Assembly: GCA_029856105.1 (NCBI GenBank)
Contig: JAHQWH010000115.1
Location: forward strand, 1 to 31,927
Direction: 5' to 3'
Source: Promethearchaeia archaeon
Lineage (GTDB): Archaea > Asgardarchaeota > Lokiarchaeia > Sigyniarchaeales > SOKP01
DNA: 31,927 bases
Notes under the pieces: model-generated
What the model was told of the DNA's origin: nothing
Database searches by the model: none
Seen by the model: the letters and a program-made list of their open reading frames with translations, nothing else
Made by a program: the position numbers and the translations under genes
Shown: in pieces, positions 1-31,927 of the stretch
Layout of the letters: each line of letters begins with the position of its first letter
How positions within the stretch are numbered: the stretch's first letter is position 1

Positions 1-1760
1 AATTATTCCCCCATAATACTGTCCATTATTTTGTTTCATATTACGATTATTACCAACCCGAAGCATATCTTCCGGTAACAGGTATGTACATTGAGAAAGA
101 TTTTAGCGTAAATGAAGAGATTGAAAGATTAAGATTAGCTGCCACCCACGCAATTAGGACCCGAAATGATGTAATAATAGTCGCAACGGTTTCTTGCATT
201 TATGGAATTGGAGATCCGAAAGTTTGGACGGCCATATCTATAAACCTCGAAGTGGGTCAAAAGATTAAGAGGAAGGATATCATCAAGAGATTAATATTAA
301 TGAATTATGAGAGAAAAGATATCGAATTTAAACCAGGGATCCTAAGAGTTAGAGGAGATATAATAGATATCTTTCCAGCTTACTTAAATACTGCTATTCG
401 CATATCCTTATTTGGAGATGAAATCGAATCTATTAAAGAAATTCATCATGTATCAAATAATATAATAAAAGATTTATCTAATTGTAGAATTTTTCCCGCA
501 ACTCATTTTATTATACCAGAAGAAAATAAAGTAAAAGCCTTGGTTTCAATAGAGGAAGAGTTAGAAATCCAAATAGCAAAATTCATGAAGGAAAAAAGAT
601 ACGCTGAAGCGCAATGGATTGAGAAAAGAACTAAGTTTGATCTCGAAATGATGAGGGAAATGGGATGGTGTAAAGGAGTAGAAAACTATTCTAGACACTT
701 AGATGGAAGGCCTCCCGGTAGTCCCCCAATGTGCTTAATCGATTACTTTCCAGAAGACTTTTTAATTGTTGTTGATGAGAGTCATATAACGATTCCGCAA
801 ATTCATGGAATGATAGGTGGAGATAGATCGAGAAAAAAGAATCTCGTGGACTTTGGATGGAGATTGCCATCGGCATACGATAATAGACCTTTAAAATTCG
901 AAGAATGGGAATCAAAGATAAAATATATAATTTTTATGAGTGCAACTCCTGGAAATTGGGAGTTAGAAAAGAGTAGTGGCATTTCCGCAGAACAAATAAT
1001 TAGACCGACTGGATTAGTTGATCCTGAAGTGGAGATTCGTCCTGCAAAAAATCAGATTGATGATCTATTAGACGAAATTAGAAAAGTAATTAAAAACAAA
1101 GGTAGAGTTTTAGTAACAACTCTTACAAAACGAATGTCAGAAGATATAGCGGAATATTACGCTGAACTTGGTTTAAAAATCGCTTACTTACATTCCGAAG
1201 GAGGTACGGTAGAAAGATTTGAAATATTAAGATCTCTAAGGGATGGTACTTACGATGTTTTAGTTGGGATTAATCTCCTAAGAGAAGGCTTAGATTTGCC
1301 TGAAGTAAAACTAGTTGCTATTTTAGATGCAGATAAATTAGGGTTTCTGAGAGATACAAGATCGCTAATTCAAACTATTGGAAGAGCTTCTCGAAATGTA
1401 GATGGAAGAGCAATTTTATACGCAGGGAGAATTACTCCCGCGATGAAGGCAGCAATAGACGAAACTAACAGAAGAAGAAAGAAACAAGTAGATTATAACA
1501 AAAAAAATAATATCACTCCTCAAACGATAAAAAAAAACATTTTAAAATCACTTTCAGAAGAAAAAGAATTCAAGGAGAAAGAAACAACCAAATTAAAAAG
1601 AAGGATTAGGGATAGGATTGAAGAGCTAGAAAAAGAAGGAGACAAAGATGTGATCATTCACTATCTTGAAAACAAAATGTTCTTGGCAGCTAAAGAACTT
1701 AGGTTTGAAGATGCTGCTTATTTAAGAGATAAAATAAAGGCAATAAAGGAAGATTATTAA
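1..1760 (+). CDS. uvrB: Excinuclease ABC subunit B (UvrB), 5'-truncated by the window edge
   Basis: The frame is open from position 3 (LFPHNTVHYFVSYYDYYQPEAYLP, the UvrB beta-hairpin motif), so ATG 84 is internal. Also DESH, MSATPG, QIIRPTGLVDP, INLLREGLDLPEV, QTIGRASRN and a C-terminal UVR domain (AAKELRFEDAAYLRDKI). Confidence 0.97.
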   Translation, partial: LFPHNTVHYFVSYYDYYQPEAYLPVTGMYIEKDFSVNEEIERLRLAATHAIRTRNDVIIVATVSCIYGIGDPKVWTAISINLEVGQKIKRKDIIKRLILMNYERKDIEFKPGILRVRGDIIDIFPAYLNTAIRISLFGDEIESIKEIHHVSNNIIKDLSNCRIFPATHFIIPEENKVKALVSIEEELEIQIAKFMKEKRYAEAQWIEKRTKFDLEMMREMGWCKGVENYSRHLDGRPPGSPPMCLIDYFPEDFLIVVDESHITIPQIHGMIGGDRSRKKNLVDFGWRLPSAYDNRPLKFEEWESKIKYIIFMSATPGNWELEKSSGISAEQIIRPTGLVDPEVEIRPAKNQIDDLLDEIRKVIKNKGRVLVTTLTKRMSEDIAEYYAELGLKIAYLHSEGGTVERFEILRSLRDGTYDVLVGINLLREGLDLPEVKLVAILDADKLGFLRDTRSLIQTIGRASRNVDGRAILYAGRITPAMKAAIDETNRRRKKQVDYNKKNNITPQTIKKNILKSLSEEKEFKEKETTKLKRRIRDRIEELEKEGDKDVIIHYLENKMFLAAKELRFEDAAYLRDKIKAIKEDY

Positions 1761-1814
1761 GTATAAGCGTGAAACTTTTCTTTTATTATGAATTGAAGGT
1801 TAATAGGAGCAACC

Positions 1815-4697
1815 ATGATTGTAGATTCTATTATTATAAAAGGAGCTAGGCAAAACAATTTAAAAAACATAGATGTAGTAATTCCAAGAAATAAATTAGT
1901 AGTCATAACTGGAATTAGTGGAAGTGGAAAGTCATCGCTTGCTATGGACACTCTGTATGCGGAGGGACAAAGAAGGTTTCTTGAATCTTTATCAAGCTAT
2001 GCCAGACAATTTCTTGGTGAAATGGATAAGCCAGATGTAGATTCTATAGAAGGTTTATCTCCTGCTATAGCTATAGAACAAAAACCCTTGTCAAAGAACC
2101 CTCGAAGTACGGTAGGAACGGTCACAGAAATATATGATTATTATAGACTACTATTTGCCAATATTGGGATTCCTCACTGTCCTAATTGTGGCAAAGAAAT
2201 CAGACCGCAAACACCTCAACAAATTATTCAACAAATATTAGATTCTATAGAAGAGAATCAAAAATTTATCGTTAAAGCACCCGTTATCCGAGATCGAAAG
2301 GGAGAATATAAGGACCTTCTTAAAGATCTCAAAAAACAAGGATATGTCCGGGTTGAGGTAGATGGGATTCAATATACTTTAGACGAAGATATCCCTATGG
2401 ACAAGAATGTAAAACATCATATTAATGTAATTCTTGATAGATTAGTAATGAAAAAGGATATCAAAACCAGATTAGCAGATTCAATCGAAAACGCTTTAAA
2501 TCTATCGGATGGAATCGTTGTTGTAGAAATTCTTGAAAAGGAAGAACAGACCTATTCTGAGCATTTAGCGTGCGTTGATTGTAGTATTTCTTTTCCCCCT
2601 ATTAACCATAAAATGTTCTCATTTAACATACCACACGGTAGTTGCAAATATTGTAGTGGATTAGGGACTGTAATGGAATTCGATTACGAATTGGTATTAG
2701 GAAAAGATTCTGATGTTCCACTTCAAGAAACTCCGATTAGAAACATACCTGGTTTTGGTACTTTAACGGGATATTCTTGGCAATCCATAAGTCAAGTTGC
2801 TGAACATTACAAGTTTGATACCGATAAAACAGCGATAAAGAATATCGATCCAAAAAAGTTGCATAAGATTTTATTTGGAACGGAAGATGAAGTAGTAGAA
2901 TTCCATTTCGAAAGCGAAAATAATGGTTTTGGAAATCAAAATAATCAAAAAAATGAAATAAAATCGTCATATCATGTTGCTAGACCATTCGAAGGGATAA
3001 TTCCTATACTACATAGAAGATATATGGAAACACGTTCAGAGTGGGCTAGAGATATTTACGAAAGTTTTATGAATCGAATTGATTGCCCACAGTGTAAAGG
3101 TCAAAGACTAAGACCTGAAAGTCTATCAATCATCATAGAGAATCTTAATATTGCTGAATTATCCGATTTATCTGTCAAAGACTCATTGAATTATTTTAAA
3201 AAATTAAAGTTGAACGAGCTTCAAAAAAAGATCGTAAAGGATGTATTAAAGGAAATTCTAGATCGTTTATCTTTCTTAGAAAATGTTGGATTGGATTACA
3301 TAACTTTAAGCCGAAGATCACACACGCTCTCTGTAGGAGAAGCTGAAAGAATTAGGCTGGCAACTCAATTAGGCTCCCGTTTGGTTGGTGTGTTGTACGT
3401 GTTAGATGAACCTTCTGTAGGTTTACACCAACGAGATATTTCACAATTGATACAGATGTTAAAGAAGTTAAGAGATTTAGGGAATACCGTAATCGTTGTA
3501 GAACACGACGATGAAATTATGCGTAAAGCCGATCATATTATAGACCTCGGACCTTTAGCAGGCGAGAACGGGGGAGAGGTCGTTGCTGAAGGACCTATTG
3601 AAGTTATTTTAGAATCAAAATCCTTGACCGGTAAATATTTATCTGGGAAAAAAAAGATTGAAGTCCCTAAAAAAAGACGAACCATTAACGACGAATTTAT
3701 TGAAATTAAAGGTGCGCGAGAAAATAACCTAAAAAATATTAGTATCAAGATTCCTTTGGGGATATTTACGTGTATTACAGGCGTTTCGGGAGCGGGGAAA
3801 ACAAGTTTGATAATCGATTGTTTATATAAGGGACTACATAACATTGTAAATACTCGCAGTTCGCGTTTAAGCACGGGCGATTTTGACGAATTAAAAGGTC
3901 ACGATAAGATTGATAAAATAATTAACATAGATCAATCTCCAATTGGAAGAACTCCTCGGTCGGTCCCAGCCACTTATACTAAGGCATTAGATTATATAAG
4001 AGATATTTTCGCTAAACTTGAAGAATCAAGAGAGAGGGGTTATAAGAAAGGAAGATTCAGCTTCAATACTAAAGAAGGGCACTGTAAAAAATGTAAAGGT
4101 ACGGGTTACATTCTTAAAGAGATGTATTTTCTTCCGGATGTTTACATTAGATGTGATTTGTGCAACGGAAAGAGATACAACGCTGAAACCTTAGAAATTA
4201 AATTTAAGGGAAACACGATTTCAGATGTACTTAAAATGACATTTCATCAAGCACTCGAATTTTTCGATAGCATTCCAAATTTAAAAAGAACTTTAAAAAC
4301 TGTAGTAGATGTTGGATTAGGATATCTAGAGTTGGGTCAATCTTCAACCACCTTGAGTGGAGGAGAATCTCAACGTGTGAAGATAGCAAGAGAACTAAGA
4401 AAAACAAGCACAGGGAATACATTATATATACTTGATGAACCAACTACAGGATTGCATGCCCATGACATAAACTTTTTATTGAAAGTACTTCAAAAATTGG
4501 TTGATAAAGGTAATACAGTAATAGTAATAGAGCATAATATGGATGTAATAAAATCTGTAGATTATTTAATAGATCTTGGACCTGAGGGTGGAGAAAAAGG
4601 TGGAGAATTAGTCGTAAAAGGAACGCCAGAAGAGATTATTAATGATAAAATGTCTTATACCGCAAAATATCTTAAAAGATATTTAAATCACAGCTAA
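1815..4697 (+). CDS. uvrA: Excinuclease ABC subunit A (UvrA)
   Basis: Two ABC cassettes: GARQNNLKN/GISGSGKSS and GARENNLKN/GVSGAGKTS, Walker B LDEPS and LDEPT, signature LSGGESQR, several CxxC zinc-binding pairs. Adjacent to uvrB. Confidence 0.98.
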   Translation: MIVDSIIIKGARQNNLKNIDVVIPRNKLVVITGISGSGKSSLAMDTLYAEGQRRFLESLSSYARQFLGEMDKPDVDSIEGLSPAIAIEQKPLSKNPRSTVGTVTEIYDYYRLLFANIGIPHCPNCGKEIRPQTPQQIIQQILDSIEENQKFIVKAPVIRDRKGEYKDLLKDLKKQGYVRVEVDGIQYTLDEDIPMDKNVKHHINVILDRLVMKKDIKTRLADSIENALNLSDGIVVVEILEKEEQTYSEHLACVDCSISFPPINHKMFSFNIPHGSCKYCSGLGTVMEFDYELVLGKDSDVPLQETPIRNIPGFGTLTGYSWQSISQVAEHYKFDTDKTAIKNIDPKKLHKILFGTEDEVVEFHFESENNGFGNQNNQKNEIKSSYHVARPFEGIIPILHRRYMETRSEWARDIYESFMNRIDCPQCKGQRLRPESLSIIIENLNIAELSDLSVKDSLNYFKKLKLNELQKKIVKDVLKEILDRLSFLENVGLDYITLSRRSHTLSVGEAERIRLATQLGSRLVGVLYVLDEPSVGLHQRDISQLIQMLKKLRDLGNTVIVVEHDDEIMRKADHIIDLGPLAGENGGEVVAEGPIEVILESKSLTGKYLSGKKKIEVPKKRRTINDEFIEIKGARENNLKNISIKIPLGIFTCITGVSGAGKTSLIIDCLYKGLHNIVNTRSSRLSTGDFDELKGHDKIDKIINIDQSPIGRTPRSVPATYTKALDYIRDIFAKLEESRERGYKKGRFSFNTKEGHCKKCKGTGYILKEMYFLPDVYIRCDLCNGKRYNAETLEIKFKGNTISDVLKMTFHQALEFFDSIPNLKRTLKTVVDVGLGYLELGQSSTTLSGGESQRVKIARELRKTSTGNTLYILDEPTTGLHAHDINFLLKVLQKLVDKGNTVIVIEHNMDVIKSVDYLIDLGPEGGEKGGELVVKGTPEEIINDKMSYTAKYLKRYLNHS

Positions 4698-4822
4698 AAT
4701 CACTATTTTTAGACTAAAGATTTTTACTATTCATTCAATAAATTCTAAATCGATTGATACTTTTTTTAATTATTGCAAATATTTAGAGAAATTTAATTAA
4801 TTTTTTCAAATAGTGATTGTAA

Positions 4823-6631
4823 ATGAACGCTAAATCTGAATCCAAGACTATCCGCGCTCCAATCGCGTGTATTTTAGGTCATATTGATCACGGTAAGACC
4901 TCTCTATTAGATTATATTCGAGGGACGGTAGTACAACAAAGAGAAGCCGCTGGAATTACGCAACACATAGGAGCGTCTTATTTTCCAACAGATGATATTA
5001 GAGCGTTTTTAAGGAAATCAAAACAAGAATTTGCTAACAAAGAAATTCAATTACCTGGAATACTAATTATCGACACTCCAGGTCACGCCGCGTTTATGAA
5101 TCTTAGGAAAAGAGGTGGCGCCATCGCGGATATTGCGATTTTAGTAATTGATGTAACCGCTGGAAACATGCCAATTACGTGGGAATCTGTTAGAATTTTA
5201 AGAGAGCGAAAAGTACCTTTTGTTATTGCGGCTAATAAAATCGATAGGATTTCTGGGTGGAAATCTACTAAAGACGCAGACTTTTTAGACTCATACAATA
5301 AGCAAAGACCCCATGTAAAAGATTTCCTTGACGAAAAGCTAATACAGATTGGCGTAGATTTCTTACAAGAAGGCTTCAAAGGAATCGATCGATACGATAA
5401 GATAAAAGATTTTACTAAAAAAATAGCTATCGTGCCTACAAGTGCTAAAACCGGAGAAGGAATATCTACCTTACTAATGGTTTTAATGGGTTTAGTACAG
5501 CAATTTTTAACGGAAAACTTGAAGTTCTCGGAAGGTCCAGCTAAAGGCGTTGTTTTGGAAGTGAAGAAAGAAAAAGGACAAGGCATTACTATGGATGTTT
5601 TAATTTACGATGGCATCATTAACAAAGGAGACGAGTTTATTGTTGGTGGTTTAGAAAAACCTATTAAATCTAAAGTTCGTGCGTTATTAAGACCCAAACC
5701 TTTGGATGAAATAAGAGATCCGCGACAAAAATTTGATTTTGAAGAATTTGTAAGTGCTGCATCAGGAATTAAAATTTTAGCCCCTAATATAGACGATGTC
5801 GTTGCGGGCTCGCCATTTAGAACCATTGGAAACCCTTCTGAGGAAGAAATGATATATAATGATATATTGGAAGAAGTTCAGAATATACGGATAAAAACAG
5901 ATAAAGCAGGCGTTGTCTTGAAAGCTGACACTTTAGGATCGCTGGAAGCTTTAGAAAATCATTTTACAAAAAATGGTGTGAAAATATGTATTGCCGATGT
6001 TGGTTCAATTAAGAAAGAAGATATTATGAATGCAAATTTAGTTAAACTTCTGGATCCATATTCAGCAGTTGTTCTAGGTTTTAACGTAGCTATTTTGCCC
6101 GAGGCTGAAGAACAAGCAATAATGGATAATGTTAGAATTTTTACAAATAACGTTATTTATCGCTTACTTGAAGATTATATTGAGTATGCAGAAATAAGAA
6201 AAGCTGAAGAAACCGCAAAAGGATTAAGCGAATTAGTATTGCCAGCAAAGCTACAAATGATTCCCGATTTTATTTTTAGAAACTCAGATCCCGCAGTTTT
6301 TGGTGTACTTATAGAAGCAGGAACTTTATACCCGAAAGTTCCTTTAATAACTGCGAAAGGAGTAAAAGCTAGAAGAGTTCACCAAATTCAAGATAAAGGG
6401 AAGACAGTAGAGAAAGCTGGAAAAGATACCGAAGTTGCTATTTCTATTCGTGGCATAGAAATAGGAAGAGATATAGGAAAAGACGAAACCTTATATGTTA
6501 ATGTACCCGAATCTCATGTAAGGCAATTAATGGGAAAGTTTCTCGATGAATTAACGGTAGATCAAAAGCAAGCTTTACGAGAATATATTATAATCCAACG
6601 TAAACTCCAACATCCTTGGTGGGGAATGTAA
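4823..6631 (+). CDS. infB: Archaeal translation initiation factor IF-2 (aIF5B)
   Basis: IRAPIACILGHIDHGKTS, EAAGITQHIGA, DTPGH, NKID, SAKTGEG, KADTLGSLEAL. The 602-aa size and C-terminal ...PWWG are typical of archaeal aIF5B. Confidence 0.96.
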   Translation: MNAKSESKTIRAPIACILGHIDHGKTSLLDYIRGTVVQQREAAGITQHIGASYFPTDDIRAFLRKSKQEFANKEIQLPGILIIDTPGHAAFMNLRKRGGAIADIAILVIDVTAGNMPITWESVRILRERKVPFVIAANKIDRISGWKSTKDADFLDSYNKQRPHVKDFLDEKLIQIGVDFLQEGFKGIDRYDKIKDFTKKIAIVPTSAKTGEGISTLLMVLMGLVQQFLTENLKFSEGPAKGVVLEVKKEKGQGITMDVLIYDGIINKGDEFIVGGLEKPIKSKVRALLRPKPLDEIRDPRQKFDFEEFVSAASGIKILAPNIDDVVAGSPFRTIGNPSEEEMIYNDILEEVQNIRIKTDKAGVVLKADTLGSLEALENHFTKNGVKICIADVGSIKKEDIMNANLVKLLDPYSAVVLGFNVAILPEAEEQAIMDNVRIFTNNVIYRLLEDYIEYAEIRKAEETAKGLSELVLPAKLQMIPDFIFRNSDPAVFGVLIEAGTLYPKVPLITAKGVKARRVHQIQDKGKTVEKAGKDTEVAISIRGIEIGRDIGKDETLYVNVPESHVRQLMGKFLDELTVDQKQALREYIIIQRKLQHPWWGM

Positions 6632-6633
6632 AT

Positions 6634-7257
6634 ATGTCTGAAATCCAAAAATTAACCTCTTTATCCAATGACCAGCTAAAATTAGCTAGTGAGGTTTTAA
6701 GCAATGCTTTTCAAGACGATCCTGTTTTTTCTAATTTAATCCCCAATGGTAAGGAAAGACACAATACTTTATTCAAAATTTTTAAATTCCAGATTAAATA
6801 CTGTTTGAAACATGGTGTAGTTATATCCACATCAAATCTGAAAGGAATTTCGTTATGGTTTCCACCTAAAAATACATTCATTTCAATATGGAAATCAATA
6901 AAGATCGGTTCACTTTCTCTTATATTTAAAATTAAGTGGAAAAATTTACATCTTCTAAGAAAAAACGATGATTTTTGTGAGTATTTACATAAAAAATTGG
7001 TCCCAACACCGCATTGGTATTTATCCACTATTGGCATTGACCCGAAACATCAAGGTAGGGGAATTGGAAGAAGAATGTTAAGTTTTATGATGAACTACAT
7101 TGGCAAAGACTATAAAGCCATTTTTCTTGAGACGAATTTAGAAAGAAATATTAAATTATATAAACGTTTTGGCTTTCGAAATTTACATAAGGTTTTAACT
7201 CCCGGAACAAACATTTACCATTGGAGTATGGTAAGGTGCCCAAGTAAGAAGAAATAA
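6634..7257 (+). CDS. GNAT family N-acetyltransferase
   Basis: HWYLSTIGIDPKHQGRGIG acetyl-CoA motif, FLET..NIKLYKRFGF, N-terminal AFQDDP. ATG 6634, 2 nt after the aIF5B stop, is preferred over the overlapping start at 6616. Confidence 0.88.
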   Translation: MSEIQKLTSLSNDQLKLASEVLSNAFQDDPVFSNLIPNGKERHNTLFKIFKFQIKYCLKHGVVISTSNLKGISLWFPPKNTFISIWKSIKIGSLSLIFKIKWKNLHLLRKNDDFCEYLHKKLVPTPHWYLSTIGIDPKHQGRGIGRRMLSFMMNYIGKDYKAIFLETNLERNIKLYKRFGFRNLHKVLTPGTNIYHWSMVRCPSKKK

Positions 7258-7351
7258 TTATAGTGTTTTAAATTCCAAAAGGATAAATTTTGAATTCCTT
7301 TATATTATAACAACAATTTAAACTTTAATCAATTGCTTCAGACTCTTATGT

Positions 7352-8806
7352 ATGACTTTAATAAATGATATTTTTGAAAATATTTTAGAAGATATTACTC
7401 CAACCCAAGAAGAACTCACTCTTATCAACGAAATTATTATAAAACTTAGGAAGATATTAGATGAAAAAGCTCAGCAATTAAATCTTAAATATACAAAAAT
7501 CGAACCTCAAGGCTCTACTGGAATCAAACAAACGCAATTAAAAAACGACTTTGACATCGATCTCTTTGTTGGGTTAGATTATGAACTGTATAGCCCGAAA
7601 TATGATGGCTTAAGCAGAAATAAGTTAAAAAAAGAGTCCAAGAAAGATTTTCTTTATTTATGTAATAATTGGATATTAAAATCTTTAATTACAAAAGAAT
7701 TTCATAATCCTCGACTTTTATATGCCGAACATCCATACGTTACTGTAGATTATTTCATTAATAATGTAAAAATAAAAATTGATATTGTTCTTTATTTTGA
7801 TTTAGAACTGGAATACATAAAAAAATATGGACCTATAACGGCAGTCGATAGATCACCGTGGCACGGTCGCTTTATAAAAGATAATTTATCAATTGAGCAG
7901 AAAAACGATGTAAGGTTGTTAAAGCAATTTTTTAAAGCTAGTCACAGTTATGGCGACAAAAGTGCCGTAGGAAAAGTTGGATTTATTGGTTATAGTGCAG
8001 AGTTACTAATATACTACTACGACAACCTACAGAACCTATTTAACAATTTCAAATTTCTTAAAGAAAAACCTAGCGATTATTACAAGAGAACTTTAAAAGA
8101 GTTGAGAAAGATTCACCATTTCCAAAACGATTACATCATCATTACGGACCCTGTCGATAAAAATCGAAATGTTGCCTCCGCAATTTCAGAAAAAGCATAT
8201 AAGTATTGTAATCAGAGAATAAAGGATTTTATTAATAACCCGAACAAAAGTTTTTTTAAAATTGATAAAATACCTGAAGTTGAGATTTCTAAGATTGACA
8301 ATTCTCTCTTAGCTAAAATCTTTATCGTTGAATTAAAAAACGAAAATAACGAGATACATTACACTATTAATAGAGATAAATTATACTCTATCGGTGAAAA
8401 CATTAAGGCAAACGGAGAAAAAGAATTCTCTCACGCGGAACGATTTGGCAAAATAGAATTTGAAGTCTACTTTGAAGATGATGTTGAGGAATATAATATA
8501 GCTATATTTTGTGAAAAACCTAACATAACAAAAAATTACGAACGAAGAGGACCTCCAATTAAAGAGGAAAATCACGCTAATAAGTTTAGAAAAAAAAATC
8601 CAAACTTTTTTGAAAGGGACGAATTCTTATGGATAGAATCTGAAAGAGAATACACAGAATTCCTTAAATTTTTAAAAGTTTTTGTCAAAAATAAAATTCC
8701 AGAGAATCTAAGAGTTGTTAATATTTCAGAATCTTTCAATGTCAAAAGGGATTCAAGTAAAAGGGCAATATACACGTTAATAAATATGATTCTTCCACAC
8801 GTTTAA
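7352..8806 (+). CDS. cca: Archaeal (class I) CCA-adding tRNA nucleotidyltransferase
   Basis: GS...DIDLF nucleotidyltransferase motif, YAEHPY, TAVDRSPWH, GFIGYSAELL, DPVDKNRNVASAIS, RRGPP. Confidence 0.93.
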   Translation: MTLINDIFENILEDITPTQEELTLINEIIIKLRKILDEKAQQLNLKYTKIEPQGSTGIKQTQLKNDFDIDLFVGLDYELYSPKYDGLSRNKLKKESKKDFLYLCNNWILKSLITKEFHNPRLLYAEHPYVTVDYFINNVKIKIDIVLYFDLELEYIKKYGPITAVDRSPWHGRFIKDNLSIEQKNDVRLLKQFFKASHSYGDKSAVGKVGFIGYSAELLIYYYDNLQNLFNNFKFLKEKPSDYYKRTLKELRKIHHFQNDYIIITDPVDKNRNVASAISEKAYKYCNQRIKDFINNPNKSFFKIDKIPEVEISKIDNSLLAKIFIVELKNENNEIHYTINRDKLYSIGENIKANGEKEFSHAERFGKIEFEVYFEDDVEEYNIAIFCEKPNITKNYERRGPPIKEENHANKFRKKNPNFFERDEFLWIESEREYTEFLKFLKVFVKNKIPENLRVVNISESFNVKRDSSKRAIYTLINMILPHV

Positions 8807-8970
8807 TCTCCGATGAAGACATTGAATAGAAATAAATAAATTAAACAAGGAGTTCTGAAATAGACAATTAATTGCCTAAATACATAAAATTTTTATTTTT
8901 TCTCGTATTTTTCTTCTCAATTATTGAAAATGAATCAAATAAAAATAAAATTATTTTAAGTGAATTTACA

Positions 8971-11223
8971 ATGGTTAAAGTAAAGAACCCCGACGAGATA
9001 GCGCAACTCATAACTACCGGTTCATACGAAAAGAAACGGTTATTTAGCATAGTAGCGCATATAGATCACGGTAAAACAACAGCAAGTGATTACTTGTTAA
9101 GGCGTGCAGGTTTAATGAGGGAAGAAGACGCCGGGCAACTTCAGATGACCGATTCTGATGAAGAAGAACAGGCAAGAGGCATAACAATATTTACGAGCGT
9201 AGTTTTACTTGCATTTAATGACCCTAGAAAGCCTGATGATGATGAGCCATATATTCTTCAAATCAATGATACGCCGGGACATATCTCCTTTACTGGAGAA
9301 GTCTCACGTGCTCTTAGAGGGAGTGACGGTGCTATAATTCTCGTCGATGCTTTAGAAGGGGTTATGACTCAAACTGAAACAAACATCCGATTAGCCGTTG
9401 GTGAAGAGTATTGCAAACCAGTTCTTTTTATCAATAAGGTAGATCGTTTAATTAGCGAGCTTAAGTTGAGTCCACAAGACACATTTATGAAAATTGATAA
9501 AATTTCAAAACAAGTAAATGAGCTAATTAAAAAGATTAGACCAGAAGGATCTAAATGGGGCGTTGATTTTGCTAAAAACAGCGTAGCTGTAGGGTCCGCT
9601 AAGCACGGATGGGGTTTTACGTACGAAATATTATTAGAAAAAGGTTTAAAACCACAAGATGTTTTCGCAAAATATACCGAAGGAGACATTCAATGGTTAA
9701 GAGATAATCTTCCACTTGACGAGCCAATGTTAAGAATGGTAGTCGATCATTTGCCCAATCCTGTGGAAGCAGCAAAATATAGGATACCTCATGTTTGGGG
9801 CGGTGATCTCAGTTCAGAACTAGGACAATCGCTTCAGAAGAGTGATCCGAACGGTCCTTTATACGGTATGATTACCAAAATATTTTTAGATCCAAGGAGA
9901 GGATATCAACCAACCTTAATAGGTAGGGTTTTTTCTGGAACGTTCCGACTATCGGACGCTATATATTTGGTAAATAACAGAAGTAGTAATCGAGTAAAAC
10001 GATTGGGGGTCATGGAAATTACAGATCTATTAGATATCCCAAAAATTCCCGCAGGAAATTTATTTGCTTTATACGGTTTTATTTGTCCCTCTGGAGAGAC
10101 ATTTATGGCAGCCAGTGATGTCCCAAAGGATAAAAATGAAGCTAAACTTCTGCCGTCTTTTGAAAAAATCCAATATGCGTGCGAACCCGTAGTTTCAAGA
10201 AGTATAAAACCACGAGACCCTCACGAAATCGACAAATTAGATACGGTAGTAAGTAAGTGGCTTCAAGCAGATCCTACTGCGATGTATCGGCGGGACAAAG
10301 AATCTGGAGAATTCATTCTAAGTGGAATAGATCCGCTTCAAATTGAAATCCTTACCAAACGGATTAATATTCAAGTTCCTATCATAATCGGTGAACCAAT
10401 TATCGTGTACCGAGAAAAAATCACCAAGAAAAGCAAACTATTCCATACTAAATCTGCCAATACTCACAACCGAATCTTGTTATACATAGAGCCTCTAGAT
10501 GAAACAACTGAGAAATTAATCGAAACTGGAAAAATCACTGATTTGATGAATGATAAAGATAGAGCAAAAACTTTAAGGGAAGACGCAGGTTGGGACGCTA
10601 AAGAAGCTAGACGCATAGTAGATGTTTACCAAGGAAGCTTACTTGTGAACGGTACATCTGGTTTACAACGATTTGATAAAGTAAAATCTTATCTAGTAGC
10701 CGCTTTTAGAGATTGGCTTGGAGAGTGTATTCTTGCAAAAGAACCAGCTGCGGGTTTTAAAGTAGTATTTACAGATATGACCATCCACGAGGACACACGA
10801 CATACTTCCTACGGACAAATTGCTGGAATGGCTTCTTCTGCTATGTCTTTAGCAATGTTGGAAGCCGATCCTCATCTTTTTGAACCTATTCAGAGAATTG
10901 ATGTGAAAACACCAGATGGATCAGAAGGACCAGTGAATGCGATTATAACAAAGCGACGGGGTAGAATTACGAACGTAATTCCAGAAGGCGAATATGTTAG
11001 AGTTCAGGGTACGATTCCTGCCGCTGAAACGATTGGTATAGCTGATGATATACGAGGTTCAACTCAAGGACGTGCGTTCTTCGGATACGAATTTGATGGT
11101 TTTGATAAAGTACCTAAAAGTCTAGAAGAAGATTTAATTCTTGAAATCCGTAAACGCAAAAACATGCCTGATCATCTACCTAATTCTTCAAGCTGGGATC
11201 GATTTATTTACAAGAAAACCTAA
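8971..11223 (+). CDS. fusA: Archaeal translation elongation factor 2 (EF-2 family; may be the canonical copy or a paralog)
   Basis: AHIDHGKTT, EQARGITI, DTPGH, NKVD, GSAKHGWG, LFEPIQ, IRGSTQGRA, EIRKRK. ATG 8971 (750 aa) is preferred because the 33 codons from TTG 8872 are AT-rich and do not resemble EF-2. Confidence 0.93.
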   Translation: MVKVKNPDEIAQLITTGSYEKKRLFSIVAHIDHGKTTASDYLLRRAGLMREEDAGQLQMTDSDEEEQARGITIFTSVVLLAFNDPRKPDDDEPYILQINDTPGHISFTGEVSRALRGSDGAIILVDALEGVMTQTETNIRLAVGEEYCKPVLFINKVDRLISELKLSPQDTFMKIDKISKQVNELIKKIRPEGSKWGVDFAKNSVAVGSAKHGWGFTYEILLEKGLKPQDVFAKYTEGDIQWLRDNLPLDEPMLRMVVDHLPNPVEAAKYRIPHVWGGDLSSELGQSLQKSDPNGPLYGMITKIFLDPRRGYQPTLIGRVFSGTFRLSDAIYLVNNRSSNRVKRLGVMEITDLLDIPKIPAGNLFALYGFICPSGETFMAASDVPKDKNEAKLLPSFEKIQYACEPVVSRSIKPRDPHEIDKLDTVVSKWLQADPTAMYRRDKESGEFILSGIDPLQIEILTKRINIQVPIIIGEPIIVYREKITKKSKLFHTKSANTHNRILLYIEPLDETTEKLIETGKITDLMNDKDRAKTLREDAGWDAKEARRIVDVYQGSLLVNGTSGLQRFDKVKSYLVAAFRDWLGECILAKEPAAGFKVVFTDMTIHEDTRHTSYGQIAGMASSAMSLAMLEADPHLFEPIQRIDVKTPDGSEGPVNAIITKRRGRITNVIPEGEYVRVQGTIPAAETIGIADDIRGSTQGRAFFGYEFDGFDKVPKSLEEDLILEIRKRKNMPDHLPNSSSWDRFIYKKT

Positions 11224-11262
11224 AATTTTTTATTATTTCTATTTCTTTTATATTATTTTTAA
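11224..11262 (+). terminator. Possible oligo-T archaeal terminator downstream of EF-2
   Basis: Several T-runs directly after the EF-2 stop codon. Weak evidence given the AT-rich background. Confidence 0.3.
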
Positions 11263-11528
11263 TTACATTTTAGCTCTTAAATAAAGCTTCCTAACTAAAG
11301 CTTGAAACGCTTCAATTACACCTTGACCCGTTAAAGCGCTAGTTTTAAAATAGCCCAGAAATCTATTATCGATTACATATTTTCTTCATATTTCGAAAAC
11401 TGAGTCCCCAAAGTAGAAATATAACTTTTCTGAAATGCATCAATAGTATACTTCTTAATTAACGATGTTTTCCCTACGGCCGGAGCACCAATAATGATTA
11501 TTTTAAATCCAAAAGCTTTTTCAGACAT
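11263..11528 (-). pseudogene. Internally deleted, frameshifted tandem paralog of the adjacent Rab-like small GTPase
   Basis: Minus strand from ATG 11528 reads MSEKAFGFKIIIIGAPAVGKTSLIKKYTIDAFQKSYISTLGTQFSKYEENM* (stop 11373-11375). The -1 frame then reads KYVIDNRFLGYFKTSALTGQGVIEAFQALVRKLYLRAKM* (stop 11263-11265). These align with residues 1-51 and 148-186 of the 11657-12217 protein. Confidence 0.9.
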
Positions 11529-11656
11529 TTTTTTTTGTAAAATCATTTCTTACTTTTTTAATTAGTAATAATTGAATTTTTTAAATCTTCACAAAAAAAT
11601 ATATTCTACATAGTGTTCAAGAGTTTGGATTTGTTGAATAAATAAGGAAATTCAAA

Positions 11657-12217
11657 TTATGTTTTAGTTTTAAAGTAAAGGTCTCTAACTAATTTTTGAA
11701 ATGCTTCAATAACACCTTGACCTGTTAATGCGCTTGTTTTAAAATATCCAATGAAATTATGATCTTTCGAATATTTTCCAACGTTGAAATCAGAATTTAC
11801 TTTATCCTCGTTTAGAGCTAAATCTTTCTCATCAATTAAATCGATCTTATTTCCAAATAGTGCAATTGGAATGTTTCCACAATATTCATTAAGTTCTTTA
11901 AGCCATTTATCAATGTGATCAAAACTCGTTATTTCTTCGGTTGCTTGAGAAAATACAATAATTGCAGCGCTACTTCCATTATAAAACTTACTACGCATTG
12001 TTTCAAAAACATCTTGCCCCGCGATGTCCCATAAATATAATTTAATTTGGTTTCCTTCTACAATCTCTTCGTATTTCGAAAACTGGGCGCCTAGAGTGGC
12101 GATATAATCCTTTTGAAACGATCCAGTAGTATACTTTTTAACTAAAGTTGTTTTTCCAACGGAGGGATCTCCCACTACGGTTATCTTAAATTTATACTCT
12201 TTTTCTTCGTTTGACAT
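11657..12217 (-). CDS. Rab/Ras-like small GTPase (eukaryotic signature protein)
   Basis: G1 GDPSVGKT, G2 YIATLG, G3 WDIAGQ, G4 GNKID, G5 TSALTG. No C-terminal Cys prenylation motif. Confidence 0.95.
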   Translation of the reverse strand: MSNEEKEYKFKITVVGDPSVGKTTLVKKYTTGSFQKDYIATLGAQFSKYEEIVEGNQIKLYLWDIAGQDVFETMRSKFYNGSSAAIIVFSQATEEITSFDHIDKWLKELNEYCGNIPIALFGNKIDLIDEKDLALNEDKVNSDFNVGKYSKDHNFIGYFKTSALTGQGVIEAFQKLVRDLYFKTKT

Positions 12218-12366
12218 AATATTATGTGAAAAAAGGTCTTTATTTAATTATTATTAATAAAATGTTTCAAATTATTTATATATACAAATCTTAACATTTA
12301 AAGAATTAAAGGTTATTATTAATATTATAGGTATTTTTGGAATTAATTAGATTAGATGTGATCGAT

Positions 12367-13284
12367 ATGACCGAAGATCAAGAAAATCAGAACGAAGATA
12401 AAGGCGACGATGATAAACAAGAGTCAACACAAGACCAAAATGATTTAGAAATCTATTTATCAGATATGAAAAATCTCGAAACTGATTTTTCTGATTTGGA
12501 AGATCTAGACCTTGACGAATTAAAAGAAATGCAAGAAGCAATAACAAAAGTTAAAGAACTTGATTCCTTAGAAAACGAAGAAGCTATTGAAGAGGGAATA
12601 TCAAGAGAACTTGAATTAATTGGAACTAAGCTCCAAACAAATGGTCGCGAAGAATACTTAGCACAAAAGGAAGCAATGATTAGTGACTTCTCTGATCTTG
12701 AAGAGATCGATTTTGACGAGCTTCAGGATATGCAAAAAGCTATAGAAACAGTTAAACAAGAGGATAGCCAAGTAACTGGGGAAGATATTATCCAAACTAC
12801 CGTTAGCAAAGGCATATCTTCAGAATTAGAAGAACGAATCAAACAAGAACTTATAGAGCGGAAAAAAGAAAAAGAGAAGGAAATCATAACTCCAGAAAAA
12901 TTTTTAGAGCGTGCCAAGAATAAACGCGATAAAATTTGGTACCATTCTCTTTGTTATTTAGTTTATCAAGCAGAAGATAACATCGCAAGTAAGGTGTTGC
13001 TTTATGATATGCTAAAAGAAGTTACGAGTAAAAGCCCCATTGATCCCATCCCGGAAAATCAATTTTATTTTGGATTAGGTTACATATTGAGACTTACTCT
13101 AAACGATAAGCAAGTTGTTAAATATATGAGAGGAGGTAAATTCAAAATTAATATTGGAATAAAAGGCATCAAAGAAATTTTAGAAGAAGTTGGAGAACCT
13201 ATCAGTACAAGACCTATTCTAAAAGAAGAAGAAAAGAAAAAAATGTACACAGATTTTCTAAAAGACGAATTTCTTGATATATAG
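12367..13284 (+). CDS. Hypothetical protein: acidic N-terminal half with a duplicated motif, possible winged-helix C-terminal domain
   Basis: Long ORF. The motif DFSDLE.(L/I)D.DEL..MQ.AI..VK occurs twice. Start uncertain (TTG 12337 or ATG 12367). Confidence 0.75.
   Translation: MTEDQENQNEDKGDDDKQESTQDQNDLEIYLSDMKNLETDFSDLEDLDLDELKEMQEAITKVKELDSLENEEAIEEGISRELELIGTKLQTNGREEYLAQKEAMISDFSDLEEIDFDELQDMQKAIETVKQEDSQVTGEDIIQTTVSKGISSELEERIKQELIERKKEKEKEIITPEKFLERAKNKRDKIWYHSLCYLVYQAEDNIASKVLLYDMLKEVTSKSPIDPIPENQFYFGLGYILRLTLNDKQVVKYMRGGKFKINIGIKGIKEILEEVGEPISTRPILKEEEKKKMYTDFLKDEFLDI
12481..12760 (+). repeat. Two copies of a ~26-codon intragenic repeat (about 12481-12558 and 12682-12759)
   Basis: TDFSDLEDLDLDELKEMQEAITKVKE versus SDFSDLEEIDFDELQDMQKAIETVKQ. 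Confidence 0.85.
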
Positions 13285-13318
13285 AATTCTTTAATATAAT
13301 AAAAAATGATTAACAGTC

Positions 13319-13942
13319 ATGGTAGATAAACGTTCTCTTTTAATTATTGGGAATAGTAATGTAGGAAAGAGCTCAATAACCAAACTTTTGCTTCCAAATC
13401 CGAGAAAGTTTAAAGGAAAAACAGGTAAACAACCAGGAAGCACTTTGCTAATTAAAACTATAAAGATACCTCAAATGCCGTATGACATTTTAGATTTACC
13501 TGGTTTTGGTTATATGAAAAGTTCTAGCCGACGCAGAGAAGAACACATAAAGAAGCAATTAGTTGTTCACATCGAAAAGCATCATAATGAATACTTTTTT
13601 GGTTTAGTAATAATAAATATTTTAAGAATTGAAGATGAGTTAAAAAAATATCACTTTCAAAGTCAAATTACAATTCCATTAACATTTGAATTAATTAAAT
13701 TTTTAAAAGAATTTGACATCCCTCTTTTGGTTGTTTTGAATAAAATAGATAAAATCTCAGTTTTTGATAAGAAGAGAATAATCTCTTTATTTATTAATTC
13801 CGCCAAGGATTATGGACTAAATCTAATTCATGTAAACGAGAAGATCGATAACGATCGATCTAAAATATCCTATTTAGAATTCTCTGCTTTAAAGAAAACA
13901 AATTTAGACAAACTAAAACGCACTATAAATACACACCTATAA
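13319..13942 (+). CDS. engB: EngB/YihA/YsxC-family GTP-binding protein
   Basis: GNSNVGKSS, GKQPGST, DLPGFGY, NKIDK, FSALKK. Confidence 0.87.
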   Translation: MVDKRSLLIIGNSNVGKSSITKLLLPNPRKFKGKTGKQPGSTLLIKTIKIPQMPYDILDLPGFGYMKSSSRRREEHIKKQLVVHIEKHHNEYFFGLVIINILRIEDELKKYHFQSQITIPLTFELIKFLKEFDIPLLVVLNKIDKISVFDKKRIISLFINSAKDYGLNLIHVNEKIDNDRSKISYLEFSALKKTNLDKLKRTINTHL

Positions 13943-13972
13943 AATTAAGTTTTCAAACTCTTTTTTGTGTTA

Positions 13973-15262
13973 TTATGGTGTTGTTATTTTTGGGTTTTTG
14001 TCTTTATCCCAATTTACAGCAAACAAAAAGTCCCTACTTGCCTTATTTGTGTATATTAAAGAAAAGCCTCCAATCTCTTCGAACTTTAGAGCTAATTCTT
14101 CTAAATATTCATATTCTGGGAAGTAATATTGAAGTGTTTTATCGCTTTTTAGCCTTTCGTTGATCTTAAGAGCTTTTGCTTGTAAAGTAAATCCTTTTAT
14201 TTCAAAAAAATTTGGATTAGCTTTATCAATTAATTTAATATAGTCCTTTATGTAATTTTCAGATAAATTTAAGTTTTTTACAGCTGTTATTCTTATTAAA
14301 CTTCTACAAGACAAACTTTCAACTAAATCTAAGGTGTCTGATATTTTACCCCACCCATTTTTAATCATAGGGCGGCAAACTTTTTTATACACCGTCTCGT
14401 TTGGTGCAGGTAAGGTTATATACAGTTGGGAAGGTAACGAATTTAAACTTTCAATCTTTTCTGGTAGCGTTCCATTAGTTACAATAAATGAAGTCATGTT
14501 GCGATTCCGGAATTCTTCGACCAATCCACCTATTTTGGGATACAATAGCGGTTCACCATCAAGCGATATTGCTGCGTGATTTGGATTCATTGCTTCGCCA
14601 TGAACCTGCATTATCTCATCAGGAGTCGTTAATGCTAAATTGAATAGCTTTACGATTTCGTCTCGTGAATCAATACAGCATGAAATCTCTTTCTCGATTC
14701 TATAATTTTTCAAAGAATCATCTATAGCCGTAATAAATCCTTGATTTTTTAGTAAATTAACAGCGCGGTTAACTTTGTTTTTACTTACATGAAGTTTTCT
14801 CGAAAGTGAATTTGTATTATGCTCTTCATCGTTTGATAACATAAAATTGAGCATATCCACCATAATTTCGTAATTTTCAAGATATCTCCTTAATGGCAAA
14901 TGATTTTTTATAATATCACGCTGATGACGGATCATTTCATCAACTAGATCTTTTGGCTCGTCCGGTTCAACAATAAATTCACCACCTAAACTTCCTTCTT
15001 CAATATCTCTCCAACAAAAAACGCATTGGTGGTTGCAGAACGGCATAGAAGGAGTATTTTGTAAACACCTGTGGCTTTGAATTCCAAAAACTCCTTTATA
15101 ACAATTTCGATTATCTCTACCTGTTAATAATTTTTGTTCTAACCAATGACAAGGTTTAATTGCAGTGTGCTTGTTCCTACCTAATATGCGATATGTCGTT
15201 TTTGTGTATTTTTCAACAAAATCGTTTGTAATTCTATTATTAACAATGTATCGGTTTTTCAT
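13973..15262 (-). CDS. taw1: 4-demethylwyosine synthase Taw1/TYW1 (radical SAM) with an internal insertion
   Basis: HTAIKPCHW, CYK, SHRCLQNTP, radical SAM motif CNHQCVFCWR, HAAISLDGEPLLYP, FIVTNGT, SQLYITL, PNFFEIKG. Confidence 0.93.
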   Translation of the reverse strand: MKNRYIVNNRITNDFVEKYTKTTYRILGRNKHTAIKPCHWLEQKLLTGRDNRNCYKGVFGIQSHRCLQNTPSMPFCNHQCVFCWRDIEEGSLGGEFIVEPDEPKDLVDEMIRHQRDIIKNHLPLRRYLENYEIMVDMLNFMLSNDEEHNTNSLSRKLHVSKNKVNRAVNLLKNQGFITAIDDSLKNYRIEKEISCCIDSRDEIVKLFNLALTTPDEIMQVHGEAMNPNHAAISLDGEPLLYPKIGGLVEEFRNRNMTSFIVTNGTLPEKIESLNSLPSQLYITLPAPNETVYKKVCRPMIKNGWGKISDTLDLVESLSCRSLIRITAVKNLNLSENYIKDYIKLIDKANPNFFEIKGFTLQAKALKINERLKSDKTLQYYFPEYEYLEELALKFEEIGGFSLIYTNKASRDFLFAVNWDKDKNPKITTP

Positions 15263-15420
15263 ATCTGAGTGCCACTTCGAATTCTAGTAGTTTATAATTA
15301 TAGGTAAATGTATTTACTTAAGATATTAAAAATTGTTATTTAAAAATATAAGTAGCTCAGTAATTAGTAAGCGACTTATAAAATATAATTAAAAACGGAT
15401 TTAAATTTTTTCGAACTAAG

Positions 15421-16299
15421 ATGTTAAATAAAATAAAAGGCCAAATGCTTAATTTGGGGTTGAAATTTATCAGCGTTGACGAAAAGATAGTGAGAATGAT
15501 ATTAGAAACTAGCTCTTCAAACATTAATGAGATTGTTATAATGCCCGCAGTTAAGATAGTAATGAAAAAGTTAGTTAATAAGTTACAAAATAAGGTTGTT
15601 CATGGTAGAGTTTACAATGGAATATTAAACGGGATTAGAGTAAGTGTAATTCGTTCTCAGGTAGGTTGTCCAAACGCAGCGCTTACAATAGAATGTTTGA
15701 AACGTTCTAAAGCAAAAGTTATTGTTAGAGTGGATTTTTGCGGAGGTATTTATGGAGATAATACCGGTATTGATGTTGGCGATGTTGTGGTCCCAAAATT
15801 GGCTTACTGCGATGATGGAACGACCCCTCAATATATTAGGGCTAATCAGACGTTATTAAATCAACTAGAATCAATAAGTAATCCTTTATCAACTGTTCAA
15901 AATGTAATTGCAGGAAATCACACTATTTTTATCTCAAAACCAAATGAAATTTTAAAGAATTTATTAATCAAAGAAGCTCGTGCTTTTAATTCTGAAAAAG
16001 CAAAAGAAGTACTTCTTTGGACAACAGATGCGTTATTTTGTGAAACATTTGAATTCGTACGAGCATTAAAAGCAATCAATATCAAAGCAATCGATATGGA
16101 ATCTTCGATTTTATTTTTGTTAGGTCAACTCTATAACTTAAAAACAGCTTCAATTCTTTCAGTATCAGATTTACCAGGCCATCCTCAGTTTGATCTACTT
16201 AATTCAAACGAAATTCATCCTGATATGGAGGTTGGGGTTGATAACGCAATTAAAATTTTAATAAAAACTCTCCCAAAAATACAACACGCTTTAGTTTAA
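15421..16299 (+). CDS. Nucleoside phosphorylase-I (PNP/UDP) family protein, divergent
   Basis: VGCPNAA, RVDFCGG, GDVVVP, DDGTT..Y, WTTDALF, IDMESS, SVSD. Confidence 0.8.
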   Translation: MLNKIKGQMLNLGLKFISVDEKIVRMILETSSSNINEIVIMPAVKIVMKKLVNKLQNKVVHGRVYNGILNGIRVSVIRSQVGCPNAALTIECLKRSKAKVIVRVDFCGGIYGDNTGIDVGDVVVPKLAYCDDGTTPQYIRANQTLLNQLESISNPLSTVQNVIAGNHTIFISKPNEILKNLLIKEARAFNSEKAKEVLLWTTDALFCETFEFVRALKAINIKAIDMESSILFLLGQLYNLKTASILSVSDLPGHPQFDLLNSNEIHPDMEVGVDNAIKILIKTLPKIQHALV

Positions 16300-16305
16300 A
16301 CAAAG

Positions 16306-17208
16306 TCATAAACCATGTAACAATTTAGAAAAGTTAGGTTCTTTGAAAAACTCGTTAAACTTTTTGAGTAGTTCAATATTAACCAAATGTATTTTTTGAT
16401 TTTGTTTATTCTTAATAGGCTTTATTAAATCCAAATCCTTTAACTTTTTCATGTGATATTGAATTGTTCCAGAATAAACATTAAGTATTTCTCCTATTTT
16501 TGAAATGGCAATACCCTCATCTTTAAAAATTTCCTCAATTAATTTTGGGATTAAGGGGTTTGAAAATATCACCTTATACTTATCGTAATCCTCGGGAACA
16601 TCAACCAAGAAATAATGTAATGATTTTCCTATTTTTTTAGATCTAATTAATTTAAATCGTTCTAAAGTCATTATATGTTTTAAAAATGGTGTTCTCGTTA
16701 TTTCTAATTCTTCTTCGACTTTCGCATCTCTAGCGTGAATACCCGGATTATTTTTTATGAATCCTAATATTTTTGATAGTTTTTCGTTATTTAGAATTTC
16801 TAATTTGGTTCTTCTTTCGTTGGTTACAATCCAACTCTTTTCTTCTAAACTTCTAATAGCCAAGAATATTTCTTCTTTGCTATAACCTTTCTTATACGCA
16901 AGTTTTGCTATGCTCTTTGCGTATAACTTTTCAATTATGGGAAATTTCTGCAATTCTGCTTCAGAAGCGACTTCGATATCAAAATCAGCATCGTATCTTT
17001 TTAATTTTAAAATTATTTCTGCTATTTTTAAAACATCCTTCTCTACTTCAGTTAATTCCTCAATTAACTTTCCTTGTTCTGCTATTTTTGTTTTTTTAAC
17101 TGTTTTAACCTCTTGTAAAGGAGCGAAATTTAAACGCCTAAATGAACTTGTCTCTAACTCTTTCATTTTTTTGTTTTCTCCAGTTTCTCTTCTTTTTTCA
17201 AGTGACAT
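16306..17208 (-). CDS. Multi-winged-helix putative transcriptional regulator
   Basis: ILGFIKNNPGIH...HIMTLERFKLI and ISKIGEILNVYSGTIQYHMKKLKDLDLI form tandem wHTH domains. A possible third lies at SKEEIFLAIRSLEEKSWI. Confidence 0.78.
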   Translation of the reverse strand: MSLEKRRETGENKKMKELETSSFRRLNFAPLQEVKTVKKTKIAEQGKLIEELTEVEKDVLKIAEIILKLKRYDADFDIEVASEAELQKFPIIEKLYAKSIAKLAYKKGYSKEEIFLAIRSLEEKSWIVTNERRTKLEILNNEKLSKILGFIKNNPGIHARDAKVEEELEITRTPFLKHIMTLERFKLIRSKKIGKSLHYFLVDVPEDYDKYKVIFSNPLIPKLIEEIFKDEGIAISKIGEILNVYSGTIQYHMKKLKDLDLIKPIKNKQNQKIHLVNIELLKKFNEFFKEPNFSKLLHGL

Positions 17209-17234
17209 TTTTTAAGAAAGTCTTTTTTTTTTTA

Positions 17235-18806
17235 TTAGGCGTTTTTCTCTAAAAATACTACAAATTTTATTTGTTCCTCCCTATCCAAATATTTCAGTTC
17301 TTCCACTATTTTATCGTAATACTCTGGATTAACGTTTTGAAGCTTGTGTATCCTCTTAATCAATTTTTCTGGAATGGTCTCGTATAAATTTCTCAACGCT
17401 CCGATGTACTTCAGTTGCTCCTCCTCAGCTAAGAAAGCTAATTCTTTTAATATTTCTTTTCGTTGTTTTTTAGGTATTTCAAGTTCTAATATCTGTTTTC
17501 TCAAATCTTTAGAGATGATGTTAAATATTTTTGAAAAGTATTCCTTTACTACCTTCCTATCTTTCTCGTTTTTAACTGGTAAAAGCGACTCGTGAAGTCT
17601 TAATTCAATTTCTTTCTCTTTCTTTTTAATTTCTTTTAATTTGGGAGGTTCTTCTTCAATTTTTTCTTTTTCCTCCTCAATAACTTTAACTTCTGACTCT
17701 TCTTCTGCCGGAAGCTCTTTTATAGTACTAACTGTCTGAGATTTCGGTTCTGGGGGTATAACATCTGTTTCTACCAATTGTATCTCTTCTTTTTTAACAA
17801 ATGTTTCTATTGGCTCAACTTTTTGAACTGGAACGATTTCACTTTCTTTTCCTTTTAAACTAGGTTTTTCAATTAAATCGATTGGTTTTCCTACAAAAAG
17901 CAAAAATAGTAAAATAGACTTTAATAAAATAAAGATACCAATATTAAAGAACATTGTACCTATGGCTCCGAAAATGAATATTCGAAGCGCATCACGACCT
18001 GTAAACTTTCGTTTTTCGTGAATTTTAGTCCTTAGCTTTAGATCTATAATCAAAACACTAACAGGTATTAAAAGAAATAAAAATATTAAAGTGTAAGTAT
18101 TCAAGAAAAACATTCCTTCATGGAATCTTAATAAGGAAACATCAATATTCCCAGAGAATGTTCCATAAAGCAGAAGAAACACGATTACGAACCCTGCTTT
18201 TGCTGACAAATTGTTTATTGAATTTTTTAGTTTAAGCCCAAAATTATACAATTTATGATCGCTGCTTTCATGTTTTTTAATAGAATAAATAAGGATTAAT
18301 ATACCCTTGATTAAAATAAATACGCCAGTACCGTAAATAAAGCAACCTAAGATACCATAGCAAATAGCATCTAGTGCTATCTCGTCATAATTATCAGATT
18401 TAATTCTTGGGGAAATAGATTTTGAGTCAAATATGATGATTAACACGCTACTAAACACAATTAAATAAGAAGCCATTACAAGATTAATGTCACCAAATCT
18501 AAATATTGAGTTGAAAACTAAAACTATTATCGAAAAAATAACCATTGGAACATAGTCAAATTTATTGAAACTTTTTATTGCTTTCTCAAGTTTAGATTTT
18601 TTCTTGTCTCTAATTGAAGAGCTGGGTTGAATAGGAATTGATTTTTCTGATGTTTTTACAGAAGCTTGTTTAAATCTTATTCCCGCTAAAGAGAAAGGCG
18701 TTCCACACATTTCGCAATAAACCTGTACTTTATTTTCTATAAGTTCAGATAACTCCTTTGGAAAACCATACCCACAAGAACGGCAAACATACAACATTTT
18801 ATTCAT
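17235..18806 (-). CDS. Hypothetical multi-pass membrane protein with N-terminal zinc ribbon and charged C-terminal region
   Basis: CRSC...CEMC at the N-terminus, about 8 hydrophobic segments, E/K/P-rich linker, helical C-terminus. Confidence 0.8.
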   Translation of the reverse strand: MNKMLYVCRSCGYGFPKELSELIENKVQVYCEMCGTPFSLAGIRFKQASVKTSEKSIPIQPSSSIRDKKKSKLEKAIKSFNKFDYVPMVIFSIIVLVFNSIFRFGDINLVMASYLIVFSSVLIIIFDSKSISPRIKSDNYDEIALDAICYGILGCFIYGTGVFILIKGILILIYSIKKHESSDHKLYNFGLKLKNSINNLSAKAGFVIVFLLLYGTFSGNIDVSLLRFHEGMFFLNTYTLIFLFLLIPVSVLIIDLKLRTKIHEKRKFTGRDALRIFIFGAIGTMFFNIGIFILLKSILLFLLFVGKPIDLIEKPSLKGKESEIVPVQKVEPIETFVKKEEIQLVETDVIPPEPKSQTVSTIKELPAEEESEVKVIEEEKEKIEEEPPKLKEIKKKEKEIELRLHESLLPVKNEKDRKVVKEYFSKIFNIISKDLRKQILELEIPKKQRKEILKELAFLAEEEQLKYIGALRNLYETIPEKLIKRIHKLQNVNPEYYDKIVEELKYLDREEQIKFVVFLEKNA

Positions 18807-19127
18807 TTAAGCCTCACACTTATATATTTAATAATTTTATTTAATTTTTTTAATTTTTGAAAAATAATTAATTTATTTTTCCAATCGTTAGTAAATGAAC
18901 TTTTCCTAAAGTCGAAAAAGCGGTGTAATTAACGCAGAACTTCCGATTATCATAACAGACCAACGCTCTATATAACCACATTGCTAATGCTTAATTATAA
19001 TTGAAAAATAAATAGTTAATTTATAGAAGTAAGAATTTGAATATAAAAAAATTGGAGTCCAGTTTTTAAAAAAATTCTTTCAAAATATAGAAACTTTCAG
19101 TTCTCCTAAATAATTTTGTAAAATTAA

Positions 19128-19628
19128 TTATGAAATTAAATATATCCAATCTAATTTTTTTACGGTTTCATTAAGATTATGATCGTCATTGGTCGAGTTA
19201 TATTCTATGTTAGTAAATAATTTGTATGCTTGTTCGCGAGACGTTTTAAATTGTACTACATCGTCATTTTTACCGTGATAAGCTATAACAGGTACATCCA
19301 CCGGATTGTATTTTTCTAAGTCCAACACTGATGGATCTAGATATGGCGCTAATAATATCAATCTTTTAACCTTTTTAGGGTTTTGAAGCGTATACAAAGC
19401 ACCCATTAGACCTCCAAAACTTGAACCTATTAATATCCATAAGAACTTTTCTCTTAAAATTGATTTTAACTGAGCCATTCTCTTTTCAAGAAGGCCGTTA
19501 ATTGATTCTTTTTGGTTAAACTCAATAAAATCAGGAGTAAGAATCTCTGGAATTAATTTTTTTAAATACACTCCTTTAAAACCCTTGCCCGAACTTTCAA
19601 GACCATGTATGAAAATAATATTTTTCAT
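19128..19628 (-). CDS. Alpha/beta hydrolase (YqiA-like esterase)
   Basis: FIHGLESS oxyanion motif, GSSFGG nucleophile elbow, HGKNDDVV (Asp), DDHNL (His). Confidence 0.9.
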   Translation of the reverse strand: MKNIIFIHGLESSGKGFKGVYLKKLIPEILTPDFIEFNQKESINGLLEKRMAQLKSILREKFLWILIGSSFGGLMGALYTLQNPKKVKRLILLAPYLDPSVLDLEKYNPVDVPVIAYHGKNDDVVQFKTSREQAYKLFTNIEYNSTNDDHNLNETVKKLDWIYLIS

Positions 19629-19655
19629 TTTATTAATTTAGTAGAAATAATTTTC

Positions 19656-20729
19656 TCATTTATCCTGATCATTATCGAGGTCTTCAGGTGATAATGGGTT
19701 TAATTCTTTTTTTAATTTTCTAAATAGCTTTCTCTGACCGAAAAAAATTAAAAGGAAAAGGATACCAAAATAAATCGTTATTATAATTAGTGTCAAGAAA
19801 TAATACGCTTTTGCAAACGACATAAAATGAAGCGCAACTCCGATAATAAATCCCGTAAGTAACCGAGATTCCGTAGTACTTTTTCTAAATAAGAGTTTCT
19901 GAGTCCCCCAATCTATCAGTCCTGGTATTGGAAAGACGATTATTATAAGTAAAGCTATTTCAGCGCTAAATCGAGCGTTAAATATCAATTCAGATAAGTG
20001 CGTAAAAAAAACAGACATAACTACTCCTATTATCATTCCTGAACATCTTGAACAAAAATATATTTTTGTCCTTCCAAATTGGAAATAAAATGTATGGTCG
20101 CTTGCTTCAACGGGATGATGTGTTAAGAGTAAATAATATAGATGTCTTTCCTCTGAAGCTAAAGTTTTGTCGTAGATAATTAAAAGAATAGGTATTGAAA
20201 AAATGGTTGAAATAAGCGTTTGTAAGAAAAATTTGAACCCAAAGTTGATAAAAATAGTTTCCAATTCTAAAGGATTGGAATATAACGAAAGTTGGAATAC
20301 GATAATTAAAAACATCACAATAAACGAATTAATTACCAATAACAAGAAAGTGTAATAAACAGCCATACCTTTTTGATATTTTAACGGCTTATATTTATAT
20401 AAACCAGCTATCAAACCATAAATAGCCACAACAAGACACCAATCTAAGTAAATATTGTTGTAAAACGCGAATTGGTATAGGAGTTCACCTAAAAATCCCG
20501 CTACAAACGCTTGAATTGGACCCGCTATTATCGAAAAAAATGTAAAAATTAATAACAATAACCCAAAAGTTATTGAAAACTCATTAATTCCAATAAAGGG
20601 TTTGGAAATTGAACCAAAAACTTCCGAGATATATATGTAACTCATAATAATAAAAACTGTTATGAGAATGTTCATAAATATCGATCTTAAGCTAAATTTT
20701 GGCGTCTTTTTAGCGGGTTCAACGCTCAT
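19656..20729 (-). CDS. Membrane protein: ECF S-component-like N-terminal domain fused to a DUF2085-like C-terminal domain
   Basis: N-half AGPIQAFVAGFLGELL...WCLVVAIYGLIAG resembles S-components. C-half THH...FCSRCSG...IDWGTQ...STTESRLLTGFIIG matches my recollection of the DUF2085 pattern. Confidence 0.65.
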   Translation of the reverse strand: MSVEPAKKTPKFSLRSIFMNILITVFIIMSYIYISEVFGSISKPFIGINEFSITFGLLLLIFTFFSIIAGPIQAFVAGFLGELLYQFAFYNNIYLDWCLVVAIYGLIAGLYKYKPLKYQKGMAVYYTFLLLVINSFIVMFLIIVFQLSLYSNPLELETIFINFGFKFFLQTLISTIFSIPILLIIYDKTLASEERHLYYLLLTHHPVEASDHTFYFQFGRTKIYFCSRCSGMIIGVVMSVFFTHLSELIFNARFSAEIALLIIIVFPIPGLIDWGTQKLLFRKSTTESRLLTGFIIGVALHFMSFAKAYYFLTLIIITIYFGILFLLIFFGQRKLFRKLKKELNPLSPEDLDNDQDK

Positions 20730-20778
20730 GTTAATCGCTCTTTAATACTATTATTAATGCTAATAAATGTAAAATAAA

Positions 20779-21453
20779 TTATATAGGCAATTTTTTATTA
20801 AAAATAAGATCTAGATCCTCAATTAATTTTTTTTTTGTAAGTTCAAAGCCCTTGCGAAGTACATTTACAATAATATTCCTTCCTGCAGGAACATCTAAAA
20901 TATTATCGTCTTGTTCTACGACTGCAATGCCCTCGTCGTTATAATCTAGTTGACGCATTAGAGCTTGAAGCGCTTTTTCTTTAGTTTTAAAAGTAGCTAT
21001 TGATAATTCGTTGTAATCTTTTACTTCTTCATTAACCTGTAAAAATAATATACACTCCTCTAATTGCGAAATAAATAATTTTTTTGTAATATCTTTTAGT
21101 TTTTTATAGTGTTTATGATTTTTTTTACACTGCCTATCTGTTTGGTCATTTTTTAAGTAGCTTGGAAATTTTCTATTAATAACATCATCAAATTTTTCTT
21201 TGGAAATGTCTCCATTTTCTACAAGTAATTTAGCAGAATCTAGCGTGATATTTATCTGTTTCAATGTGCCTACGCGGGCTTCATTATCGCTCCAATACTT
21301 ATAAAAAGATTTTACGATAGGTTTTATAACAAAATTCAATAATCCCACATTTAATTCTGAATCAATTAACTCTCTTCCAATATTAAGAGATATATCAGTT
21401 TGTGCTATCATTCTTTGTTCTACAATATTATAATTCCTTTGGACATAACTCAT
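20779..21453 (-). CDS. Hypothetical protein, tandem paralog of 21576-22232
   Basis: 224-aa ORF with GGAG upstream of ATG; alignable end to end with its neighbour. Confidence 0.85.
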   Translation of the reverse strand: MSYVQRNYNIVEQRMIAQTDISLNIGRELIDSELNVGLLNFVIKPIVKSFYKYWSDNEARVGTLKQINITLDSAKLLVENGDISKEKFDDVINRKFPSYLKNDQTDRQCKKNHKHYKKLKDITKKLFISQLEECILFLQVNEEVKDYNELSIATFKTKEKALQALMRQLDYNDEGIAVVEQDDNILDVPAGRNIIVNVLRKGFELTKKKLIEDLDLIFNKKLPI

Positions 21454-21575
21454 GATTAAATCTCCAACGTTGTCAATAGTTTATAATTTTCTTATTAACC
21501 TTAACCTAATTATATTTTTAATATTTTTTTAATAAAAAATTTAAAATATATCATAAAATAATACTTTAATTATCT

Positions 21576-22232
21576 TTAGATGTAAGTATCGCCTATAGCT
21601 TCAATAAATTCATCCTTTGTTACTTCAAACCCTTTTCTTAGCGCTTTAATAATGATTTTCTTACCAGTTGGTAACGAAAGAATAGATGGATCCTCTTCAA
21701 TAATTTTAATTCCATTTTCAGTAAGTTCTAATTGCTTCATTAAATTACTAGTTGCTATTTCTTTTGTTTTAAATGCAGCTCTACAAAGGTCTCCATAATC
21801 TTTTACATCCTCTTTAACTTCTAAAAAAGTTTTAACTTCTTTTAGATAATTGATGAATGTGTCTTTTGAATTGATTTTTAACTTCTCATAGTTTTTATGA
21901 TGTTTGCTACATTGATAAGTAACTTGATCATATTTTAAAAAATTAGGAAAATTTTCTTCAATAATGTTATTAAAACCTGCTTCAGAATTGCCGTTTAGTA
22001 ACAATTTCTTTCCGGCCTCTAGGGAGATATTTATTTGTTTTAATGTACCTTTTCTCGCATCGTGTTGTGCCCAATAATCATAAAACGCTTTTACGATAGG
22101 TCGTACTATAAAATTCAAGATTCCCGTATCTAATTCACTATCAATTAGCTTTCTTCCTAAGGCGAGCGAATTTTCCATTTGAAAAATCATTCGCTCTTTC
22201 ACAATGCTATAATTCCGTTCTAAATAATCCAA
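21576..22232 (-). CDS. Hypothetical protein, tandem paralog of 20779-21453
   Basis: 218-aa ORF with a TTG start preceded by GGGGA. Shares RNY, LIDSEL, GTLKQINI, DQ...QC.K.HK.Y and LRKGFE with its neighbour. Confidence 0.85.
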   Translation of the reverse strand: MDYLERNYSIVKERMIFQMENSLALGRKLIDSELDTGILNFIVRPIVKAFYDYWAQHDARKGTLKQINISLEAGKKLLLNGNSEAGFNNIIEENFPNFLKYDQVTYQCSKHHKNYEKLKINSKDTFINYLKEVKTFLEVKEDVKDYGDLCRAAFKTKEIATSNLMKQLELTENGIKIIEEDPSILSLPTGKKIIIKALRKGFEVTKDEFIEAIGDTYI

Positions 22233-22390
22233 GAAATATCCCCACGTAAAAAAAAAATCACATAATTGTTCAATTGAAACTATATTAAATATAAAAAAAG
22301 TTCAAAATTTTTTAACTTTTTTATAATTTTAATAGTCTTAAAAGTATTAACTCGATATTGACTCGAAAAAAGTAAGAATAATAATAAGTA

Positions 22391-22405
22391 AAAACCTTTA
22401 TAATT
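22391..22405 (+). promoter_or_regulatory. Candidate BRE/TATA promoter element for the 1247-aa gene
   Basis: AAAACCTTTATAATT lies about 45 nt upstream of ATG 22449 and fits the archaeal BRE-TATA arrangement, but the region is very AT-rich. Confidence 0.35.
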
Positions 22406-22448
22406 ATATTAATTTTTAATTATAAAATAACATCTTTAGATTAATCCC

Positions 22449-25400
22449 ATGCGTTACATCTTTAAAACTCTCTTATTGGGTTTAGATGGAGAAGCTATTT
22501 CTTTTTACGCTCTTAGAGCATTCGGAGAAGAGGGTGAAAATAAAGGAGCGTATTTGGAGTTATATAAGGAAGTAAAAGCATTCGAGGACATTTGCGATTT
22601 AGAAGTAGACGCAATAACCGATGTTATTAACGCAGATTTTGATGAAATCATTCCTACTGCGGACGGAATCATTTTTTTCGTAAACCCTACTCAAAAAGAA
22701 GAGGCTGAATTTTTCGATATTATATTACCTATTATTAAATCTGTTAAAAGGAATATCCCCATTATTTTAATGTACTACGATCAACAAGGAATTTTCCCTA
22801 TATCTATAAATGAATTGTTAGAAAATCTTTGGTTCAAATATCTCGATGTAGAAGCATTTGTTAATCTTCCCCCAAAAGAATTCCACCAAGTTTTGCAGTG
22901 TTTGTGCGTAGCAATGATAACGGGAATGTCTCCTCTTAACATTGAAAACGCGTGGATGAGGTTTCCCATTTATATCCAGCTAGCAAATATTTTTTTTAAA
23001 AAAGCAGAAAAAGAGCTCAAACCTGAATTTTATTTTTTTGCTGCCCAAGCCATTAAAAAAGCTGCGATAATTGCTGATATATTAGATAAAGAGGAATTTT
23101 ACATAATGTGCGAGCAAGCAGCTTTTCTCTATTCAAAAGTTAAGTTATATTTAGATGCTTCACAAATTTTACAAAATGTAGATAAAAGAAAATCGGAAAA
23201 CTTCAAGAAGTTATATGCTGATAGTATGGTTTTAGAAGGTAATAAATTATTTAATAAAAGACAATACGATCTTGCGGCAAGGCAGTACTTGGCAGCGGCT
23301 CAATGGTCGTCAATAGAACTCAAAGATAAGGATTTGCGGGATGAATCTTTTCTTTTAGCAATTAACTCTTGGATTTCTGCTTGTAAAGTTGAAAATGCGT
23401 TCAAAATTATTAATAGTCTCCCCCACGAAAAAACACTTCTTATCCTAAGTGAAATTCCTCAAAAAATTATTGCAATGGCAGATTATTTAATTAAAGAAAA
23501 GAAATATTTAGCTGTCCGCGAGCAATTGTATAGGGCAGTCTCCGAATACCAACAAGAAGGTTTATTTGATGAATTAGAAAAATTCACTTCTAAGTTAACT
23601 GAAGTCTTAAAAACATTATTAAAACAACAGGTTAAGGAAGAAAAGAGGTTTTTTGCAAAGCAATCTTATGATGAGATCGAAAATCTTTGGGAAACTTATA
23701 ACGTTAAAAAATCAAATGTAGACTCTCAGTTAGAAAATTTAATTAAATTATTCTTAGACAATCTTGATTTTGGCAACGCTACAATTTTAATTAATAAATT
23801 AAATTCCTTGTCAGTAAAGAAAAAATTAACGAAATTAAGCTCTAAAGTTGAAGATGAAAATAAGGAATTAATAAAGAAGGAAATAGAAGAAAATATTGAG
23901 AAAGGTGTGGAAATTCTAAACGGTTTCATAGAAAAGGAGTTAGAAATTTTTACAGAAATTAACACCCTAATAATTCAAGAAGCTAATTTATTAATTGAAA
24001 ACAACGATTATCCAAAAGCCGCTAATCTGGTGAAAACTCAAGCAGATTTTTTCAAACGAATTGCTAGGGAAGATATTCAAAATCAAATGTTAAAAAAAAA
24101 CTTAGATATCCTCTTAATCGGTAAAATTTTCGATCAATTTTTTAAAGTGTATTACGAATTATCAAAGAGAACAAAAAAGGAGTATTTAAAGAATAAACTT
24201 GTTATTATCATAAAAAAATTAAATGAAATTGTAGAGGAACGAGATTACGAAGAAAATGAAGAAATATTTGAACTTTTTATCTCAATTTTTAGAGAACAAA
24301 TGTTATACGAGCAATCTAAGGAAATTAGTCAAATCTTTATAGATTCAATCAAAACCGAAGGACTAAAAATTGCCGAAAGTGGCGAAGATAAACTTGTCAT
24401 CGAAGCTTCACTGAAATTAATTAAAAAAGCTACAGATATTTCGTTAGCATATATGGAAAAACCTGAATTGAGCTTCAATAATATTTATAAAAGGATTACA
24501 GAAATATATATAACCTTAGATGATTTATCTTCCGCTCATGCTATTAACGATAAAATCGACGATAAATGGCTTAAAGCTGAACTTAATAAGAAAATCGAAA
24601 ATCTCGAGGCTAAAAAAAGCGCCATCGTTGTTAAGAAAGCCGAAGAAACTTTTGAAGGGGAGGTTTTAAAAGAAAAACTCTCGATAATTCAGAACAAAGC
24701 AAGAGAGGCGCTCCATGACAAGGAAAGGGAATTCAAACAGAGAAAAGCCTTAAAAAGGGCCTATTTTATTGACGCGTTAGCGTATTTGAGTACGCAAGAT
24801 TTAGATAATGCCATAGAGAAATATAAAGAAAGCATAAAGCGTTTAATTAAAATAAAAAAATATAATTTAGCAGGCGTTTCTTTAGCAGTACTTTTTTTAT
24901 TGCTTAATAAACTAAATAAGATTGAAGATATTAACAACATTTTAATACGCGCAAAAACTAGTTTATCGAGTTTAGAAAAATCATTTACTGAAACTTTTCC
25001 AGTATCTTTGGTTGAATACCTTATAGAAATCGAGAAATTAAACGATCCTGTTGTGTTGAACGAATCAATACAGTTTATGGAAAATTTACCATTATTTGAA
25101 GAAGAAACCCTCCTAATTTCTGAAATCTTAGGCAAGTCACATAAAATAATTAGTGAACTTGAAGATTTGAAAAAGCAAATTATTGAAGTCGAGAAATTAA
25201 AAGTTAAAATTAACGAAATCGCTAAAAGTATACAAAAAGAAAGGAAAGATGTTGCAAGAAGAAAATTAATGAGAGATCAATATTGGAAATTAGCCTTAGA
25301 GGATCTTTCTAACAAAAAATTTCAAGTAGCCATGAACGAATATAGTGATACAATTCCTAAATTGCTGGAAAAAAAATTTTATAAGCAAGCTTCAATAAGT

Positions 25401-26192
25401 CTGATATTAAGCACGTTTTTAATTGTAAAAACAAAGGGCGCATCATTAGCTAAATCCTATTTAAATGATAAACTAGCGAATAATAAAGAATACGACCTTG
25501 AAGATATGCCGGAGATACAAATCACAAAAGAGCTTCTTTTAGCGTTAGATAACAATGTTTTAGAAATAGTAGATTTATGTTTAGAACTCTTAATAGATAA
25601 ATTAACTCTTTTTGACCCTGAGATCTTATTACTAGAATCTCTTTTACCCGAAAAAAAAGAACTGGTAGAAACAGAAGTAAAATTAACGCGGAAAGAGGTA
25701 GGCGAACAAAAACTACTTAATATAGAAATGGATCAAATAAAGGGTAAATTGCAGCAAAAAATGGGAGACATTAGGAGAGAAAAAGAAGAATTTTTAAAGA
25801 AACGTAGCGTAATGAAAAAGAGATATTACAAAGATGTAATTATATCTCTCGAAAGTTACTCATTTAAAAAGACGGGTCTACAATATCTCGAACTAGCAAA
25901 AACAATATCAAAAAGAAAAGACCTTAGAACCAGTTCGCTATTAATTCTTTTACACGGATTGTCCCTTCTAAAAGCAAACGAGCCGATTAAGGAAATACAA
26001 ACAAACATTAAAAACTTTCTTGACTCATTAGGTTTAAATAAGCAATTAGTAGAAGATACATTTCATATTACTCTCATAAAATTTTACCTGGATATGATTT
26101 CACATAATCTTGATAAATATCTTCCACATATTAGAGAAATGTTAGAATTATTACCACTATTTGAAGAAGAAAAACAGTTAATTGAAATTTAA
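22449..26192 (+). CDS. Large protein: degenerate small-GTPase-like N-terminal domain plus alpha-helical (SNAP/TPR-like) solenoid with three C-terminal repeats
   Basis: YIFKTLLLG, TADGIIFFVN and NIPIILM follow Ras-fold strand order without GKT/DxxG/NKxD. The remainder is helical with TPR-like patterns such as LFNKRQYDLAARQYLAAAQW. Confidence 0.75.
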   Translation: MRYIFKTLLLGLDGEAISFYALRAFGEEGENKGAYLELYKEVKAFEDICDLEVDAITDVINADFDEIIPTADGIIFFVNPTQKEEAEFFDIILPIIKSVKRNIPIILMYYDQQGIFPISINELLENLWFKYLDVEAFVNLPPKEFHQVLQCLCVAMITGMSPLNIENAWMRFPIYIQLANIFFKKAEKELKPEFYFFAAQAIKKAAIIADILDKEEFYIMCEQAAFLYSKVKLYLDASQILQNVDKRKSENFKKLYADSMVLEGNKLFNKRQYDLAARQYLAAAQWSSIELKDKDLRDESFLLAINSWISACKVENAFKIINSLPHEKTLLILSEIPQKIIAMADYLIKEKKYLAVREQLYRAVSEYQQEGLFDELEKFTSKLTEVLKTLLKQQVKEEKRFFAKQSYDEIENLWETYNVKKSNVDSQLENLIKLFLDNLDFGNATILINKLNSLSVKKKLTKLSSKVEDENKELIKKEIEENIEKGVEILNGFIEKELEIFTEINTLIIQEANLLIENNDYPKAANLVKTQADFFKRIAREDIQNQMLKKNLDILLIGKIFDQFFKVYYELSKRTKKEYLKNKLVIIIKKLNEIVEERDYEENEEIFELFISIFREQMLYEQSKEISQIFIDSIKTEGLKIAESGEDKLVIEASLKLIKKATDISLAYMEKPELSFNNIYKRITEIYITLDDLSSAHAINDKIDDKWLKAELNKKIENLEAKKSAIVVKKAEETFEGEVLKEKLSIIQNKAREALHDKEREFKQRKALKRAYFIDALAYLSTQDLDNAIEKYKESIKRLIKIKKYNLAGVSLAVLFLLLNKLNKIEDINNILIRAKTSLSSLEKSFTETFPVSLVEYLIEIEKLNDPVVLNESIQFMENLPLFEEETLLISEILGKSHKIISELEDLKKQIIEVEKLKVKINEIAKSIQKERKDVARRKLMRDQYWKLALEDLSNKKFQVAMNEYSDTIPKLLEKKFYKQASISLILSTFLIVKTKGASLAKSYLNDKLANNKEYDLEDMPEIQITKELLLALDNNVLEIVDLCLELLIDKLTLFDPEILLLESLLPEKKELVETEVKLTRKEVGEQKLLNIEMDQIKGKLQQKMGDIRREKEEFLKKRSVMKKRYYKDVIISLESYSFKKTGLQYLELAKTISKRKDLRTSSLLILLHGLSLLKANEPIKEIQTNIKNFLDSLGLNKQLVEDTFHITLIKFYLDMISHNLDKYLPHIREMLELLPLFEEEKQLIEI

Positions 26193-27118
26193 AAACTACT
26201 AGCTATTGTACTTTTTGCAAATTTCATGAGATCTTTTACTCGCATCCTTAAAGTAACTTCGGTAACGCGGGCTAACTTGCTAATCTCTTTCTGAGTGCGA
26301 TTTTCATTACAACTCCTAGATCCAATATAAATAGCCGCAGCGGCTATCCCTTTCGGGTCTTTTCCCGCAGAATTAAAACCGTTTTCGGCGGCAGTTTCAA
26401 TAATTTTAACAGCTATATTTCTACATTGCATAGATAGCTTCAACTCGGAGTTAAATCTATCTACATATCTATCAGGGGTAAAATGTTGCACCTTCAGATT
26501 TAATTTTGGTAAAATTTCCATCAATATTAATCTATAGCTCTTAATCACTTTCTTTTTTGGTATTTGGGCGACTTTTGTAATTTCTTCCACAGTTCGAGGG
26601 ATGCCATGCACTCTTAATGCGCAAAATATTGAAGCAGCGAGTAGAGTATCGATACTTCTCCCCATCGTTAACTTTTTCTTTACGGTTTGTGTATAAATTC
26701 TTAGCGCATCCTCAGCTACGGTATCTGAAATACCTAATCTTTTTTGTAACCTTTGTAAGTTAGGTAACGCAATCCATAAATTTCTCTCGTAGCTAGTAGT
26801 TAAGGATCTATGAATTTTAGCCAGCCTATTGAATTTAGATTTGTATTTTGGGCTTAATAAAATCCCCCGTGCGTCTCTACTACCCCTTATAATCGTTCGT
26901 GGTCCTATAGGACTATAAACTCTTTCGTTACTCTTCCTTTTTTGGATTTCTTCTTGCGTAAAAGCTCTTCGAGGTGAATCGTCAAGAATTCTGTCATACA
27001 CTAAACCACAATTCAAACAGACGTAGAAACCAAGTTCCTTACTGATTTTTGGAGAGTCGCAGCAATACTCCTCTTCCTCCTTGTCAACATTTCCTTTATC
27101 GTTAGAATTTGGTTGCAT
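26189..27118 (-). CDS. tfb: Transcription initiation factor IIB (TFB), divergent paralog-like
   Basis: N-terminal zinc ribbon (CC...VCLNCGLV), ERNL..AL, two cyclin repeats GRSIDTLLAASIF and GKDPKGIAAAAIY, C-terminal HTH RTQKEISKLARVTEVTLR. Confidence 0.93.
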   Translation of the reverse strand: MQPNSNDKGNVDKEEEEYCCDSPKISKELGFYVCLNCGLVYDRILDDSPRRAFTQEEIQKRKSNERVYSPIGPRTIIRGSRDARGILLSPKYKSKFNRLAKIHRSLTTSYERNLWIALPNLQRLQKRLGISDTVAEDALRIYTQTVKKKLTMGRSIDTLLAASIFCALRVHGIPRTVEEITKVAQIPKKKVIKSYRLILMEILPKLNLKVQHFTPDRYVDRFNSELKLSMQCRNIAVKIIETAAENGFNSAGKDPKGIAAAAIYIGSRSCNENRTQKEISKLARVTEVTLRMRVKDLMKFAKSTIASSF

Positions 27119-27322
27119 ATTATCCGTTTAAATTAAATACAAATAATTGGATCATTCAATTTCAGTATAGTATTTAAAATAAACTATATATTTAAATCTT
27201 AATCTAATTTATGATGTGAAAATTTAATCTATTTAACTATTATCTAATAAGTTTAAAAATTAATAATTATATTACTTCAAAGTTTAATAAATAATTACAA
27301 ATTAATACAAATTGCTAGCAAA

Positions 27323-28567
27323 ATGTCGTTCGATATCTCAAAAGTATTAAATGTCTTCTCAAAATTTCTAGACCCAAAAGTAGTCAAAATTGGCAAACTC
27401 AAAACCATTGAAGAAATAAAAAATTTACCAATATACTCTTATAAATTTCTTACAAAAAGCGAAGCTAAAGTTCTAAAGGATATTTTAGATATATCTAATA
27501 TCGAAGAAGCTTCCAAATTAGACAAGGAAAATCCCTTTGAAAGTTTAAATAATATTGGTTCAACTAAAGACCCTATTAAAGCCGCCGAAATCCAAGACGA
27601 ATTGAATGAAAAAATCGTAGTACTTAAAGAGAAATACCCCGAACTTGAAGATAGCTTAAAAAAAGCAATTGTTATTAGTTCTATAATTACCAGAGTCGTA
27701 GATGAAGAAGATAGTCTAGAAAAAGCAGCGCAGAAAATAATAATAATTGGGTTAGATAATGCGGGAAAGACGGCAATATTGAACAAATTTGGAGGACGGT
27801 TAGGTATTAACGATTTAGCTAACTTAAAACCAACTAAAGGTGTAGATCGTCGGTTTGTTAAAACCGAAGATTCTGAATTGGATCTTTATGTCTGGGATAT
27901 GGGGGGTCAAGAACAATACAGGAGTAAGTACATACAAAATCCAGAACAATATTTTTTGAATATTGATTTATTGATCTATGTAATTGATGTGCAAGACTCT
28001 AATAGGTTCGTAGAATCTTTTGAGTATTTTGAACAAATTCTTAAAATTTTAGCCCTCATAGAAGAAGAACCTTTTATTTTAATATACATACACAAATGCG
28101 ACCCGGATTTAAAATACGACCCTGAAACATTACTAAAGATCGAACTTCTAAAAGAAAACCTCAATCAGTTATTAACTCAGTACGGATTCGATTATGAAGC
28201 TTATTTAACTTCCATCTTTTCATTAATCTCTACCGAACCTAAGTTTTCTAAATACATCAAAGAAGTAATGAGATCAACAGACTCGTTAACTAACCCAACT
28301 TTAAAAAAGGTTGAAGGTCTGGGAAAAACTTTAGAAGAAACTATGAACGCGGTTATACGCTTATCAGAAAGTCTTTCCAAACAATTGTCTGAATTAGATA
28401 ACAGATTACGCGTAATTGAAAGCGGAGCGTTTCAAATGGCTCAAAGCGGAATCCCAATTGGAATTGCCAACCCTAATATGGCGTCAGAAAACCCAGCAGA
28501 TTCCAGATCAACCGTTTTAAATGAATTGAAACAATTATTTGAAAAAAAACGTAAATTAAACCTTTAG
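27323..28567 (+). CDS. Arf/Rag-like small GTPase with N-terminal extension and C-terminal coiled coil
   Basis: GLDNAGKT, PTKG, WDMGGQ, LIYVIDVQD, HKCD, TSIF; helical flanking regions. Confidence 0.88.
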   Translation: MSFDISKVLNVFSKFLDPKVVKIGKLKTIEEIKNLPIYSYKFLTKSEAKVLKDILDISNIEEASKLDKENPFESLNNIGSTKDPIKAAEIQDELNEKIVVLKEKYPELEDSLKKAIVISSIITRVVDEEDSLEKAAQKIIIIGLDNAGKTAILNKFGGRLGINDLANLKPTKGVDRRFVKTEDSELDLYVWDMGGQEQYRSKYIQNPEQYFLNIDLLIYVIDVQDSNRFVESFEYFEQILKILALIEEEPFILIYIHKCDPDLKYDPETLLKIELLKENLNQLLTQYGFDYEAYLTSIFSLISTEPKFSKYIKEVMRSTDSLTNPTLKKVEGLGKTLEETMNAVIRLSESLSKQLSELDNRLRVIESGAFQMAQSGIPIGIANPNMASENPADSRSTVLNELKQLFEKKRKLNL

Positions 28568-28634
28568 ACCATTCGACCTTTCATTAGAATTGAATTATTG
28601 TAACTTGCTTTAGACCAACAAAGAGAAGTTCTGT

Positions 28635-29348
28635 TTATTTAATACTCTCAAAAATTTCTTTAATTCTTTTGTTAATAGCAACAAGAATAACTAATGTAAC
28701 TATCCCAATAACTAAAATTAAATACCATATGTTTTCAAATAGCAAGGGATTGATTAGGTGATAATGAATAGTACCTTCATAAAATTGCTCAAAAAAAGTA
28801 ATTATTCTCAACAAGATAGGTGCTACAAAGATTACAGCTAAAAAAAACCCAATAATCCCAATAAAAAAACCGAAAATTACATCGCTAGGGTAATGTACTC
28901 CTAATTGAATCCTGGAAAAAGAAACACTCACAGCAAATATAAAGACAATAATGGTTATCGCTATAGAGTTTAACAAATAAGCAAATAACAATCCTTGAGA
29001 AATAACATTATAAGCGTGCCAAGAAGGAAAACTCCTCGAAGTTGGTTTTTGCTCTAGAACAATTATATCTTTTAATGTTTCAAAAGGTCTTTCTCTATCA
29101 AAACTCTTTTTTAATGGAGCAATTATGATTACACCAAGTAAAAATATTGTAGAAATATTTGAAAACAAAAAGGGAGCGTACCAGATGAATAAGTAAAACA
29201 CCATTAGAACGAGCCATAAAGTCTCTCTTCCCAAAAATGATACAATTTTTAAAAAATTAGTAAAAAACTTGCCTCCAATGCCGTTATATTTTAAAATAAT
29301 TTTCTGATCCCAGTTATTGAGCTTGTTAAATATCTTTTTTGATTCCAT
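28635..29348 (-). CDS. PAP2 family membrane phosphatase
   Basis: KKSFDRERP, SFPSWH, SRIQLGVHYPSDV; several transmembrane segments. Confidence 0.9.
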   Translation of the reverse strand: MESKKIFNKLNNWDQKIILKYNGIGGKFFTNFLKIVSFLGRETLWLVLMVFYLFIWYAPFLFSNISTIFLLGVIIIAPLKKSFDRERPFETLKDIIVLEQKPTSRSFPSWHAYNVISQGLLFAYLLNSIAITIIVFIFAVSVSFSRIQLGVHYPSDVIFGFFIGIIGFFLAVIFVAPILLRIITFFEQFYEGTIHYHLINPLLFENIWYLILVIGIVTLVILVAINKRIKEIFESIK

Positions 29349-29362
29349 AGTTATTGCGCTTT

Positions 29363-30157
29363 TTATTTGTTTGACCCTAAAAATTGGTACGCTTTCTTTA
29401 CCTTATGGATTTGTTCTTGAAAGTACTTAACTGAATGCGAGTCTGAGCCCACAAAAAATTTCGCTCGTTCTGATTTTAATTGGCGTACAATTTCTTTAGA
29501 AGGAAAAGGTCGCTTAATTGGAAATCTTAAACCAGACAGATTATATTCGATGTGAATTTTGTTCTTTATACACAAACGGCCAAGATCTAATGTTCGGTCT
29601 TCCGAAGTGTTACAATCTTCCAAAACTTTTATGTCGTTATCGTTGATATAGCGGTAGATCGTGTCGATATGACACACATTTTTAAATATTTTAGATTTTA
29701 TCATCATCTCGCTAATTTCAAAGTAGTCGTCTATAACTTGCTTCATTGGTATCTTTTCTAACAATTCTAATAATTTTTCTCTTGATGTTATCGGATAGCG
29801 ATAAATCCACTCGTGGATTGTTCCACCAATAAAATCCAATTCTTTACCGTAATCGTCCATAAATTCCATTAATTCTATTTCCCGATCTCGGTAATATTCT
29901 ACTTCGAGACCGCTAAGGATGAAATTATAAGTTTCTTTTAACTCGTCTATCTCTTCAAGGTAATCGTCGATTTTACTATCATAAAACGGGTTTGTTTTGT
30001 CTTGTTCTATGTAATACAGTTCATAATGTTCAAGAAAACAGATGTTAATTTCATTTGCTTCAGCAATCTTAATATAATCTTCAAATACAGGACCATCTTT
30101 CGAAATATCTGCGCTCCAATTCGTATGGATGTGATAATCAGTATGTTCAAACTTCAT
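29363..30157 (-). CDS. PHP-family phosphoesterase (histidinol-phosphatase HisK-like)
   Basis: DYHIHT, LEH, GLEVEY, GTIH, CHID and GSDSH metal-binding motifs. Confidence 0.85.
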   Translation of the reverse strand: MKFEHTDYHIHTNWSADISKDGPVFEDYIKIAEANEINICFLEHYELYYIEQDKTNPFYDSKIDDYLEEIDELKETYNFILSGLEVEYYRDREIELMEFMDDYGKELDFIGGTIHEWIYRYPITSREKLLELLEKIPMKQVIDDYFEISEMMIKSKIFKNVCHIDTIYRYINDNDIKVLEDCNTSEDRTLDLGRLCIKNKIHIEYNLSGLRFPIKRPFPSKEIVRQLKSERAKFFVGSDSHSVKYFQEQIHKVKKAYQFLGSNK

Positions 30158-30206
30158 AAGATTGTATTTTTAATAATTAAGAAAGTTAGATAAAAATTTT
30201 GATTAT

Positions 30207-31927
30207 TTAATCCATCGAATTCTCCTTGTCAAAATACACTTCGTAAAACAATTCTTTTTCACCCGCTTCAGGTGGATTAATTTTAGTATACCCCCCTTTT
30301 CGGATAATTTGGACTGTACTTTTATTTTGAATGTGAATACTACCATAAAATCCTTTTATCCCTTTTTCTTTCGCGATGATAATTAAATGGTGATAGAGAA
30401 AGGAGCCTATGCCTTTTCCTCTATAATCCTCTCTTACTACAAAACTATATTCTGCTAAATTCGTGACTGGATTTAAATAATAAGTAGCGTTTCCTATCAT
30501 CGCATCGTTTCCGATCTCTCCCACATACGCCCCTATAGAAAATACATTATTATAATCGATATTGACCTCACTTTGCGTTTTAGAATGAGTGAATTCCTTC
30601 CTAACTTCAAAAAAGCGTAAATATCTATCTCTCTCGTTTAAGGAATAATAAAGTTCTTTTAATAAAGGCTCGTCAGTGGTTCTAACTGGTCTAACTACGA
30701 TCTTTTCGTTATCTCTTGCGGTGTATATAGTTTCGTACTTAAAAGGATAAATACATATGTTTCCTTGCTCGTCGCAAGGTAGAATTTGATCCGAGTAAAT
30801 GTAATTTAACTTTTTCGCGTGTTCTAACAACTGTTCTCTAAATTTAGGGTGAGCTACACAAATTAATTCAATAACTCGCTCTCTAATTGTCTTACCGTGC
30901 ACATAAGCAACGCCCCATTCGGTAACTACGTAATGAACATCTGCTCGAGATAAAATAACTCCAGCTCCTTCATCTAAATGAGGTACAATGTTTGAAACGG
31001 TCTCATTTTTTCTTGTGGACGCGAGCACAACAATTGGTTTTCCACCTTTAGAAAAAGCAGCCCCCCTCATGAAATCTACAGTATCCCCAATCCCAGAATA
31101 AAAGTTATACCCTTTAGTAGAAGTATTAACTTGCCCCGTTAAATCAATTTGTAACGCTTGGTTTATAGAAACCATTTTTTTGTTCATTCCAATATATTTT
31201 GGATTACATACATAGTCACTAGGATAAAACTCAATATACGGATTATTATTTACGAAATCATATAATTTTTTAGTACCTAAAGCGAAACTTGTTATAATCT
31301 TTTCGGGGTGAAAATTCTTCTTTCTACAAGTTAGAACTACGTTTTCTATCAAAGGAATTATATTATCAGTAATATAATGGCTATGCATACCTAAAGACTT
31401 CTTATCCATTAAATATTTTAAGCAGGCGTTCGGTAAATAACCGTTACCAATATGAATTGTCGATTTATTTTCAATTAAATTTGCCACATTCTTTCCTATT
31501 TTTCCCGAAACATCAATTTTTTCTTTAAATTGGAACTCTAAGAGGGGCACATCGTTGTAAACGAAATAGTCGATGTCTTTCATGTGAATAAAGCTATTAC
31601 CCAAGGTTCGGGGCATTTGAGGGTTAATTTCTGCTATTGTTAAATAAGCAGCTTGGGCTATGGGTTTTGCTACATCAATGTTAATCCCAAACGAACAAAA
31701 ACCATAACGATCTGGTGGTGTTACTTGAATAAGAGCAACATCGCAATTTTTCCGCCCTGAAAGAAATAAAGAAGGAATTTCGCTCGCTAATATTGGCGTA
31801 TAGTCAGCCTGTCCTTTATTTATCTCCTCTCGTAGGGTTTTACCTATGAAAAAAGCGTTATGTCTAAAAAGATCTTCCCTTTTATCTTTAAAATATTTTT
31901 CAGGACCAATCGTAAGAAAATGTATAA
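30207..31927 (-). CDS. Acetyl-CoA hydrolase/4-hydroxybutyrate CoA-transferase-like domain fused to a C-terminal GNAT acetyltransferase; 5'-truncated by the window edge
   Basis: The frame stays open to the window end (ADYTPI...DVALIQVTPPDRYGFCSFG...AEINPQMPRT). Also SINQALQIDLTGQV, DFMRGAAFSKGG, VHYVVTEWG, VAHPKFREQL, then GNAT motifs RYLRFF and AEYSFVVREDYRGKGIG. Confidence 0.92.
   Translation of the reverse strand, partial: IHFLTIGPEKYFKDKREDLFRHNAFFIGKTLREEINKGQADYTPILASEIPSLFLSGRKNCDVALIQVTPPDRYGFCSFGINIDVAKPIAQAAYLTIAEINPQMPRTLGNSFIHMKDIDYFVYNDVPLLEFQFKEKIDVSGKIGKNVANLIENKSTIHIGNGYLPNACLKYLMDKKSLGMHSHYITDNIIPLIENVVLTCRKKNFHPEKIITSFALGTKKLYDFVNNNPYIEFYPSDYVCNPKYIGMNKKMVSINQALQIDLTGQVNTSTKGYNFYSGIGDTVDFMRGAAFSKGGKPIVVLASTRKNETVSNIVPHLDEGAGVILSRADVHYVVTEWGVAYVHGKTIRERVIELICVAHPKFREQLLEHAKKLNYIYSDQILPCDEQGNICIYPFKYETIYTARDNEKIVVRPVRTTDEPLLKELYYSLNERDRYLRFFEVRKEFTHSKTQSEVNIDYNNVFSIGAYVGEIGNDAMIGNATYYLNPVTNLAEYSFVVREDYRGKGIGSFLYHHLIIIAKEKGIKGFYGSIHIQNKSTVQIIRKGGYTKINPPEAGEKELFYEVYFDKENSMD

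Follow-up and report, generated by a model that had tools for sequence, protein, structure and literature searches.

Small GTPase families are much expanded in Asgard archaea, where about 50 Ras-superfamily paralogues per genome are typical of the group, and they are central to arguments on the origin of the eukaryotic endomembrane system. The Asgard Ras-superfamily proteins closest to those discussed here are stand-alone G domains of about 185 aa that carry the motifs G1 to G5 and give strong Pfam matches to Ras and Roc. Within the window, by which we mean the whole 31,927-nt stretch of Promethearchaeia archaeon contig JAHQWH010000115.1 (assembly GCA_029856105.1) that was analyzed, one GTPase gene, called copy 1 below, has exactly this form, as does the intact version of its tandem partner, copy 2, in related species. 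What the window itself holds of copy 2 differs in being a dead member of the group, with only G1, G2, and G5 kept. The label "Rab-like" used for these GTPases in the original prediction is a loose one: eukaryotic Rabs carry a C-terminal cysteine prenylation motif (CC, CxC, or CAAX), whereas none is found in copy 1 (ending ...LYFKTKT) or in copy 2 and its remnant (...LYLRAKM), and the tree described below was built from genes of the locus and paralogues from the same genome.

Two described processes bear on the history of this locus. Prokaryotic unitary pseudogenes formed by microhomology-mediated internal deletion share with it a single deletion between very short direct repeats (here GAA), a frameshift, intact flanks, and probable fixation. 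We see no essential difference from that class, and the present case is unusual only in its documentation, since it can be set beside an intact orthologue, population contigs, and several loss alleles that arose independently in sister species. Birth-and-death evolution of tandem families is likewise recognizable in a tandem duplication, the divergence of one copy, its repeated loss and, in one relative (G040), an apparent crossover hybrid. Where birth-and-death loss proceeds by unequal crossover, however, the window differs, as the event here was a microhomology deletion within copy 2. A literature search found no paper on this locus.

Across the genus, gene order at the locus runs Tyw1–EngB-like GTPase–acidic 315-aa protein–copy 1–(copy 2)–EF-2–CCA-adding enzyme. 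In the window, copy 1 (11657..12217, minus strand) is an intact 186-aa Ras-superfamily small GTPase with G1 GDPSVGKT, G3 WDIAGQ, G4 NKID, and G5 TSAL; it matches Pfam Ras (E 3e-39) and Roc (E 1.4e-30) and is 92–96% identical to its orthologues in sister species. The downstream anchor of the gene order is the EF-2 gene (8971..11223, plus strand; 750 aa, with GTP_EFTU, EFG_III, EFG_IV, and EFG_C domains), which is convergent with the copy-2 remnant and 95–96% identical in sister species. The assembly amounts to 3.66 Mb in 238 contigs, with 32% G+C and an estimated completeness of 92%, and contains about 50 Ras-like paralogues. On the far side of copy 1, window positions 12337-13284 (plus strand) encode a strongly acidic protein of 308/315 aa that has an internal repeat (DFSDLEDLDLDELKEMQEAI... 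and DFSDLEEIDFDELQDMQKAI...) and matches no Pfam family; throughout the genus it lies between the EngB-like GTPase and the GTPase pair, at 59–90% identity. A low-coverage contig (ERZ25073477 NODE_75229, 3.6x; L034) carries an 11-nt deletion in copy 1, at window positions 11873-11883, that breaks the gene into calls of 119 aa and 73 aa; it could reflect true variation or a fault of the assembly.

Between copy 1 and EF-2, the 266-nt stretch at 11263-11528 (minus strand) is the remnant of a second tandem GTPase gene. The original prediction had placed a diverged same-strand copy in this gap, with the start, P-loop, switch I, and the G5/C-terminal helix retained in open pieces, and both its coordinates and its description of the pieces hold. 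The N piece (11385..11528, minus strand) corresponds to codons 1–48, covering beta-1, the P-loop GAPAVGKT, helix 1, and switch I, whose conserved Thr is kept, and is open throughout, with the translation MSEKAFGFKIIIIGAPAVGKTSLIKKYTIDAFQKSYISTLGTQFSKYE; the first 144–147 nt of the stretch encode MSEKAFGFKIIIIGAPAVGKTSLIKKYTIDAFQKSYISTLGTQFSKYE(E). The C piece (11263..11381, minus strand) corresponds to codons 146–184 and the stop codon, covering G5 TSAL and the C-terminal helix, and translates as KYVIDNRFLGYFKTSALTGQGVIEAFQALVRKLYLRAKM*, also open but in a frame that differs from that of the N piece. The start ATG of the remnant lies at 11528 and its terminal TAA at 11263-11265 (minus strand).

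By blastn against the copy 1 gene (11657-12217), the N piece aligns ungapped at 72% identity over 140 nt (E 1e-18) and the C piece at 78% over 125 nt (E 1e-24). A tblastn search of the whole 3.66-Mb assembly returned copy 1 as the best paralogue of both the N piece (66%, E 2e-17) and the C piece (76%, E 7e-13), so the predicted kinship with the neighboring gene is significant for each half. No further copy-2-like sequence was found by tblastn in the 92%-complete assembly, where copy 1 (66%) leads the non-self matches and no other paralogue exceeds 65%. The alignment of the remnant that we use rests on blastn against copy 1 together with a breakpoint scan in which the intact gene of a sister species (G017 copy 2) served as reference; a MAFFT global alignment to copy 1 misplaces the N piece.

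Set against the defining motifs of a Ras superfamily small GTPase (PF00071 Ras / PF08477 Roc), the remnant has the G1 P-loop GxxxxGK[ST], present in the N piece as GAPAVGKT, and the Thr of G2/switch I, with its YISTLG aligning to YIATLG of copy 1. It lacks G3 DxxG and G4 NKxD, the determinant of guanine specificity, the corresponding WDIAGQ and NKID of the intact orthologue both falling within the deleted segment, and it lacks an in-frame G5: TSAL is present, but in a different frame from G1 and beyond a stop codon. Past the junction, the N-piece frame meets a TAA at 11373-11375, leaving a residual ORF (11373..11546, minus strand) of 57 aa if begun at the upstream ATG (11546), or 51 aa if begun at the ATG at 11528, which ends in ...KYEENM* and still matches Pfam Roc (E 5e-9) and Ras (E 9e-9). 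The remnant had been reported as missing from the ORF track, which is true of the track in question, but the 57-aa ORF does appear among public gene calls.

The breakpoint scan against G017 copy 2 shows both pieces to be ungapped, with 249 of the 266 retained nucleotides identical (135/144 in the ungapped N piece, 111/119 in the C piece); at the protein level, 37 of 37 residues of the C piece align, at 92–97% identity to copy 2 of G017 and of a further relative, G009. Exactly 289 nt, or 96 codons plus one nucleotide, are missing relative to the intact orthologue, which bears out the predicted absence of a 96-codon core containing G3 and G4 and the joining of the halves out of frame. At the junction (11382..11384, minus strand) lies GAA, a 3-nt microhomology that in the intact orthologue borders the 289-nt segment on either side. 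The original prediction had pointed instead to a doubled AAATATG in the junction string AAATATGAAGAAAATATG (11393-11376, minus strand). Both heptamers are indeed present, but both also exist in the intact orthologue, where they flank the deleted segment; as the two survive in the remnant as well, we reject this repeat as the mediator of the deletion and take GAA to be the real microhomology.

Microhomology-mediated end joining or replication slippage is the likely mechanism of such a GAA-flanked deletion with a frameshift. A single 289-nt deletion between two GAA triplets took out codons 49/50 to 145. Lost with them were beta-2/3, switch II with G3 DxxG, the strands of the core, and G4 NKxD, and the reading frame was shifted as well. 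The event is an illegitimate (microhomology) deletion inside copy 2, not a recombination between the copies.

That the missing 289 bases might be present in the real genome, an assembler having collapsed an intact gene, had been raised as an alternative, and both the fragmentation of this MAG (238 contigs) and the presence of two similar tandem genes at the locus could be read in its favor. The exact 57-aa ORF nevertheless occurs on 19 public contigs. Ten of these places were fetched, from ENA, Logan, and JGI samples processed by various pipelines (SPAdes-style NODE contigs, Logan contigs, and JGI assemblies), and all ten have the same 150-nt spacing to EF-2. Compared with a 1.2-kb reference running from copy 1 through the spacer and the remnant to the end of EF-2, the population contigs are 99.7–100% identical and free of gaps in the remnant, and no polymorphism was found among them inside it. 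Because the identical junction is shared by at least 10 contigs from independent samples and assemblers, and because a 3-nt repeat, far shorter than any assembler k-mer, is unable to collapse an assembly, we regard assembly error as excluded and leave the collapse reading next to no probability. A chimera of copy 1 and copy 2 is equally at odds with the data, since both halves are 93–94% identical to copy 2 vs 72–78% to copy 1 and so derive from the same diverged copy. The deletion allele is widespread in the species and has probably reached fixation.

Relatives with the same locus are Promethearchaeota (Lokiarchaeota) MAGs, such as Loki_b31, and in three sister species of the same genus (G017, G032, which is Loki_b31, and G041) the syntenic site between copy 1 and EF-2 holds an intact copy 2 of 184 aa with G1 GAPAVGKT, G3 WDIAGQ, G4 NKID, and G5 TSAL. 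We built a maximum-likelihood tree from all GTPase genes at the locus in 27 genomes, with four paralogues from the window's genome as outgroup. The remnant falls inside the copy-2 clade with support of 100/100, and its nearest row is the copy 2 of G041, at 98% protein identity over 88 columns. The stem of the copy-2 clade measures 0.26 substitutions per site vs 0.05 for copy 1, with short tips, and the two copies share about 69–73% protein identity. On this pattern, copy 2 diverged rapidly after the duplication and was conserved thereafter.

Copy 2 and copy 1 meet at an unresolved node that also takes in a clade of species with a single copy, so the duplication belongs to a small sub-clade of the genus; it predates the species splits there and yet is limited to that sub-clade. 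The tandem pair thus arose in the ancestor of a few species of the genus, after which copy 2 diverged quickly and then came under purifying selection. Elsewhere at the same site, more distant species have two or three tandem GTPase genes (G048, L060:1797-3563; also L025 and L061-L065). Judged from the tree, these doublets and the triplet are separate duplications, which makes the site a hotspot of tandem duplication.

Selection on copy 2 before its loss can be read from the codons that remain. Between the remnant and the three intact orthologues dN/dS is 0.06–0.17, comparable to the values for the intact copies themselves (0.08–0.16 for intact copy 1 and 0.13–0.29 among intact copy 2 genes). 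Polarized by the three intact genes, seven changes are specific to the window's lineage, of which six are synonymous and one is non-synonymous (T29I). Under neutrality 70–79% of changes should be non-synonymous, and one or fewer in seven has a probability of 5e-4 to 4e-3 (kappa 1–8); the remnant shows no excess of non-synonymous change across these seven lineage-specific sites, as would suit a very recent lesion. The synonymous excess of 6:1 together with the low dN/dS indicates that constraint acted on the gene along most of its branch, with the deletion coming late. Purifying selection on copy 2 accordingly lasted until not long before the deletion, a reading that, with seven substitutions only, gives a direction and not a date. 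Four synonymous changes lie in the C piece, all of them in a frame that is no longer read, and they are compatible with a recent deletion, the exact timing being loose; the out-of-frame C piece has been kept as well as the N piece. Together with the intact syntenic orthologue in three sister species and the placement in the copy-2 clade, the 6:1 ratio sustains the prediction of an old functional duplicate that was recently deleted.

This recency also bears on a reading in which a programmed frameshift at the junction joins the two pieces into an 88-aa P-loop-plus-C-helix protein. Each piece is open in its own frame and the two abut within a few bases, as such a product would need, but the openness of both is accounted for by the recency of the deletion. 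Moreover, no canonical slippery heptamer is present at 11376-11393, the product would be without G3, G4, and most of the sheet, and no relative has such a form. We give this frameshift product hardly any credence, and recent loss of the gene remains the reading that we prefer.

Loss of copy 2 is not confined to the window. Three of the seven close species keep an intact copy 2; in the remaining four, which include that of the window, the gene is damaged or missing, and no two of them lost it in the same way. In G005 (MAG HM4_B22, L023:2615-2895), a 402-nt deletion takes the spacer and codons 1 to about 98, and a further 45-nt in-frame deletion lies between TGTAATCGA-like repeats, leaving a promoterless open tail of 67 codons. 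Two contigs of G009 (MAG CSMAG_2412) conflict with one another (C373 and C59; L021:1319-1650 and L003:2188-2297): in C373 the end of copy 1 is fused, through a 323-nt deletion, to copy 2 at its WDIAGQ region, and a second deletion removes 50 nt, while in C59 the spacer and the copy 2 N-terminus are still present. Two haplotypes seem to coexist here, probably reflecting strain heterogeneity for another loss allele. In G040 (MAG CSMAG_2258, L054:2367-2927), only one GTPase gene separates the acidic protein from EF-2, and it is a hybrid: its body is of copy-1 type, but the final ~60 nt and the spacer that follows belong to the copy-2 type, with the changeover in a near-identical GYFKTSALTGQGVIEAFQ region. 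Such a hybrid is the expected product of unequal crossover between the tandem copies. Four different losses among sister species imply that copy 2 is dispensable.

Two other damaged genes came to light in the same survey. In a more distant species (G010, L024:2608-3036), the second gene of an independent doublet has in-frame stops, a degraded N-terminus, and no recognizable P-loop region, and is another pseudogene at the locus. On a 635-nt contig (ERZ3612387; P0003, L107:97-602), a Loki_b31-like copy 2 is frameshifted after ...ELFIW at G3, giving two overlapping ORFs; at 1.9x, coverage is too low to separate a lesion from an error, and we rejected this contig as an additional loss allele.

The sequence upstream of the remnant raises the question of whether anything is still made from it. 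The spacer between copy 1 and the remnant (11529..11656, minus strand) contains a T7 run at 11593-11599 and a TTTAAAAAA box at 11577-11585, and it aligns end to end with the spacer preceding copy 2 in G017 and G009. The T7 run is a putative terminator of copy 1 and the TTTAAAAAA box a candidate TATA-like promoter of copy 2 that is still in place. Since both elements are retained in alignment with those of intact genes, transcription of the remnant probably continues, and with the likely promoter kept, a P-loop peptide of 51/57 aa may be made. A part of a G domain of some 50 residues without the central sheet is unlikely to fold or to bind nucleotide; the remnant would be unable to form a GTPase fold, and any peptide would most likely be inert and short-lived, without function.

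A functional role for this peptide, as a decoy, was a further alternative in the original prediction. The residual ORF, with its P-loop, helix 1, and switch I, could be expressed and kept as a decoy micro-protein that titrates a GEF, GAP, or effector of copy 1. The retained spacer with its TATA-like box would suit such a role, as would an ORF that is open, called by gene finders, and recognizable as Ras/Roc, and the 57-aa sequence is invariant across population contigs. That invariance carries no signal, however, because the same contigs are 99.7–100% identical everywhere, and the equal preservation of the out-of-frame C piece fits recency rather than selection on the ORF. In no other species is an N-terminal-only form seen: the N-terminus is gone from C373 of G009, the whole unit from G040, and precisely the N-terminus together with the promoter from G005. 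The lack of the central sheet weighs against the decoy too, 50 such residues being poor candidates for folding or nucleotide binding. A search covering 5.8 billion proteins, at lengths of 31–100 aa, returned only the same ORF and five end-of-contig fragments (contigs of 556–1319 nt), and on this result we rejected a family of short P-loop-only proteins. We therefore consider retention as a decoy quite improbable. Slightly more doubtful still is its strongest version, in which a stably expressed 51/57-aa P-loop/switch-I mini-protein acts as a natural "dominant-negative fragment" against the regulators or effectors of copy 1 and was fixed because it was useful.

With an intact orthologue at the syntenic site and a real disabling lesion, the remnant qualifies as a pseudogene, and we conclude that it is very probably a unitary pseudogene of a tandem Ras-superfamily GTPase, copy 2, lost by a 289-nt deletion and frameshift; no observation speaks directly against this reading. 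As such it is an ordinary, recently formed pseudogene, a known kind of element and not a new one. Its practical value lies in a corrected annotation, as automatic annotation calls the 57-aa ORF a "Ras family" protein.

More broadly, the locus is a compact case of GTPase family turnover, in which a tandem duplicate diverged fast and was then lost independently at least four times among seven sister species. The routes of loss differ: a microhomology deletion in the window, more than one deletion each in two relatives, and, in the fourth species, an unequal crossover that left a hybrid. Paralogue counts in MAGs such as these include dead and chimeric members, and caution is warranted with annotations of the "small Ras family protein" kind.

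Follow-up and report, generated by a model that had tools for sequence, protein, structure and literature searches.

The window analysed here is the whole stretch of 31,927 nucleotides that makes up positions 1 to 31,927 of contig JAHQWH010000115.1 from a Promethearchaeia archaeon. It carries on the minus strand a gene for 4-demethylwyosine synthase (Taw1/TYW1), whose catalytic core appears to be interrupted by a complete winged-helix domain. A candidate operator lies upstream of the gene. The features discussed below are the following, with residue numbers referring to the Taw1 protein:

13973 to 15262, minus strand: taw1 gene, 429 amino acids plus stop codon, 4-demethylwyosine synthase Taw1/TYW1
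14120 to 14152, minus strand: second clade-specific loop expansion, residues 371-381, LKSDKTLQYYF
14630 to 14899, minus strand: inserted domain, a predicted winged helix, residues 122-211, 90 amino acids (translation checked)
14630 to 14665, minus strand: extra helix after the wing, residues 200-211
14696 to 14734, minus strand: beta-hairpin wing, residues 177-189, variable in sequence and lacking a conserved basic residue
14744 to 14782, minus strand: helix H3, the "recognition" helix, residues 161-173 (from DSSP and column conservation)
14834 to 14893, minus strand: helix H1 of the insert, residues 124-143, with conserved R126, N130 and E132 (from DSSP and column conservation)
15008 to 15157, minus strand: auxiliary-cluster cysteines, Schiff-base lysine and radical-SAM motif, residues 36-85
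15347 to 15380, no strand assigned: 34-nt palindrome TATAAGT-N7-TAATTA-N7-ACTTATA, a candidate operator, probably that of RbkR, situated 84 nt upstream of the start codon (ATG) of taw1

The open reading frame contains IRHQRDIIKNH (residues 111-121), NTNSLSRKLHVSKNKVNRAVNLLKNQGFI (149-177), and EAMNPNHAAISL (223-234). Its protein matches NCBIfam TIGR03972 with an E-value of 5.9e-79 in two stretches, the next-best family reaching 28 bits, and PDB entry 2yx0 with an E-value of 1.5e-59. The whole-protein score against TIGR03972 (265.3 bits) falls below the curated cut-off of 317.95 because the insert interrupts the match to the model; both halves match. An AlphaFold2 model of the whole protein has a mean pLDDT of 93.8 and a pTM of 0.90. 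In Foldseek comparisons, this model contains the partial (beta/alpha)6 barrel of solved TYW1 and matches 2yx0 and 6djt with E-values of 3e-26 and 5e-24 and target-normalised TM scores of 0.85 and 0.87, respectively.

The catalytic apparatus appears complete. The three cysteines of the auxiliary 4Fe-4S cluster (C38, C54, and C66), the Schiff-base lysine K56 within the CYK motif, and the radical-SAM motif C76-x3-C80-x2-C83 are invariant in alignments of 54 and 11 sequences, and the auxiliary-cluster cysteines and K56 correspond to residues of MJ0257 from Methanocaldococcus jannaschii. In the M. jannaschii enzyme, K41 is the site of the pyruvate adduct (PMC7761594). With these residues intact, the protein is predicted to be a functional tRNA-Phe 4-demethylwyosine synthase. 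A search of the genome, which is 92% complete, returned a single Taw1/TYW1 match, so this protein must carry the function. The same genome contains one strong gene of the Trm5/Taw2 family, while a TYW3-family gene was not found in it; ARAGORN detected only 21 tRNAs, with no credible tRNA-Phe(GAA) among them. A two-copy homodimer prediction of Taw1 (alignment A1) scored 0.00, which is uninformative either way.

A preliminary description of this DNA had noticed about 90 extra in-frame residues in what is normally a short linker of Taw1, and the alignments bear this out. In an alignment of 54 sequences, composed of 27 insert-bearing and 27 insert-less Taw1 proteins, the stretch corresponding to residues 121-214 measures 65-98 amino acids in the former and 1-6 amino acids in the latter. 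The positions given earlier for the segment (14618-14890, residues 125-215) agree with the remapped insert at residues 122-211 (14630-14899). Against 2yx0, query residue 118 aligns with residue 122 and query residue 222 with residue 137; a linker of 14 amino acids in the solved protein thus faces 103 amino acids here, an excess of about 89. The insertion site lies where the first barrel helix connects to a short helix preceding the second strand, the latter being the SAM-binding strand HAAISLxGEP. A Taw1 form of 425-452 amino acids was found in well over 100 genomes, and the insert is therefore neither a chance event nor an assembly artefact. Intein termini, which had not been visible on first inspection, are indeed lacking, as the insert begins with LPLRR and ends with NLAL, followed by TTPDE. 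The predicted fold of the insert is a winged helix and not a HINT fold, and its length of 90 amino acids is below that of any mini-intein.

The expectation that this segment folds as a winged helix is upheld by the predicted structure, in which the pLDDT ranges from 89 to 98 over the insert, and by structural and profile matches that agree with it. DSSP applied to the AlphaFold2 model assigns helices to residues 124-143, 150-157, 161-173, and 200-211, a bridge to residue 148, and strands to residues 177-179 and 187-189. The predicted topology is H1-b1-H2-H3-b2-b3 plus one helix. In the model, a short turn follows strand 187-189 and the extra helix 200-211 returns to the core helix 214-223. This extra helix is absent from the two shortest variants, P0128 and P0142. 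When the insert was folded alone with 27 homologous inserts, the same elements were obtained with a pLDDT of 91.8.

Structural comparison of the insert with 48,161 chains gave a best-50 list consisting entirely of winged helices, with Z-scores of 7.4-8.8; a Z near 8 is not strong on its own, but the list is uniform and the sequence profile matches concur. The best rows show an rmsd of 1.4-2.4 A across 61-73 residues. The best 50 include ADAR1 Zbeta, the Z-alpha domains of ZBP1 and PKZ, TtgV/IclR, the Rpa2 winged helix, MarR, ArsR/SmtB, Rrf2, SelB, and cullin WHB, with SelB and the Z domains at Z 8.0-8.8. Foldseek on the insert likewise returned ArsR, MarR, and Z-alpha, at E-values of 2e-3 to 2e-2. 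A profile built from the 27 inserts matched almost exclusively wHTH proteins in the PDB, with a best E-value of 4e-5. Among Pfam families, HTH_24 scored 22.1 bits with the insert alone (20.2 bits in the full protein) against a cut-off of 21.9, and TrmB 22.3 bits against 25.6. Taken singly, the 27 inserts match 22 different Pfam HTH families, with scores that are close to the threshold or fall short of it. The assignment of the insert to the winged-helix fold is well supported by the predicted model and these comparisons, at the level of the fold and not of a nameable family.

A donor for the domain did not emerge from these searches. A profile search of 5.8 billion proteins for standalone relatives returned only two Taw1 fragments, and the genome searches gave weak matches to LysR, ArsR, and IclR regulators that amount to generic similarity. 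ESM Atlas features yielded no relative, and a fold search of the Atlas recovered the same Taw1 cluster together with ordinary wHTH regulators. The PheRS alpha subunit binds tRNA-Phe, and a weak NCBIfam cue pointed to its N-terminal winged helices as a source; hhalign with the PheRS alpha of this genome gave an E-value of 0.018 and a probability of 2.5%, and this origin was rejected as a specific link. Kinship with a neighbouring protein of 300 amino acids that contains several winged helices (16306-17208) was also discarded, the match being generic (E-value 0.017).

The segment is not a common property of the enzyme. Other archaea, eukaryotes, and even sister orders of the same class have Taw1 without it, which settles a point on which the preliminary description had made its claim depend. 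A survey of the phylum for insert-bearing Taw1 covered 151 genomes. Frames of 410-470 amino acids with a contiguous full-length match occur in two families of the organism's own order (f1 and f2) and in three families of other classes (f15, f9, and f4), while the remaining families have a Taw1 gene of 320-350 amino acids that matches in two pieces. Within the own order, the insert is carried by 130 of 134 genomes of f1 and is also present in f2, f28, and f29. The sister orders of the same class (f30-f32) possess insert-less Taw1 of 323-336 amino acids. Metagenome bins of Lokiarchaeial (Promethearchaeota) origin commonly contain the 429-amino-acid form, and the Taw1 of the cultured Lokiarchaeum ossiferum (UYP45136.1) bears the insert as well; one insert-bearing representative is labelled Sigynarchaeota. 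When 1.84 billion cluster representatives were searched, only about ten clusters in the best 150 matched without a break across the insertion site, and the matches of eukaryote-type TYW1 and of other archaeal Taw1 were split in two. Longer Taw1 representatives (384-563 amino acids) were considered as possible independent insertions and rejected, since their extra length is N-terminal or low-complexity elsewhere and never at this site.

In a maximum-likelihood tree built without the columns of the insert and of the C-terminal loop, the 27 insert-bearing Taw1 proteins form one clade with an SH-aLRT support of 94, which becomes 96 after the insert-less genes of the same class are added. The insert has a single origin, one change of state on the Taw1 tree being sufficient. 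It is an old subfamily trait, inherited in a large Asgard clade and not special to this genome. The gene tree conflicts here with taxonomy, which implies either exchange of the insert-bearing allele between Asgard lineages or its differential loss. The patchy spread, covering the own order and three outside families but not the sister orders, marks a gene that has been transferred or differentially replaced.

The insert has diverged more than the rest of the protein. Identity to the query is 40-79% in the core and 13-70% in the insert; in distant members the insert drops to about 20%, and it is 13-28% identical where the core is 40-56% identical. The length of the insert stays within 85-98 amino acids in 25 of the 27 sequences, and its hydrophobic positions, located in three helices and both strands, are conserved. 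Conserved polar positions are R126, N130, E132, S160, K161, K163, R166, K172, E202, and E204. The positions of K161, K163, R166, and K172 are basic in 78%, 96%, 67%, and 63% of the 27 sequences, respectively. Helix H3 presents two faces, one with the hydrophobic residues 164, 167, 168, and 171, and the opposite one with S160, K161, K163, R166, and K172. Such a serine and basic face of H3 is the one by which winged helices usually contact nucleic acids. In this protein the insert has a net charge of about 0; across orthologues the value varies from -5 to +7. A second, smaller expansion accompanies the insert in the C-terminal part of the protein, where the gap between R370 and P382 comprises 9-23 residues in all 27 insert-bearing sequences and 6-7 residues in all 27 insert-less ones.

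The solved archaeal enzymes, PH1705 from Pyrococcus horikoshii (2yx0) and MJ0257 from M. jannaschii (2z2u and 6djt), belong to the same family and fold and share with this Taw1 the two-cluster cysteine set, the CYK lysine, and the SAM-binding strand. In contrast to it, they are single-domain proteins of 311-342 amino acids with a linker of 14-18 residues in place of the 90-residue winged helix, and their loop equivalent to R370-P382 is shorter. In eukaryotic TYW1, too, the core has gained a further domain (PMC8941971); the addition there is an N-terminal FMN-binding flavodoxin domain, whereas that of this Taw1 is an internal winged helix. Long eukaryote-type TYW1 representatives match in two stretches and have nothing at this insertion site. 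The literature describes archaeal Taw1/TYW1 as consisting of one radical-SAM domain and the eukaryotic protein as a flavodoxin fusion (PMC8941971, PMC7761594). The first description had not recognised the architecture as a known one, and the literature searches likewise found no insertion or winged helix in Taw1/TYW1; they also yielded nothing on the wyosine enzymes of Lokiarchaeia, and a review from 2020 on wyosine synthesis in archaea is silent on an insert in Taw1. The insert-bearing form would thus represent a third Taw1/TYW1 architecture, fixed across much of the Asgard archaea, in which the catalytic core contains a nucleic-acid-binding fold. No enzyme-tRNA structure is known for radical-SAM tRNA enzymes, and insert-bearing Taw1 offers a natural experiment on how such enzymes recognise their substrate.

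Upstream of taw1, the 34-nt palindrome sits inside the intergenic region 15263-15420, which had been named in the preliminary description. It is a property of the promoter and not of the protein. In 21 aligned species its arms and centre are conserved and its spacers are free to vary, and its distance to taw1 remains constant even where the intergenic region doubles in length. With at most 2 mismatches it occurs in 117 of the 135 genomes of the own family. In about 44 genomes checked by hand it shared a contig with taw1, at a distance of 416-432 nt from where the insert query starts. The other insert-bearing groups showed no evident conserved palindrome of a comparable kind ahead of their taw1 genes. 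An RNA element was rejected as an explanation, as there is no Rfam match and the spacers show no covariation; so was a general TATA box of this genome, the arms having no positional enrichment upstream of 1516 long open reading frames. Near-matches elsewhere in the genome are probably due to chance, two of them (C161 and C221) lying inside open reading frames and one (C137) beside unrelated genes.

A second class of sites, TATAAGT-N4-ACTTATATAAGT-N4-ACTTATA, matches the first in its outer arms and its total length and consists of two adjacent 18-bp palindromes. It is present in 25 of the 135 genomes, with zero control matches. Eleven of these sites immediately precede a gene for an ECF riboflavin-type S-component, and eleven adjoin a small ArsR-type gene. 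At some of the ArsR-type sites a methyltransferase gene is found alongside, and one also has a flavodoxin/4Fe-4S fusion gene. The small ArsR-type protein was rejected as a general binder of the half-sites, its gene occurring in only 15 of the 135 genomes. Full-length RbkR, a wHTH joined to a CTP-dependent riboflavin kinase, is encoded in 126 of the 135 genomes and in 13 of 13 genera, this genome included, where it lies at C94:25835-26536. RbkR regulons include ribU and rely on lineage-specific palindromes of 16-20 bp, two of which are adjacent in some lineages (PMC5397151).

The most likely role of the insert, proposed tentatively from the predicted model, is that of an accessory tRNA-Phe-binding module. 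In one Asgard lineage the Taw1 core received a complete domain, predicted to be a winged helix, with the smaller expansion of the C-terminal loop alongside it. The domain would be packed rigidly on the enzyme, with the H3 face of S160, K161, K163, R166, and K172 turned toward the solvent, where it could make extra contacts with the anticodon stem or the L body of the substrate tRNA-Phe. These contacts may raise affinity or help to place m1G37 in the active-site cleft, and the insert would contribute substrate binding without any second enzymatic or regulatory activity. This proposal is favoured because the host enzyme acts on tRNA and because exposed basic residues occupy the usual contact face; the persistence of the same H3 surface residues in otherwise divergent lineages agrees with a ligand that is itself conserved, such as tRNA. 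Accessory domains of tRNA-modifying enzymes, such as TRAM (in MiaB), PUA, and THUMP, usually bind tRNA and hold the RNA substrate, and the same logic is proposed for the insert by analogy. RNA and Z-nucleic-acid binders are also present in the best-50 list (ADAR1 Zbeta, ZBP1, and SelB), although the Z domains of ADAR1 and ZBP1 and the C-terminal winged helix of SelB have the fold class in common with the insert and no specific sequence relationship to it. Several observations argue against a tRNA-binding module. The near-zero and variable net charge means that the insert is not uniformly basic, the wing lacks a conserved basic residue, and the insertion site is an alpha-to-beta connection, which in a TIM barrel generally faces away from the active site. 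Moreover, other archaeal and eukaryotic Taw1/TYW1 proteins work without the insert, and it evolves faster than the core, as a tolerated decoration would. The charge and the wing would suit a domain that binds no nucleic acid and acts in protein docking or purely in structure, which is possible but less probable. Such a domain could be a platform for a partner, for example the reductant of the radical-SAM cluster or another enzyme of the wyosine pathway, or the domain and the expanded C-terminal loop could jointly stabilise the fold. Protein-binding winged helices are indeed frequent among the structural matches (cullin WHB, the Rpa2 winged helix bound to PolD, and Cdt1), the strict co-occurrence with the second loop expansion suggests intramolecular packing, and the pTM of 0.90 is consistent with rigid attachment to the core. 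The docking version also agrees with the absence of a flavodoxin domain from archaeal Taw1, which has to take its electrons from a separate protein (PMC8941971). Against docking or structure alone stands the nature of the exposed conserved residues, which are lysine and arginine at the start of H3, the classic position of nucleic-acid contact; and the gene neighbourhood points to no docking partner outside one family. The rapid evolution of the insert and the failure of profile, genome, and fold searches to find a standalone relative or donor would be expected of a functionless relic, be it a degenerate remnant of a mobile element or intein or a neutral insertion that is tolerated. A relic is very improbable, however, since fold, hydrophobic core, and length are retained even between proteins with just 40-50% identity in their cores, more than 140 genomes revealed no copy with a frameshift or signs of decay, and termini, fold, and length all differ from those of an intein.

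A BirA-type regulator is an unlikely alternative. Taw1 would moonlight by binding an operator, such as the palindrome in its own promoter, through the winged helix, and would in this way couple Fe-S, SAM, or flavin status to transcription. BirA and RbkR are, like this Taw1, enzymes joined to a wHTH, and the N-terminal domain of BirA is among the weak profile matches of the insert (E about 0.008-0.015). In those proteins, however, the wHTH is N-terminal, a dimer sits on a palindromic operator, and regulation has been demonstrated, whereas the domain of Taw1 is internal, and its dimerisation and DNA binding would be hypothetical. The nearest sequence families of the insert are DNA-binding regulators (TrmB, HTH_24, MarR, Lrs14/Sta1, and the BirA N-terminal domain). 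The palindrome, unique in the genome at 0 mismatches, shared by most genomes of the family, and distinct from the general TATA motif, has spacers that vary without covariation, as in protein-binding sites, and the ArsR-type gene near related sites is too rare to encode its general binder. Yet in related genomes these half-sites recur, with an identical 34-nt frame, immediately ahead of ribU-type genes for ECF riboflavin transporters. Nearly all genomes of the family encode full-length RbkR, a regulator that controls ribU through palindromes of 16-20 bp, sometimes two adjacent (PMC5397151). The insert is also much older and more widespread than the palindrome, being present without the site in genus g4, in family f2, and in other classes, and its conserved H3 residues are unchanged between lineages with and without the palindrome. 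A broader version, in which Taw1 is a bifunctional enzyme and transcription factor that binds TATAAGT/ACTTATA at taw1, at ribU-type genes, and at a flavodoxin/ferredoxin gene, is more doubtful still; if it were true, a radical-SAM Fe-S enzyme would itself signal its cofactor or redox state to a small regulon connected with flavins.

Half-sites common to taw1 and ribU-type genes, together with a near-universal RbkR, make RbkR the more economical binder, and the idea of Taw1 as a DNA regulator is weakened by them, to judge from these sites. Once the palindrome is assigned to RbkR, it says little about the winged helix of Taw1. The economical reading of the promoter is that taw1 of this family probably belongs to the FMN-responsive regulon of RbkR. 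The position of taw1 behind a ribU-type site suggests a regulatory link from flavin supply to wyosine synthesis. Membership of taw1 in the RbkR regulon would parallel eukaryotic TYW1, which is flavin-dependent (PMC8941971).

Taw1 proteins that carry the winged-helix insert are unevenly distributed among the Asgard archaea. Within the class to which the window belongs, the sister orders (families f30-f32, genomes G151-G157) encode insert-less Taw1, yet insert-bearing proteins occur in three families of other classes, f4, f9, and f15 (G002, G007, G014, G018, G029, and G048), and in the gene tree the insert-bearing type is monophyletic. This pattern suggests that taw1 has been transferred or differentially replaced among Asgard lineages. 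A second expansion has been found in exactly the same set of proteins as the insert:

14120-14152, minus strand: expanded loop, Taw1 residues 371-381.

The loop comprises 9-23 residues in insert-bearing proteins versus 6-7 in insert-less ones, and may be packed against the winged-helix insert.

The following elements point to a possible regulation of taw1:

15347-15380: 34-nt palindrome, TATAAGT-N7-TAATTA-N7-ACTTATA, 84 nt upstream of taw1.
Contig C94 of the same genome (G000), outside the window, 25835-26536: RbkR-type protein of 234 aa, with an N-terminal winged helix-turn-helix (wHTH) and a CTP-dependent riboflavin kinase.

The palindrome is kept in 117 of the 135 genomes of the family, and a hand check of about 44 genomes placed it approximately 82-98 nt ahead of the taw1 start codon. 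Double 18-bp palindromes with the same arms and overall length occur in related genomes; some lie upstream of genes for ribU-type riboflavin transporters, others beside an ArsR/flavodoxin-ferredoxin/methyltransferase cluster. The RbkR-type protein was found in 126 of the 135 genomes; a published study of RbkR does not mention Lokiarchaeota and describes no RbkR for Asgard archaea (PMC5397151). The taw1 palindrome is probably a lineage-specific RbkR operator, which would make taw1 a member of a flavin-responsive regulon.

The wyosine pathway of G000 (92% complete) may end at imG-14 or imG2, since no TYW3-family gene was found in the whole genome and only one strong Trm5/Taw2-family gene is present (contig C161, 15067-15564). 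ARAGORN detected only 21 tRNA genes in the whole genome and no credible tRNA-Phe(GAA); the lone 'Phe' call, which has the anticodon AAA and contains an intron of 1171 nt, is probably false. Either the assembly has captured the tRNA genes poorly, or these genes are heavily interrupted.

Two genes lie on the other side of the palindrome:

15421-16299, plus strand, divergent from taw1: nucleoside phosphorylase/nucleosidase gene, matching the PNP_UDP_1 superfamily but no specific equivalog.
16306-17208, minus strand: protein of 300 aa that contains two or three wHTH units.

Among the sampled genomes of the family (f1), the PNP_UDP_1 gene is syntenic with taw1 at 22 of 24 loci, and the multi-wHTH protein was detected beside it at 17 of 24. 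Adjoining a radical-SAM enzyme, the putative nucleosidase could have a role in dealing with 5'-deoxyadenosine.

Follow-up and report, generated by a model that had tools for sequence, protein, structure and literature searches.

An archaeal pseudo-GTPase joined to a helical solenoid and SNAP-type modules: a candidate protein-binding scaffold from one Lokiarchaeia order

The large subunits of the eukaryotic TRAPP complexes (Trs85, Trs120 and Trs130; TRAPPC8-11) have at their N-terminus a GTPase-like domain without nucleotide binding, placed directly before an alpha-solenoid (PMC10152722, PMC9106297, PMC8204860). A comparable loss of nucleotide binding defines the class i pseudoGTPases (AAGAB psGD, CENP-M, p190RhoGAP pG1/pG2 and fungal dynein LIC), in which the Ras fold persists, all G motifs are gone and conserved residues lie away from the old pocket (PMC5593906, PMC11565788). 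In AAGAB, the partner-binding face lies opposite that pocket (PMC11565788). In the SNAP family (PF14938), the C-terminal half of the protein is enough to stimulate NSF (PMC2139964). Here we describe an Asgard archaeal protein with features of each of these groups, most likely an undescribed protein-binding scaffold. We found no literature on an Asgard pseudo-GTPase or on this scaffold family.

The gene lies in a stretch of 31,927 nucleotides (the window), which is contig C115 of a 3.66-Mb Promethearchaeia genome. An earlier sequence-only reading had placed the fused pseudo-GTPase at 22449-23700, but the open reading frame continues to 26192, and 23700 is only residue ~417 of 1247. The parts of the gene are as follows.

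22449..26192, plus strand: whole gene (P0001), 1247 aa, soluble, without a transmembrane segment
22449..22928, plus strand: Ras/Rab-fold pseudo-GTPase head, residues 1-160, strongly acidic, P-loop ~5 residues shorter, G1, G3, G4 and G5 lacking
22929..23207, plus strand: conserved linker (W169, R171, P173) and first helical hairpins, residues 161-253
23208..23864, plus strand: TPR-like alpha-solenoid unit A, residues 254-472, from the model (to residue 400), TPR matches and hhalign
23952..24620, plus strand: solenoid unit A', residues 502-724, by sequence an internal duplicate of unit A
24672..25121, plus strand: module R1, residues 742-891, with a basic lead helix, one TPR-like pair and a SNAP-type capping bundle
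25230..25646, plus strand: module R2, residues 928-1066, the one most often missing in two-module members
25734..26186, plus strand: module R3, residues 1096-1246, the C-terminal end of the protein

The highest 19-residue hydropathy of the protein is 1.62. Intact homologues are 1067-1293 aa long and carry Lokiarchaeota or Promethearchaeota protein names, and single-sequence searches of Pfam and the PDB returned nothing significant. The published value for the Promethearchaeum syntrophicum MK-D1 orthologue, 202 RPKM, is similar to those of all its neighbours, and a single RNA run yielded 31-kb contigs at flat depth. A promoter scan, by a method poorly suited to archaea, stayed at chance level. 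Individual orthologues depart from the common form: one (L040; G052 C225) is interrupted by a TAG once 259 residues have been read, and one assembly lists it as partial proteins, with the others of its cluster whole; another (L037:6648-10043) has a divergent tail in which modules are not recognisable at the threshold used; and a third (P0126) has a 133-aa N-terminal extension.

The head retains a complete Ras-type fold. The first ~155 aa had been read as Rab-like, and profile and model place the Ras-like pattern far above chance; the motifs quoted in support all lie where claimed, with beta1 at residues 3-11, the G1-position segment at 11-18, a beta3 segment at 50-56, beta4 at 70-79, beta5 at 102-108 and MYYD at 108-111. 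The predicted model has the six strands and five helices of a G domain in exactly the order beta1-alpha1-beta2-beta3-alpha2-beta4-alpha3-beta5-alpha4-beta6-alpha5, and superposes on Rabs at rmsd 2.4-3.0. When the head family profile was run against the genome's 4260 ORFs, small GTPases made up 15 of the top 20 non-self matches (hypergeometric p 3e-24), and the 11 non-family tail matches inspected from a search of 1.84 billion representatives were all Ras-type GTPases (E 2e-5 to 6e-4). Against the PDB and Pfam, the profile yielded nothing beyond weak hints of septin, Rab21 and RagA, and atlas features for residues 1-480 returned the family's own cluster and weak GTPase clusters.

None of the motifs of an active GTPase (G1 GxxxxGK[ST], G3 DxxG, G4 [NT]KxD, G5) survives in place. 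GK[ST] occurs in 0/180 head domains as compared with 40/40 controls; [WYL]DxxG[QH] occurs in none of the 180, stray pattern matches sitting at wrong positions; and the P-loop lysine and Mg-binding S/T are absent throughout the same set. The reported loss of nucleotide motifs is upheld, with one amendment: a DxxG string does exist, at residues 111-114, but occupies the G4 rather than the G3 position. Conservation is lowest where nucleotide would bind (0.37 for the P-loop and 0.36 for switch I, versus 0.56-0.63 for beta1, beta4 and the alpha3-beta5 loop), so that partner binding by the head, if any, is probably not GTPase-like. The head is also strongly acidic, with a net charge of -16.3 +/- 3.3 across 165 members versus +1.0 +/- 4.0 for Rab-like domains of the same organisms.

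Judging from profile comparison, the head probably derives from Asgard Rab-like small GTPases (hhalign 96.4%, E 1.4e-9). These proteins (e.g. window 11657-12217; G000 C10:16905-17435) keep G1-G5 and a near-neutral charge, whereas the head does not. An Arf/Rag origin was rejected (hhalign 17% versus 96%), and the Arf-recalling GLD string in the head is lineage-specific. Family searches and the 180 head sequences contained no relative combining the same architecture with intact G motifs. By its sequence the head belongs among the class i pseudoGTPases, as a GTPase fold with degraded G motifs, and it would no longer bind nucleotide or switch. The proposal that a long helical scaffold carries a dead Ras-fold domain is borne out by profile, model, fold searches and conservation.

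Behind the head, residues 161-400 are predicted to form helical hairpins and give weak TPR_2 matches; the helical pairs singled out earlier are found at residues 198-240 and 273-286. Units A and A' align with each other over 218 columns (hhalign 98.2%, E 3e-14). Residues 165-400 score 71-73% against an Asgard SNAP-like profile and 17-55% against a TPR control by hhalign, and a profile search with this part of the body gave no SNAP match; the sequence does not let us call the solenoid body more SNAP-like than TPR-like with any certainty. The SNAP likeness suggested by the sequence-only reading is therefore weak where it was placed, and real for the three C-terminal modules beyond it.

These modules, ~140-150 aa each, are mutually homologous (hhalign 98.7-99.7%) and number three in 116 proteins and two in 46. 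Residues 740-1247 are modelled as all-helical with low-confidence linkers between modules (pTM 0.39, pLDDT 89). The best structural matches of the modules are SNAPs (gamma-SNAP 2IFU, alpha-SNAP and Sec17 1QQE), to whose C-terminal end they align. In sequence, their hhalign score against the C-terminal half of an Asgard SNAP-like domain is 97%, compared with 41% for the TPR control, and the profile of that domain in turn reaches gamma-SNAP at E 4e-11. Structure matches and this profile chain together identify the SNAP C-terminal repeat pair and helical bundle in the modules, which do not form the full 290-aa SNAP twisted sheet. PF14938 is matched by 6/73 modules, at best with E 0.0045 and below the Pfam cut-off, and a family-model search found no PF14938 match at the scaffold locus. 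Atlas features for module R2 point to SNAP-bearing clusters at 0.85-0.89, a lead only.

Other Asgard groups have proteins of 155-390 aa that carry a single copy of the same SNAP-type module C-terminally (L092-L099, L104, L106), often preceded by a proline-rich linker. The profile that reaches gamma-SNAP at the E-value given above comes from an Asgard family of 415-475 aa in which an N-terminal SNAP-like domain is combined with one or two Ig-like domains (L087:1240-2544, G000 C194; L089-L091, L100-L103, L105, L107).

The scaffold gene stands alone, with a divergent gene upstream and a convergent TFB gene downstream. Its neighbours are as follows.

20779-21453: other member of the paralog pair, ~220 aa
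21576..22232, minus strand: divergent neighbour, one of the paralog pair, conserved as a neighbour in three families
26189..27118, minus strand: TFB gene, convergent, with a 4-bp overlap with the scaffold stop codon, between scaffold and Arf/Rag-like GTPase
27323..28567, plus strand: intact Arf/Rag-like GTPase, a neighbour mainly in one family

A system formed with the paralog pair and the Arf/Rag-like GTPase had been proposed; the neighbourhood lends it no support. The GTPase lies beyond the convergent TFB gene and is near only within a ~20-gene block that is conserved in the window's family and includes housekeeping genes; it is missing from most loci fetched in other families. The genome has 68 small-GTPase-like ORFs, or ~0.6 expected per 32 kb. 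The paralog pair is a local duplication of proteins of no known family; one of its genes lies upstream of the scaffold in three families and not in the fourth, with other genes intervening in two. Its family is multi-copy across the class and wider in range, with up to 6 matches per genome, and occurs in genomes without the scaffold too.

Several other genes deserve mention. The Arf/Rag-like GTPase (L116) has a 130-aa N-terminal extension and a helical tail, and one relative has three tandem copies of it. In two other families (f2 and f3), a conserved but uncharacterised ~140-aa gene (L025:4346-4786 and matching loci L023-L034) and a winged-helix gene lie divergently, immediately upstream of the orthologue; the window's family has neither of them there. 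Elsewhere in the window, a Taw1/TYW1-like radical-SAM gene (13973-15262) has, by eye, an apparent helix-turn-helix insertion near residues 130-190, and an EF-2-like gene (8872-11223) without the usual diphthamide-loop sequence presumably resembles the Asgard aEF-2p paralogue.

The scaffold family is confined to one Lokiarchaeia order, all four families of which carry the gene in single copy. One strong match per genome was found in 53/61 relatives, and matches were present in 144/161 genomes of the class (39/40 among good-quality ones). Seven genomes of other orders gave one weak match (E 3e-5) and six blanks, and in a phylum sample of 200 genomes strong module matches fell inside the order only. 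That nearly all genomes of the order keep one copy suggests a core role. Two cultured organisms have orthologues, Promethearchaeum syntrophicum (DSAG12_01390, QEE15564.1) and Ca. Lokiarchaeum ossiferum (NEF87_003838, UYP47553.1); these are annotated as hypothetical or TPR proteins, and we found no literature citing them.

We favour, at a probability of about 0.6, a cytosolic, non-enzymatic, multivalent scaffold, a candidate partner-binding protein in which a Rab-like GTPase was joined to helical repeats in the order's ancestor. Its computed basis is the fold of head and tail, the loss of all G motifs, the internal duplications, single copy and order-wide retention. The ancestral fusion would have combined the GTPase with helical units that included modules from an Asgard SNAP-like pool. 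The head may now be a fixed acidic cap, packed on the solenoid via the face opposite the old pocket, where Y3, D72, G73, R101, P104, W128 and linker W169/R171 are conserved (positions on the head placed from Ras topology, not coordinates). The duplicated solenoid would act as a spacer, and each of the two or three loosely linked modules could recognise an identical or similar protein surface; if they share a target and add avidity, one module can be lost. A basic partner could dock on the conserved acidic head, and the basic lead helices of the modules are one possibility. Binding of partners, a role for the charge and a possible membrane link are inferences from these features.

The same architecture could be that of a tether leg, with the dead GTPase as a membrane-proximal foot and the solenoid keeping a longin/roadblock-type GEF or coat at a fixed distance from the membrane. 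Trs85, Trs120 and Trs130 share this order of domains and the host has dozens of Rab-like GTPases, yet a TRAPP-domain (PF04051) gene was present in 0/5 scaffold-carrying genomes sampled versus 3/3 control Asgard genomes from another family. The tail is all-helical without Ig domains, and the head, which is strongly acidic and belongs to a one-order family, fits ordinary Rabs and lacks the insertions reported for Trs85; we consider a tether unlikely. Slightly less probable is a fused multi-SNAP adaptor, whose tandem modules would bring a Cdc48-type AAA ATPase to a substrate bound by head and solenoid, much as SNAP C-terminal halves do with NSF. Consistent with such an adaptor are the alignment to SNAP C-terminal ends, the acidic motif in which the modules terminate and the three full Cdc48-like ATPases with N domains in the genome (L129, L130, L131; one shorter copy is also present). 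Against it, a SNARE (PF05739) match above the cut-off was present in 0/5 host genomes, the modules lack N-terminal SNAP repeats, R1 and R3 are net basic, and the same module turns up in numerous unrelated Asgard architectures, as would suit a general binding unit. Co-folding R3 and the N domain from one Cdc48 paralogue was neutral, neither for nor against. An archaeal membrane-remodelling or disassembly scaffold that unites a TRAPP-like dead-GTPase leg with modules recruiting a Cdc48-type ATPase is as doubtful as the adaptor; if true, cultured Asgard cells would contain a functioning prokaryotic counterpart of tethers and SNAPs.

The SNAP likeness could instead be mere shared superhelix-plus-cap geometry in a PCI-like or proteostasis scaffold with a lid-, CSN- or GET4-like role. 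Rpn6, CSN subunits, HAP40 and Get4 rank immediately under the SNAPs in structure, and Get4 and CSN4 give weak profile matches (E 0.03-0.3); in the model of residues 740-1247, however, no module is followed by a winged-helix domain, and the sequence link passes through Asgard SNAP-like proteins, leaving this reading improbable. Least credible of all is a head that still binds nucleotide and switches in some atypical way: its fold is complete and near Rabs, but part of the P-loop is deleted, the lysine and the Mg-binding S/T are missing from all 180 sequences, conservation around the pocket is poor and the head has a net charge of -16.

The multivalent scaffold that we favour represents an Asgard Rab-like GTPase turned into a pseudo-GTPase-headed solenoid and combined with SNAP-type modules. 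Because two cultured Asgard archaea have orthologues, a pre-SNARE role of such modules is directly testable. With the family limited to a single Lokiarchaeia order, we read it as a parallel experiment, and descent of a eukaryotic system from it is unlikely.

Comparison with known systems places the scaffold in neither the SNAP nor the TRAPP family. TRAPP large subunits are about 1100-1250 aa long, the same scale as the scaffold. Their tails have four Ig domains where the scaffold has SNAP-type helical modules; C-terminal Ig-like domains occur in TRAPPC9, C10 and metazoan C8, whereas yeast Trs85, like the scaffold, lacks them. The scaffold head is by comparison compact, acidic and Rab-like. The TRAPP models PF11817, PF23036 and PF08626 had no match at orthologous loci, nor did PF12739, which matched nowhere and is hence uninformative; Rabs fill the top of the fold search, which shows one chain per entry, and TRAPP chains are not among the matches listed. 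Relative to SNAPs, to which it is linked by structure and by profile through Asgard SNAP-like domains, the scaffold has only the last repeat pair and cap, in two or three tandem copies with a basic lead helix, under the Pfam cut-off and in hosts (five searched) with no SNARE over the cut-off. Unlike the class i pseudoGTPases described so far, with which it is grouped by fold and motif loss, not homology, the head is archaeal and fused to a 1090-aa helical scaffold. The TRAPP-type design of eukaryotes, a dead GTPase fold directly before an alpha-solenoid, has apparently been reached independently in Asgard archaea.
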